From sequence record OP310983.1: DNA of 64,000 bases, one strand, 5' to 3'. The translations under genes and the position numbers were made by a program. This document shows, in pieces, positions 1 through 64,000 of this stretch. Within the stretch, counting starts at the first letter, position 1; each line of letters begins with the position of its first letter. Under the pieces are notes generated by a model. It was not told the DNA's origin, did no database searches, and saw only the letters and a list, made by a program, of their open reading frames with translations.

Positions 1-300
1 GATTGGGCTCATTTGGGTAGTGGTGTAGATGCAGTTAATAGTGTACTTGAGTTTATCCCTAATTGTAATGATAATGGATCAACCAAACTAACTGCACTTG
101 AAGCATTTGCTATTGCATGTGCACATACTACTACTGTAAGTCGTAAATTTGATTATTACATCCATGCTACAGGTGAGTACAAGCAAAATCAAGAACTATC
201 AACTAAACAACTAAAATGGATACTAGCGCGCATTCAAAAGCGGATGGATCTTACCCGCATTTTCAATGACCGCGAATATGCCAATAACATATGGGGTTGA
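1..300 (+). CDS. 5'-truncated protein, possibly Ntn-hydrolase (HslV/proteasome-beta-like) C-terminus
   Basis: Frame open from base 1 (DWAHLGSGVDAVNSVL...LTALEAFAIACAHTTTVS); the GSG-helix-helix pattern resembles HslV-like C-termini. Confidence 0.5.
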   Translation, partial: DWAHLGSGVDAVNSVLEFIPNCNDNGSTKLTALEAFAIACAHTTTVSRKFDYYIHATGEYKQNQELSTKQLKWILARIQKRMDLTRIFNDREYANNIWG

Positions 301-821
301 TTTGTATGAGTAATTCTAATATGGATATGCTATATTACACTAATGTAAATTGGGAGCAATATTTTCATCATGTGAAACAACGTGCAGATGATACTGTTAA
401 AGTAATGTATAAACCTGAATATGAAGATCTTATTGATGAAGCATGTAGGCCATTAATTAAATGGTTTAATCAATTTATCAATGTTGCAACTATTTATTGC
501 TGTTCAGGCCATGTTGATGAAGAAACTGGTGGTAGCCCTGGATACATTAGTCTTTTATTTAAAGATACCAATGCAGAGAATTCTGCAATGCGTTTATTGC
601 GTGAAGCAATGTGTAAGGGGCGTGAGTGTAAGATCCCATTCGAAATTGAACTGGGGGCTTATTTCGGGCATCTACATGAGACCATTGATCAGAATCACTG
701 GGTCGCCAATCTAATCATCCGCACCAATAGCTACAAACGTAAAAATACGTATGATCGCTATTGGCATCGTCTTTACAATATCATAACAACATGTAATACT
801 GAGGGTTTATACACCGTCTAA
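291..821 (+). CDS. hypothetical protein with IYCCSGH motif
   Basis: 176 aa ORF; PLIKWFN...TIYCCSGH resembles a phage family with a T-x-x-S/C-C-x-G-H motif. Confidence 0.75.
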   Translation: MGLICMSNSNMDMLYYTNVNWEQYFHHVKQRADDTVKVMYKPEYEDLIDEACRPLIKWFNQFINVATIYCCSGHVDEETGGSPGYISLLFKDTNAENSAMRLLREAMCKGRECKIPFEIELGAYFGHLHETIDQNHWVANLIIRTNSYKRKNTYDRYWHRLYNIITTCNTEGLYTV

Positions 822-989
822 AAAATCTGAGATAATTTAATGAATGATATTAAAAATACATTATTAGTTAGATTAAAGAGGAAACAAAAAGCTAAGCGTA
901 TAGATAAATTACAAAGACTAGGTTTATGGTTTATTCTATTGCTATGTGTATCTAATCTATTTGTCCAATTAATAAAAGGTATATTCTAA

Positions 990-1670
990 ATGGCAGAAAA
1001 GCTCAGTTTTGCTGATATATTTAAGATGGCTAAAGAGGAAAATGTTAAGCTTGAATTGCATTGTCTAATTGGTACTCGGCCAGTTAGGGGTCTTATTAAA
1101 AGTTTAAACTTTAATCCAATCAGACCTGATGTATACGAATCTGTTAATTTATATGTAGATGTATTTTCTAAAGTAGTGGAGACTAAAATAGATCCATCAA
1201 GTACTACTGCTGATTATGGTTGCTGGAGAATGACACCAGAAACTAAGAATTATGTAGATAGTAAATATAACTTACCAGAAAAAATGGATATCACTAATCC
1301 AGATATCGTTAGGAGTAATATTAATTATTACCTCAGTTTACCTACTCAGGAACGTATTGCGTTATTTAATAAAATAAATAATCCTAATGTCATTGAGGCG
1401 ATAAACAAAGAATGGTCTAAAATGGTTGTAGAGTATTATCAATCTGAGATCGATTCATTTATTGGATTAATTGATTTCGATCATGTCCTTATCAATAAGT
1501 TCATGGTATTTAACTGGATGGATGATCTGTTTGAATATGCTTTAAATATCCCATTAAAACAAACCAATACAGTAAATGAAGGTACCTGTTGCTTACTGGT
1601 TCACAAAGATAAAAAGGCAACATATACCCATTTTACTGATATTAAAAATCTTATCAAAGTAAGTGTATAA
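990..1670 (+). CDS. hypothetical protein
   Basis: 226 aa ORF, AAAGG RBS, followed by a terminator hairpin. Confidence 0.85.
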   Translation: MAEKLSFADIFKMAKEENVKLELHCLIGTRPVRGLIKSLNFNPIRPDVYESVNLYVDVFSKVVETKIDPSSTTADYGCWRMTPETKNYVDSKYNLPEKMDITNPDIVRSNINYYLSLPTQERIALFNKINNPNVIEAINKEWSKMVVEYYQSEIDSFIGLIDFDHVLINKFMVFNWMDDLFEYALNIPLKQTNTVNEGTCCLLVHKDKKATYTHFTDIKNLIKVSV

Positions 1671-1682
1671 TTACGGCATAAA

Positions 1683-1704
1683 CCCCTCTCCACATGGAGA
1701 GGGG
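1683..1704. terminator. bidirectional intrinsic terminator
   Basis: CCCCTCTCC-ACAT-GGAGAGGGG stem between convergent genes, followed by a T-rich tract. Confidence 0.8.
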
Positions 1705-1732
1705 CTATGTCTTTATTTTCTTTTATTTAAAC

Positions 1733-2167
1733 TCACTTAGAATAATCTTCTACTGGAATATCATCCAGCCAATCATTAAGTAGTTTAAATTGATGAGGGT
1801 GCTGCATCTTAGTAACTTTACCATACTTAACACTAACTGCTTTACCACTCGATACAGCAAGATCAACTAGTTTCTTTTCGTATGCATTAAACTCATCATA
1901 CCACCGAGTATGAATAAGTTTTGCTAGGCGATCGTAAGCCGTCTTTCGATAATGATCTTCTAGTTCGCGACGTTGTTCATCAAGTAGTTCTTTTTGACGT
2001 TGTTCTTGCTGACGCTTTTCTTCTTCCTGTTTCTCTTTCTCTAGTCGTTTCTTCTCAGCAAAATATGATAGAACCGGTAGTTTGAAAAGCAGGCTTAGAA
2101 GTAGTTGAAAGAATTGTTTCATTAGTATTTCCTCAGTTTGATTAAATAGATAATTTACAAATGGCAA
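1733..2167 (-). CDS. hypothetical protein with charged coiled-coil segment
   Basis: 144 aa ORF, EKKRLEKEKQEEEKRQQEQRQKELL. Confidence 0.8.
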   Translation of the reverse strand: MPFVNYLFNQTEEILMKQFFQLLLSLLFKLPVLSYFAEKKRLEKEKQEEEKRQQEQRQKELLDEQRRELEDHYRKTAYDRLAKLIHTRWYDEFNAYEKKLVDLAVSSGKAVSVKYGKVTKMQHPHQFKLLNDWLDDIPVEDYSK

Positions 2168-2202
2168 TCCGCCTAGTTACATACTAGATAGCTGTAAGTA
2201 TT

Positions 2203-2613
2203 TTAATCCGTTACAATATCTGGATAACGTTCATCAATTAATGATTTCCTATATGCAAACTCACGCACCTCTACTTCTAACTTTTCTTTAGTTGCATCTG
2301 TAGCACCGATCACAATAATTGAATCATTATTAATTGATAACTCTACGTTATTATCTTTTCCAAATACTAATTTAAAAACAGTATTTAATTCATCTAATTG
2401 ATCTTGAATGGTTACTGTATCATCATGGATTGCCCTAGACGGTTCCTCTAATAGGCCCTCTAGAACTTTATAAGACTTTATAAAAAGAGTATCATTAAAA
2501 TCTTCTTTTAACCATGCTAATTCAAGTGTATATAAATCAACCACTCTATTAATATTTGAAGTAGTTATATCTGTTTTCCATTCATAACCTAGATAGTTAG
2601 TTTCATTACTCAT
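2203..2613 (-). CDS. hypothetical protein
   Basis: 136 aa ORF with AGGAG RBS. Confidence 0.8.
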   Translation of the reverse strand: MSNETNYLGYEWKTDITTSNINRVVDLYTLELAWLKEDFNDTLFIKSYKVLEGLLEEPSRAIHDDTVTIQDQLDELNTVFKLVFGKDNNVELSINNDSIIVIGATDATKEKLEVEVREFAYRKSLIDERYPDIVTD

Positions 2614-2655
2614 TATAAACTCCTTTGATTAATACATATTAAATAATCTGGAGTA

Positions 2656-2832
2656 TTATTTCTTTGTAATGCGATAACCAACTGACCATAAATCTACACG
2701 GACGAAACCTTTTTCCTCATGTTGACCGTATACACATACGCGTAACATTCGATTGCCTGGCTTCATATCAATTCGTGTTATCTCAAATTTATTAGTAATG
2801 TATTCTTGGATGATAAATAATAGATGCCTCAT
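2656..2832 (-). CDS. small hypothetical protein (58 aa, not in ORF track)
   Basis: Manually translated MRHLLFIIQEYITNKFEITRIDMKPGNRMLRVCVYGQHEEKGFVRVDLWSVGYRITKK; AGGA RBS upstream. Confidence 0.65.
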   Translation of the reverse strand: MRHLLFIIQEYITNKFEITRIDMKPGNRMLRVCVYGQHEEKGFVRVDLWSVGYRITKK

Positions 2833-2961
2833 TTTATATTTTCCTGATTAATGACAAACATAAGCCCCTCCATATGGAGGGGCAATATGATTTACTGAGT
2901 CTTTCACGTTCAATCCCATCCTAACTAATATATTTAAGAATAGTTTAAACCTCAGTAAATT

Positions 2962-3038
2962 TGGTGCCGCCACTCCGAATCGAACGGAGGACCTACGCAT
3001 TACAAGTGCGTTGCTCTACCTAGCTGAGCTATAGCGGC
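2962..3038 (-). tRNA. tRNA-Thr(UGU)
   Basis: Full cloverleaf GCCGCTA...TGGCGGC-A-CCA; anticodon arm ACGCA-CTTGTAA-TGCGT; TTCGA T-loop. Confidence 0.97.
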
Positions 3039-3181
3039 GGAATCTTCTACATATAGTGTATATGAAAGTATTATTTTATTATAATAAATAGAGTTATATT
3101 CAAACTTATTTAAACAGTATATTATTAACTTGATATTACTAAATGTAATATTTTCTATTAATTGTAAATAGGATACTAAAT

Positions 3182-3319
3182 ATGAATATTGATCCAAAAA
3201 CTTTTGGTATTATTGTTAGCGCCACTATTGGCACCGTAGGTGCTCTTATTCTTACGTATGGTATCGTGAGAGCAGTGCGTGGAAATAATAAACCTGATGT
3301 AAAAGATGTAGCAGAGTAA
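3182..3319 (+). CDS. small single-pass membrane protein (45 aa, not in ORF track)
   Basis: MNIDPKTFGIIVSATIGTVGALILTYGIVRAVRGNNKPDVKDVAE; AGGA RBS; early-promoter-like motif at 3118-3125; terminator at about 3329-3353. Confidence 0.7.
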   Translation: MNIDPKTFGIIVSATIGTVGALILTYGIVRAVRGNNKPDVKDVAE

Positions 3320-3377
3320 GATAACATAGAGCTAGCCCATTAGGGGCTAGCTCTTATATTTATTTTTTTTATTTGTT

Positions 3378-4046
3378 TTAACTTGGGGTACTATAATAAA
3401 TAAATTTAGTTAATTCGGCTTCTTGCTCTTTGATTATATTATTTTTTGTTTGCTTAACATTAATATAAGATTCAATAGATAGCCAACGCTGATCATATTC
3501 GGCTAAGTCATTGAATTCAATTTTCTCGAATCGCCATGACTGAACAGTGGTTCTAATCAGATTACCTGATTTATTAACAATATAACCTTGCATTGTCTCA
3601 AAAAAGTCATCTGCTTTACTAATAACAATAATTAGATATACATCATCTGTGTTTTTAGTATGCATTGATTTTAATTTATAGACACGTGGGTTAAAAGAAT
3701 CAATATCTTTATAATGTTCTTTGATTTCTAGAACAGCATCAATCATCATCTTGGCGCTATTTTGAATACCGTTATTAAGTAGATATTCATTAAGTTCTTT
3801 TAATGAGTCATCACTCAATGATGCTTCGATATGTTCTTCACTTATAGGGTAGTGATAAACTAATTTATTAATAGCTGAATTAACAACATTTAGTTTATCA
3901 ACATCATAAACTTCTAATGTTTGCTTGCCAACTTTTATTTTTAATCCTTTATTTGAATCATTAATAAAGTTGTCTAGATCTACTTCAGTAAAATGAAAAG
4001 CCATTTTAATCACCTTTATGTTTTCCGTAGTGAAGTGAATAAACAC
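3378..4046 (-). CDS. hypothetical protein
   Basis: 222 aa ORF (start probably MAFHF). Confidence 0.8.
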   Translation of the reverse strand: MFIHFTTENIKVIKMAFHFTEVDLDNFINDSNKGLKIKVGKQTLEVYDVDKLNVVNSAINKLVYHYPISEEHIEASLSDDSLKELNEYLLNNGIQNSAKMMIDAVLEIKEHYKDIDSFNPRVYKLKSMHTKNTDDVYLIIVISKADDFFETMQGYIVNKSGNLIRTTVQSWRFEKIEFNDLAEYDQRWLSIESYINVKQTKNNIIKEQEAELTKFIYYSTPS

Positions 4047-4168
4047 ACACCCGGTTTCTGGTTAGGATAAAGTATGGTTAATCCATACATAATAAAATAC
4101 GCAAGAGTATTAAATTAAAAAAACTAATATAACCTGATAAAAACCCTCCCATAATGGGAGGGTTATAA

Positions 4169-4627
4169 TTAGCTTTTAAGAACAGGTTTTAATATTAGAT
4201 AAATATAGCAGTTAGCAGTAACTGTGGTTTCAACTACTTTACCATCACTATCGATTGCTAAAAGATTAGATGGATTATTAGTGGATACAGTTGATGATAG
4301 TATTTTATACGAATCTGCTAATCGGATACTAATTAAAGGGCGTTGAGTACGTTTAACTCGACTACAGAAGAATGTTAAAAGGTATTCAGTACACTCTTCT
4401 ATAGTAGGTATACTAACCTCCCAAGTAACATCCTGCATTTCGATATTACGACCTTGTTGAACAGGGCCTCCTAAAGCAGTTATCATTGCACTTGGTAACT
4501 TATCAGTCATGTCACCGGAAGACGCCATTAAACCAGCTTGATATATAGTTACAGCACTAACTAAATATATTGACGCTGTATCGAAAAGAGCTATGTATTT
4601 ATCGCCAATCCCATATGTTACTGGCAC
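4169..4627 (-). CDS. hypothetical protein, start uncertain
   Basis: 152 aa from GTG; the frame stays open about 110 nt further upstream without an ATG. Confidence 0.7.
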   Translation of the reverse strand: MPVTYGIGDKYIALFDTASIYLVSAVTIYQAGLMASSGDMTDKLPSAMITALGGPVQQGRNIEMQDVTWEVSIPTIEECTEYLLTFFCSRVKRTQRPLISIRLADSYKILSSTVSTNNPSNLLAIDSDGKVVETTVTANCYIYLILKPVLKS

Positions 4628-4848
4628 CGCATCTAAATCGGCAAACTTAATAGGTTTACCAGGAGTAGCCGCAATTAATGAATGGGTTGGTTTATTTTCT
4701 GGAACATATGTTTTAGTTAAATGACATACACAAAGCCATTTTTATGACTTCGCGTATGCGTGGCACGTATCTATTAAGATGATACAACTTCATATCATAA
4801 CAACATAAAGCCCTCCGTGATGGAGGGCTTTTATTTTATTTTTATACT

Positions 4849-5373
4849 TTAACTAAAACGAACTACAATTACACTAGTACCAAAAGTATCAGCTACCCAC
4901 TGATTAAATTCTTTATCAGTAATACCTCGTAAATTCAGATTATAAGATGCGTTATCTACAAGTATATAGCGGATATCTGAAAGTAAATTTTCATTAAAGT
5001 CTTTCTGGATCGTTGATAGTCCAGATTTATGGATATAGCTACGTAGTTTAAATGTAGTTAAATATGGAATAATGTTATCTGGTGTTTTGGATAGTTTATC
5101 TTGAGCACCACGTCGAATTCTTTCGTCGGTGAATACTGCCAAACATTCACCAGGGTAGCGTTTTGAAAATTCCATTAATGCTGTAGTACTACCAGATTGA
5201 CGACCAATAAAAAACCCTACTGTTCTATGATCACGTATAGTGATATGACTGACATCATTAAGATGATAATGCATCCCATACTTATTCCAATTCTCATTAG
5301 TTTTATATATCAATGCATCCAGGATAGCCTGGTAATCAACAATAGTTTTTACAAACTGATTTGTGTTATTCAT
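4849..5373 (-). CDS. small P-loop-like protein with degenerate Walker A
   Basis: GFFIGRQSGSTT (Walker A-like, no Lys) and YILVDNAS (Walker B-like). Confidence 0.7.
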   Translation of the reverse strand: MNNTNQFVKTIVDYQAILDALIYKTNENWNKYGMHYHLNDVSHITIRDHRTVGFFIGRQSGSTTALMEFSKRYPGECLAVFTDERIRRGAQDKLSKTPDNIIPYLTTFKLRSYIHKSGLSTIQKDFNENLLSDIRYILVDNASYNLNLRGITDKEFNQWVADTFGTSVIVVRFS

Positions 5374-5664
5374 TATAGAAGTTCCTTTATTACAATGTAG
5401 TATATAACCTTTATTAAATTAGGTTATATACCGGCTATGGAAAAGGCCTCGTCACCTTCCCTTCACCTATATTAAATATCAATAGTGGTTATAAAGAACG
5501 AGATACACTCATTGACATAATATAGCCAGGGGTGGCAAACCCCTGGCATTCAGACACACTCTATAATTAAATCTACCACCGAGTGTATTTAGTGGATAGC
5601 TTTAGGATTATCTAGATAAAGTAATCCTACATAATATCATCGCACTAGTATTTTTATCTTTAGT

Positions 5665-6672
5665 TTAATCGAGAACTAATGGGGCTACTTTAACTTGATA
5701 TATACCAGTTAATAATTGGCTTTTCAACATATATGCTCCACCACCAACCGCCATTTTAGATCCACCTACAATGATCATGCTATTATCCGGACCTTTAGCT
5801 ATAGATGAAATATTAAGGAATCCGATACCTAGTTCAAATGGTTCAGCCCATTTCCGGCGCCTAATATTAAAACGTTGTGCAAACATTTTAGTTACACCGC
5901 CGACATCAACAGCGTTAAGGTAATTAAAATAGTCCCCATCTACATAACCATTACCTTGCCAGATTGTTCCTTTATCAGCAGGTATAATCATCCAAGGTGT
6001 TTGCTCCCATATTAAGGTAGTTGCATTATATCGATAAACTTCAAGATTAGGTATGTTCTTTGTATTATCCCAACCACCAAAATGGTAAAAGTAACCATTA
6101 TAAAAGAATAACTGTTGACCTGAACGAGCACCACCTGAATAGTCTTGCCCGCTAAGCCAAGACTTACTTGATGGTTTTAATCGCATTGCGTTTACGCCAA
6201 TTGGGTTAACGCATAGAATAAGATCATTACCATCTGATGCGGAGGCTGTGCCCCAAAGTGGTACGGGACCACTATATCGCTCAACCCTATTGCCTGTAGC
6301 TATATCAAAATGTTGTATAAAGTTAGATGTTCCCGTACCACCATTACCAGCCGAGTTCCATCCAGTAATACCGCCATAAACAATAAAGTTATTCTTATGT
6401 AATGTCCCAAATCCTAAAGATACCCCTGGTAAGAATGTTCCAGAAGCAGTTGCACCTATATCGGCAAATGGCGATATGGTAAAACGTCTGAACACAGTTG
6501 CAGCTGTTTGTCCTTCAGTATGATGACCAGATCCAACATACAGTGTATTTCCATCCACATATGACATTGTACCAGCTAACGCTACAGGTAGATCACCTAA
6601 TTTAATAATTTCATTAAATCCAACCAAGGGTAACTCTTCGCCTATATCTGGCGATAATAGTAATTCAAACAT
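5665..6672 (-). CDS. Kelch-like beta-propeller protein, probable virion component
   Basis: Repeated hhhhGG motifs (FIVYGG, FYHFGG, MIIVGG, LYVGSG) with downstream aromatic-x-Y/F patterns; TATG late-promoter-like motif upstream. Confidence 0.7.
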   Translation of the reverse strand: MFELLLSPDIGEELPLVGFNEIIKLGDLPVALAGTMSYVDGNTLYVGSGHHTEGQTAATVFRRFTISPFADIGATASGTFLPGVSLGFGTLHKNNFIVYGGITGWNSAGNGGTGTSNFIQHFDIATGNRVERYSGPVPLWGTASASDGNDLILCVNPIGVNAMRLKPSSKSWLSGQDYSGGARSGQQLFFYNGYFYHFGGWDNTKNIPNLEVYRYNATTLIWEQTPWMIIPADKGTIWQGNGYVDGDYFNYLNAVDVGGVTKMFAQRFNIRRRKWAEPFELGIGFLNISSIAKGPDNSMIIVGGSKMAVGGGAYMLKSQLLTGIYQVKVAPLVLD

Positions 6673-6726
6673 GAGTGTGCTCTCAAGTAAATCATTTTAA
6701 TTCATAAGATAACCCATGGCAACATA

Positions 6727-6750
6727 AAAGAGTAGCCGAAGCTACTCTTT
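6727..6750 (-). terminator. intrinsic terminator downstream of the tRNA cluster
   Basis: AAAGAGTAGC-CGAA-GCTACTCTTT (UUCG loop on the minus strand). Confidence 0.75.
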
Positions 6751-6756
6751 AGAATA

Positions 6757-6832
<76 letters not shown>

Positions 6833-6838
6833 ATTAAA

Positions 6839-6915
6839 TGGCGCGCCCAAGGGGACTCGAACCCCTGACCACCCGCGTGACAGGCGGGTATTCTAACCAA
6901 CTGAACTATGAGCGC
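6839..6915 (-). tRNA. tRNA-Asp(GUC)
   Basis: Cloverleaf GCGCTCA...TGGGCGC-G-CCA; anticodon arm CCCGC-CTGTCAC-GCGGG. Confidence 0.97.
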
Positions 6916-6967
6916 AAACGTATGGACATGACTTCCTACATAGTATTACATAACCAGTAATATTTTA

Positions 6968-7315
6968 TTACGGGCGATCAGTCCAGTGCTTGAAATAGTT
7001 ACCATCCTTGGGACGATCGTACTTAGCAAGAATATTTTTAAGTTCTTCGCCGGACAACTTAATACTATCGCCTACTGGGCTATCCAGTTCAGGGCAAGGT
7101 TCAGTTTTACGTGTAATGATTAAATTATCAGTCCCATCTTTGAAGATAAAGATAAACTGCGTTTCATTAGCACTAATCTTTTTCTTAACGCAATGCTTTA
7201 CTTCTGGATGTTTCTTGTGGATCGTTACAAAAGATTCAACAAGAGTTAGCTTTATAAACTCAGGGCTAATAAATGTGAAATATACAGCGCTCTGCGTTGG
7301 GGTTAGATGATCCAT
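6968..7315 (-). CDS. hypothetical protein
   Basis: 115 aa ORF within the tRNA region, in operon orientation. Confidence 0.75.
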   Translation of the reverse strand: MDHLTPTQSAVYFTFISPEFIKLTLVESFVTIHKKHPEVKHCVKKKISANETQFIFIFKDGTDNLIITRKTEPCPELDSPVGDSIKLSGEELKNILAKYDRPKDGNYFKHWTDRP

Positions 7316-7317
7316 AT

Positions 7318-7623
7318 TTACTCCGTATGTTTGAGATAGGCTTTAACTGCTTTAAGACCTTTATTAAAGAACATAGCTTCAACATAAGTAATGTTACTTA
7401 CATCCTCGCCGATAAGTTCCCATTTGATGTAACGTGTAACAGCGTTGATTGTAATATCTAATCCGTTTGGGAATAGGGTTACTTCATCGGTCAGGTGAAT
7501 CCAATCGGGAGCCTTCGCTCCATTACGTAAACGGGGACTAAAAGTAAGATTATAAAGTGTTTGTAATGGTTGTCTCAATAGTTCTTTTTGTTCTTGATGT
7601 TCCATGTATTTTCCTAGAGACAT
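7318..7623 (-). CDS. hypothetical protein
   Basis: 101 aa ORF, tightly packed with neighbours. Confidence 0.75.
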   Translation of the reverse strand: MSLGKYMEHQEQKELLRQPLQTLYNLTFSPRLRNGAKAPDWIHLTDEVTLFPNGLDITINAVTRYIKWELIGEDVSNITYVEAMFFNKGLKAVKAYLKHTE

Positions 7624-7871
7624 TTAAAAATATAAATAGAATGGTTATCTCTTTCGGTTATCTTTAGAGTATTCTCATTTCGAATAACTTCAAGAGACTT
7701 GTATTTATGTTCCAGAATATCCAGATGAGAAATACACTGTTCCCTATTTTCAAATAGGATATTACTTTCATTAGTCGAAATGAAACCAAATAATCCAACT
7801 TTGATAGATAATACCAACATTATTACTGTATTCATGTTTTCCTCAATGAGACAGTATAAAACCTCCCCCAA
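7614..7871 (-). CDS. hypothetical protein with N-terminal hydrophobic segment
   Basis: ORF; probable start MNTVIMLVLSIKVGLFGF. Confidence 0.65.
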   Translation of the reverse strand: MGEVLYCLIEENMNTVIMLVLSIKVGLFGFISTNESNILFENREQCISHLDILEHKYKSLEVIRNENTLKITERDNHSIYIFKCL

Positions 7872-7887
7872 GTGGGAGGCTAGTATA

Positions 7888-7964
7888 TGGTGGGCCCAGC
7901 AGGACTTGAACCTGCGACCAAGCGATTATGAGTCGCCTGCTCTAACCAACTGAGCTATAGGCCC
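7888..7964 (-). tRNA. tRNA with CAU anticodon, probably tRNA-Ile2 (lysidine) rather than Met
   Basis: GGGCCTATAGCTCAGTTGGTTAGAGCAGGCGACTCATAATCGCTTGGTCGCAGGTTCAAGTCCTGCTGGGCCCACCA; the GGCGACTCATAATCGCT arm matches gammaproteobacterial Ile2 tRNAs as I recall them. Confidence 0.93.
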
Positions 7965-7971
7965 TTTTTAT

Positions 7972-8265
7972 TTATTCTGGTAAGAATGTTCCATCTTTTT
8001 GACGGACTAATACACCTGACCATTTGAATGTATTTGTATCACTAGCAGGGCACTCTCTAATTACATTGGTTCTAAATGTGCCATGTGGATAGGTTACAGT
8101 GAATGTAATATGGTTATTACAAACATGTAATACAGAAGACTTTGCTTCTGTTAGATAGTGTAAGCCTTGAGCTAATTGAATATTAGTTAATTCAGGGTCA
8201 CTAAGAATAGCGTAAAGAGCTGTTCCTATAATTTGATGTTCCCATGATATCCATTTATTATCCAT
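7972..8265 (-). CDS. hypothetical protein
   Basis: 97 aa ORF between tRNAs, AGGA RBS. Confidence 0.75.
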   Translation of the reverse strand: MDNKWISWEHQIIGTALYAILSDPELTNIQLAQGLHYLTEAKSSVLHVCNNHITFTVTYPHGTFRTNVIRECPASDTNTFKWSGVLVRQKDGTFLPE

Positions 8266-8286
8266 CCTATTTACCTATTATTAAAA

Positions 8287-8362
8287 TGGTCGGAGTGGGG
8301 AGACTCGAACTCCCGACATCCTGCTCCCAAAGCAGGCGCGCTACCAACTGCGCTACACTCCG
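8287..8362 (-). tRNA. tRNA-Pro(UGG)
   Basis: Cloverleaf CGGAGTG...CACTCCG-A-CCA; anticodon arm CCTGC-TTTGGGA-GCAGG. Confidence 0.97.
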
Positions 8363-8371
8363 TATTTAAAT

Positions 8372-8456
8372 TGGTGCCCGAAGTCGGATTCGAACCGACA
8401 AGACCGTAGCCGGAAGATTTTAAGTCTTCTGTGTTTACCAATTTCACCATTCGGGC
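8372..8456 (-). tRNA. tRNA-Leu(UAA)
   Basis: 85 nt type II tRNA with long variable arm; anticodon arm GAAGA-CTTAAAA-TCTTC. Confidence 0.97.
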
Positions 8457-8514
8457 ATTGTGCTTCAATACATAACATGTAATGCTAGGTATTTTATTAC
8501 AACTTATTTTAAAT

Positions 8515-8967
8515 TCAACGTGGCCATTGTAAAGAAGTTATCTTATTACCATTAATGTAGACATCGGTCACTTCGCACCAATCATTAATTCTGTGTTCAA
8601 TAATTGGAACATCATTTCGGCCAGCCACTCCAATCATATTCCATTTAACATAAATATTCATTAGATCAATTGTTAATTTCTCTTTTATGAGTTTAGGAGA
8701 AATTAATTTAATAATATTAATGTTAAAGAAGTAATTATTAACTTCTTCTAAATATTCATTAGTATTAGTAGTACTAACTTTGCCTTCATGTTCAAGTGAG
8801 GATGGTTTATTCTGATTTACAATATTGCTCACTAGACTTCTTAAAACGGCACTTGCCCTACCAGCTTCGCGTCTTTTATACTTATCATAGTCTTTTACAT
8901 TAGCTGCAATTTTATCAAATTCTTTTTGGGCATAGATTAGCCCTGGTAAAAGTTCATTTTTGATCAT
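8515..8967 (-). CDS. hypothetical protein
   Basis: 150 aa ORF. Confidence 0.8.
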   Translation of the reverse strand: MIKNELLPGLIYAQKEFDKIAANVKDYDKYKRREAGRASAVLRSLVSNIVNQNKPSSLEHEGKVSTTNTNEYLEEVNNYFFNINIIKLISPKLIKEKLTIDLMNIYVKWNMIGVAGRNDVPIIEHRINDWCEVTDVYINGNKITSLQWPR

Positions 8968-9074
8968 GTTATAATTACTCTATTTTATTTATACATATTT
9001 TAAGGTACACTAGTAAAAAAACAAAAAAAAAATATAAAGCCTCCCCGAAGGGAGGCGATATATCGTCATTAATG

Positions 9075-9175
9075 CCCAGCAAAGAGTTTTACTCTCTGGG
9101 AGCCAGTTGGAAGGGGGACTGGCTCCGATTTATTATGACTAATGTAGAAACGAGGGGGAGGGATCATTTCTACAT
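9075..9175 (-). ncRNA. candidate structured 3'UTR/sRNA, three hairpins with C-rich loops
   Basis: Three consecutive stems (see findings) between the stop codon at 9196 and the terminator at about 9039-9056. Confidence 0.4.
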
Positions 9176-9195
9176 ATCATTACATACTCAGTAAG

Positions 9196-11079
9196 TTATT
9201 CTTCAATACCAATGAGCGTATTGCGTTCATTAGTGTTCTCTACGGATGAACCACTTGGGAAGCTACTGATAGACGCTTGCATTAGTTTCAACATATCGAT
9301 AGCAAATACTCGATAGGTAGATTCGACCTTAGCATCGTCGTACGCTGCATGAATGTTAAGAATGATATTATCGGCCCGTTTAGCCAGCAGATATACGTCC
9401 TCAAGAGCATCTTTATCTTTAATAGTGGATAGCTTATGTTTGTAGATATCCCCATTGACAGATAGGTCAGGATACTGGGCTACCCAAGTGTCCGCAATAG
9501 TCTTAGTGTTGTTAGACAGAACGTCAATGATAACGTTAGCTGCTTCCACAATACCGGTAGCATCAAGCAACTTAATCTTAGCACCAGCATTATCTGGCCA
9601 TTTGGGTTCTTGGAAGTTTGTCTTTACATTGGGTTTCCATTCAGCCAGAAGAGTAGCGACTTTCTTAGGGTCTTGCCAATCATTCCCTTTGAACAGATTA
9701 ACCACGGGGGCTAGTATCTTACTGTTCTCATCCAGAACTTTCTGGTTGTGACGATCAGCTTTAGCTACAGCATTAGTGATATTGGCTTTTGCGGTCTTAG
9801 GATCATTAGACGCGAACGTCTCGTAACTCGATACTTTTACTTCGCCGGTTTTAAGCTTTGCTTCTGCCACCCATTTGGCATCACCATAGGTACTTTTCAG
9901 TGTAGCAATAGCTTTCTTCTTTTTATCAAGATTGATCTCAGGGCCAGAGTCGAAGATACTCTTAATGGTGTCGATAAGACCTTCATTTGAGACTTGTATA
10001 AAACCGGGAGTATTAATGATGGACTTCTCTACATACCCGCCACGAATAACTCGATTTATAAAACCATTAAGACCACTACCAGTTTCGGCCATATCTTTCA
10101 TGATTTCTATATTTGTTTCACCAGCACTCTGGGCATTGTATAAATAATAAGAACCATCTTTAAATTTTAGTATAATCCAGTCATCTCCAGTTAGATATGA
10201 ATCAATATTACTATCATTCATACTTTGGTATTTAATGAATTCTGGATTAGTACTTAGTACTTCTTCAATAAACTCTTCTAATGCCGCAGAATTATTAATA
10301 GCATCAACAGGTGGAATTTCACCATCAATGGGTTCAGTAGTTGGACCAGTAACAATGGCAGGTAACGGATCCTCCTCTACAATAACAGTTTCTTCCACTG
10401 GTAGAGCACCACATGAAGCATCAATTAGTTTATTAAAACTACTAATGATCTCACCAAGTGCTACAAGAACTGCTGGCTGTTCAACTTGTTCAACTTTAGC
10501 AATACCAGTTTCTGTAAATTCTTCAGTGATTCGGTTATAAACTTCTACTAGTTGGTTAGTAAGTTCTGCTACTTTTGGCAGAGTCTGCTTAGACAGAGGT
10601 TCAACTACAGTTGTATCTGCTTCAACAAAAATAGAATCATCTTCTTCTAAACGGCTAGTATTAGCTGAGCCAGCTGTGAAGTTATAAGGCATATCTTGAA
10701 TTACTTCATTAATTTCAGATGCCTCCATATCTTCATTTAGACGACCACTATAAGTACGCATCATACCTTCTGCTTCTTTAATAGTGGAATGCGCTAAGCG
10801 TCCCCAATCACCACGCATAATACCGCGCTCGGTAAGACCGCGTGCAGCTGAACCAAGATCAATAGGTTCTTCAATAAATGATTGTTCTTCAACCCACTCC
10901 TCATTACTGTAACATTCTTTTAGAATGGTTTTAAATTTAGTACTAAAGGGTTGTAGAATCTTTTTATCTACTTGTTCAACATTTGTTTTAAAGTGTTCTA
11001 GACTTGGTGTAGCTTTTGAAGATACTTTTTCAGTACCGCTATATAGCGTACGGTTTAGGAAGTTTAGCATTTTATTCAT
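9196..11079 (-). CDS. virion head (inner head/ejection-type) protein, phiKZ gp303-like
   Basis: 627 aa; S/A/G-X-E head-protease sites (SLE, SNE|GLIDTIKSIF); position upstream of nrdB/nrdA matches phiKZ gp303. Confidence 0.7.
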   Translation of the reverse strand: MNKMLNFLNRTLYSGTEKVSSKATPSLEHFKTNVEQVDKKILQPFSTKFKTILKECYSNEEWVEEQSFIEEPIDLGSAARGLTERGIMRGDWGRLAHSTIKEAEGMMRTYSGRLNEDMEASEINEVIQDMPYNFTAGSANTSRLEEDDSIFVEADTTVVEPLSKQTLPKVAELTNQLVEVYNRITEEFTETGIAKVEQVEQPAVLVALGEIISSFNKLIDASCGALPVEETVIVEEDPLPAIVTGPTTEPIDGEIPPVDAINNSAALEEFIEEVLSTNPEFIKYQSMNDSNIDSYLTGDDWIILKFKDGSYYLYNAQSAGETNIEIMKDMAETGSGLNGFINRVIRGGYVEKSIINTPGFIQVSNEGLIDTIKSIFDSGPEINLDKKKKAIATLKSTYGDAKWVAEAKLKTGEVKVSSYETFASNDPKTAKANITNAVAKADRHNQKVLDENSKILAPVVNLFKGNDWQDPKKVATLLAEWKPNVKTNFQEPKWPDNAGAKIKLLDATGIVEAANVIIDVLSNNTKTIADTWVAQYPDLSVNGDIYKHKLSTIKDKDALEDVYLLAKRADNIILNIHAAYDDAKVESTYRVFAIDMLKLMQASISSFPSGSSVENTNERNTLIGIEE

Positions 11080-11134
11080 GTCTACTCTCTCGTTGATGAC
11101 TGTTAATAAGAGTGCTATAGAATTGTTAGCATAA

Positions 11135-11156
11135 ACCCTCCCAATTAAGGGAGGGT
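11135..11156 (-). terminator. terminator hairpin, identical to 12809-12830
   Basis: ACCCTCCC-AATTAA-GGGAGGGT. Confidence 0.75.
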
Positions 11157-11164
11157 CATTATGT

Positions 11165-11578
11165 CTACATTATATCCCGTGTACCATCATTCATTTCAAC
11201 AACAGTGACTTTATCACCAACCTTTGGTTTTTCATTGGTAACTGTTTGAACCATGTACTGCTTGCCATCTGTATTAACAATCAGTTTACATTGGAATGTT
11301 TCAGTAGCACTAACATTATTACCGACTGCACCGCCAGCGGCACCACCGATTAAACCACCTACCCAACCTCCAGATTTACCAAAGATTGCTCGACCTAATA
11401 CAGCGCCTGCGGTGGCTCCAACTGCACCTCCAACAGTAGTACCGACAACACTACTATCTTTAGCAACTAGCTGACATTCTGAATGTGCAATAATACCATC
11501 TGTAGTTGATTTTACTTCAGTTGCTGCAAATAGAACAGTAGACCATATTAAAACTACGAATGCGATAATCTTAATCAT
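11165..11578 (-). CDS. glycine-zipper 2TM envelope protein
   Basis: Signal-like N-terminus; VGGAVGATAGAVLG...GGLIGGAAGGAVG glycine zipper; C-terminal OB-like tail (KVGDKVTV). Confidence 0.8.
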   Translation of the reverse strand: MIKIIAFVVLIWSTVLFAATEVKSTTDGIIAHSECQLVAKDSSVVGTTVGGAVGATAGAVLGRAIFGKSGGWVGGLIGGAAGGAVGNNVSATETFQCKLIVNTDGKQYMVQTVTNEKPKVGDKVTVVEMNDGTRDIM

Positions 11579-12738
11579 AAGAAGTCAACCTCAAATTCTT
11601 CTTCTTCACCAACATCATTTACAACGTTGACCATGTAATCAGGCTTCTCTTCTTCCTGAGGAGATGCTTGGGTTGATGAAATATCTAGGTAGTCTTCCAT
11701 ATAAAGAAGTGGGTTCTTCTCTGGCCAAACAAAATCAAATCCAGCTGATTCTTTAAACTCTACTTGATACTGTTCTACAACATCATTTTCAATACTTAGG
11801 AATGTTGCTGCGGCATTAGCATTGAAAAGTACCCAGTTAATAAGTTTAGTCGCATTAACACCAGTCAGTTCACGACCTTCAGAGAATAGATAATTAACCC
11901 AGGTAACTTCAGTCTTTACAATTTCCCATAGTAGTTCAATGATTTTATCTTTACATTGGCTGTAAGCGAGTTTACCACGTTCAGTTGCCAGTAGTGCACG
12001 AATAACTTCTTGACCATACTGCGCATGGATTTCGAATTCGTCTTGGGCAATCTTCTTAACAGCAGCTGCAATTTGCTGGAATGCACCGGTGCGGCCAATA
12101 GCGAAAGTTACAGCAAAGGATGCCATGAACTGAATACGCTCAAGGAAATATAGAGCGATGAAGAACATGAATACCTTATTGTAAAGTTCTTGATCATTGG
12201 GTACCTGATTAAGAGCATACGCGTGAACTGCGTCATGTGCTTCACCCATAGTGCGGGCTACTGCAACCATTCGTTCTTGTGCTTCTTCTACCCTAAGAAT
12301 TTCATCTAGAATAACTTTAGGATCTTTAAAGCTATTACGTACAATCTCAGAATAAGTTAAAGCATGTACGTCTTCATTATCATTAATACGTACATATCCT
12401 GCCCATACTCGTGAATCAGTCATGACAGGTGATAGAATATTAACAATGGAACGACTGGCTACAGAGTCAGCTTCCCATTGCCACGCCAGTGTCTTAATCA
12501 TCATGTCATAAGTTGATTTATCACATGTTTCAAATTCTACTAGACAAGTAGAAAAGTCAAATTCTAACTCATCCCAATCAAGCATTTTTAGACGCTTATA
12601 TAGGTCCCACATTTTAGGATAATGAGTGTGGATTGAATCTAGTAGACCTGGGTCATCTCCAAGAATAATTTCTGGTAGATGATAATCACTCTTAGCCGCA
12701 TTGAAGATTTTCTTTGGTAGTTGTGATTTAGTAGACAT
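11575..12738 (-). CDS. nrdB: ribonucleotide reductase class Ia beta subunit
   Basis: Di-iron ligand motifs (WEADS, NEDVHALTY, YFLERIQFMASF, QDEFEIH), C-terminal SPQE. Confidence 0.96.
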   Translation of the reverse strand: MSTKSQLPKKIFNAAKSDYHLPEIILGDDPGLLDSIHTHYPKMWDLYKRLKMLDWDELEFDFSTCLVEFETCDKSTYDMMIKTLAWQWEADSVASRSIVNILSPVMTDSRVWAGYVRINDNEDVHALTYSEIVRNSFKDPKVILDEILRVEEAQERMVAVARTMGEAHDAVHAYALNQVPNDQELYNKVFMFFIALYFLERIQFMASFAVTFAIGRTGAFQQIAAAVKKIAQDEFEIHAQYGQEVIRALLATERGKLAYSQCKDKIIELLWEIVKTEVTWVNYLFSEGRELTGVNATKLINWVLFNANAAATFLSIENDVVEQYQVEFKESAGFDFVWPEKNPLLYMEDYLDISSTQASPQEEEKPDYMVNVVNDVGEEEEFEVDFL

Positions 12739-12808
12739 GTCAGTTCCTTTACAATTTAAAAATATTTCTTACAATAAATAATAGAGGTTAGTATAAATTG
12801 GGAATAAC

Positions 12809-12830
12809 ACCCTCCCAATTAAGGGAGGGT
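12809..12830 (-). terminator. hairpin between nrdA and nrdB
   Basis: ACCCTCCC-AATTAA-GGGAGGGT. Confidence 0.7.
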
Positions 12831-12838
12831 GTATACAC

Positions 12839-15178
12839 TTAAAGAGTGCACGAACCGCCTGCACACCCAACTTCGGCATTAGTTACCTCAACAGCACGTT
12901 CGAGTGATTTAATATCAAGTCCTGCTGCTGTTTCTAGATTTACATAATACCGGGTTTTCATTCCACGTTTCACCATGTAGAAGTGATTACTTAGCATTTC
13001 ATTAGAAGAGATCTTTTCAGAACCTACAATGCGTCGATAGAGGTCCGCACTGATTGTTTGATCAGTCCACTTTTGAATAATGGCATAGCAATCAATAAGA
13101 TCTTTAGTGGGGATATCATAAGCTGATTCATACACATAAGAATCATCATCTCCATATGGAGCAGCCCATAGTACACGTGCGCCATTATCAGTCTTATTAA
13201 GAATTAGACGACGTACCGGATATGGACCATTAGTTGATCCTAGTGCTTTAGATGACGCCTCACCCGGCATGTATGCAGCTAGTACGGAGTGTGCAATACC
13301 ACCATTCTCCTTAATCTCTTTCTCTAGCTCATCCCATGGATAAAGTTCTTCAAAACCACCTTCAATGATAGTGTCCACTGACTTATTATAAGTCTTACGT
13401 GGAGTCCATCCCTCTGGCCATTTAGTCTTATGAATCCAAGGCGCATTACCACGTTCTTTAGCAATCTTAAGTGACGCCTTAATAAGGAAGTACATATGCC
13501 GTTCAGCAATGAAGTGGATTTCAGCTTTACCAGCATCGCTACTATATTTAAGGCCAGCACGTGCCATATGCGTAGCTAGACCCATGATACCAACACCAGC
13601 ACTCATTCGATTCTTAGCGGTTAGTGCAAGGTGTGGGAAAGCATACTCTGCATTAAGGATACAATAGTCAATCATCTTAAGTGCGTAGTAAGCTGCCATT
13701 TCATAAGTTTGCTTATCAGGAACATTATCCACTGCAATAGCAGCCAGTGAACAAGTAGCAATTTCACCGCGACCATGATCCTCACTAGAATAAAGATCTT
13801 CCATTCGATAGTAAGGCTTAGTGGGTTCTGCGATTTCAAGGCATAGGTTAGAACTGTAAATAGGTTCTTTAAATGGCGTATGATGATTGAGTTCATCAAT
13901 TTGAGCTGAATAGATGGTTCCAGTCTCATATGCTTCAACTAGCATTGATTTGAGAAGATCCCGAGCATTTACATAGGTTTTCTCAAATTTAGGATCTGCT
14001 TCATATTTTTCATAAAGCTTAATAAACTTATCAATATTACCACTATAGAAAGCCTCATGTAGATCTGGTGCAGTAAATGGATTGAATACAAAGATCATGC
14101 CATCTTTCTGCGCCGCTTTCTTAGCAAAGAACTTATTACTTAGGAATGCATAGTGAAGATCACGGTTCTTCCTATCCTCAGTAGAACGTGGATTACGTAG
14201 CTGGGTAATCATATCTGCTTCAGGATCGAAAGCACTATAGTAACACGTAACAGCACCACCTCGACCATTCTGTAGGTTAGCCCTTACTGCTTTACCCATT
14301 ACATCGATGTATGGTTTCTTACCTTGGTGAATGATTAGACCATTACGGATAGGATCACCAATTGACCTAGTCATTAAGTTAACACCAATACCTGCTGATG
14401 ATTGGGTCATGATGTTGGCAATATAATCACCCATTGCCAGTGATACGCCATTATCACCAGAAGCAAATAGGCAGCATGATGCAAAACCACGAAGCTTAGT
14501 ACCTAGATTAACGTAGTTAGGTGTTGGGGCACTAAGAATTTTATTAGAAAGTAGTTTATAGTAATTCTCCACATGGGTCATGCGAGTTTCAGCTGGCTCT
14601 TTTTCAGCTAGAGCCATTGCCATTCGCATATATACAAACTGGGCAGTCTCATATTCTTGACCAGTTTTACGATTACGTAGAGCATACTTTCCACGAATGT
14701 GATGAAGTGAAAAATGCGGACAAAGTAGGTCAAGATCATGATCAATGATCTTTTCAATCTGAGCGTATTCTTTACTACTATAATCTAATTTAACAATGAT
14801 ACCATCTTTACGCATCCTGGTTTGAAGCGCTTTAACAGTTGGGATGCCATTTAGACCATAGAACTTCTTACGAAGATAAATCGCATATAGTCGACCAGCC
14901 ATTAGATAATAAGACCATGTCTTACGATTTAGACATTCTTCAATAAGTTGTAATTGTAGTTCTTGTGATGAAGTTTTATCACCAAGAGCTTGAACAGCAT
15001 CCATCACAACACTACTCCAATCCACCTTATCGCCAAGATGTTGGGCTGCCCATTCACCCCAACCATTAATCTTAGCAGGTGAGTATGCTTCTTCAGTACC
15101 GTCTAGTTTAATGATAGTTTTTAACATTGTTAATTTCCAATTGTGAGTCGTAAGTTCATGTGAAAAAGTATTCAACAT
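12839..15178 (-). CDS. nrdA: ribonucleotide reductase class Ia alpha subunit
   Basis: N-terminal ATP cone (probable start MLKTIIKLDG), SAPTP, ASCCL, SNLCLEI, MPGEASS, C-terminal CAGGSCTL. Confidence 0.97.
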   Translation of the reverse strand: MLNTFSHELTTHNWKLTMLKTIIKLDGTEEAYSPAKINGWGEWAAQHLGDKVDWSSVVMDAVQALGDKTSSQELQLQLIEECLNRKTWSYYLMAGRLYAIYLRKKFYGLNGIPTVKALQTRMRKDGIIVKLDYSSKEYAQIEKIIDHDLDLLCPHFSLHHIRGKYALRNRKTGQEYETAQFVYMRMAMALAEKEPAETRMTHVENYYKLLSNKILSAPTPNYVNLGTKLRGFASCCLFASGDNGVSLAMGDYIANIMTQSSAGIGVNLMTRSIGDPIRNGLIIHQGKKPYIDVMGKAVRANLQNGRGGAVTCYYSAFDPEADMITQLRNPRSTEDRKNRDLHYAFLSNKFFAKKAAQKDGMIFVFNPFTAPDLHEAFYSGNIDKFIKLYEKYEADPKFEKTYVNARDLLKSMLVEAYETGTIYSAQIDELNHHTPFKEPIYSSNLCLEIAEPTKPYYRMEDLYSSEDHGRGEIATCSLAAIAVDNVPDKQTYEMAAYYALKMIDYCILNAEYAFPHLALTAKNRMSAGVGIMGLATHMARAGLKYSSDAGKAEIHFIAERHMYFLIKASLKIAKERGNAPWIHKTKWPEGWTPRKTYNKSVDTIIEGGFEELYPWDELEKEIKENGGIAHSVLAAYMPGEASSKALGSTNGPYPVRRLILNKTDNGARVLWAAPYGDDDSYVYESAYDIPTKDLIDCYAIIQKWTDQTISADLYRRIVGSEKISSNEMLSNHFYMVKRGMKTRYYVNLETAAGLDIKSLERAVEVTNAEVGCAGGSCTL

Positions 15179-15471
15179 ATCTTTAGATCAACTAAGTATT
15201 TTTACGACCCATTTTAAATGAATTTAGTTGATCTATTGTAAAAGCATATTATGGTACATTGGATATCTTTATCTTAAAAACCTCTGTAGCCTTAGTGCCT
15301 TAAGGGTTACAGCTATATAGTCCAATATCGTTCTACCATGCTATTTAAGAGCTTTAAACAATAACCCACTATGTACCCTTAGGTTTTATTTTATCAGCAA
15401 TATAACTTAAAATAGAAATATACCTAAGTGCTTTTTACTATACTACTATTATTTATCGGAGTTAATTAAGA

Positions 15472-15861
15472 ATGTCTTTTTATCTACCGAGATACACCGA
15501 TCCAATTGAAGCAATCGAATGGAAAAAGAACGGTGATATACCTGGTGATGGCGTTATCAATAATATCAACCAAGGTGCTATTGTTGGTTATGCTATACCT
15601 ACTAAAGAGTCTACTCTTAGTAATGCGATTTGCCCATTATGTAATCTAACTGAATCTAGTCATGGTATTTTACGTGTGGGTTCAGATAAAGATAAAATTG
15701 TCTGTCCGGGTGATTTTATTATTTTAATTCGTAAAAATAATGGGCGTATATTAGATTACAAATTAATGCGTCAACATGAATTTAATAAACTTTATCAACT
15801 GGTAACAAAAGAGGAAGCTAAACAATGGGCAATGATGTTGGATCCAGAAAAGAAGGACTAA
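15472..15861 (+). CDS. conserved phage protein with putative Zn site (gp1-like)
   Basis: IEAIEWKKNGD...CPLC...HG...VCPGDFII family pattern. Confidence 0.8.
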   Translation: MSFYLPRYTDPIEAIEWKKNGDIPGDGVINNINQGAIVGYAIPTKESTLSNAICPLCNLTESSHGILRVGSDKDKIVCPGDFIILIRKNNGRILDYKLMRQHEFNKLYQLVTKEEAKQWAMMLDPEKKD

Positions 15862-16409
15862 AGTTATATGAAGCTTTAGTTGAGGACATAATCATCACCA
15901 ATGATCTTGGTACTGGTCTTCGACCATCTCTTAATATAACCACTAGTGATGGTGTAACCAGAAATGTTACATTTGATCAACTTGAGAATTTTATTAAAGT
16001 TATAAAAGCCACGCATGATACGCAAACTGTTGGCACTCCACTACAATGGTGTATTTACAGGTATGCTCCTAATTTAGTTAAAGCTCGATATATTGCAACT
16101 AGCTGGAAAATAACTGTAGACCATGTTAAAAAGACTTTGAATTTTCAAGGTACTTTAAATCACGAAGGTACTGTAATTGATCATCCTAACTATGATCCAG
16201 ATATTACCGCAAGAGAACTAATGTTCGATGAAACTATTACTGATTTTAGTCGATTTGAACAAATTGCTCTGTCTGGAAATATCGCTAACTTTAAAGAAGA
16301 ATTCAAAATGATGAAATATAGTTTTGACTTTAGTTACATTATTGAAGTTAGTAATGGCATGACTAGACTCAAGGAGTTAGCTAATGATCAAACTGGATTA
16401 TCAGATTAA
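15825..16409 (+). CDS. hypothetical protein, candidate ChmB (gp2) nuclear-shell partner
   Basis: 194 aa; second gene of the gp1-gp4 block ending in DHFR; function inferred from synteny only. Confidence 0.5.
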   Translation: MGNDVGSRKEGLKLYEALVEDIIITNDLGTGLRPSLNITTSDGVTRNVTFDQLENFIKVIKATHDTQTVGTPLQWCIYRYAPNLVKARYIATSWKITVDHVKKTLNFQGTLNHEGTVIDHPNYDPDITARELMFDETITDFSRFEQIALSGNIANFKEEFKMMKYSFDFSYIIEVSNGMTRLKELANDQTGLSD

Positions 16410-16890
16410 ATCAGAAGTCAATCATCTATTAAATAGATTATTAGTTAAAAACTTAGATGGCACTGTTTATTTTAGAACAACTATTAAAGAAGACGATTTA
16501 AAAGACTTACCTGTTAATCTGATTAGCCTACAAGTACTTATAAATCTATTGATAGGTTATGAAGGACTAGATATTACAACTAATATTGAGGAATTCACAC
16601 AGCAGATTAGTCTGATTCTTTGGGACATGCCCATACTAGAAAAAGGCGAAGTGGAATACCTCTATATTGAACAAGATATTAAGTTGAATGAATTAGTTAT
16701 TAAACATAAAAGACCTGGTGTATTAATTGATGAGAAAGTATATGGTGAATTAACGCTATTACAAATGGCTCAAATTAATTACCTATTAGCGTCTACATTT
16801 AAGTTTAAAACTAATTTCACTTGCTGTAGTTGGGCTATTGAATTTAAAGATAATGAAGTATCTTGTAAATTCTGGCCTAAGGAAAATTGA
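16384..16890 (+). CDS. hypothetical protein (gp3-like)
   Basis: 168 aa ORF coupled to its neighbours. Confidence 0.8.
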   Translation: MIKLDYQIKSEVNHLLNRLLVKNLDGTVYFRTTIKEDDLKDLPVNLISLQVLINLLIGYEGLDITTNIEEFTQQISLILWDMPILEKGEVEYLYIEQDIKLNELVIKHKRPGVLIDEKVYGELTLLQMAQINYLLASTFKFKTNFTCCSWAIEFKDNEVSCKFWPKEN

Positions 16891-17411
16891 TGGCTATTAA
16901 ATTAATCGTTGCCCATGACCTAAATGGTGTCATTGGATATAATAATCTATTACCTTGGCATATACCTGAGGATTTAGCTTTCTTTAAAGAAATGACAACT
17001 GGTTGCTGTGTTATCATGGGTAAAAATACTTTCTTATCCTTAGGTAGTAAACCGTTACCTAATCGTAATAACATTGTTGTATCATCAAGTTTATACCGTA
17101 ACGGTAATTACCCAGTATCCTGTGATAATAAATTAGGTGTACTCCCTAATCTAAGTGCAGCTGTTGTTTATGCCACTCATTTCAATAAAGAAACTGGAAA
17201 GGATGTATGGGTAATTGGTGGTTCTCAACTTTATAAAGAAGTCATTGAAAAAGATATTTTAGATGAAATGTACATCACTACTGTCAAGATGGAAATCGAT
17301 AATAGTAGTTGTGTTTATTTCCCTAAAGAAATCATTAAATGGGATAAATGGAAATCAACCATTATTAAAGAAACAGATTTGTGTAAATATACACGTTGGA
17401 TTAAAACATAA
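16887..17411 (+). CDS. folA: dihydrofolate reductase
   Basis: IVAHDLNGVIG..N.LPWHIPEDLAFFK...VIMGKNTF...PLPNR.NIVVS, WVIGGSQLY. Confidence 0.97.
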   Translation: MMAIKLIVAHDLNGVIGYNNLLPWHIPEDLAFFKEMTTGCCVIMGKNTFLSLGSKPLPNRNNIVVSSSLYRNGNYPVSCDNKLGVLPNLSAAVVYATHFNKETGKDVWVIGGSQLYKEVIEKDILDEMYITTVKMEIDNSSCVYFPKEIIKWDKWKSTIIKETDLCKYTRWIKT

Positions 17412-17468
17412 TAATAGCCTTCCCTAATGGGAAGGCTTTATGTCATGTATTCAAACCTATTTAAAGGG

Positions 17469-17476
17469 TATATTAC
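17469..17476 (+). promoter_or_regulatory. phiKZ-type early promoter (TATATTAC)
   Basis: ATTCAAACCTATTTAAAGGG-TATATTAC upstream of 17529; TATATTAC is the established phiKZ virion-RNAP early motif. Confidence 0.75.
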
Positions 17477-17528
17477 AAAAGTGTAATTAAATATAGATTA
17501 TTCTATTTATTATTGGAGAGTACAGTCC

Positions 17529-17933
17529 ATGAAGAAACCTAAGAAAACAACTTATAATGCTATCGATCTAAGTAAATTAAATAAAGATATGTTCAGTGGT
17601 AGTAGGACCTGGGCAGCGGTTGAGTTTGCAATAAGTTGTGCAAATGAGTTAATGGAATTAAATAGTAAAGGAAATATTATTTTATTTGATAACGATATTG
17701 TCGACAAAGTTGAATTTGAACTTAAGATCTATGATTGGTATGATGCACCACACGGATGTTATCTTTATAGATCTTTATGGAAAAATACTCAGGAAATTGT
17801 CTTTGGTGATAATGTAAATAAAGATGGAAGACTTGTATTGACTAAAGAAGAAGTACGTGAATACTTTTCAAGATTCAAAATTTTCCGTAGTGTCATGTAC
17901 TTATCCAACAGTATTAAAAAGTTAAAAGGGTAA
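17529..17933 (+). CDS. early hypothetical protein
   Basis: 134 aa, GGAG RBS. Confidence 0.85.
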   Translation: MKKPKKTTYNAIDLSKLNKDMFSGSRTWAAVEFAISCANELMELNSKGNIILFDNDIVDKVEFELKIYDWYDAPHGCYLYRSLWKNTQEIVFGDNVNKDGRLVLTKEEVREYFSRFKIFRSVMYLSNSIKKLKG

Positions 17934-17964
17934 CCCTCCCCTACCGATAATACATTCAAACCAT

Positions 17965-18017
17965 TTTAAACAGTATATTACTAACTTGATATTTAACCTT
18001 CAATTAATGTAAAAAGG
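17965..18017 (+). repeat. 53-bp perfect direct repeat containing early promoter and RBS (copy 1)
   Basis: TTTAAACAGTATATTACTAACTTGATATTTAACCTTCAATTAATGTAAAAAGG, identical to 19817-19869. Confidence 0.9.
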
Positions 18018-18027
18018 AATCTATACC

Positions 18028-18543
18028 ATGTTCGAAATTAAATTTTCTAAAAAAGAACAATTCCCTGGCCGTGGTCACTGCATCGAACTTTATGGTGATT
18101 ATGTCACCGAGCGTGTATGGCATGCAGTGAAACAAATGGTTGAATGTAACATTACCAATCACGAGTTTTATAAGGCAAAAGAAGGTTTCTGTGTATTCTT
18201 CCAAGGTGGGCATGATAACCCTCATGGGAAATGGATCCTTCTGGAATTCTGGGTAGACGACATCGAGAAGACTCGTGAGTTCGTTCGTCTCTTGACCATC
18301 ACTATTAATCGAGTATTGACGGAGCGTTTTACTCAAATCTGCGTTAACCCTAATCAAATGGGTTATGCAGATGGGGCAGGTGCATATACTGTACTTGGCG
18401 AAATCCATAAAGAAACTGGATGTCGTGTTAATTGGGGTAGTCCGACTACACCCATTACCTTCTATCCAGAAAATAACTTGGAACATCGTAAAGTACTCGA
18501 CTTGTGTGAAACCTTCGAACTCCCAGTAACTAAATGGGTATAA
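18028..18543 (+). CDS. early hypothetical protein
   Basis: 171 aa behind an early promoter. Confidence 0.85.
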   Translation: MFEIKFSKKEQFPGRGHCIELYGDYVTERVWHAVKQMVECNITNHEFYKAKEGFCVFFQGGHDNPHGKWILLEFWVDDIEKTREFVRLLTITINRVLTERFTQICVNPNQMGYADGAGAYTVLGEIHKETGCRVNWGSPTTPITFYPENNLEHRKVLDLCETFELPVTKWV

Positions 18544-18560
18544 TTAGAGGATAAAGTACC

Positions 18561-18797
18561 ATGTACATCGTTATCCACAGAGACGAGTCTGAAAGACATG
18601 AATTGACTGTAGGTGATCCTAAAGATCTTATCGCGATCTTAGTCATTCTGGAGAATAGTGATAAAGTCATTGAATATAAGGTTATCGATTCGGATGTTGG
18701 TGTAATCAAGGACTTTAGATACTCATTTGGTTGGGGTAACGGGTTCTTCACTAAAAATGCAAAAGATAATTTTAACTGGAATCAATCGAGGAAATAA
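18561..18797 (+). CDS. early hypothetical protein
   Basis: 78 aa, GAGGA RBS. Confidence 0.75.
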   Translation: MYIVIHRDESERHELTVGDPKDLIAILVILENSDKVIEYKVIDSDVGVIKDFRYSFGWGNGFFTKNAKDNFNWNQSRK

Positions 18798-18799
18798 TA

Positions 18800-19012
18800 A
18801 TGGCTAACAGTAAAATCAGTGGCGAAGCTGTAATGAAATATCTACGTTCTCGAAATGACCACGTGGATTTTATGCGAGATAAACTGTCGGTTTACATTGA
18901 AAATGATGAAGTGGTAGTTAAGATTATAGATACTACTTCAGGTGGTTCTGCAACACACCACTCAGGTTATGATGTAAACAACTTTGAAAGAACGTATGGT
19001 CAAACTAACTAA
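18800..19012 (+). CDS. early hypothetical protein
   Basis: 70 aa, GAGGA RBS, terminator at about 19044-19061. Confidence 0.75.
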   Translation: MANSKISGEAVMKYLRSRNDHVDFMRDKLSVYIENDEVVVKIIDTTSGGSATHHSGYDVNNFERTYGQTN

Positions 19013-19114
19013 ATAAATTAGTAACACTTATTGGCGACATACACCCTCCCTTCGGGGAGGGCTTTATTTTCAATATAGACATATTTTTTTTAATACATTA
19101 GTTGGAGTTTAAAA

Positions 19115-19447
19115 ATGTTTAATAAAAATTTTATCAATGGTATTCAAATTTTTGTTGCCGCAACTACTGTTGCTACAACTATTGTTAAGTTAGTCGAATC
19201 ATACAACAAATTAAATGAAGAAAAATCGGCTAACGATGTATGTAAGAAAATCCATATGGAAATCCATAAATTAACTAGCCTGTTTATCGAACAAGATATA
19301 CCTAATGAAGAACGCTGTGTTAGGTTACGTAAAACTGTTGATACATTAGTTAATAAACACTGCTCTAAATTAACTGGCCGGCGGCGACTCAGGGCTGTTG
19401 CAGAAATCACTCGACATGTAGATGACTATTGTCGTCTGTGGAAATGA
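19115..19447 (+). CDS. early protein with N-terminal hydrophobic helix
   Basis: 110 aa, GGAG RBS; probable paralog of 20387-20779. Confidence 0.8.
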   Translation: MFNKNFINGIQIFVAATTVATTIVKLVESYNKLNEEKSANDVCKKIHMEIHKLTSLFIEQDIPNEERCVRLRKTVDTLVNKHCSKLTGRRRLRAVAEITRHVDDYCRLWK

Positions 19448-19475
19448 AATAATACATTCAAACCATTTTAACCAG

Positions 19476-19483
19476 TATATCAC
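19476..19483 (+). promoter_or_regulatory. early promoter variant (TATATCAC)
   Basis: Same upstream context CATTCAAACCATTTTAA as the copy at 17953. Confidence 0.65.
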
Positions 19484-19528
19484 AACAGTGTAATTAAACC
19501 TATTAAATCAGTAAAAAGGAATCAAACT

Positions 19529-19789
19529 ATGACAACTTTCCTGACTTTTAAATCTGACGAAGACTTGGAGAAAGAAGCAATCCGTCGTGCACGTGCTATC
19601 ATGGGTTTCCGTGGTGACCGTGATGCAGCTACTCGTCAGGTATGCATCAATCCTGTACGAGGTAAGGATTACCGTAACTGGTTATCCCATAGCGCTACCT
19701 GGAAAGATGGTAACATTGTTGTTGATGAAGATAGTCTCATTGAGCTAGCCCGTGCCATCATTGATGAGACCTACCTGCACGATATGTAA
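19529..19789 (+). CDS. early hypothetical protein
   Basis: 86 aa, AAAGGA RBS. Confidence 0.8.
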   Translation: MTTFLTFKSDEDLEKEAIRRARAIMGFRGDRDAATRQVCINPVRGKDYRNWLSHSATWKDGNIVVDEDSLIELARAIIDETYLHDM

Positions 19790-19816
19790 TAACTACTACT
19801 CCCTTATTCAAACATA

Positions 19817-19869
19817 TTTAAACAGTATATTACTAACTTGATATTTAACCTTCAATTAATGTAAAAAGG
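19817..19869 (+). repeat. 53-bp perfect direct repeat containing early promoter and RBS (copy 2)
   Basis: Identical to 17965-18017. Confidence 0.9.
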
Positions 19870-19879
19870 GACTTTAAAA

Positions 19880-20029
19880 ATGAAAGCATTCGCACTAGTG
19901 GTTATTGGTTTGACTTTTGGTGGACTGTTTGTAAACGCTAAGTTTGAAGAGCAAACTATTTCTAATGAAACTGTTATCCTCGGTCATCGTATCGGTCCCA
20001 ATGGTCAAGAAATGCTCGTAACTAAATAG
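19880..20029 (+). CDS. small membrane or secreted protein (49 aa, not in ORF track)
   Basis: MKAFALVVIGLTFGGLFVNAKFEEQTISNETVILGHRIGPNGQEMLVTK, directly behind the repeated promoter/RBS. Confidence 0.7.
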   Translation: MKAFALVVIGLTFGGLFVNAKFEEQTISNETVILGHRIGPNGQEMLVTK

Positions 20030-20039
20030 AGAAATAAAA

Positions 20040-20381
20040 ATGGAAAAGTCCGTAGCAGTTAAAGTAATCGACAACATGTGCCGTCCGAATATCGTTGCTC
20101 GCATGAATGGTAAACTGGTCTACCATGCTCGTAATGTAAAAATAGTAGAAGGTAAGGATCTATGGCCGAACCGCACTGACGTAGATGATGTTCGTGTACT
20201 GGTCGGTGAAGCCTTCCGTAACGGTGAATGGGTACCCATGCGCAGTTCTAGCCTGGTTAACGTAGATGCTGTTACCGGTGTATACGAAACCCTCAACTCT
20301 GTTTACATTGCTCCGGATCTTCTGGGAAGTCTCTCGGTGGGTCCTGATATCTTCAATGATGATGCAACTTTGAAAGGATAA
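20040..20381 (+). CDS. early hypothetical protein
   Basis: 113 aa; RSSSLV...VYETLNSVY resembles the common phage RTS..ETxNSxY motif. Confidence 0.8.
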   Translation: MEKSVAVKVIDNMCRPNIVARMNGKLVYHARNVKIVEGKDLWPNRTDVDDVRVLVGEAFRNGEWVPMRSSSLVNVDAVTGVYETLNSVYIAPDLLGSLSVGPDIFNDDATLKG

Positions 20382-20386
20382 TCAAT

Positions 20387-20779
20387 ATGAACTTCATCAA
20401 AGAAAACGCACTTGGTCTTATTGCACTGGCAGTTGGCGCAACAGCCGTTGCTGCCATCCTCGCGGTCAAAGCTACCGTAAAGGAAGACGGTCAGGCTGTA
20501 GCCGAACAGATCGAAAGCAGTATCTCTGATATTCTTATCGATAAGATCTCCACCTACCGCAACAGCGAACAACATCGCAAGCTGGTAAGTCGTATTCGTC
20601 GTGATCGAAATATCACAACGGAAGAGTTCATCAGCCGTATCCAGTTGGATATCGCCATGAACGTCCTGCCGGAAGTAGAAGTACTTCTGGAATCGCATCG
20701 TGACCAGGTAACCGAAGAAGAATTCGAACGCCTGGTAGCCAACCTTCAACACTTCGTACAACGGATCATTGCCAAATGA
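20387..20779 (+). CDS. membrane-anchored early protein
   Basis: 130 aa, N-terminal TM segment LGLIALAVGATAVAAILAV. Confidence 0.85.
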   Translation: MNFIKENALGLIALAVGATAVAAILAVKATVKEDGQAVAEQIESSISDILIDKISTYRNSEQHRKLVSRIRRDRNITTEEFISRIQLDIAMNVLPEVEVLLESHRDQVTEEEFERLVANLQHFVQRIIAK

Positions 20780-20952
20780 AAGTAAAGATCGGAATGGGAT
20801 TCATTGCAGTACTGATGGGTATCGCTGCCGCAGGTGGTGAGTTCTATTACGATCTCACTAAACCTGAGGGCAAGGTATCTAAAGAGTGGTGCCAACACCC
20901 GGCTAAGCCGAAATGTACCATGTATGCATTCAACGTCAAAGAGGACAAGTAA
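20776..20952 (+). CDS. small membrane-anchored protein (58 aa, not in ORF track)
   Basis: MKVKIGMGFIAVLMGIAAAGGEFYYDLTKPEGKVSKEWCQHPAKPKCTMYAFNVKEDK; ATGA overlap upstream, abuts the next ATG. Confidence 0.7.
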   Translation: MKVKIGMGFIAVLMGIAAAGGEFYYDLTKPEGKVSKEWCQHPAKPKCTMYAFNVKEDK

Positions 20953-21555
20953 ATGGAACAGCGTCTCCTGAAAGCTTTCAAGAACATAGATCCCGTGTTC
21001 ACGCAGAAACAGCACAACGAGTTGATCGATCGACGCGGTGCCGACATGGGTTTGACTGTCAAGGTCGACGCCATGCTACTGTTGATCAAGAACGACCCGG
21101 TCAAGTACAAAGACCTGGAAACCAAGATCATCGAAGACGCCATCGCCTTCATAAAAGGTGAGCGTTCCTCCGATATCGCCCTGGGCCTGTTCAACAAGAT
21201 GGTTTATCAGGACAACGGTCCCGATGCCGTCGGCCTGCTGGAATACGCCAAGGTTTCCGAGTACAAGAACATCCACGTGGATGAGTCCTGTGCTTGGGTC
21301 AACGTCTACCGTGGCAAGCTGAAGACCTTCATGGTTACATTCATCTCCCAATGTGCCGGTAACGCTCTGGTACGTTCGGAACTGAAGACTCTTCAACATC
21401 AGCGTTACAATATCGCTAAGCAGAACTTCCGCGACATGAACAAACCTGTGCCTGAAGGTACTGTGAAAGAACTGGCCAAAATGTACGGTAAATCCATCTC
21501 GGAAATCCGTCGCATGAAAGCCGAAGGTCGTCTTGGGGAACTGACCCAAGAATAA
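20953..21555 (+). CDS. early protein with C-terminal HTH-like motif
   Basis: 200 aa; GTVKELAKMYGKSISEIRRMKAEGRL. Confidence 0.8.
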   Translation: MEQRLLKAFKNIDPVFTQKQHNELIDRRGADMGLTVKVDAMLLLIKNDPVKYKDLETKIIEDAIAFIKGERSSDIALGLFNKMVYQDNGPDAVGLLEYAKVSEYKNIHVDESCAWVNVYRGKLKTFMVTFISQCAGNALVRSELKTLQHQRYNIAKQNFRDMNKPVPEGTVKELAKMYGKSISEIRRMKAEGRLGELTQE

Positions 21556-21558
21556 TAG

Positions 21559-21583
21559 ATGGGTCTCTTCGGAGACCCCATCT
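21559..21583 (+). terminator. hairpin with UUCG loop
   Basis: GATGGGTCTC-TTCG-GAGACCCCATC. Confidence 0.65.
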
Positions 21584-21649
21584 CAATGCGTCTTGAAAAG
21601 GATGCATTGAGATGTACTCAACCCAATCAATCGTAAAAAGGAAATTACC

Positions 21650-22762
21650 ATGAAACAGTATCGTGAACCCGTAACCCGTCTGACCAAAGAAAAACTGGAA
21701 TGGGTTATCAGCCGTCGTAAAGAAAGAAAGGCCGAACAACCTTTCGGTCGTGCCCATTTCCCTGCCGGTACTCGTGCTATCTTCGAATCCTGCTCCCTTC
21801 GTTACCTGGATGAGAATGAACGTGTGTATCCTGGACAGCGCTACGAGACATTCGAAGCTACTGTTCTCGGCGTTGTGGCCAATGGTCATAACAGTTATGT
21901 CGCTATTCTGGACATGCCCTGTGATCTTACTGAAAGCCGTAACAAGGCAATCAACGTCAGTTGGTGCCGTGGTATTGTATCGCGCGGTGAAGGTAATTTC
22001 ACCTGGTTCAAAGAAGAGTCAACCGAGTATGATCGCAATCATGGTTGGAACATCCGTGAGAAACATCCGACTGTTCGTTGGGCAGAAGGTCCTCGTCCTA
22101 CTAAAGTACGTAGCCTTACCTGGGCAGAGGAATTCGATTATAACCGCGCAGTAGATCCGGTATACATCGAAATCAACAAACATCACAGTCAGTACTATAT
22201 CACTGACATGCGTTCGTTTGTGATGTTCACTCTTCGGGAACATCCTGCTTATGCAAACTCGTTTAAAGATCATCTGCACAAACTGGACAAGCTAGTCATG
22301 GCGCTGTACTCCGATCCGACTATCAAAGCAGCTGAAGTAAAGCTGTCTCGCTACTCTGTTAGCTGGTTGATCAGCAAGAAGAAGTTCCATAAAGTCCTGC
22401 AACGCCTGCTTCCGTTCTACAAGACTTCTCGTCGTAAGGCGCAAGAAGAAGACGATAAAGCAATTAGCGAGATGTATGAGGCTGAACTGGACCGTGACCT
22501 CAGTGAACAGTATGGTGAGTCTGATGATACCTCGGATGAATCAAGCTATTCATGGAATGACAGCACGCCCCTGGATGATGATGATCTGAATGTGTTTGAT
22601 ATGTACGACGACTCGGCATGCTCGCGTGAAATCAGTGATGATGTTCAACCCAAAACTATTGGTGAACTCCTGCGTGAAGCAATGGGGAACCCTGAAGAAG
22701 AGAAATCCAAATTAGTTATTGGAAGTATGGAAACTCTTTCTAAAGCGGTTATCATCAAATAG
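21650..22762 (+). CDS. early protein, probable phiKZ gp14 (ribosome-binding factor) homolog
   Basis: 370 aa, basic N-terminus and acidic C-terminal tail; the gene count from DHFR (gp4) fits gp14; function by synteny and size only. Confidence 0.55.
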   Translation: MKQYREPVTRLTKEKLEWVISRRKERKAEQPFGRAHFPAGTRAIFESCSLRYLDENERVYPGQRYETFEATVLGVVANGHNSYVAILDMPCDLTESRNKAINVSWCRGIVSRGEGNFTWFKEESTEYDRNHGWNIREKHPTVRWAEGPRPTKVRSLTWAEEFDYNRAVDPVYIEINKHHSQYYITDMRSFVMFTLREHPAYANSFKDHLHKLDKLVMALYSDPTIKAAEVKLSRYSVSWLISKKKFHKVLQRLLPFYKTSRRKAQEEDDKAISEMYEAELDRDLSEQYGESDDTSDESSYSWNDSTPLDDDDLNVFDMYDDSACSREISDDVQPKTIGELLREAMGNPEEEKSKLVIGSMETLSKAVIIK

Positions 22763-22866
22763 ATTACACGCAATAATGGGAGTCTTCGGACTCCCTTTTA
22801 TTTTCTACATCGTAATATTTTTTTATTTAGCAATATATTCATAAACTGTAAAAAGGAAGATATCTC

Positions 22867-23868
22867 ATGATCATCAATGCAACCATCACTCGCGCAATGT
22901 TGAGTGCTCAAACTACAGAATCATCGCTTCTGTTTATTCTGACACACCTACATGGCAGTCCAGATGCTACTTCGTCGGATATGAACGACACCAAGCGCAT
23001 TCTCGCCTCTAACGATCCTCTAAGTACCCTGTGGCAATGTGGTTGCCATTTGGTCGTATCGGAAGACGAACGCTGGTTCATTTCTCCATTCGGTGATACT
23101 GTACGCCTGGCATACCAGCACAAAGTACGTGGTAGCTGGATTACTTTCGGCATAGACCTGTTCGATCCGGAAGAATCCGAATCGGTACTATTGGCTATCC
23201 GTAGGCGGCTCCGCACCGGTTTCCCAGCAGATGAACTTGAAGTTAACTGTGGTATCAAAGGTTACCTCGAAGAAAGTTACGAGGTCAACGGGACCGGTTT
23301 GTGGAGCGTAGGTCGGATCATTCTGGCTCTGCATCCCACCAGCCCTTTCCGTTTTGCTGCTCTGGAACGTTTGTACGAGATTGCTAAGTTCCATAAGAAC
23401 TACGCTGACATCGTGGATAATGTCGGGATCAATCATGATCGTAATTACCTGAATAACATCGTTGATGGAAAATGGGTGGTCGAAGAGAAAGATGCTCAAG
23501 CTGTATTGAACAGCTACTTCACTTCGATGCTGAAGTTATTCTTCGACCGTGGTTTCTACTATCAGGATACTATCGATGGCGGCAGGATCGATGTTCGTAG
23601 CAATGAAGGATCGTACTACCTCATTGGTGGTAATGCCACTGTAAATACCATCAATATCACTTACCTCAGTGCTAACAAAATAGAGATTCGTGATGGTGAA
23701 TGGGAGTTCGCTTGGGACTGCAACAACACTGAATACTTCTTCGCTGAACATCCAGTAGATGCACTGCTTGCATATCACAAGCGTGTTGATCAGGAACATT
23801 CTTACAAAGCCACTGGTCTTGGTCATAGCCTGGAAGACATCCACAAGGTTCAACATATTCTAAAATGA
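22867..23868 (+). CDS. early hypothetical protein
   Basis: 333 aa, AAAGGA RBS. Confidence 0.85.
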   Translation: MIINATITRAMLSAQTTESSLLFILTHLHGSPDATSSDMNDTKRILASNDPLSTLWQCGCHLVVSEDERWFISPFGDTVRLAYQHKVRGSWITFGIDLFDPEESESVLLAIRRRLRTGFPADELEVNCGIKGYLEESYEVNGTGLWSVGRIILALHPTSPFRFAALERLYEIAKFHKNYADIVDNVGINHDRNYLNNIVDGKWVVEEKDAQAVLNSYFTSMLKLFFDRGFYYQDTIDGGRIDVRSNEGSYYLIGGNATVNTINITYLSANKIEIRDGEWEFAWDCNNTEYFFAEHPVDALLAYHKRVDQEHSYKATGLGHSLEDIHKVQHILK

Positions 23869-23880
23869 GGAAGATTAATT

Positions 23881-24360
23881 ATGTCGTATAACCTAGGCAT
23901 TGTCACTCGCAATAAGTCGGCACTGATTGTCACCAATGATTACAAATATGATGAGTTCGTTCTACTAAAACCGACCAGTGGTCTCAAGGTAGAAGGTCAG
24001 TTGGTGCAATTGGTCTGTATCTGTTTCGGTGACAAGGAAAAGCGTTCTCTGACTCACAAGATCATGACCAATGCTGAACAAGCAGATTACACCAAGGAAG
24101 ACATCCTGGCTATGATGAAGGAACACGGTGTAGAACTTCGAGTGATCACTGATAAGGCAGTTCATGTATTTCAGTACATTCGTGATGTGGCTATCCATGG
24201 TGTGGTTGATTCCAATAACACCACCTTCTGGTTCGGCGACACGGAACACCGAAAATTGTTTTATCCGTATTGCGGTATTGAAGGTAAATCTTTTCATCAT
24301 GCCCATCGTGATAAAGAATTGTGTCGGGTATTTGAGTTTGTCGCTGTAATCAATTGGTAA
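23881..24360 (+). CDS. early hypothetical protein
   Basis: 159 aa, GAGGA RBS; terminator at about 24370-24390. Confidence 0.85.
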   Translation: MSYNLGIVTRNKSALIVTNDYKYDEFVLLKPTSGLKVEGQLVQLVCICFGDKEKRSLTHKIMTNAEQADYTKEDILAMMKEHGVELRVITDKAVHVFQYIRDVAIHGVVDSNNTTFWFGDTEHRKLFYPYCGIEGKSFHHAHRDKELCRVFEFVAVINW

Positions 24361-24416
24361 CGATATAAATACCCTCCTTCGGGAGGGTATTTATTTTGTG
24401 ATTAGAGGAATAAAAA

Positions 24417-24560
24417 ATGGTAGGTTATCGTATTATTGCTTTTAATGGTACTCAGTGGGAATCTCCGAGTGGGTACACCATTCAGCAAGCGGTGAATGAG
24501 TTCCTAAAGAAATATGATTTACATGAATTAGATATTCGCAGTATTACCGCATTACACTAA
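24417..24560 (+). CDS. small hypothetical protein (47 aa, not in ORF track)
   Basis: MVGYRIIAFNGTQWESPSGYTIQQAVNEFLKKYDLHELDIRSITALH; GAGGA RBS. Confidence 0.65.
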   Translation: MVGYRIIAFNGTQWESPSGYTIQQAVNEFLKKYDLHELDIRSITALH

Positions 24561-24588
24561 ATCCAATTTTAAATAGGAATACGTATTA

Positions 24589-24981
24589 ATGAATTATAAT
24601 GCAGAGAAATATGCCGCACTGCTAGTTTCAATTGCAGCAAACATTGACACTGTAAATAAACTCACCAAAGAAATTTTATCGTCTTCTGATAATAGGGATT
24701 TTCTCTATAATGTGCATCAAATGACTGACATGTCCCTCGCCAGTCTTCATACGCATCTAACTAAAGAAGTCGAAAAGTTGGTAGAAACAATGGATCTAGT
24801 TAAAGATGGTCTATATGTCCAGGATGTTGAACTCATTAAGGGTAAGGGAAACTGGCGACATATCGCGGATAATGAACCTACCATCAACGCTATTAAAGCA
24901 CTGCGTAAACACATTGGCGAAATCAGTGCATTAGAAGCTAGAACTGTTGTTAAAGGTTACAAGGCAGGTGTCTTAAAATAA
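24589..24981 (+). CDS. protein with ribosomal bL12 (L7/L12) C-terminal-like motif
   Basis: TINAIKALRKHIGEISALEARTVVKG resembles bL12 KI.VIKAVR..TGLGLKEAK.LVE. Confidence 0.6.
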   Translation: MNYNAEKYAALLVSIAANIDTVNKLTKEILSSSDNRDFLYNVHQMTDMSLASLHTHLTKEVEKLVETMDLVKDGLYVQDVELIKGKGNWRHIADNEPTINAIKALRKHIGEISALEARTVVKGYKAGVLK

Positions 24982-25043
24982 CATCGAATAGTATTAAGTC
25001 TATCTTCTAGGAGGTATACTTAATAAATCATGAGGAAAATATA

Positions 25044-25373
25044 ATGTCCAATATGAAAAAATCTAGTTTGAAAGAATTCTTCGAACATATCACTCAGGCT
25101 GATCCATTTAATCCTTATTCCTTCATCTACTCCAGACCTATGCAATACGCTGGTGAAGATAGCGAGTACGCACTACATGTTACGTATGTGCATGGTGCAG
25201 CTTACATTGAAGGTCTTGTTGGCCATGAAGGAATCAGAATCAATGTATTCTACAATAAACTCCAAGGTATTCAACTTTGGACATACTTTGATAACGAACC
25301 TCGTGTTGATTCATGGCCGTATTATCAAGTTGATGCAGCTTTAGAAGAAATCATCCGCCTAACTAAACTATAA
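25044..25373 (+). CDS. hypothetical protein
   Basis: 109 aa, GAGGA RBS. Confidence 0.8.
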   Translation: MSNMKKSSLKEFFEHITQADPFNPYSFIYSRPMQYAGEDSEYALHVTYVHGAAYIEGLVGHEGIRINVFYNKLQGIQLWTYFDNEPRVDSWPYYQVDAALEEIIRLTKL

Positions 25374-25393
25374 ACTCTATTTATAAAAAATAG

Positions 25394-25612
25394 GTGAAGA
25401 AAATGATCTATCTGGGATGGTTTACCATTATCTTTGTTACAATGAGTCTATGTCTGTTTTATGTATTTTGTCACCGTAGTATTCGTGAATCACACCCAGG
25501 TGTAATAGAAAAACAGACTACTCGAAAAATTGTTATTTGGGCTGGTATTCTATTGGCACTCGCTTACTTAAATGAAATCAGCCGAGTCTATATAGAGCAG
25601 ATGGTAACCTAA
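25394..25612 (+). CDS. small 2-TM membrane protein, paralog A
   Basis: MIYLGWFTIIFV...FCHR...GILL.LAYLNEISRV shared with 26996-27205. Confidence 0.8.
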   Translation: MKKMIYLGWFTIIFVTMSLCLFYVFCHRSIRESHPGVIEKQTTRKIVIWAGILLALAYLNEISRVYIEQMVT

Positions 25613-25669
25613 ATATTCAATAACTCCGAAATAATCAAAACTATTTAATATATCAAAAGGAATATTTCA

Positions 25670-26040
25670 ATGTTCGAAACCCAAGTCGCTCTTACTGATG
25701 AACTCTAACAAGCTACGAGGGATACTGACTGACCTCGGTATACTCCCACCTCGCTTTGTTGAGAGCACCGATATCCGTGTCGGCAACTTCCGATTTCAGC
25801 GCTGGAAAACCCAGGTCCTCAAACCTGCTGCTCCTGGTTATCGGAAGTGGATTGACGTGGGTAGGTTAGAATGGGTGGAGGTTAAATACCACCTCAACAA
25901 ATTACTTAAAGAGAATAATCTCAATATCCAAGAAGAAAGTAATCGGTCTGGATAACCTCCGGAAGCTCCTGTCAGATCAACTCAACCCGCCACGTCAGTT
26001 AACAGACGCTGTACGCGAGAAAAATCTTCACAGCAAGTAA
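25670..26040 (+). pseudogene. possibly frameshifted gene (12 aa + 85 aa + 56 aa segments in successive +1 frames)
   Basis: The RBS precedes MFETQVALTDEL*; the 85 aa ORF 25698-25955 overlaps it; a further open frame 25870-26040 ends just before the terminator. Confidence 0.4.
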
Positions 26041-26101
26041 CGATATAAGGCCCCTCCCTTCGGGTAGGGATTGTCTATTCATTTCTTAACAGGAAATTCT
26101 A

Positions 26102-26437
26102 ATGGAAGACTTCAAAGAAATCGAGATTTACAGTATGACGTTCATCGACCATTCGGAAAATGCTTCTCGTGTAGTGATTGCACAGATCACTACTTTGGAT
26201 GATCGTACTGTTTACGGGGTAATGGAGGTCAATGGTTTCGGCGGTCAGGCCACTACTAATCTGCGTCGATTCGAACAGAACCGTCAACACGCTCGTTACT
26301 TCTTCACCAAGTCGGTAGCCACTGCTCACGCCGAGGCTTACGTCAAGTACCTGAATGACGACATGGTCGAACAAGACTACCTCGATATGAATACCGGCTA
26401 CAACTACACCGAATTTATGAACATGGTAAATATCTGA
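26102..26437 (+). CDS. early hypothetical protein
   Basis: 111 aa, AGGA RBS, host-like codons. Confidence 0.85.
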   Translation: MEDFKEIEIYSMTFIDHSENASRVVIAQITTLDDRTVYGVMEVNGFGGQATTNLRRFEQNRQHARYFFTKSVATAHAEAYVKYLNDDMVEQDYLDMNTGYNYTEFMNMVNI

Positions 26438-26444
26438 GGTCATC

Positions 26445-26999
26445 ATGGACAAAAAATTGAAGGAATTCCAAGCAGTGACCCCTGGTGTTGATCGTTTCGT
26501 TTACTGTGAGAAGACTGACACCTGGCTTCCGAAGGCTACTCATCCTCTGGATTGTCACCGTAATAAAAACGCGATAACAGCATTCGATAAAGCCAACGAA
26601 GAAATTCAAGAACGTTGGTTCTACTGGTGCATTGCATGGGAGAAAGCTTCTGTTCGCCCTACAATGGAAACCGAACTCTGGAAGAACCCGTTCATCTCTG
26701 TTGAAGAACGACTGGAGATTGCAGAAGGCGCCATCGCGTTCCGTAACGAGGTCATCAGAAATCTCCAGGGGCGTTTAGTTTCGCCAACGATTGCCGAGTT
26801 CAAACTTAACGACGAAATGGTGGAAGCTATCTTGGATAGCAGTTACACTGTAAAAGATTTCGATCGGAACTCGGAAACGGGCGAAGTAGAGCTTCAGTAT
26901 CAGATTTCCAATAACTTCCACAATCGCGAGTTGGCACGTGATACTGTTCACCGTATCATCAATGCCCTCAAACAACTTACCCCGGTGCAACAGCAATGA
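26445..26999 (+). CDS. early hypothetical protein
   Basis: 184 aa, GAGG RBS. Confidence 0.85.
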   Translation: MDKKLKEFQAVTPGVDRFVYCEKTDTWLPKATHPLDCHRNKNAITAFDKANEEIQERWFYWCIAWEKASVRPTMETELWKNPFISVEERLEIAEGAIAFRNEVIRNLQGRLVSPTIAEFKLNDEMVEAILDSSYTVKDFDRNSETGEVELQYQISNNFHNRELARDTVHRIINALKQLTPVQQQ

Positions 27000-27205
27000 T
27001 CTACCTTGGTTGGTTCACCATCATCTTCGTGGCGATGGGTCTTGGTTTATTCGGTGCTTTCTGTCATCGAATAGTTAATTCCACTAATCCTGGATTGGAA
27101 GAGAAGCGTACTACACTGAATATCGCTATCTGGACAGGTATTCTTCTAGTGCTCGCTTATCTCAATGAAATCAGTCGAGTCTTTATTGTAGGAGTAGTTA
27201 CATGA
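26996..27205 (+). CDS. small 2-TM membrane protein, paralog B
   Basis: 69 aa; clear similarity to 25394-25612. Confidence 0.8.
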   Translation: MIYLGWFTIIFVAMGLGLFGAFCHRIVNSTNPGLEEKRTTLNIAIWTGILLVLAYLNEISRVFIVGVVT

Positions 27206-27444
27206 CATTACAAGAGCTGCGTGAACTTCTTTATAAAGAAGCTGGTATGGAATCAATCCATGCTAAAATTAAGCAACGGGCGCTCGCTGGTGATTCAGAG
27301 GTAAACTTCGATTACAGCAACGAGAACACGCCAGTTGAAGGGAAGATGAATAATCGTCAAGCGGAAATCCTCCGTAAAGACGGTTACATTGTTGAATACA
27401 ATAGTGCCTGTCTCTGGTACGAAGTAAAAGGATGGGATGAATAA
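27202..27444 (+). CDS. hypothetical protein
   Basis: 80 aa, AGGAG RBS, ATGA coupling. Confidence 0.8.
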   Translation: MTLQELRELLYKEAGMESIHAKIKQRALAGDSEVNFDYSNENTPVEGKMNNRQAEILRKDGYIVEYNSACLWYEVKGWDE

Positions 27445-27710
27445 TGGGACTCCGTTACATGGGTTATTCCGTTAAAGCAACTGTGACTGACCGTGAAGGC
27501 GAGTCGCATATCTTTGACGGCTTTGCCAAGCCTGGCGAGGGTAATTCGGTTTATCCCGGAGCTAATGGTGAAGGTGATAAGCGTCTTGCAGCTCGCCGCG
27601 CACTGGAAGCCTTCATGGATAGTCCAGTCTTCGAGGAACTAACATCGGATATGTACGATACGTTCGATGTTCGTTTCAATTCTCTTGTGCACACTGGAAT
27701 GCCGGAGTAA
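27444..27710 (+). CDS. hypothetical protein
   Basis: 88 aa, TAATG coupling. Confidence 0.8.
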   Translation: MGLRYMGYSVKATVTDREGESHIFDGFAKPGEGNSVYPGANGEGDKRLAARRALEAFMDSPVFEELTSDMYDTFDVRFNSLVHTGMPE

Positions 27711-27715
27711 TAAAA

Positions 27716-28153
27716 ATGTCGATGTATACCAAAGACAACGCTGAACTTTACACCCACAAAGAAGATGGTGGTATTTACTACTACCATGGCTTGGCTCATG
27801 GTACCGGTGATCAACGTGGAGAACTGCTGCACATCTACAGTGATTACTTCACTGACATGATGTACTACCGTAACCACACCTGGTCTACTCGGATGGAACG
27901 CGTTTCTGCTCCAGGGCTTCGTCTGAGTCGTTCCTTGCATCCACGTCTATGGATCACCACTCTGATCGGTTTGATGATCATTATCATTACTCAGGTTGTT
28001 TTCGGCACCGAGTTCAATGCAATCACTCTCCAAGAGATTGTCGGTACAGCCGTCGCTGGTGTACTGGCACTGGGTCTTCCGAGTTTCATCCTGCACCAAC
28101 TGTACAAGTGGAAGTACAAGAAACCTGTTAAACAGAAGTCCGAAGCGGCATAA
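27716..28153 (+). CDS. membrane protein with N-terminal DUF1653-like domain and 2 TM helices
   Basis: LYTHKEDGGIYYYHGLAH...ELLHIY...YYR pattern, then two hydrophobic segments and a basic tail. Confidence 0.7.
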   Translation: MSMYTKDNAELYTHKEDGGIYYYHGLAHGTGDQRGELLHIYSDYFTDMMYYRNHTWSTRMERVSAPGLRLSRSLHPRLWITTLIGLMIIIITQVVFGTEFNAITLQEIVGTAVAGVLALGLPSFILHQLYKWKYKKPVKQKSEAA

Positions 28154-28406
28154 AAGGAAATCCCCATTGGCCGCTAAACCAATGGGGTTCCAAACAGTGC
28201 ATTCGCGACTACACTGTCAGCAGGTGTCGTCCAAGAGAACTGCGGATTAGCTACTTACCCCTCGTGGGCATTTTCACTAGCAGTATTATAACAACACCGT
28301 ACGTTCTGAAAAGATTAGCCCTCCTGTGCAACCAGGAGGGCTATATGTCGTCAAGTTTAAGCTTGACTTTTTGCCCAAATGGGCCCACTTGCAGAGGAGA
28401 CTCCTA

Positions 28407-28673
28407 ATGAAAGTCTTTGAAACAAGTTCCAGACCAGATCCCCACCACGGGTACTTGACTGGTCTAGAGGTAACAGCATTCAATGGTAAGCCGATCGTCT
28501 ATGGGCGAAATGAGCAAATCAAAGTTGCTGTATACGATGGTAAGATGTTCCTTGGTTACATTGGCAATGGTCAGCTTGTAAACAAGCTTTCCGATGCTAA
28601 ATGGATTGACGGATCGTCTAACTATCATATTAATTCTAACTCCAGTAATCTTTTGTTCGCTAGAGTTGCTTAA
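28407..28673 (+). CDS. hypothetical protein (88 aa; start refined from ORF track)
   Basis: GAGGAG RBS before ATG 28407 (MKVFETSSRPD...). Confidence 0.75.
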   Translation: MKVFETSSRPDPHHGYLTGLEVTAFNGKPIVYGRNEQIKVAVYDGKMFLGYIGNGQLVNKLSDAKWIDGSSNYHINSNSSNLLFARVA

Positions 28674-28727
28674 CTTCAAATACCCTCTTCATTGCGAAGA
28701 GGGTAACGTATTATTATTTTTTTTTGT

Positions 28728-30881
28728 TTAATACCAACTATTTCTAGAATATCTGTTAATACGCACTCTACGTGTACGCTCTGCACGAGCTTGATTTAAC
28801 ATGGCATCAATACCTACACCACTGCTATCATCAATATTAACACGTTTAGACAATTGTTTCAAACGCATTTCTAATTTAGCTGCAATCATCGGGTTCTTTT
28901 CACCGCGAAGCTGCTCAATTATCTCTTCAAATTCTTTGCGACCTTGCTGTTCTTTCTCTTCATGATATTTTTCAAGTTGACTTGGTTCTTTATCACGTAA
29001 TTTTGATTTACCTAAGATGGGAACATTGATACCATAATAAGATAAATTCTTACCTTGTATTAATAACCAGTGGGCTAATAATAATGATACCACTAAGTCG
29101 TCATGGTTCCCCTTAGCATGGTCAATTCTACCATTACGGATAGTAAGTGCTAATAACTCCGTGCTAAGTGGTTTATCATAGATGGTCCTTACCCCATAAT
29201 GCATTGCTGATGGTAATGCCACCTTAAATAGATTATCACGAGAATACTCACCAGTACCTGACGTTGCATAACCAAAATAACGTTTAAACCTATCATAGAA
29301 CGATGGTTGTCTTGCTGATAGCGGAGTCTGAATGTCTCTGAAATCATTTTCTCTTTCTGATGATTCATTGACAATTCTGTTAAAGATACGCCGGAATGGA
29401 TCTACTCCTTTAGTATGTAGAATCAAGATAACATGGTCAATTAACGATATACCTATTGATTTACGTTCTGGTATCCAAAGAATATTAGGATATCTCAATA
29501 GCATTGTTGCAAAGAAATTACCCATTGATGGCACTGATGATTCATTGTATCTACCAACACACATAACCTCATGTGTTTCTACGTCAACTACAACTGTGCC
29601 AGTGGCGTCATTATCTTCACCAAGAAGTTCAGATGGGTCGGTACCCATAACGAACCTACCCTTCATCATCCGTGAGGCTACTTCATCTTTTGGTATATAC
29701 CAACGAAGTGTATAACCATCATCCGTGATTTCTGTCCAGCTTGGCTCACGCATATTGTTTTTAAGTTTATCTTTCTCATCTGATGATAAGGGTGAACCTT
29801 CACCACCAACTGTCCAAATATTGAAGAAGTCCCTATCGGCAATTTCACCGAATGAACCTGATTCACGAAGTGTGTTATATAACCACTTATCGGTACGTCC
29901 TAATTGACGGTGGTTAAATGCACCATAAACTAGAGGTTTCTTTCCAGTAGTGCCTTTTTCTACAACACGATGTAGAGTTTTCTGATCTGGTAGATCAAAG
30001 AATTCCTCTGACCATGGGCAGCCACCTGTTAAGAAGTGATATGCAAATTCACCATCACGGGTAGTGATGTTACCAGCTGTAGTTGTATAGATGTTACCAT
30101 AAGGCTGGTTCTCACGGCGAGCTTCATCACGAGCTGCTGAACCTGACGCAAGTGCAACAGGTAGTGAAACACCAATTAAATTAATATATGCAAGTTCGTC
30201 AAAGTGCATATTTGGTACTGTAAGACCACGACCTAATTTATCAGCTGCGTTAACATCATTTCGACCAACAGCTGTTAGATACCTATTACCTAATCTAATA
30301 CATGTCATCAATTCGGAGTTATCCGCATCTAATGGATCAGTATAGTGGATATACTCTGGTAACAAATCACGCATTACTTTTAGACGCTCGATGTTAGCAT
30401 TGCGTAGTTTGTTATCTTTAGTAATAAGGTTAATCTTAGTGTTCTCACCCCAGATATACATCATGCCTGTATTGAGCACGTCAGTTGATACGGACTTACC
30501 TGTCTGACGAGGCTGTAATAAACCAAAATCTACGTGATTGAAATAACACCAGAATAAAGCAATATTACCACGGTTAGCTTGGAATGGAATTGGATTATTA
30601 CCCGAGTTAGGGGGGATTCTTGCCACTTCCCTAAAAAAATACCAAGGATTATATTTGCATTCCATGTTAATACGAAACTTCATTTCTTCGCTAAGATTAG
30701 GGTCATATGGATCCACCCCAATTAAACCTTGGTCCAATATAGCTAGTATAAATTTGTAATTTTTAATACCCATCTTTTTATAAGTCAAGGCTAACTTTAT
30801 AAAAGATTTATTTTTAGTAGTAAGATCAACACTAGCGCTGTAGTATTTATCCCAATCACTATTGAAAAGTATAACGTCCAT
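28728..30881 (-). CDS. terL: terminase large subunit (gp25-like)
   Basis: Walker A PRQTGKS, Walker B MHFDE, nuclease motifs GTDPSE and HDDLVVS. Confidence 0.95.
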   Translation of the reverse strand: MDVILFNSDWDKYYSASVDLTTKNKSFIKLALTYKKMGIKNYKFILAILDQGLIGVDPYDPNLSEEMKFRINMECKYNPWYFFREVARIPPNSGNNPIPFQANRGNIALFWCYFNHVDFGLLQPRQTGKSVSTDVLNTGMMYIWGENTKINLITKDNKLRNANIERLKVMRDLLPEYIHYTDPLDADNSELMTCIRLGNRYLTAVGRNDVNAADKLGRGLTVPNMHFDELAYINLIGVSLPVALASGSAARDEARRENQPYGNIYTTTAGNITTRDGEFAYHFLTGGCPWSEEFFDLPDQKTLHRVVEKGTTGKKPLVYGAFNHRQLGRTDKWLYNTLRESGSFGEIADRDFFNIWTVGGEGSPLSSDEKDKLKNNMREPSWTEITDDGYTLRWYIPKDEVASRMMKGRFVMGTDPSELLGEDNDATGTVVVDVETHEVMCVGRYNESSVPSMGNFFATMLLRYPNILWIPERKSIGISLIDHVILILHTKGVDPFRRIFNRIVNESSERENDFRDIQTPLSARQPSFYDRFKRYFGYATSGTGEYSRDNLFKVALPSAMHYGVRTIYDKPLSTELLALTIRNGRIDHAKGNHDDLVVSLLLAHWLLIQGKNLSYYGINVPILGKSKLRDKEPSQLEKYHEEKEQQGRKEFEEIIEQLRGEKNPMIAAKLEMRLKQLSKRVNIDDSSGVGIDAMLNQARAERTRRVRINRYSRNSWY

Positions 30882-31020
30882 ACACTGCCCTTTAAGGTAC
30901 TTATTTTAATGTGCCATAATAAAGCCGTATTGAACGGCAATTGTAAAGTATAGTCTCATATGGATAATGTGTTAAAAGACGTTATAAAGCCCCCTAGGTG
31001 GTTCCTAGGGGGCTTTATAT

Positions 31021-36351
<5,331 letters not shown>

Positions 36352-36428
36352 TACCGCTACTCCTTAAATGGATAGTAAAAAATAACTAGTATGGTCAACT
36401 ATGATTAATATCTATGATTGACTGTTAG

Positions 36429-38567
<2,139 letters not shown>

Positions 38568-38595
38568 GTGGGTGGCTTTCAGAATGAGGAAAAGT

Positions 38596-39479
<884 letters not shown>

Positions 39480-39480
<1 letters not shown>

Positions 39481-39662
39481 TGGCAAAAGTATATCCGATG
39501 GTCCCACCTGGGAAGACTCGCAACCAAGATCAGAACTTTGATATCAATGCATTCTTTTCTCCCGATGTAGTTGCGGCTGGCAATGGTCTGGTTAGTCAAC
39601 TTCGGCGAAATGCTCAAACCGAAAAGAATGAGCAGACTGTCGGTACTAACCAAAAAAGCTAA
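39480..39662 (+). CDS. small late protein coupled to the tail tube
   Basis: 60 aa, TAATG overlap, terminator at about 39671-39688. Confidence 0.6.
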
Positions 39663-39728
39663 AGCATATCGCCTCCCTTCGGGGAGGCTTTATGTTGTTA
39701 AAAACTATGCTAAAAAATAATTAAGATA

Positions 39729-39736
39729 TATATTAC
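39729..39736 (+). promoter_or_regulatory. early promoter (TATATTAC)
   Basis: Exact motif upstream of 39790. Confidence 0.7.
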
Positions 39737-39789
39737 ATGTTTGCTTATTCAATAAGTAAAACTAGATTGTAAATTTTAGAGAGGTTAAA

Positions 39790-40986
39790 ATGAAAATTAA
39801 TGAACTTACAAATACTGATTTATTATTAGAAAACCACACTATTAATAAAATTGATTGTTTACTAGGATTACTTTATAAACATAACTTCGATAAAGAATTT
39901 ACATCTAAAATTAATTTTGGTATTCTAACACAAATGACATATCAGAAGGATGATGTCAGTTTTGTAGTGAAGCCTAGTTTTGAAGAAGATTTTATTAATA
40001 TCACCTTTAGTAATGATACATCATGGAATGTTAATTTTGCACTCATCGATGGTAAACCTAAATACATTGGTTATACTGATCAAGAAGTGACAATTGAAGA
40101 GCCGCATAGCAGGGAATATTACACTCTAACAAGTGAGAGTATTCGGCAATTAACAATTCAAGTATTAATTAATACATGGTATCAAGTAAATAATATTCCA
40201 AGCGAAGTATACGAGTATCAACATCACTGGAAACTGGATAAAAATATTCTTAACGATGATGATATTATTCGATACTATTATCGTTTCATTTTAGCTACCT
40301 ATTGGGGAATGCCAACACCTGATAGACAAGCTACATTTGAAAAGTGGTTAGAAAATGACATTGCAAATGGGGAAGGTGATGACACAACTAATAGTCATTT
40401 AAAATGGCTATTCAAACAGGATCATTCTAATATTACTGAAACAACTAATGTTAGAGATGAAATTAATGCATGTAGCATCCACCACATTTATCCGTCAGGC
40501 AATATTACGTGTGTTTTAACTGATAATAAGAAACCCACACGTTGGCGAGAATATGTAATGCATGCCTTCTATAAAACCATTGGGTATACTTGGGTTAATC
40601 CAATTGAACTATATTGGCATAAAGGTACTTCTGTGGAGTATGTTAGTTTAGAAACGGTTAATGCCAACCTTTTACTAGCTGCAAATATTTTCACTGTATA
40701 CAGTAATTGGAATATTACGGAAAATAGCCATACTTCAGATAACTCTGTATCTATCCCAGCTATTAACCTATTTTGCATCAATAGTGAAAATAGTCAATAT
40801 GCAGTATCCTTTAAGAATAAAAATAATAACTCTTATGAATTATTTGATTCATTATCCTTAAGTGGAAATCAAATAATTTCATACACTGAAACCGCTATTG
40901 AGAAATCTAATTGTTCTGGTCCATTGAAATTTGTAAGTGATCACGTTATCAAGTTTATTTGTAAGGAACTAACAACGTGTCGATGA
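39790..40986 (+). CDS. hypothetical protein
   Basis: 398 aa, GAGG RBS. Confidence 0.85.
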   Translation: MKINELTNTDLLLENHTINKIDCLLGLLYKHNFDKEFTSKINFGILTQMTYQKDDVSFVVKPSFEEDFINITFSNDTSWNVNFALIDGKPKYIGYTDQEVTIEEPHSREYYTLTSESIRQLTIQVLINTWYQVNNIPSEVYEYQHHWKLDKNILNDDDIIRYYYRFILATYWGMPTPDRQATFEKWLENDIANGEGDDTTNSHLKWLFKQDHSNITETTNVRDEINACSIHHIYPSGNITCVLTDNKKPTRWREYVMHAFYKTIGYTWVNPIELYWHKGTSVEYVSLETVNANLLLAANIFTVYSNWNITENSHTSDNSVSIPAINLFCINSENSQYAVSFKNKNNNSYELFDSLSLSGNQIISYTETAIEKSNCSGPLKFVSDHVIKFICKELTTCR

Positions 40987-41339
40987 AGAATGAAATTGAT
41001 AGTTTAACTAAAATTATTAATGATTTATTAAAAGAGCACTTTACTAATCGTAAGGAATTTATTACGAAGATTGGTAATAAACGTATAGTCGTTCCGGGTG
41101 CTCTAGTTTTCTTCAAAAAGTTACGTGGAGAAATTACGGCTAAGGTTTATGCAAAGCGTAAAGTAGATGGTGGCTATCATGAGCCAGCTATTAGCACTGT
41201 ATGCGTTAGTAATACAAATGTATCATGGGGTGGATTCAGTGGTACCCCGCGTAAGGAAATTAAAGATAGTTTAACTATTTTTACTTATGTGGCTATTTAC
41301 GATGCTCTGAAAAATTTATGTAATGATCAATCTAGCTAA
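40977..41339 (+). CDS. hypothetical protein
   Basis: 120 aa, AAGGA RBS. Confidence 0.8.
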   Translation: MSMKNEIDSLTKIINDLLKEHFTNRKEFITKIGNKRIVVPGALVFFKKLRGEITAKVYAKRKVDGGYHEPAISTVCVSNTNVSWGGFSGTPRKEIKDSLTIFTYVAIYDALKNLCNDQSS

Positions 41340-41352
41340 TGTTACTTAACAG

Positions 41353-41385
41353 CATAAGCCCTCCCATTGCGGGAGGGCATTATGT
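41353..41385. terminator. bidirectional terminator, near-identical to 51055-51087
   Basis: CATAAGCCCTCCC-ATTGC-GGGAGGGCATTATGT between convergent genes. Confidence 0.8.
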
Positions 41386-42660
41386 TTATTTTGTTTTTGT
41401 ATAGTAATTCTTAGTCATAGCACGTAGAATTAAATACAACATCAACCCAGTCCTAGTTGCTGCGATATATGCAGGTACCCTAGAATTAGTCGCATCCCTA
41501 ACTAACTTCTCACCTTCTTCACGCATGAAAATAACTTGAGCATTTTCTGTTTTAGATGCCATTATCTTTGCTCGTATTTTTACAAGCAATGTTTGTAGAT
41601 CATTATTTCTAGCAACCATTGTACGGAGTGATTGCATATAATCGAAAGCATACAATAAGCACTCATCTACGAGTTTCTCAAGCTTTTGTGCCCTAGGTTG
41701 ACCGATATTACGGGAAAGGTGTCTAAGTGTCGCCATGAACATTTCTGGTGGCATTGTGGGCATTATCTTTTCAATAATACCGACTAACTCAGGTCTAATG
41801 AAATTTTGTTCTTGTTGCGCAACTTGATGGATATAAGTAAGATATGAGCGATACCCAGTAGACTTATCGCGTAGAATCTGCTCACCATCAGAATTAATAG
41901 CCATGTCTGATGAAATAACTAATTTACCACCTGATTGCAGTGTTCTGATATAAACATCATAGTACTTGTTGATTAATTCACGTAGACGTGTTTGAGTATC
42001 AGATACTACACGACCAGACCAATAATCCAGTTCTTGTGTTTTACCAGTTAAGAAAGGTGCATAAATAGAATCAGGTGCAATGATACCTTCAGCCCGTTGC
42101 CTAAATAGTTTCTCCCATGACCCAATTGTCTTAATGTCAAATCGATAATTGAGTGCGGCGAATGCAGCTTCGGCTACTTCTTTACGTGCAGGATATTTAA
42201 AGCGTGGTACAAGTAAAGATGTTAGATATTTAAAATGCAACACCATGAAACAACTAACCATTGCTTCATGTCTAATATTCAAAGGAACATTAGTTGTTTT
42301 TAAAAGCCTAGAACAAATATAGGCAGGAAGATGATTGAATACATCTGACATTACACGATGGTTAGGGTCAATGAATTCAACTGACTTAAAATCTTGGACT
42401 AACAGCGCTTCATCAATTCGTAAAACATCATCATACCAAATCTCACGATCCGTATCGAAGAATTTAACTTGTTGTACACCTAGTAATACACCACCAAAGA
42501 AAGCAGAGTGATCAGCATTCCTATTCATAAAACTGATAGTAAAGTCAATAATTCTTTTACATAAATCGCGATCAAATTGAACATCCTTAAAATTTCTATC
42601 AAGGACTTCTTTAATAGTTGCCATTGGGAAAACCTCCTGGAGAATCAAATCATAAGTCAT
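41386..42660 (-). CDS. conserved phiKZ-group structural/core protein (gp32-like)
   Basis: 424 aa (probable start MATIKEV); synteny. Confidence 0.75.
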   Translation of the reverse strand: MTYDLILQEVFPMATIKEVLDRNFKDVQFDRDLCKRIIDFTISFMNRNADHSAFFGGVLLGVQQVKFFDTDREIWYDDVLRIDEALLVQDFKSVEFIDPNHRVMSDVFNHLPAYICSRLLKTTNVPLNIRHEAMVSCFMVLHFKYLTSLLVPRFKYPARKEVAEAAFAALNYRFDIKTIGSWEKLFRQRAEGIIAPDSIYAPFLTGKTQELDYWSGRVVSDTQTRLRELINKYYDVYIRTLQSGGKLVISSDMAINSDGEQILRDKSTGYRSYLTYIHQVAQQEQNFIRPELVGIIEKIMPTMPPEMFMATLRHLSRNIGQPRAQKLEKLVDECLLYAFDYMQSLRTMVARNNDLQTLLVKIRAKIMASKTENAQVIFMREEGEKLVRDATNSRVPAYIAATRTGLMLYLILRAMTKNYYTKTK

Positions 42661-42714
42661 AAAAGTACTTATGTTATTTATTCCATGTAATTACATAAAT
42701 TAGAGGATAATAAA

Positions 42715-43584
42715 ATGGTTTATAAAATGATTAGTTTATTAAACCTAGCTAACCCTAGTTTAATTCAGCAATTAAGTCAATCGGTATCTAATGAAAAAGA
42801 TCTAGAAAATCTTAGAACTAGTGGTTGGCTAAAAGATGATCTTAATAATAATGTGTTTTTCATTTATTCTGAAACATCTTCTGATATTCTAGCTAGTCTA
42901 AGGATTTTTTTAAATATTGACCCATGGGTAGATAGTGGTAGTAACTATCAGAAACTAGATGTTAGTCAAGTTAGTCGATACATGACAACTGCACTTGCTT
43001 GTACTAATAATGATTATGAAGTTAATGTTATTAAAACTATTTCTAAACTATTATTATCGTTTATTAATAATCAGATATGTTCAGTTAATAATATTAAGTT
43101 TAACAATAGTGGTAATGAGACTCAACTATCAATTGGTTTAATACATGATTCTTACACACTGGACATAGATTTAAATATTGGGATGAAATCATTTATTGAT
43201 AATAAAACTATTATTGATAAATATAAATTATTTGAAACATCGTTAAGTAAAACTAAGAGTGAATTTAATTTTTCTATAGTCACTAATGACAAAGTTAATA
43301 AAGTTGCATCCATATACAAGACCGCAGCTACATGCGAATATGATGATGCAATTCTATTTAACAAAGATTCGCTAGTAAGTATAAAACCATTTATTGATGG
43401 ACATTCACTTATTACTAATGAGCTTATTGAATCGCTTATCAAAGAAATTCAAAATAAAGAAACTAAAAAATTAAAGTTAATCAAAGTTATGTGTTCCAAT
43501 CATTATCAAAGAACTCATAGAGATTTAATCACAATTGTCTTATGCAGTCCTGTTAATATTTGGTCCATAACTATCCATGTATAG
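42715..43584 (+). CDS. hypothetical protein
   Basis: 289 aa, GAGGA RBS, very AT-rich. Confidence 0.8.
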   Translation: MVYKMISLLNLANPSLIQQLSQSVSNEKDLENLRTSGWLKDDLNNNVFFIYSETSSDILASLRIFLNIDPWVDSGSNYQKLDVSQVSRYMTTALACTNNDYEVNVIKTISKLLLSFINNQICSVNNIKFNNSGNETQLSIGLIHDSYTLDIDLNIGMKSFIDNKTIIDKYKLFETSLSKTKSEFNFSIVTNDKVNKVASIYKTAATCEYDDAILFNKDSLVSIKPFIDGHSLITNELIESLIKEIQNKETKKLKLIKVMCSNHYQRTHRDLITIVLCSPVNIWSITIHV

Positions 43585-43591
43585 GTAACAT

Positions 43592-43795
43592 ATGGATTTA
43601 AATCCTCATGACATCGATAATCAAGCAATATTTAATTATTTAGAAATGCTGCCATCTACTTTTAAGATAACTGAATCTACTTTTATTGCTGCTGATTTTG
43701 ATAGTAATGGCGATGTCATCATACAACTAGAGCAATCATTAATTTATACTGGCTGCTCATTATCTAAATTTAATGCGTGTTTTAACACTATGTAA
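43592..43795 (+). CDS. hypothetical protein
   Basis: 67 aa, followed by a terminator. Confidence 0.65.
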   Translation: MDLNPHDIDNQAIFNYLEMLPSTFKITESTFIAADFDSNGDVIIQLEQSLIYTGCSLSKFNACFNTM

Positions 43796-43881
43796 ATATA
43801 ATGCCCTCTCCATAAGGAGAGGGCTTATGATGTATTTTCTCTTTTATCATCTGTAGTACAATAACTCAAATATAATTGTAG

Positions 43882-44661
<780 letters not shown>

Positions 44662-44670
44662 GGTACAACC

Positions 44671-45486
44671 ATGGCTAAACGAAAAACTCGCGCAGTAAGT
44701 GCACCAGTAACATTATCAGAAATTAGTGAAATCCCTAATGAAGTAACTAATGCAGAGGATAGTGTCAATGAACTTGAAACCACTCCTACTGAAATTGTTT
44801 CTACTGAATCAAGTGAAAATGAAAATACCACTGCCGATTCAGAAAACACAGCCGCAACTGACTCGACAACAGATGAAGAATCAGAAGACACGTCTTCTAC
44901 TGAAGCAAATGGAGATGGGGAATCAGAAGAGCCCGATCTATCGGAGAATCAGGAAGATCCGAAGGAGTCTATAGAAACGCCTGAGGAGCCCGTTGAAGAT
45001 GATGATGGTTCAGGTGACCCTGATGGTGGCACATCTGAAGAAAAGCCAACAGAAGGCGATCCAGAGGATCCTGAAGAGCCAACTGAACCTACTGACCCTG
45101 AAGAACCCACTGATCCAGTTGATCCGGTGGAACCACCGCCTGAAGAACCTAAAGCATTCCAATTAAACCTAGCTACAGTGAAATCACAGTTTGGTGATTT
45201 ACCAACGTATTGGGCTATTGAGTTAATTAAACGTTATTTCAGTGCGCCACCTGCTATCTATATCCCAGATGTAGTCGATAACCCTGATTTCAAAATAATG
45301 GTTCAACAGGTAAAATTCTTTGGTAATGGTCTACGTCCGATATATAACTCTAAGAACATGATTACTTTCACCACTATGTTAGAAGGTGCAAGTGAAGCAA
45401 CAATCTTAGAGGATATGAAGAAACAACAACCGGCATTACTAAGTTTATTACCTTGGTATGATCCAAACGCTGAAATAGATAAATGA
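44671..45486 (+). CDS. acidic low-complexity protein with Glu-Pro-Thr-Asp repeats (gp35-like)
   Basis: About 160 aa disordered acidic region with EPTEPTDPEEPTDPVDPVEPPPEEP, then a compact C-terminal domain. Confidence 0.8.
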   Translation: MAKRKTRAVSAPVTLSEISEIPNEVTNAEDSVNELETTPTEIVSTESSENENTTADSENTAATDSTTDEESEDTSSTEANGDGESEEPDLSENQEDPKESIETPEEPVEDDDGSGDPDGGTSEEKPTEGDPEDPEEPTEPTDPEEPTDPVDPVEPPPEEPKAFQLNLATVKSQFGDLPTYWAIELIKRYFSAPPAIYIPDVVDNPDFKIMVQQVKFFGNGLRPIYNSKNMITFTTMLEGASEATILEDMKKQQPALLSLLPWYDPNAEIDK

Positions 45487-45541
45487 ACATATTGCCTCCC
45501 CTAGGGGAGGCTTTATACTGAGTTAAAAAAAGTTTAAGATC

Positions 45542-45549
45542 TATATTAC
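45542..45549 (+). promoter_or_regulatory. early promoter (TATATTAC) for the gp36-dip pair
   Basis: Exact motif right after the terminator at about 45495-45512. Confidence 0.7.
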
Positions 45550-45589
45550 ATATTTGCAATAATAAACAATATTCAAATAGGTATCTATA

Positions 45590-46405
45590 ATGACTGAATC
45601 AACTACTTTTAGTTTTACCCCTAATCCACATCTAAAAGAAATATACGATAATTTTAAAAATAAGTATCCTAAAAACAGTGTAATCTACGGTTGGATAAAT
45701 AAAGAAAATAATAAATGGGGAATTACCGGTAATACGAAATATAATTTAATTACAGGTACTGGCCATAATGTTCAATACATTAATCATCTAATTTCTAGAC
45801 TACTAGAAGAAGAACAGCATTTTGAGAATACACGTATTGAAAGAGCATGGCTTAATTTAATTGAGTCATATGAAGACAGTTATAAAAGCGATGTATCTCA
45901 CTATACTAATCTGCCATTAAAAGCCACCTTACCAATTGGTAAGCTCAATGTATTTCAAATCGGAAGAGCACACTCAGATGAACTAGGCATGATTACACTA
46001 AAATCTGCCAATGTATCAGAAATCATTATTGAGTCTAAATCAGCTCTTGATGAAGCTCTTAATTCTATTGATTGCATTATTCATGAAAACATTAAAACTG
46101 ATTTTAAAGTACTCATGCATGAATTTTATAAAAATGAACCATATAGGCCTGATTGGTTAAAAGAAAATGGTACATGCAAATTTATTCAATCAACCTTTAA
46201 CATTGGTTCATCATTTGATTTAATTTACTATGGATGGAAGTGGGAAGGTGTAACCAGAATTAAAACAAGTGATCGAGATGCAGCTGATATGCTGTATTCT
46301 GGTATTATTATTAATACATCAAAATTAGTTAATGATCCAGATAATGAACCGTTATTTGAACAATTAGTTAATGTATGTGAAGTATCAACTGCTAAAGTAA
46401 AATAA
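45590..46405 (+). CDS. early hypothetical protein (gp36-like)
   Basis: 271 aa. Confidence 0.85.
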   Translation: MTESTTFSFTPNPHLKEIYDNFKNKYPKNSVIYGWINKENNKWGITGNTKYNLITGTGHNVQYINHLISRLLEEEQHFENTRIERAWLNLIESYEDSYKSDVSHYTNLPLKATLPIGKLNVFQIGRAHSDELGMITLKSANVSEIIIESKSALDEALNSIDCIIHENIKTDFKVLMHEFYKNEPYRPDWLKENGTCKFIQSTFNIGSSFDLIYYGWKWEGVTRIKTSDRDAADMLYSGIIINTSKLVNDPDNEPLFEQLVNVCEVSTAKVK

Positions 46406-46441
46406 GTGTATTATTTTTAATAAATGAAGAGGTTAGAAAAA

Positions 46442-47263
46442 ATGACTCAATTTAACATCACCTGGGAAGAACAACTCCAAGCCCTATCTAAGCTAGATGG
46501 TTTACATCATCCACATAAATTAGAGGATATCTCCGTTCATTGGGTATTTAATCCAGTAGATATTTCAGTTTTTGTTACATGTGCGACCATGAGTAGTCAT
46601 AACACCCACTATACTTTTAAACCGCAGTCAAGTCCAGATGATGCCATGGTGCGAGAATATGTACTATCTCGCATTATTGCCGATAATCTGAAATATGTTG
46701 ATAATTTATATCTAGCGGCTGGTGCCGTTATTTGCGGTAATGACGAATACATTAGTGATGGTAATGTGATTGGAATTCATATCGCTGACGGCGTAGGAGG
46801 TAACAAGCTTATTCTACCAGTCATTGAATTTATGCCAGGCGTTCATGTTGATGATATCAGTGATGAACTAATCGAGTCGTCATCTTATCAAGGTATTTTC
46901 AAAACAGATAACCTTGAAGAGTTTGAATTCCTTGTTGATAAGAAGAATGCAATTAATGTAAAAGAATTAATTCTAGCCCATACTGATTATTTCGCTAATA
47001 AGCTGGCCTTTAAAGATCCAGCTGAACCAGCTGTAGAAATGTATCAGTTTATTGATCGGACTGAAGTATATTTTAGTTTCGAAGGATGTCATTCAGATGT
47101 TGAAGAAGTTCTATTTACTATTAAGATCACACGTTATAATCAACCGCTCAATTCAACCGCGATGCAAGTATTTTTGAAAAACCCGCTATTACCGCACATC
47201 CGGACCATCGTCCGGCAGGCCAATCCGACGCAACGGACGCGCGGTGTACTATTTAATTTTTGA
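46442..47263 (+). CDS. dip: degradosome-interacting protein Dip (RNase E inhibitor, gp37)
   Basis: MTQFNITWEEQLQALSKLDGLHHPHKLEDISVHWVFNPVD recognised as phiKZ Dip; GAGG RBS before ATG 46442. Confidence 0.9.
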   Translation: MTQFNITWEEQLQALSKLDGLHHPHKLEDISVHWVFNPVDISVFVTCATMSSHNTHYTFKPQSSPDDAMVREYVLSRIIADNLKYVDNLYLAAGAVICGNDEYISDGNVIGIHIADGVGGNKLILPVIEFMPGVHVDDISDELIESSSYQGIFKTDNLEEFEFLVDKKNAINVKELILAHTDYFANKLAFKDPAEPAVEMYQFIDRTEVYFSFEGCHSDVEEVLFTIKITRYNQPLNSTAMQVFLKNPLLPHIRTIVRQANPTQRTRGVLFNF

Positions 47264-47341
47264 GAAATTCATTACTTTAATAGACTGTATTTCTCTTATT
47301 TATCTCTTTTCTTCTAAAAAGAAAATTATATAAATAGTATA

Positions 47342-47380
47342 TTATGTGGGGGGGACCCTTTGGGGGGGTCCCATATAATA
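47342..47380. other. G7-ACCCTTT-G7 element: hairpin / potential G-quadruplex
   Basis: TTATGTGGGGGGGACCCTTTGGGGGGGTCCCATATAATA in an AT-rich intergenic region. Confidence 0.6.
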
Positions 47381-47510
47381 TTCCTTATTATTAGAGAAGG
47401 GGTATAACCCATCCTTAGTTCGAGAATCTATTACTTTTAGTAATAAGGGATTGGCTATAAAAAGCCAATACCGTTTAATTTGAAAATAGAAAAATTGGAA
47501 AAAATGAAAA

Positions 47511-48023
47511 ATGACTGAACAGAAAGATTACACTCTAGTACGTACTCCACTAACTCATGATGAACTAAAGAAAGCATTTAAAGAAGATAACATTCATGCA
47601 TCTGATGTTCAACTAGATAGGTTAGTTAGGTTATCTGAAGAAGTATGCAGTGTTAAAGGTAATTATAACATTCGTCCTTTAGCTAACACAAAAGGTATGG
47701 TATTTGAATTCACTAACAAAGATGGTGAGATCATTGCATTAATTCCTTTTGATATTTCTAAAGAACGTAAAAATGCCAAAATCCCAAAAACGAAATGGCT
47801 TACTGAACTTCTAAGTATTTACCGTTATAAAGTCAGTAAGATTGAAGTTAAGAATGTACTAAACATGATTATTGATTGTGTTAAGTCCGGTGGCACTTGG
47901 CAAACCTATATGTGTCGAGATAAGCTTGCAATTGAATTTAAATCAGATATTGGTAAAGTGGTTAATGAATTAATTGTTCATCAAGAACGAACTCATGAAG
48001 AGATCGTTACTTTTAAGCACTAA
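47511..48023 (+). CDS. hypothetical protein upstream of phuZ (gp38-like), possible internal duplication
   Basis: 170 aa, basic; GMVFEFTNKDGEII and KLAIEFKSDIGKVV end two similar halves. Confidence 0.8.
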   Translation: MTEQKDYTLVRTPLTHDELKKAFKEDNIHASDVQLDRLVRLSEEVCSVKGNYNIRPLANTKGMVFEFTNKDGEIIALIPFDISKERKNAKIPKTKWLTELLSIYRYKVSKIEVKNVLNMIIDCVKSGGTWQTYMCRDKLAIEFKSDIGKVVNELIVHQERTHEEIVTFKH

Positions 48024-48073
48024 TACCATTTACAAGTTGGTATATGAATTTATATTAAACACAATGAGGTGTA

Positions 48074-49057
48074 ATGATGTCTAAAGTAAAAACTCGAATT
48101 TACTTTTGTGGTGGTGCTGGTTTCCGTATTGGTGAACTATTCCATGGTTATCATGAGGATGTTTGCTACATTGATACCAGTGTACAAAATAAACACAAAC
48201 ACAATACTGACGATAATACGATCATTATTGAAGCGGATACTAAGCTAGCTGACCAGACCGCACGTAAACGTGCTATCGGTATGGGTAAAGATCGTAAGGC
48301 AGCCGCAGAACTAATCTCTTCACACATTCCTGCCATTGCCCATCATTTCCCAGCAGGGGATGCTAACATTGTAGTGTATTCAATGGGTGGTGCTTCTGGT
48401 TCAACTATTGGTCCTTCCCTTGTCAGTCATCTACAACAACAAGGTGAAGTAGTTGTAAGTGTGGTCATTGGATCTTACGACAGTGATATTAGTCTTCGAA
48501 ATAGTAGTGGTAGCCTTAAGACGTTTGAAGGGGTTTCCTCTGTTAGTAAAGTTCCGATGATTATTAACTATCATGAGAATGTTGAAGGTGTACCGCAATC
48601 AATGGTGAACCAAAACATTCTTGAAGTACTAAATGCACTAGTAATTCTATTTAATCAAGAACACCAAAGTCTTGATCTAATGGATATCACTAACTGGGCA
48701 CACTTCCATAAGCACCATGATGTACCTGTACAGACTGTCCAATTACACGTGTGTTTCGATCGTCAAGAAGCTCAGGCTATTCTGGATCCAATTTCTATTG
48801 CTTCACTATACACTGATCCTGATCGCGATGTATCAATTAGTACAGTTCTAACTCGTACTACTGGTTATGCTGATCCTGAAAAATATGATTTCGATCAAAT
48901 GCATTTTGTGATCAATGGCCTATCTATTGAAGATATTCGTAAGCGATTAGAAGAACGTCGTGAAATGATGAATCGAGCCAAAGCTAATATGCGTAAGCGT
49001 CAGTCTACTCTAGATGTGGATGACCAAGCAACTAGTAGTGGTCTTGTATTCGATTAA
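48074..49057 (+). CDS. phuZ: phage tubulin PhuZ/TubZ (gp39)
   Basis: CGGAG glycine loop, tubulin signature SMGGASGST, acidic C-terminal tail LDVDDQATSSGLVFD; recognised phiKZ TubZ sequence. Confidence 0.97.
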   Translation: MMSKVKTRIYFCGGAGFRIGELFHGYHEDVCYIDTSVQNKHKHNTDDNTIIIEADTKLADQTARKRAIGMGKDRKAAAELISSHIPAIAHHFPAGDANIVVYSMGGASGSTIGPSLVSHLQQQGEVVVSVVIGSYDSDISLRNSSGSLKTFEGVSSVSKVPMIINYHENVEGVPQSMVNQNILEVLNALVILFNQEHQSLDLMDITNWAHFHKHHDVPVQTVQLHVCFDRQEAQAILDPISIASLYTDPDRDVSISTVLTRTTGYADPEKYDFDQMHFVINGLSIEDIRKRLEERREMMNRAKANMRKRQSTLDVDDQATSSGLVFD

Positions 49058-49110
49058 CTTATACTGGAGCCCTTCGGGGCTCCTTTTATTTTTTTGTAAC
49101 GAGGTGTAAT

Positions 49111-49593
49111 ATGAAACCAGTAAATACAGTTACTTATATTCCTTTGCATGTAGCTGAATCATTTTATTCCCCTAGAAATATGATCTGTCTACTGGAGAAA
49201 GGTAGAGTCCCACTTTATTCAGCAAAACATCTTAATTATTTACGTATCAATGTTGATGACATTGAGGATTATGTTGATTCTTCTTATGATCTATTTGATC
49301 ATCGGCATGCACAACGTATTATTTCCTTCTGTGAAGCTCTTGGTAAGGGTCAACACCTATTCGTACACTGTGAGGCAGGTATTAGCCGATCGGCTGCTGT
49401 AGCTAAGTTTCTGTGCGATAAAATGGGATTCATTCATGTACCGCATAATCCATCTTTATTTAATTTTGATGGTTACAATGGTCACATTTATGGAGTTTTA
49501 TGTAATGCTAAAGCAGGGAAGCTTTATTATGACGATAGAGCCGATGGTATTTTTATGGGTAAAGTAAATCAGAATTTTGCAGATATTAAATAA
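49111..49593 (+). CDS. protein-tyrosine/dual-specificity phosphatase-like protein
   Basis: CX5R motif LFVHCEAGISRSAAVA, with an upstream general-acid-like VDD. Confidence 0.8.
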   Translation: MKPVNTVTYIPLHVAESFYSPRNMICLLEKGRVPLYSAKHLNYLRINVDDIEDYVDSSYDLFDHRHAQRIISFCEALGKGQHLFVHCEAGISRSAAVAKFLCDKMGFIHVPHNPSLFNFDGYNGHIYGVLCNAKAGKLYYDDRADGIFMGKVNQNFADIK

Positions 49594-49632
49594 CTAGCGA
49601 TAATTAATAATCTGTATATTAGGAGATAACCG

Positions 49633-50106
49633 ATGGCAAAGAACACTGCTAAAAAGCTCGACGAGCAAATGGCAGCTGAACTTGATCTGACGTTATCTCC
49701 GTTTACTATGGTTCTGAAACACGTAGTTCGTCTCCCCAACATAGTTGAGGGATTTATCTTTGTAATGGTTAAGGATGGAATTATTAGCTATGATCGGGTA
49801 GACAAATGGGCTGAAGTAAACGGGATGCGTTTGCGAGTTCCTCGTTTCAAATCGCATTCGGTTATTGAGAAGCGGTTAAACGATAAGCTGTATAGACGTT
49901 GGTATGTTTGGGGGAATGGTATTTTATATCCATTACAAACATCCAAGGTTGAAGATTTAAAAGATAATTTCTATTTCAAGATTGACAGTAACCCCCACTG
50001 TTGTACCATCCACATTCCAAATATTGATGCAGACAGTATACGAAATAATACATTACCATTTTTCGAAAGAGTCCACCCTGGATGGGGTGTTATATTAACT
50101 AATTGA
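49633..50106 (+). CDS. hypothetical protein
   Basis: 157 aa, AGGAG RBS. Confidence 0.85.
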   Translation: MAKNTAKKLDEQMAAELDLTLSPFTMVLKHVVRLPNIVEGFIFVMVKDGIISYDRVDKWAEVNGMRLRVPRFKSHSVIEKRLNDKLYRRWYVWGNGILYPLQTSKVEDLKDNFYFKIDSNPHCCTIHIPNIDADSIRNNTLPFFERVHPGWGVILTN

Positions 50107-50435
50107 GATTTACGTATATGCTATTATTGATTGATTATCCTGAGGTTAAGGAACTGGCAGATTATGTAATGTCTGAATTTGAACAATATCCTAAATTAGT
50201 TAGTGGTTCTATTCTTTCACTTGAACACCACACTAAAGGATCATTTGATTTTATCTGGAGATATGACGGATGTGTTGATATTAGATATAAAAATCATATC
50301 TGTGGGACTATTACATTTATGGGTTCATATCCAACTTATTTAACTTATAAAAATGTTATTACCATCAATGTCCAAGATATGATTATTTCATTAACAGATA
50401 TCGAGAAATCATTATGTCAACAGTTGCTCAGTTAA
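50103..50435 (+). CDS. hypothetical protein
   Basis: 110 aa, coupled TTG start. Confidence 0.7.
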   Translation: MRFTYMLLLIDYPEVKELADYVMSEFEQYPKLVSGSILSLEHHTKGSFDFIWRYDGCVDIRYKNHICGTITFMGSYPTYLTYKNVITINVQDMIISLTDIEKSLCQQLLS

Positions 50436-50701
50436 GTATTTATGTAAAACAGTTTGTTCGTCTTAATCTTAAAGATGAGGATGTTATTTTAGCCGATGGC
50501 GAGAAATGGAATATTTTTGTTTTAAATAAAAATAAACTATTGATCCGTGATAGTGATCGAATAGCAGTTACAACTATCGATTATGATTCATTCGGTAAGA
50601 TTATTAAGATTGATCATTCTGATTTTGTCAATAGTTCCATGGCAACTGATAAGGCATATGAGGTATTAAAAACATATATAGCTCATCGCTATGGGGTTTA
50701 A
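50414..50701 (+). CDS. hypothetical protein
   Basis: 95 aa, overlapping operon arrangement. Confidence 0.7.
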   Translation: MSTVAQLSIYVKQFVRLNLKDEDVILADGEKWNIFVLNKNKLLIRDSDRIAVTTIDYDSFGKIIKIDHSDFVNSSMATDKAYEVLKTYIAHRYGV

Positions 50702-50726
50702 TAAATATTTAAATACATTTAAAGGC

Positions 50727-50734
50727 TATATTAC
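50727..50734 (+). promoter_or_regulatory. early promoter (TATATTAC)
   Basis: Exact motif with TTTAAA context upstream of the AAAGGA RBS at about 50757. Confidence 0.7.
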
Positions 50735-50768
50735 AAACATGATAATAATCCATGTTAAAGGAATAATC

Positions 50769-50996
50769 ATGAATAGCCTTGCATATAAAACAACTGTTGT
50801 ATTCGGTAAGACATATCGCGTAACAGGTAACAAAGCATTTATATCCATTCTAGATTCACGTGGCAATATTTGCTTTGAATTAAATATCGTTGAAAAGAAA
50901 GCATGTCAACCGTGTAATAACTTTAGACGGTATTGTTCAGGTATTGGTATTGCACCTGGTGATCTCATCAAAAAGATTCTCAACAGTATTAATTGA
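50769..50996 (+). CDS. small early protein (start refined to MNSLAYK)
   Basis: RBS AAAGGA; contains a CQPC motif. Confidence 0.7.
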   Translation: MNSLAYKTTVVFGKTYRVTGNKAFISILDSRGNICFELNIVEKKACQPCNNFRRYCSGIGIAPGDLIKKILNSIN

Positions 50997-51104
50997 TGAT
51001 GGGTTATACCAGTATGTTTTTAAATATAGTGTTATTTAGATATTATCTTAATGGCATAAGCCCTCCCGCAATGGGAGGGCATTATGTCTTTTTTTTTATT
51101 TTTT

Positions 51105-51914
<810 letters not shown>

Positions 51915-52041
51915 CTATAATGCGCTGTACGCGTTTTTTCGATGGAGATAATACCCAACTAAGGTATAATATACATCGGCTTACCACGAACAGATTTGAC
52001 TAAAAATATTTTTAGATCTATATCATGTTCCTGAACATTTA

Positions 52042-52470
52042 ATGAGAGATTGTACTGTGACTACTCCCCAAGTAGCTGACCTGTATGTAATAGATGTAAC
52101 GAGGGTGATAGCCAAGTTAGTACCAAGATCGCCAAAAGAGCTAATAAATGCTCGTTTAGCAATTAGGTGCCAAAGCTTTGGAATACATCCAGATGACTAT
52201 GGTACATTAGAGCATATATTTAAATCAGTAGAGGACAGCTTAATTGATGACTTCTTTAAATATTCTATTGACTCTTTTGAATTCATGTATACTACTGGAT
52301 ATAATCCAATAAATAACACCCCTCAAGAAATCCAATGGTTTCATGATAATCATGAGGCCGCATCTGATCTTTGGGATATATTAAAAATTATACCTAGAGT
52401 AAATGCAGGTAAGTTTGTAATATTTTATCGGTTAAAGAACACAGTTTGGATCGCTATTCCAAAAAATTAA
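52042..52470 (+). CDS. hypothetical protein
   Basis: 142 aa; TATATCAT promoter-like motif upstream. Confidence 0.8.
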   Translation: MRDCTVTTPQVADLYVIDVTRVIAKLVPRSPKELINARLAIRCQSFGIHPDDYGTLEHIFKSVEDSLIDDFFKYSIDSFEFMYTTGYNPINNTPQEIQWFHDNHEAASDLWDILKIIPRVNAGKFVIFYRLKNTVWIAIPKN

Positions 52471-52483
52471 TTGGAGAAATATA

Positions 52484-53557
52484 ATGTCGAATAAGCTCAT
52501 TGTACTTGATACGCGCCACCAAGAAAAAGCAATATACGATTTACTAGGTCAGCTTACAGCTTCAGCTTCAATTGATGAAGCGATTGGGGTGAAATTGAGT
52601 AAAGATGTGGCTCAACAGTTTTTACATCTAATGGTTGAAAATATAGTAGAGAGTTTAGTTTCATATAAAACAGCCAAAGACCAGTACACCAATCTTAAGA
52701 TGGCAGCAGCTATTTTTAATTGTGCTGTAACTGACGTAGATAGTAATAAAGTTGCTTGGGTAGAAAATCTAATGAAACTACCTTATCTAGAAACTATCTA
52801 TCTAGATATCTATAAACAAGTAGCTAAATATATCGATAGCGGTACATGGATCCAATGGGATGTAGTTAAAGCTGGTTCAGTTATAACTTTAATCAGTGGC
52901 AAAGATTATCGTATCGCGGAATATGATCGTGTCCATGGGATTGATAATGGTGATGATCATGCAGTGGTATCACTTAACCTACTGAACCCATTAAACTATT
53001 TATTTAGTGAATTTCTCCGTACATTCTTCCATGGCTTTGACAGAATTAATTTACAAACACTAGGTTATAGTATCTACGAATCTAGGCGTAAAACTCAGCT
53101 ATCTCTTGCTAATGGTGGTAGCTATACTTTAAATAAAGACCACATCACCACTAACCATGCATATAACATCGCAGTAGAATATATTCAAGAACAGTTAACT
53201 GCATTACTTATTGGTGTAATTGTTAAACAATATAGTAATATTAAAGTATCTTATCTAATACCTAAGGTTAACCATGATTTCTTTGCAAGTTTAGGACTTG
53301 ATAATTTATTACTATTTGAAGAGAAATATATTAGCCCTCTAGTTAGTTCTATTAACATGGCATATTTTTCAACCAGAATTGAGCATGACGTTAAGTATGA
53401 ACTAGAGTATCATAGCTATGTAATTTCTGTATACAAGAATAAGAATGCAACTTATCCTATTGAGAAATTAGTATTTGAATATCAACGTGGTGATTATTTA
53501 CCTGATGATCAGCGAGCGCAAGCTGAGCGATACATTTTAGAAAATAATCTATACTAA
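52484..53557 (+). CDS. conserved hypothetical protein
   Basis: 357 aa, GGAG RBS; SGKDYRIAEYDR motif. Confidence 0.85.
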   Translation: MSNKLIVLDTRHQEKAIYDLLGQLTASASIDEAIGVKLSKDVAQQFLHLMVENIVESLVSYKTAKDQYTNLKMAAAIFNCAVTDVDSNKVAWVENLMKLPYLETIYLDIYKQVAKYIDSGTWIQWDVVKAGSVITLISGKDYRIAEYDRVHGIDNGDDHAVVSLNLLNPLNYLFSEFLRTFFHGFDRINLQTLGYSIYESRRKTQLSLANGGSYTLNKDHITTNHAYNIAVEYIQEQLTALLIGVIVKQYSNIKVSYLIPKVNHDFFASLGLDNLLLFEEKYISPLVSSINMAYFSTRIEHDVKYELEYHSYVISVYKNKNATYPIEKLVFEYQRGDYLPDDQRAQAERYILENNLY

Positions 53558-53606
53558 ATAAAGCCCTCCTTATGGGGGGCTTTATACCGATTATAAGGTT
53601 TTTATA

Positions 53607-53996
53607 ATGAACATATCTAATGATAAAGACACATCAATGTGTATCAGAATGGAAGTAAGATCTTTTGTACAAGATCAACATTCTGATATTTGGAAATCTA
53701 TAAAAAATAGTATTGGTGCAGAATATGCATTAACAATTGTATTGGCAGCAGCGTCTGAGAGGGCATCGGGTAGCACATCTAATGATGTCATAGAACTAAT
53801 TAATCAGATGCTGGGTTATAGGGATATTTGTGATATTGATTTAACAACTTATCTGTATAATTGTTCTAACCGGGTAGTTCTACCATCAGCTGGTAACATC
53901 CAGTTAAATAGGGTTATTTATGATACTGAGAAACCAGAAGATCTATACGTCACCATTACCCACACCACAACCTCGTTTTTTACTAAGAGCGACTAA
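53607..53996 (+). CDS. hypothetical protein
   Basis: 129 aa. Confidence 0.75.
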   Translation: MNISNDKDTSMCIRMEVRSFVQDQHSDIWKSIKNSIGAEYALTIVLAAASERASGSTSNDVIELINQMLGYRDICDIDLTTYLYNCSNRVVLPSAGNIQLNRVIYDTEKPEDLYVTITHTTTSFFTKSD

Positions 53997-54372
53997 AAGT
54001 AAACTTATTAAAGATGATAACTATCTAAGATTTGTATTGGACTTTTTAGATATTAGTTATATCGAAGCAATGCATTTGCTTGTTGCATTGGCAGAACAGA
54101 AGCTTATGCAAATGGTCGTTAAAGAAGAAATGTTCTATGAATATGCTAAAGACATTCATTTCATGCATAAACTAATAGAACTTCTCGATGAGGGTGCTGA
54201 GCAGATCATGCACCTCATTCCAACAAATACTAAGGAACTGTGGTATGAAACAGAAGCACGAGATGGATTGTACATCGGAGGAAGTACAACGTCTGGTATA
54301 TGTATTGCCAATCGAAGTGGTATTCCCACAATTAATCACATTGATAAAGAAATTTACTTACCTAACAAATAA
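53920..54372 (+). CDS. hypothetical protein
   Basis: 150 aa, overlaps the upstream gene by 77 nt; start uncertain. Confidence 0.7.
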   Translation: MILRNQKIYTSPLPTPQPRFLLRATKSKLIKDDNYLRFVLDFLDISYIEAMHLLVALAEQKLMQMVVKEEMFYEYAKDIHFMHKLIELLDEGAEQIMHLIPTNTKELWYETEARDGLYIGGSTTSGICIANRSGIPTINHIDKEIYLPNK

Positions 54373-54703
54373 AGATGAAGCTACAGTCATCGTCTTATTA
54401 ACTCAATGGGTTGTTAAGATGATGTCTAAATTACAACAGGATAATACGGTTATTCCTTTTGTGGATATATCAATACAACTAGGAAATGGTCCAGATTGGG
54501 ATGAGTTCATTAATTTGTTCTATACAACTGGAATCCAATTACTACATAGAACACCGAAGAATTTAATAGACTATAAGTTCATTAGTGTAATAGATAACAA
54601 AGTTGTTCTATTAACTATAGTCACTGGTAAAGAGTGGAGTCAATATGCAATTGTTGCTAATTTTGAAACCGCGTTCTTTTACGGAAGAGCTAGGTGTAGA
54701 TGA
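54341..54703 (+). CDS. hypothetical protein (start refined to TTG 54341)
   Basis: In frame with track ORF 54188-54703; the TTG start removes most of the overlap. Confidence 0.65.
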   Translation: MIKKFTYLTNKDEATVIVLLTQWVVKMMSKLQQDNTVIPFVDISIQLGNGPDWDEFINLFYTTGIQLLHRTPKNLIDYKFISVIDNKVVLLTIVTGKEWSQYAIVANFETAFFYGRARCR

Positions 54704-55079
54704 ACCGACTGACTTTGTACTGTGGTGTATCAATAGACTTCTAGCAGCATATGTAGAATACTTTAACCACTGGCAGAGATTAGATTGGCCTACCTTTTTA
54801 GAGCAATGGTTAGAAGATTACTTAAGCGATACCTATATAGAACCAGATAGACCGATGAGCATGATGGTATTTGATCATCAGGGAAATCCTAATACTATCA
54901 ATTGGCACTTAAGATCTGCTGAGATTATCGAAAGGGTATTGGATTTATTTGGAACTGATTTCTTAGAGATAATCCAAAAACAAGTTATTCAAGCAGGTAA
55001 TCTTATTACTAGTCTTAAATGTATAGAAGTAGATAAATATAAGATGGTAACTAAATTAGTTATGAGGTCTCAAACATGA
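54645..55079 (+). CDS. hypothetical protein
   Basis: 144 aa, GGAG RBS. Confidence 0.75.
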   Translation: MQLLLILKPRSFTEELGVDEPTDFVLWCINRLLAAYVEYFNHWQRLDWPTFLEQWLEDYLSDTYIEPDRPMSMMVFDHQGNPNTINWHLRSAEIIERVLDLFGTDFLEIIQKQVIQAGNLITSLKCIEVDKYKMVTKLVMRSQT

Positions 55080-55612
55080 TGCATCCACTTCTTTATAGAC
55101 AACAAGAAATGCAGCGGATAAATGATGCTAATAACATAACTCCAGGCCAACAAGGAATGACGAGTTTCGTAGTTATTAACATCAGTGATATCTGGCCCAT
55201 TGTTAATAAAATGGCTGATGTAGTTGTCAATAAGTCTTACAATACTCCTTACCCATATACTGAACACCAATCTATAGAACAGTTATGGTATCAGGCGATT
55301 AATGCATATATTGAATTTCTAGCACAACAGCCTACTCAACCAATTATAGGGGTTGACTATTATTTACAAGAATACTTTCCATCAGTAGCGCCTGTGATTA
55401 TGCAAGATAAATATGCATTGAGTATTCTTAATATGTGGTTTGCAGCTGTGTGTAAAACACTGGCTAGTAAACTACAATCTGAAATAGCGTATCTTTATCA
55501 GAATGGATATGGTGTAGAAAGAATCCAATCAATAGCAGTTGATCAACATAATCAAGGTTATATTCTAGAAGGTGAAGACTTTGGTATGGACTGCTACAAT
55601 GATGTGGATTAA
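55076..55612 (+). CDS. hypothetical protein
   Basis: 178 aa, ATGA coupling. Confidence 0.8.
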   Translation: MMHPLLYRQQEMQRINDANNITPGQQGMTSFVVINISDIWPIVNKMADVVVNKSYNTPYPYTEHQSIEQLWYQAINAYIEFLAQQPTQPIIGVDYYLQEYFPSVAPVIMQDKYALSILNMWFAAVCKTLASKLQSEIAYLYQNGYGVERIQSIAVDQHNQGYILEGEDFGMDCYNDVD

Positions 55613-55684
55613 GTGACACATATTAACAATTGACGTAAATAGGAAAGCCTATCGGTTCACATAGGCTTCCTACTAGGAACCGAT

Positions 55685-56068
55685 ATGGAAAAACGAGTAT
55701 TTATCGTATTTAAATCTAAAGAGTCAGAAATATATTCGCAACATTTGCTTCGTGAATATACAAAACGAATGATATATCCAGATTGTCCAACACCACTTGA
55801 TTTATTTGAAGAATCACGTAAGTTAAGTTATATGGATACGCTTAATAATGACATATATATCCATATGCTGATGTATGGACATGACTCATTTGATGATCCT
55901 GACGAAGATATTGAGTTAGAGAATTATTCTACTAAAGGATATGTTATTGAATATTGTACCGACTTTATCAATAGCTTTAAAGAAAAATATCCAAATGGAC
56001 ATGTATTAATTACAGTGCCAATGGATACAAAAGGTCTGTTTGGTGTAGTTGTATTACTAGATGAGTAA
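55685..56068 (+). CDS. hypothetical protein
   Basis: 127 aa, AGGA RBS. Confidence 0.8.
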   Translation: MEKRVFIVFKSKESEIYSQHLLREYTKRMIYPDCPTPLDLFEESRKLSYMDTLNNDIYIHMLMYGHDSFDDPDEDIELENYSTKGYVIEYCTDFINSFKEKYPNGHVLITVPMDTKGLFGVVVLLDE

Positions 56069-56093
56069 TACCCTATGTAACCAACTATTTTAG

Positions 56094-56519
<426 letters not shown>

Positions 56520-56719
56520 CTATAAAGGAGCCATTATGGCTCCTTTTATGTTGTATTATTTTTACTTGCTTACATCATCTAATGTGAATGTAAGTTGATG
56601 TGCTACCTCTCAATTTAGGGTGCCCGTATAGGGTACCCATTCTTTCCTTTTCTTTTTTAGTTAAAGAGAGAGAAATCATTCACTATAATTAAAAATAAGT
56701 ATACTGAGAGATATGTGAA

Positions 56720-58915
56720 ATGACCGCATTTGCCCAACCAAATCCGTTTTTAAAAGATGTCAATGATTACCATCGTGATATTGATATCATTAATGCATGT
56801 CTTGATGATAATGCCAAATATCTTCAATTAATGACAAAAGATGAATTAAATATTAGTTTAGAAGAATGTAAAGAATTTGTTAAAGAACAATTACGTCAAA
56901 ATGGCGAATATGCACTTCGTAACCCAGTAGCAACTATCCTAGATAAAAATAAGTTTGGTGATAGGGAATTAAAGACTGTTTCATTTATGGCTTTCCTTAA
57001 CCGTGTTAAGAAACAGAATCTATTATTATCTCCATCAATGACCGCATATTTACCAGAGTCTGTTAGACAGTCGACGCACTCCATCTATATTGCTGAAGGT
57101 GTGAAAAACCGTAAGCGTGTTAAAGGTGAGCAGATGCAGGCTGAACGTGAAGCAGCTGCTTTCCTACAGGCCGGCGATAAAGAGAATTCACAAATTAAAA
57201 CAGAACTTGCACAAGTACGTAAAGGTGAACAAGAAAACTTCAAAATTAACAATAACTCATATTCAGGAGGTACGGTATCTGCTGCCACTATTCTTTATTA
57301 TAAGTCCACACACTCTAGTTTAACATCTACTTGTAGAACTGGTACCTCTTATGCTAACTCAAATAATGAAAAATTCATTATGGGTAATAGGCATTATTAT
57401 ACTCCGGAAATCACAAAAGCTAATTTAGTAAATATTATTAATGTAGCTGATATGGAGTTAATTCAAAAAGCAGTAACTAATTTTAATCTACATTGCCCAA
57501 CGCCAGAAGAAGTAGTTGATATGGTTCTTTATTCAACTAAACACTATTGGCAAAATAAGTATTACACGGCACAGATTTTAAAACTAGCTACTGGGATGAC
57601 ACCAGTCGAACGAGCAGCAGTTATGTATGTAGGTGATCTATATCACTTATATAAATACAATAAAGAATTAATCAAGAGCTTTCTAATTAAATTAAGCCAG
57701 GTTGGAACAAAAGAACAAATCATCACTGAAGAAGAATATTCAACTTATGATGGTGATATGGATCTTTTGGCTAGCTTTATTTGCTTTGATACTGTTAAAG
57801 GTCGATCTAAAGCTAAACTAAAAGAATCTGATCCAGATACACTGAATCAAATTTTTGCAACTGGTCGAAATATCGCTGAAACTCTTAATGAATATCGTCT
57901 ATTGATTGAAGCTTTCTTCTTGACTAAATGTGTACCATCAAGTATTCATGCTTTTCCAACGGTATATAGGCGAGCTGCTGTTATTTCAGATACTGACTCC
58001 ACTATGTTTACATTACAATGGTGGGTTGAGGAATTCTTTGGTAAAGTAACTTTTAGCAATGAAGCTAAACGACTAGTATTTGCACTAGTGTTTCTAGTAT
58101 CTGAAGTAGTTATGCATATCTTAGCGATTCAATCCGCTAATATGGGTGTATCTAAAGATAAGCTTCGTCTATTTGCAATGAAGAACGAATTTTATTTCGC
58201 AGTACTGGCCTTAACTACTCGTTCTAAACATTACTTTGCATCACAGGATGCCCAAGAAGGGGTGATGTTTAATGAATCTCGGATGGAGATTAAAGGCGTG
58301 GGGCTAAGGGATAGTAAAGTACCTAAGAAGATTAATAGTCGTGCTAAAAAACTCATGGAAGATATTATTAAGACGGTAAAGGCTGAAGAGAAAATCGACT
58401 TAGCTTCAATTCTAAAAGAAGCCGGTAATATCGAAAGAGAAATTATTGAGTCTGTTAGAAGTGGTAAAGCCGAGTATCTTACAAGTGGTCAAACTAAACG
58501 ACCTGAATCTTATAAATCTGAAGATAACTCAACTCATAAAAAGGGATTGGTGTGGAAGACTGTATTTGCTCCGTCATTTGGTGAAGCTGGTGATCCACCT
58601 TATTCACATGTAAAGATCTCAGTTACTCTTAATAATAAAACTGCGATCAAAGAATGGATTGATGGTATCGAAGATAAGAAATTAGCTGCTCGTATTCAAG
58701 CATGGGTTACTGAAGAAAATAAAACCAGTATTGGTGATTTCCATATTCCTAGTACAGTAGTAGAAACTGGTCGTATTCCAGAAGTTATTACGCGTGTTGC
58801 TGACGTTAGAACAATCATTGGAAACACTATGGGTGTATTCTATCTAACCTTAGAGTCCCTAGGTATTTTCCTTATTGATAAAAATAACGATCGACTCATC
58901 TCTGACTTCTATTAA
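56720..58915 (+). CDS. family B DNA polymerase, polymerase subunit (gp50-like)
   Basis: Motif B KINNNSYSG, motif C VISDTDS, K.Y and EIKGV thumb motifs; no N-terminal exonuclease motifs visible. Confidence 0.9.
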   Translation: MTAFAQPNPFLKDVNDYHRDIDIINACLDDNAKYLQLMTKDELNISLEECKEFVKEQLRQNGEYALRNPVATILDKNKFGDRELKTVSFMAFLNRVKKQNLLLSPSMTAYLPESVRQSTHSIYIAEGVKNRKRVKGEQMQAEREAAAFLQAGDKENSQIKTELAQVRKGEQENFKINNNSYSGGTVSAATILYYKSTHSSLTSTCRTGTSYANSNNEKFIMGNRHYYTPEITKANLVNIINVADMELIQKAVTNFNLHCPTPEEVVDMVLYSTKHYWQNKYYTAQILKLATGMTPVERAAVMYVGDLYHLYKYNKELIKSFLIKLSQVGTKEQIITEEEYSTYDGDMDLLASFICFDTVKGRSKAKLKESDPDTLNQIFATGRNIAETLNEYRLLIEAFFLTKCVPSSIHAFPTVYRRAAVISDTDSTMFTLQWWVEEFFGKVTFSNEAKRLVFALVFLVSEVVMHILAIQSANMGVSKDKLRLFAMKNEFYFAVLALTTRSKHYFASQDAQEGVMFNESRMEIKGVGLRDSKVPKKINSRAKKLMEDIIKTVKAEEKIDLASILKEAGNIEREIIESVRSGKAEYLTSGQTKRPESYKSEDNSTHKKGLVWKTVFAPSFGEAGDPPYSHVKISVTLNNKTAIKEWIDGIEDKKLAARIQAWVTEENKTSIGDFHIPSTVVETGRIPEVITRVADVRTIIGNTMGVFYLTLESLGIFLIDKNNDRLISDFY

Positions 58916-59012
58916 GAAATATAGCCTCCCCTAGTGGGAGGCTTATATACTAAAAAATAATTAAGATTTATATAGTCTGATTGCCAATTACTAACTTAAT
59001 ATGGTTCAATAT

Positions 59013-59190
59013 AATGACAAATCATACCGAATTTAATTTTGACTTAGATCGGATGAAGAAGGCAATTAACAGTGGTACTATCACATTACCAACCGCTCCA
59101 CCTGGGTTAACTCGTGAAGAAAAACGAGCATTTATCCGAAGTTATATTAAAGACAAATTAAAAGAGGTAACTAATGATGAAAGAGAATAA
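59013..59190 (+). CDS. small hypothetical protein
   Basis: Track ORF 58981-59190, probable start MTNHTEFNF. Confidence 0.6.
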
Positions 59191-59896
59191 AGAAGTCCGC
59201 GTAATTACCTGGAATGATTATAGTAAATTAGTAAATGATAATCGTATTAGGATCCATGGATTAGCACCTGATGATTCCACCAAAGCAACAGCCTATGTTC
59301 TTTTGGATGACGGTAGTGAAGAATTAGTATATGTAACTTATACCAACGAATTAAAAGAAGTTGATGTTACTACTGAAACAACTGCAATTACTAGTGATAA
59401 AAGTTCACTAGATGATGTTCAACCAATTGGTTTAATTACCTCTAGTAACGAACCACCAAAGTTAATGAGTCTAAATGACTATATTGATGAATTCAATTGG
59501 CACTCAAGTGCTGACAACGATTACAATAATGTCTCACTTGAATTAATGTTAAATACCCATCATACAACTCTTTGGGAATGTGATAATATCCTGGTAAAAG
59601 ACGTAACTATTAAACAAGCTCTTAAAGAAGGTGTTGATAAACAACTTATTAATACCGATAGTTCATTTGATGAACTAGTTACTCATCTAAGATTGACTGC
59701 TAAAGCTATTATGGACCCATTAGATGAAATGGATAATGGAGTTAAAAGCAGTGACCAAGCTGTAGTTGATCAATTACTAAATCATGACCGCAAGCCAGGT
59801 AAGTTTAGTAATAAAATGCTATTACCAGCTATCCCAGGAATTAACCGAGCTGAACGTAGAAAATTACTTTCTAAAATGAAGAAAGGTAATTTCTAA
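59174..59896 (+). CDS. hypothetical protein
   Basis: 240 aa, GAGG RBS. Confidence 0.85.
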   Translation: MMKENKEVRVITWNDYSKLVNDNRIRIHGLAPDDSTKATAYVLLDDGSEELVYVTYTNELKEVDVTTETTAITSDKSSLDDVQPIGLITSSNEPPKLMSLNDYIDEFNWHSSADNDYNNVSLELMLNTHHTTLWECDNILVKDVTIKQALKEGVDKQLINTDSSFDELVTHLRLTAKAIMDPLDEMDNGVKSSDQAVVDQLLNHDRKPGKFSNKMLLPAIPGINRAERRKLLSKMKKGNF

Positions 59897-59939
59897 TAAA
59901 ACGGCATATAACCCCCTCCAATTTAGGAGGGGGTTTATG

Positions 59940-61031
59940 TCACATTTCTTTTCTTTTAAGTGCATCTATCATCCAATCAACTTGTGCCTGTTGAGCTTTT
60001 ACAAACTCACTATTTGCTTGTTGCTTAAATGCTTGATCATTAGATGCTTCTATAAGATCAATTAATACAGTGTTAACAGAAGATTGATCATAACCAGTAT
60101 TCTTTAAAAGCTGCCCTACAAGATACTTAATGAAGGGTGTGCGAGCCAATACATAAGCCCATTCATTATTCCTGTTAATAGGTTCTCGTGGGAGCCGCAT
60201 CATATCGAACAAATTAGATTGTACGATAGCTGGTGTTATCCATGATAAACCTTCCATGTCTACACCTTTTAATATGGATTCTCTATTGATAGTTGTACAT
60301 AGTTTATCAATACGTGGATTCATATCAGTGATGTAAAATGGATGCGGTATAGGGAATGTTGGATTTTTAATATCTAAAGCATTCCTTGCTAACCTATTAA
60401 AGAAAGAAATATCTAAATAAGAGTCAACCATATTTGGCAATACAAATGATCCTATAAACCTATAAGTGTCTTCTACTTCATCAGGATTCTTCTCAACTTG
60501 CCATCGATACCAGTAACGGTACATCACAAGAAGCATTGGTATATTTACTAGAGTTACACCATAGCCTCTACCCTGTGTGGTATTGTTCATGATAGGTAAA
60601 TTAGTATCAGTACGTGTATGATACAGATACGTAACAGGGGAAAGTTTATACCATGTTTTATTTAGATCTTTTAGATCAAAGCTCTCTGATGTGGATACTA
60701 GAACTTCTTCAGTTTGAGGACCAAGTGTAACACCACCTACATGAACCTTACCTTTATTTAAAGATGATGTAATACCAAATGAACGAATAATAGCACGTGA
60801 ACGATCGTCCACGTTCTTTATAAAAGTAGCATCATCACTTAGTAACTCTACGTTAAAATGTCGAATCATTTGTGCTAATATGTTTTTAGATTCAACATAC
60901 TTCGGTGCCCGTCTATAATAACTTTTAACGTCCCTAATTTGCTCAGCGTAGATTCGTCGGATATAATGGATGTTAGGATCAACCACCTGCCCCAATTTAC
61001 GTGACGGAGCATTCTTAAATAAATTATACAT
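59940..61031 (-). CDS. conserved phiKZ-group core protein (gp52-like)
   Basis: 363 aa; synteny upstream of gp53-chimallin. Confidence 0.8.
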   Translation of the reverse strand: MYNLFKNAPSRKLGQVVDPNIHYIRRIYAEQIRDVKSYYRRAPKYVESKNILAQMIRHFNVELLSDDATFIKNVDDRSRAIIRSFGITSSLNKGKVHVGGVTLGPQTEEVLVSTSESFDLKDLNKTWYKLSPVTYLYHTRTDTNLPIMNNTTQGRGYGVTLVNIPMLLVMYRYWYRWQVEKNPDEVEDTYRFIGSFVLPNMVDSYLDISFFNRLARNALDIKNPTFPIPHPFYITDMNPRIDKLCTTINRESILKGVDMEGLSWITPAIVQSNLFDMMRLPREPINRNNEWAYVLARTPFIKYLVGQLLKNTGYDQSSVNTVLIDLIEASNDQAFKQQANSEFVKAQQAQVDWMIDALKRKEM

Positions 61032-61112
61032 GGTTATTATCCGATTAAAAATTAATTGAGATCTATATCATAGTTTGGTAACAACAGTAGTAATTACAAA
61101 TAGGAATATACA

Positions 61113-61478
61113 ATGGCTAAAAATAATGTTGAAGATCCGCCACTATATTTAGGTAATAACAAAGATCTTACTGTATACATGACTAGCAAAGAAATTGTAG
61201 TAAACTTTTTCAATGTCGAGCGTAGGGTTAAGATAGATCCTAATGATCCCAATCCATTAGCAACTGCTACTAAACTCCATGAGGAATTAATAAAGGTATT
61301 AGTCGCATATCGATTTGGTAGTGTAGTTAAAGTAAATGAAACATCTGCTTCGGCACATTCACCATTTATTGCTAAATTTGATACAACTGATAATAATAAA
61401 GTTGATCCAGTTAGTAAACTATACAAACTGTATCATTCTCTTTTTGGAACAGTTCGTAAGTATATGCGAAGTAAATGA
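61113..61478 (+). CDS. hypothetical protein upstream of chimallin (gp53-like)
   Basis: 121 aa, AGGA RBS. Confidence 0.8.
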   Translation: MAKNNVEDPPLYLGNNKDLTVYMTSKEIVVNFFNVERRVKIDPNDPNPLATATKLHEELIKVLVAYRFGSVVKVNETSASAHSPFIAKFDTTDNNKVDPVSKLYKLYHSLFGTVRKYMRSK

Positions 61479-61709
61479 TAACTGCATTTTATAAAAATAC
61501 TGATAGTTATTATTTAATACAGGACTGACGTAAATTAGTTTCTGGATTCAAACTTTATACCCATAAACTCAAAAAAGAAGATATGGAAATTGTAAGATGA
61601 AAAATAAATAATACTCAGATTGTAATAATATGTAGTGAACATAGTGTTCGTTACGATCTGCTGATAGCAGATTATAGCGTCTATGTTGTAATGAAAAAAA
61701 TTTGAGATT

Positions 61710-61717
61710 TATATTAC
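61710..61717 (+). promoter_or_regulatory. early promoter for chimallin (TATATTAC)
   Basis: Exact motif 73 nt upstream of the chimallin ATG. Confidence 0.75.
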
Positions 61718-61789
61718 TAAATTGAATCTAGTATACTAAGTACTTAGGTTCTTCTTGATCAAGAAACCATAATCGTAAAGGTATTTAAA

Positions 61790-63670
61790 ATGGCTGTTAA
61801 CGAAAACGAAATCGGCACCGTTCAAACTCAAGCTACCGCTCCGGCTCCGCAACCCACTGCACAACGTCAAGCTCAACGTCCGGCTGGCGCACCTGGGTCC
61901 ACTACTGGCATTAACCATCTAATGCGTCGCTCTGGTCGGCTAGATGGCTCTGATGCTCGTTCAGCAGATGCCCTACAAGTATTCACTAAAGTAAAAGAAG
62001 AAGCAATCCGCCATCAGGACCTACCTGATGACTTCGATATCCATCGTTTCGATCGCGATGCACAACAAGTGGGTATGGCTGGTCTACTCATTGTTAAACT
62101 AGCTAAAGATATCAATGGTTCCATGAAGGCATTCGTTCGTACTCTAGTACTCGATAACCTACCTGGTACTCGCATCCGTCCCCGTACCCACAAAATCAAC
62201 AATGGTCTAACTGATGACATCATTGAAGAGAAGGTACTACCGCGTGATGTATTCACTGCTCAATACTGGAGCAAGATCGGCGAGTTCCTACGGAACCGTT
62301 ACAACATCCCTGGTCTAGAAGTACTATCTGCCGGTCCCCGTGCAGTGTATGCTGACTTCGACTTCAAAGATGAACTAGCTGTTAAGAACCTACTAGTTGA
62401 ATCTGTTAATATCTGTGAAGATGCTATTGCGCGTCGTAACAATGAGACTCCGTTCTCTATTGCGACCCACATCAAAGCAGAAAACGAACAGCTTACCTGC
62501 AATCTAGACTACAATGGTATTCCGGTTAAAGATAGCTGTGGTAATCCGATCCGTTCTGACCTGGTCATCTCCACTAGCCGTGGTAAGAAAACCAACGTAC
62601 CTGAGAACGAGTTCTATGATACCGATAGCCAGCTAAACCAAGTTAGTCTATTCGTAGATCTACATTGGACTCCGACCACTGGCCAGCAACAAGGCATGTT
62701 TGGCGTAACTCTACCTGGTGCAGTTCTACCTCCGCAGTTCACTCCTTACATCGTTATTACTGACGTTCGTAAGGCGTCCTGGATCCAAGCATGGACTCTA
62801 GAAATGTGGCTGTTCGCGCTTGGTAACGCGTATCGTGCAACTGCATCTCAGGCATGGGCTCGTACTCTAATGCCGAAGATCGCTACTAGTAAGATGCGTG
62901 ATATTGGTGCACTTGGTTATTACTCAGAGCTAGGTAAAGCGATTGAAACTCGCACCGAAGCATTCATGGCAGACGACAGCAACTTCGTAATGCTAATGAA
63001 CAAGATGGTTAACCAGAACCCTGCATTCCAGATCGATGTCGATCCAATGGGAGACAACTCAGCTATTGAGCAAGTCGTCCTAGATGCAGCTGGTGGCGTA
63101 AACCAAGCTCGTGCAGTTAGTCTGATCTTCCAAGCTCTAACTAACCTATACGGCACTGATTTCCGTCAGTTCTATAATCTAGCTGAAGCTGGTCCGATTA
63201 TCTTTGACAACCATCATGAAGTAGACCTCGGTCACTACACTGATGAGCATGGTGAACTAAGCGACCGTCGTGATCTCGACGTTCTAGGTGCCATGAACAT
63301 GTCTGAAGGTAATGACCAAGAGTGGAAGACCTGGTACGCTACTCAGGTAGGTAATGACCACATTGTGCGTCGTATGAATAACAGTAAAGGCTTCGACAAG
63401 ATGTACCTAGGTAACGTTACCTATACTGGTCGTGCTCGTCGTCTAACCTTTAACCCGAAATTCATCACCGCAATGGATGCCGCAGCAGCAGCAGCTGGTG
63501 TAACTGTAACCATGGAAAACCTAATTACCAACTTCGGTCAACAGCGCTTCGCTGGTTACACCGGTATGGGTAACATGGCTGTTTCTGGTAGTGCACAAGT
63601 TGGCATGGCTGGCAGCATGGGTCAAACTTACGGCGCTCCTTCCTATAATGCACCGGGTACCTGGTACTAA
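61790..63670 (+). CDS. chmA: chimallin / phage nuclear shell protein (gp54, PhuN)
   Basis: 626 aa; disordered Q/A/P N-terminus, core motifs FDRD, G.P.RSDL, QFTP.IVIT, RRLTFNP.FI, Gly/Met-rich C-tail; syntenic with DNA polymerase and phuZ. Confidence 0.93.
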
Positions 63671-64000
63671 TAGGAAATACCTCGGTAGATAGGGATGTTA
63701 AATAAGTAACATCCCGATTCTAATACTGCGACCCTGGTTCACTTCGGTGATAACGGTTAGGAGTAGGTTCCGTGAAGTAATCGACTAGTGGACTTAGTCT
63801 AGGTCGACCTATCACTACACGAGGATGATAGATCACTTAACCGAAAGGAGTTACTCAAAAGGTGACGTGTGATCAAAAACTACAATGGATGGTAAATGAT
63901 ACTAGTGCCGGTATGCTACAGAGAAGAGCGGAGGTTAAGCTTTGTAGATGACGCTAGGATCGGGCCAGGCTCCGTTGGTGGTCCATTGTAAAAACTGATA
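63671..64000 (+). ncRNA. candidate large structured non-coding RNA (may run past the window end)
   Basis: No ORF over about 31 codons; at least eight helices, with cUUCGg and cGAAAg tetraloops and G-U pairs reading on the + strand. Confidence 0.6.

Follow-up and report, generated by a model that had tools for sequence, protein, structure and literature searches.

Several non-coding RNA candidates have been described in untranslated regions of highly expressed P. aeruginosa phage transcripts, among them ncRNA1 and ncRNA2 of PAK_P3, and 3'UTR_PHIKZ298 and 5'UTR_gp40 of phiKZ. These candidates are 90-210 nt long and were found by expression, and no multi-domain fold has been described for them. 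Much larger RNAs of phages and prophages are known as GOLLD and ROOL. They have multi-junction structures that are supported by covariation and often lie beside tRNA genes, and their biochemical role is not established. Little is known about the non-coding RNAs of nucleus-forming phages. As these phages shield their DNA from host defences, their RNAs are the exposed layer of infection.

The RNA element that we describe here lies directly downstream of the chmA gene of a phiKZ-like phage. It shares with the PAK_P3 and phiKZ candidates the location in an untranslated region of a highly expressed transcript, the conservation within a genus and the lack of a promoter of its own. It differs from them in that it is ~330 nt long, has three modules and was found by sequence and covariation, its expression being documented indirectly and for PhiPA3 only. 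The likeness to GOLLD and ROOL extends to the neighbourhood, as a type B relative also adjoins a tRNA gene, but the element is smaller than GOLLD and ROOL, has no Rfam match, resides inside an mRNA 3'UTR and has so far appeared in three clades of P. aeruginosa giant phages only. It is a new RNA family, a UTR-embedded phage non-coding RNA of unusual size, modularity and exchange.

The last 2.3 kb of the window, i.e., of the whole stretch of 64,000 nucleotides that was analyzed, match the end of the record of Pseudomonas phage Koomba boorn-mokiny kep-wari Wadjak 1 (OP310983.1) with 100% identity, and are 98-99.7% identical to phiKZ and ~45 other Phikzvirus records. The features at its end and just beyond are the following:

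61790..63670, + strand: chmA, the gene for chimallin, the phage-nucleus shell protein (Pfam PF25677, 1119.8 bits, positions 1-626 of 627; ORF list)
63671..64000, + strand: type A chmA 3'UTR RNA element (fold z, covariation, identity to Pawinskivirus, R1 and R2 matches)
127-175 at the record start of the window phage, 6296-6345 in the phiKZ locus: hairpin-plus-U7 terminator (folding, sequence)

The chmA gene ends in tandem stop codons (TAA TAG at 63668-73). In phiKZ, 394 nt separate the chmA stop from the start of the next gene, gp55, which encodes an RNA polymerase subunit, and positions 63671-64000 correspond to the first 330 nt of this spacer. The last 126 bases of the window phage record (window 63875-64000) recur as its bases 1-126. 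The repeat reflects an overlap in the assembly of a circularly permuted genome and explains why the RNA element is cut by the window end. The complete type A element extends ~2 nt past the window end and is then closed off by the terminator. The statement of the preliminary description that chmA lacks a U-tailed terminator is therefore an artefact of the window end: according to the record start of the same phage and to all relatives, a hairpin of ~14 bp with a U7 tract starts 2 nt after base 64000. A simple terminator scan did not call this hairpin, because the U7 starts 3 nt after the extended stem; folding of the full-length phiKZ copy places it clearly. The ribosome-binding site and ATG of gp55 follow ~20 nt after the terminator in the window phage, and the phiKZ layout is identical.

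The RNA element thus occupies the stretch that follows the chmA stop codon and precedes the intrinsic terminator of this transcription unit, the position by which a 3'UTR-derived RNA is recognized. It therefore would be co-transcribed with the shell gene, as had been proposed. According to the phiKZ transcriptome literature, chmA is driven by an early and a middle promoter. The region had also been described as GC-richer. This holds in comparison with the region upstream (GC content 0.445 versus 0.27-0.36), but not in comparison with chmA itself (0.44-0.485).

Positions 63671-64000 encode most of a ~330-nt folded RNA of three modules, the helices of which are held by compensatory substitutions. 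Consensus folds obtained by alifold have the following parts:

63681..63823, + strand: 5' domain, a four-way junction (alifold; 10 compensatory pairs)
63681-84/63820-23, + strand: P1, closing the 5' domain (alifold; double-sided change)
63686-89/63719-22, + strand: P2 (alifold; double-sided change)
63692-63700/63707-63715, + strand: hairpin P2a inside P2 (alifold; double-sided change)
63726-63766, + strand: P3, capped by UUCG (63739-42/63747-50) (alifold)
63772-77/63809-15, + strand: P4 (alifold; double-sided change)
63781-93/63797-807, + strand: hairpin P4a inside P4 (alifold; double-sided change)
63831..63874, + strand: three-way junction module with closing helix 63831-36/63869-74 (alifold)
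63841-48, + strand: 2-bp GAAA-capped hairpin of the three-way junction, CC-GAAA-GG (alifold)
63850-55/63861-66, + strand: second hairpin of the three-way junction (compensatory change in HPP-Temi)
63883..63988, + strand: 3' domain with closing helix 63883-90/63981-88 (9 compensatory pairs)
63898-907/63952-61, + strand: long helix of the 3' domain (alifold)
63914-23/63940-50, + strand: apical helix of the 3' domain, with invariant loop (alifold)
63927-33 in the apical loop with 63970-76, + strand: candidate pseudoknot of 7 bp (complementarity)

Five local structures had been recognized by eye, namely the helices at 63692-715, 63739-50 and 63781-807, the three-way junction and the 3' domain. All of them are kept across relatives, most with compensatory changes; for the closing helix of the three-way junction such a change is seen in PhiPA3. 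The 3' domain is built from two long helices, stacked on each other, and an apical loop that is invariant. Other pairings in the preliminary description fared less well. Its CTATCA/TGATAG hairpin (63809-31) is broken in the four Pawinskivirus sequences, and a competing helix is preferred, 63772-74/63813-15 in P4, which is 100% paired and has undergone a compensatory change from U-A to C-G. The two long-range pairings that it considered (63733-40 with 63962-69, and 63713-20 with 63957-64) show no compensatory change, and each natural substitution breaks a pair. The candidate pseudoknot in the 3' domain is one that we infer from complementarity between 63927-33 and 63970-76 in 11 of 11 phiKZ-like and Pawinskivirus sequences, in which both partners are invariant; in PhiPA3 the partners are absent or changed. 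We also considered a UUAA pairing between junction and loop, which was dropped as a palindromic 4-mer that conflicts with supported helices and is lost in PhiPA3.

Folding energies and substitution patterns agree that a large structured RNA is encoded on the + strand downstream of chmA. Positions 63671-64000 of this strand fold with a minimum free energy of -96.9 kcal/mol and z = -2.46 (1 of 100 shuffles as good), compared to z = -1.41 for the - strand, and the complete phiKZ RNA including the terminator has z = -3.93 (0 of 100 shuffles). Because ~13 conserved G-U pairs would become C-A on the opposite strand, the RNA was assigned to the + strand. A comparison of relatives, which had been proposed as a check, yielded a total of 19 compensatory pairs (10 in the 5' half and 9 in the 3' half) versus 2-4 in controls. 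Of the 50 consensus pairs in the 3' half, 9 were changed on both sides versus 2.0 +/- 1.1 in column shuffles (0 of 500), and for the 5' half with its 46 pairs the numbers were 10 versus 3.8 +/- 1.2 (0 of 500); the sample comprises three clades, and column shuffles do not remove phylogenetic relatedness. When partners were slid by 1-3 columns, 0-2 compensatory pairs were left in the 3' half, and the proportion of paired cells was 29-46% instead of 96%. Sliding in the 5' half likewise left 0-2 compensatory pairs. The slid controls and pairwise counts agree with the shuffle result. Between phiKZ and PA1C, 13 pairs differ, of which 12 are still paired, 6 of them via double changes, and divergence amounts to 10% in paired columns versus 22% in unpaired columns. 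A G-C to U-A swap in the 3' domain even distinguishes the window phage from phiKZ, despite 98% identity between the two. Compensatory changes, together with a divergence that is lower in paired than in unpaired columns, show that selection on the fold continues. Because the 3' domain model accommodates PhiPA3 badly and leaves many non-standard pairs, the structures that are secure in all three clades are limited to P1, P2, P4 and the three-way junction.

The same substitutions bear on the possibility that the region codes for one or more small proteins. Open reading frames of 31 amino acids (+ strand) and 38 amino acids (- strand) do exist, and some records annotate hypothetical proteins. However, neither frame is conserved, in line with the original statement that chmA is not followed by an ORF. 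Start codons differ even within the genus (the ATG of the 31-aa frame at 63896 is missing in SL2, PA7 and Pawinskivirus), and substitutions track base-pairing rather than codon structure, so that we give a coding role almost no credence.

The element had been said not to resemble tRNA, tmRNA, RNase P, SRP or group I/II intron cores, and a search of Rfam had been recommended. Covariance-model searches with Rfam 15, the scope of which includes RNase P, SRP, 6S, GOLLD, ROOL, HEARO, riboswitches and self-cleaving ribozymes, matched no family to the element (E<=1 in window 62500-64000, E<=5 in phiKZ 5800-9300, E<=1 in seven related loci). ARAGORN found 0 tRNA or tmRNA genes in phiKZ 5800-6500 and in 7 related loci. 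As a positive control, the same Rfam searches detected the true group I intron downstream with 75.6 and 81.1 bits. The group I intron model (RF00028, gathering score 50 bits) was considered for the element itself and rejected, as the catalytic core P3-P9 is not matched. An intron of chmA was rejected as well, since chmA is complete and ends as it does in relatives without the element.

Two covariance models were built from the type A sequences, R1 for the three-way junction and 3' domain (172 positions) and R2 for the 5' domain (161 positions). The window scores 186.2 bits with R1 and 192.2 bits with R2, each model matching only here in the window, PhiPA3 scores 59.8 and 74.8 bits, and phiHQ is matched by R1 only (191.3 bits); sequences used in training match by construction. 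No match to R1 or R2 was found in Psa21, 201phi2-1, Phabio, Viktualia, D6, Noxifer and RP13. Wider searches added little. When IMG/VR was scanned for chimallin proteins, the matches were limited to PA7, PhiPA3 and one contig of 39% identity, and nothing was returned from JGI metagenomes. In IMG/VR, the P2 motif occurs in PA7 and PhiPA3 only. The three-way-junction motif was found in 21 stretches, and besides contigs of PA7 and PhiPA3 none of these was significant with R1 (best E 0.039, junction part only). A two-block motif scan of metagenomes gave 9 stretches, all by chance within unrelated sequence and similar to the number expected by chance, and motif scans of 185,579 bacterial genomes gave nothing. 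The type A family therefore appears, so far, to be confined to three clades of P. aeruginosa giant phages, the phiKZ-like phages, Pawinskivirus and PhiPA3.

Homologous spacers are 95-100% identical among Phikzvirus and 84-85% identical in six Pawinskivirus-like phages (e.g., PA1C, HPP-Temi and PS119XW). One half of the spacer is found in phiHQ, and PhiPA3 has it in diverged form. Between phiKZ and PA1C, the spacer is 85% identical at the nucleotide level, compared to 65% for chmA (49% at the amino acid level) and 67% for gp55 (67% at the amino acid level). The RNA thus is much better conserved than either of its two neighbours, both of them essential genes. The flanking genes of PA1C are nearer to those of PhiPA3 (71% and 77% nucleotide identity) than to those of phiKZ, whereas its RNA is nearer to that of phiKZ (85%) than to that of PhiPA3 (70%). 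This conflict is most readily accounted for by horizontal exchange in addition to selection, and the high identity between phiKZ and Pawinskivirus could in part reflect recent transfer rather than constraint alone. The flanks of phiHQ are 99.8-99.9% identical to those of PA1C, and the two phages have the three-way junction and the 3' domain in common, but in place of the 5' domain phiHQ carries ~310 nt of another RNA, which we term type B, with the swap junction just 5' of the three-way junction module. D6 and Noxifer keep chmA, terminator and gp55 and have only ~35 nt plus the terminator in the spacer; the flanks of D6 and Psa21 are 82-84% identical. The element thus behaves as a cassette, which some of the related giant phages have, others lack and others have exchanged, and this pattern marks the interval from the chmA stop to its terminator as a hotspot for gain, loss and recombination of RNA cassettes.

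A patchy distribution, and a similarity pattern in conflict with the flanks, would also be expected if the element were a functionless, decaying remnant of a selfish element such as an old intron or ribozyme, which recombination or gene conversion around the gp55 homing-endonuclease intron had carried along. A mobile group I intron is indeed present 1.3-2.3 kb downstream. Intron and element are both structured, similar in size, patchy and part of the same gene cluster. Yet the intron is a true RF00028 match that splits a coding sequence, while the element follows a complete ORF, hence has no exon context, and does not match the group I model in searches that recover the true intron. Moreover, Pawinskivirus carries the RNA and has an uninterrupted gp55, and the evidence for continuing selection on the fold is at odds with decay. 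We therefore consider a remnant improbable.

Other phages have other RNAs at the same site or related RNAs at other sites. The type B RNA is present at the following loci:

Psa21 locus ~4256-4640: type B RNA, filling the chmA 3'UTR
phiHQ locus 3194-3503: type B RNA
RP13 ~2418-2597: type B RNA

The copy in Ralstonia phage RP13 has 82% identity and is separated by 9 nt from the tRNA-Leu that follows it. RP13 is not a chimallivirus but a member of another group of phages, with hypermodified DNA (PMC12686479). Its record has a second, putative match. Type B copies are 73-82% identical, and among the three sequences 9 of 20 predicted pairs are compensatory. Searches of the related loci and RP13 gave no Rfam match for type B, and a type B motif scan gave 30 stretches, all chance except Psa21. 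In 201phi2-1 (4259-5132), Phabio (4253-4886) and Viktualia (4262-4942), the spacers between chmA and gp55 are long and have a GAAA-capped hairpin right after the stop, followed by further hairpin-rich sequence and small ORFs (188, 90 and 110 aa), for which there is no family in PHROGs. A three-way junction common to types A, B and C was considered and is unsupported, the only similarity being 21 nt between phiKZ and Psa21 with an E-value of 0.009 in a tiny search space.

Published binding data for a homologue are available. High eCLIP coverage of ChmC was reported between chmA (gp53) and gp54 of PhiPA3, and the authors suggest one or more small regulatory RNAs bound by ChmC, describing neither a structure nor a family (Enustun et al., 2024; PMC11077065). 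The PhiPA3 spacer between gp53 and gp54 is the homologue of the element in the window, which hence offers a sequence-defined explanation for the eCLIP peaks. The RNA had been called undescribed in the preliminary description; this holds for its structure and family, but not for the coverage of the PhiPA3 spacer. ChmC shows little sequence specificity according to the same study (PMC11077065), and the peaks may reflect abundance only. No RNA is listed at this spacer in the publications on phiKZ dRNA-seq, Grad-seq and ONT-cappable-seq, nor in those on ribosome targeting and transposons. A second spacer with ChmC eCLIP peaks, between gp203 and gp204 of PhiPA3 (25482-25610 of a 40-kb stretch), is 129 nt long only, and R2 has no match on the 40-kb stretch that holds it.

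What could the RNA do? We favor a model, to which we assign a probability of about 0.5, in which the element is the tail of the chmA mRNA, ends at the terminator and is a self-contained, probably protein-bound accessory RNA, the role of which relates to P. aeruginosa as host or to competition between its giant phages. Transcription of chmA would continue into the element, so that the RNA would form the tail of the abundant chmA transcript. The terminator would fix and protect its 3' end. The RNA would then bind protein and act in a self-contained manner, be it as part of the mRNA or after release. The one candidate protein partner on record is ChmC. The restriction to P. aeruginosa phages and the horizontal exchange suggest a host-specific accessory role.

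The eCLIP peaks, and the role of ChmC that has been implicated in mRNA handling at the phage nucleus, are also what one would expect if the element were a cis-acting domain of the chmA 3'UTR, the fold and ChmC together stabilizing the shell mRNA or steering its export or site of translation. The location inside the chmA transcription unit upstream of the terminator fits with such a role, and so do the long structured chmA 3'UTRs of other sequence types in other Pseudomonas chimalliviruses. A scaffold or an export or localization signal for chmA had been proposed from the start, but the comparison of relatives weakens this idea. D6 and Noxifer lack the element despite the same gene order and make do with the ~35 nt and terminator, the same site can hold non-homologous RNAs that are not matched by R1 and R2, the 5' domain is swapped in phiHQ, and type B adjoins a tRNA gene in RP13, outside of the chimalliviruses. 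In addition, a terminator hairpin alone is normally enough to protect the 3' end of a transcript. A cis-acting role is possible, but we think it rather unlikely.

The next gene has been considered as a target as well. Like riboswitch and attenuator leaders, the locus presents a folded RNA, then an intrinsic terminator (hairpin and U7) and within ~20 nt a gene start, with ribosome-binding site and ATG. The fold could then sense a signal and set terminator read-through into the RNA polymerase subunit gene, in the spirit of the translational switch for this gene that had been envisaged. The stretch from the terminator to gp55 shows no evident promoter, and in 201phi2-1 the gp55 homologue was found to have none of its own (PMC11512511), which fits with read-through from chmA. 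In contrast to riboswitch and attenuator leaders, the element matches no aptamer, riboswitch or T-box model, an unpaired A-rich linker separates the fold from the terminator, and the consensus and minimum free energy folds contain no conserved alternative pairing that would compete with the terminator. Above all, a terminator with 80-97% identity precedes gp55 and its leader in phages that have no such RNA or have unrelated RNAs. For these reasons riboswitch and attenuator were rejected as identities of the element, and control of gp55 by its fold appears very improbable. The conservation of the terminator was assessed for the loci of the window phage, phiKZ, phiHQ, Psa21, 201phi2-1, Viktualia and three further ones. 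It holds across several genera where the flanking genes are only ~65% identical, and the bases that separate the stem from the U tract are conserved as well.

Compared to an accessory RNA, a dedicated regulator of chmA or gp55 is less likely, because relatives manage both genes without the RNA, because non-homologous RNAs replace it, and because type B occurs outside of the chimallin and phage-nucleus context. The accessory RNA model has a bolder version. The element could represent a new class of large structured RNA in P. aeruginosa nucleus-forming phages, exchanged among them, bound by ChmC, expressed via the mRNA of the shell protein and endowed with an activity of its own. This we regard as doubtful at present. 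If true, the activity might, for example, consist in RNA-protein assembly at the phage nucleus, or in distracting, as a decoy, an RNase or an RNA-directed defence of the host. More generally, a large RNA with a selected fold on the transcript of the family-defining gene, better conserved than chmA itself and exchanged between co-infecting lineages, is a candidate for host interaction at the RNA level or for phage-nucleus organization.

Some observations on gp55, a subunit of the non-virion RNA polymerase, were made along the way. The gene is split by a group I intron (phiKZ locus 6366-9204; window phage record 192-2152). The intact PA1C homologue aligns to phiKZ 6420-7622 and, with 87% identity, to 8980-9192, and the latter stretch is annotated separately as PHIKZ056.1. 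In phiKZ, the RF00028 match (8611-8932) follows the HNH gene gp56; in the window phage, the gp55 intron is without HNH gene and the match is at 1545-1865 (81.1 bits). One long-read study found no spliced gp55 reads. The native gp55 protein has been reported as 56 kDa, larger than the 420-aa annotation.
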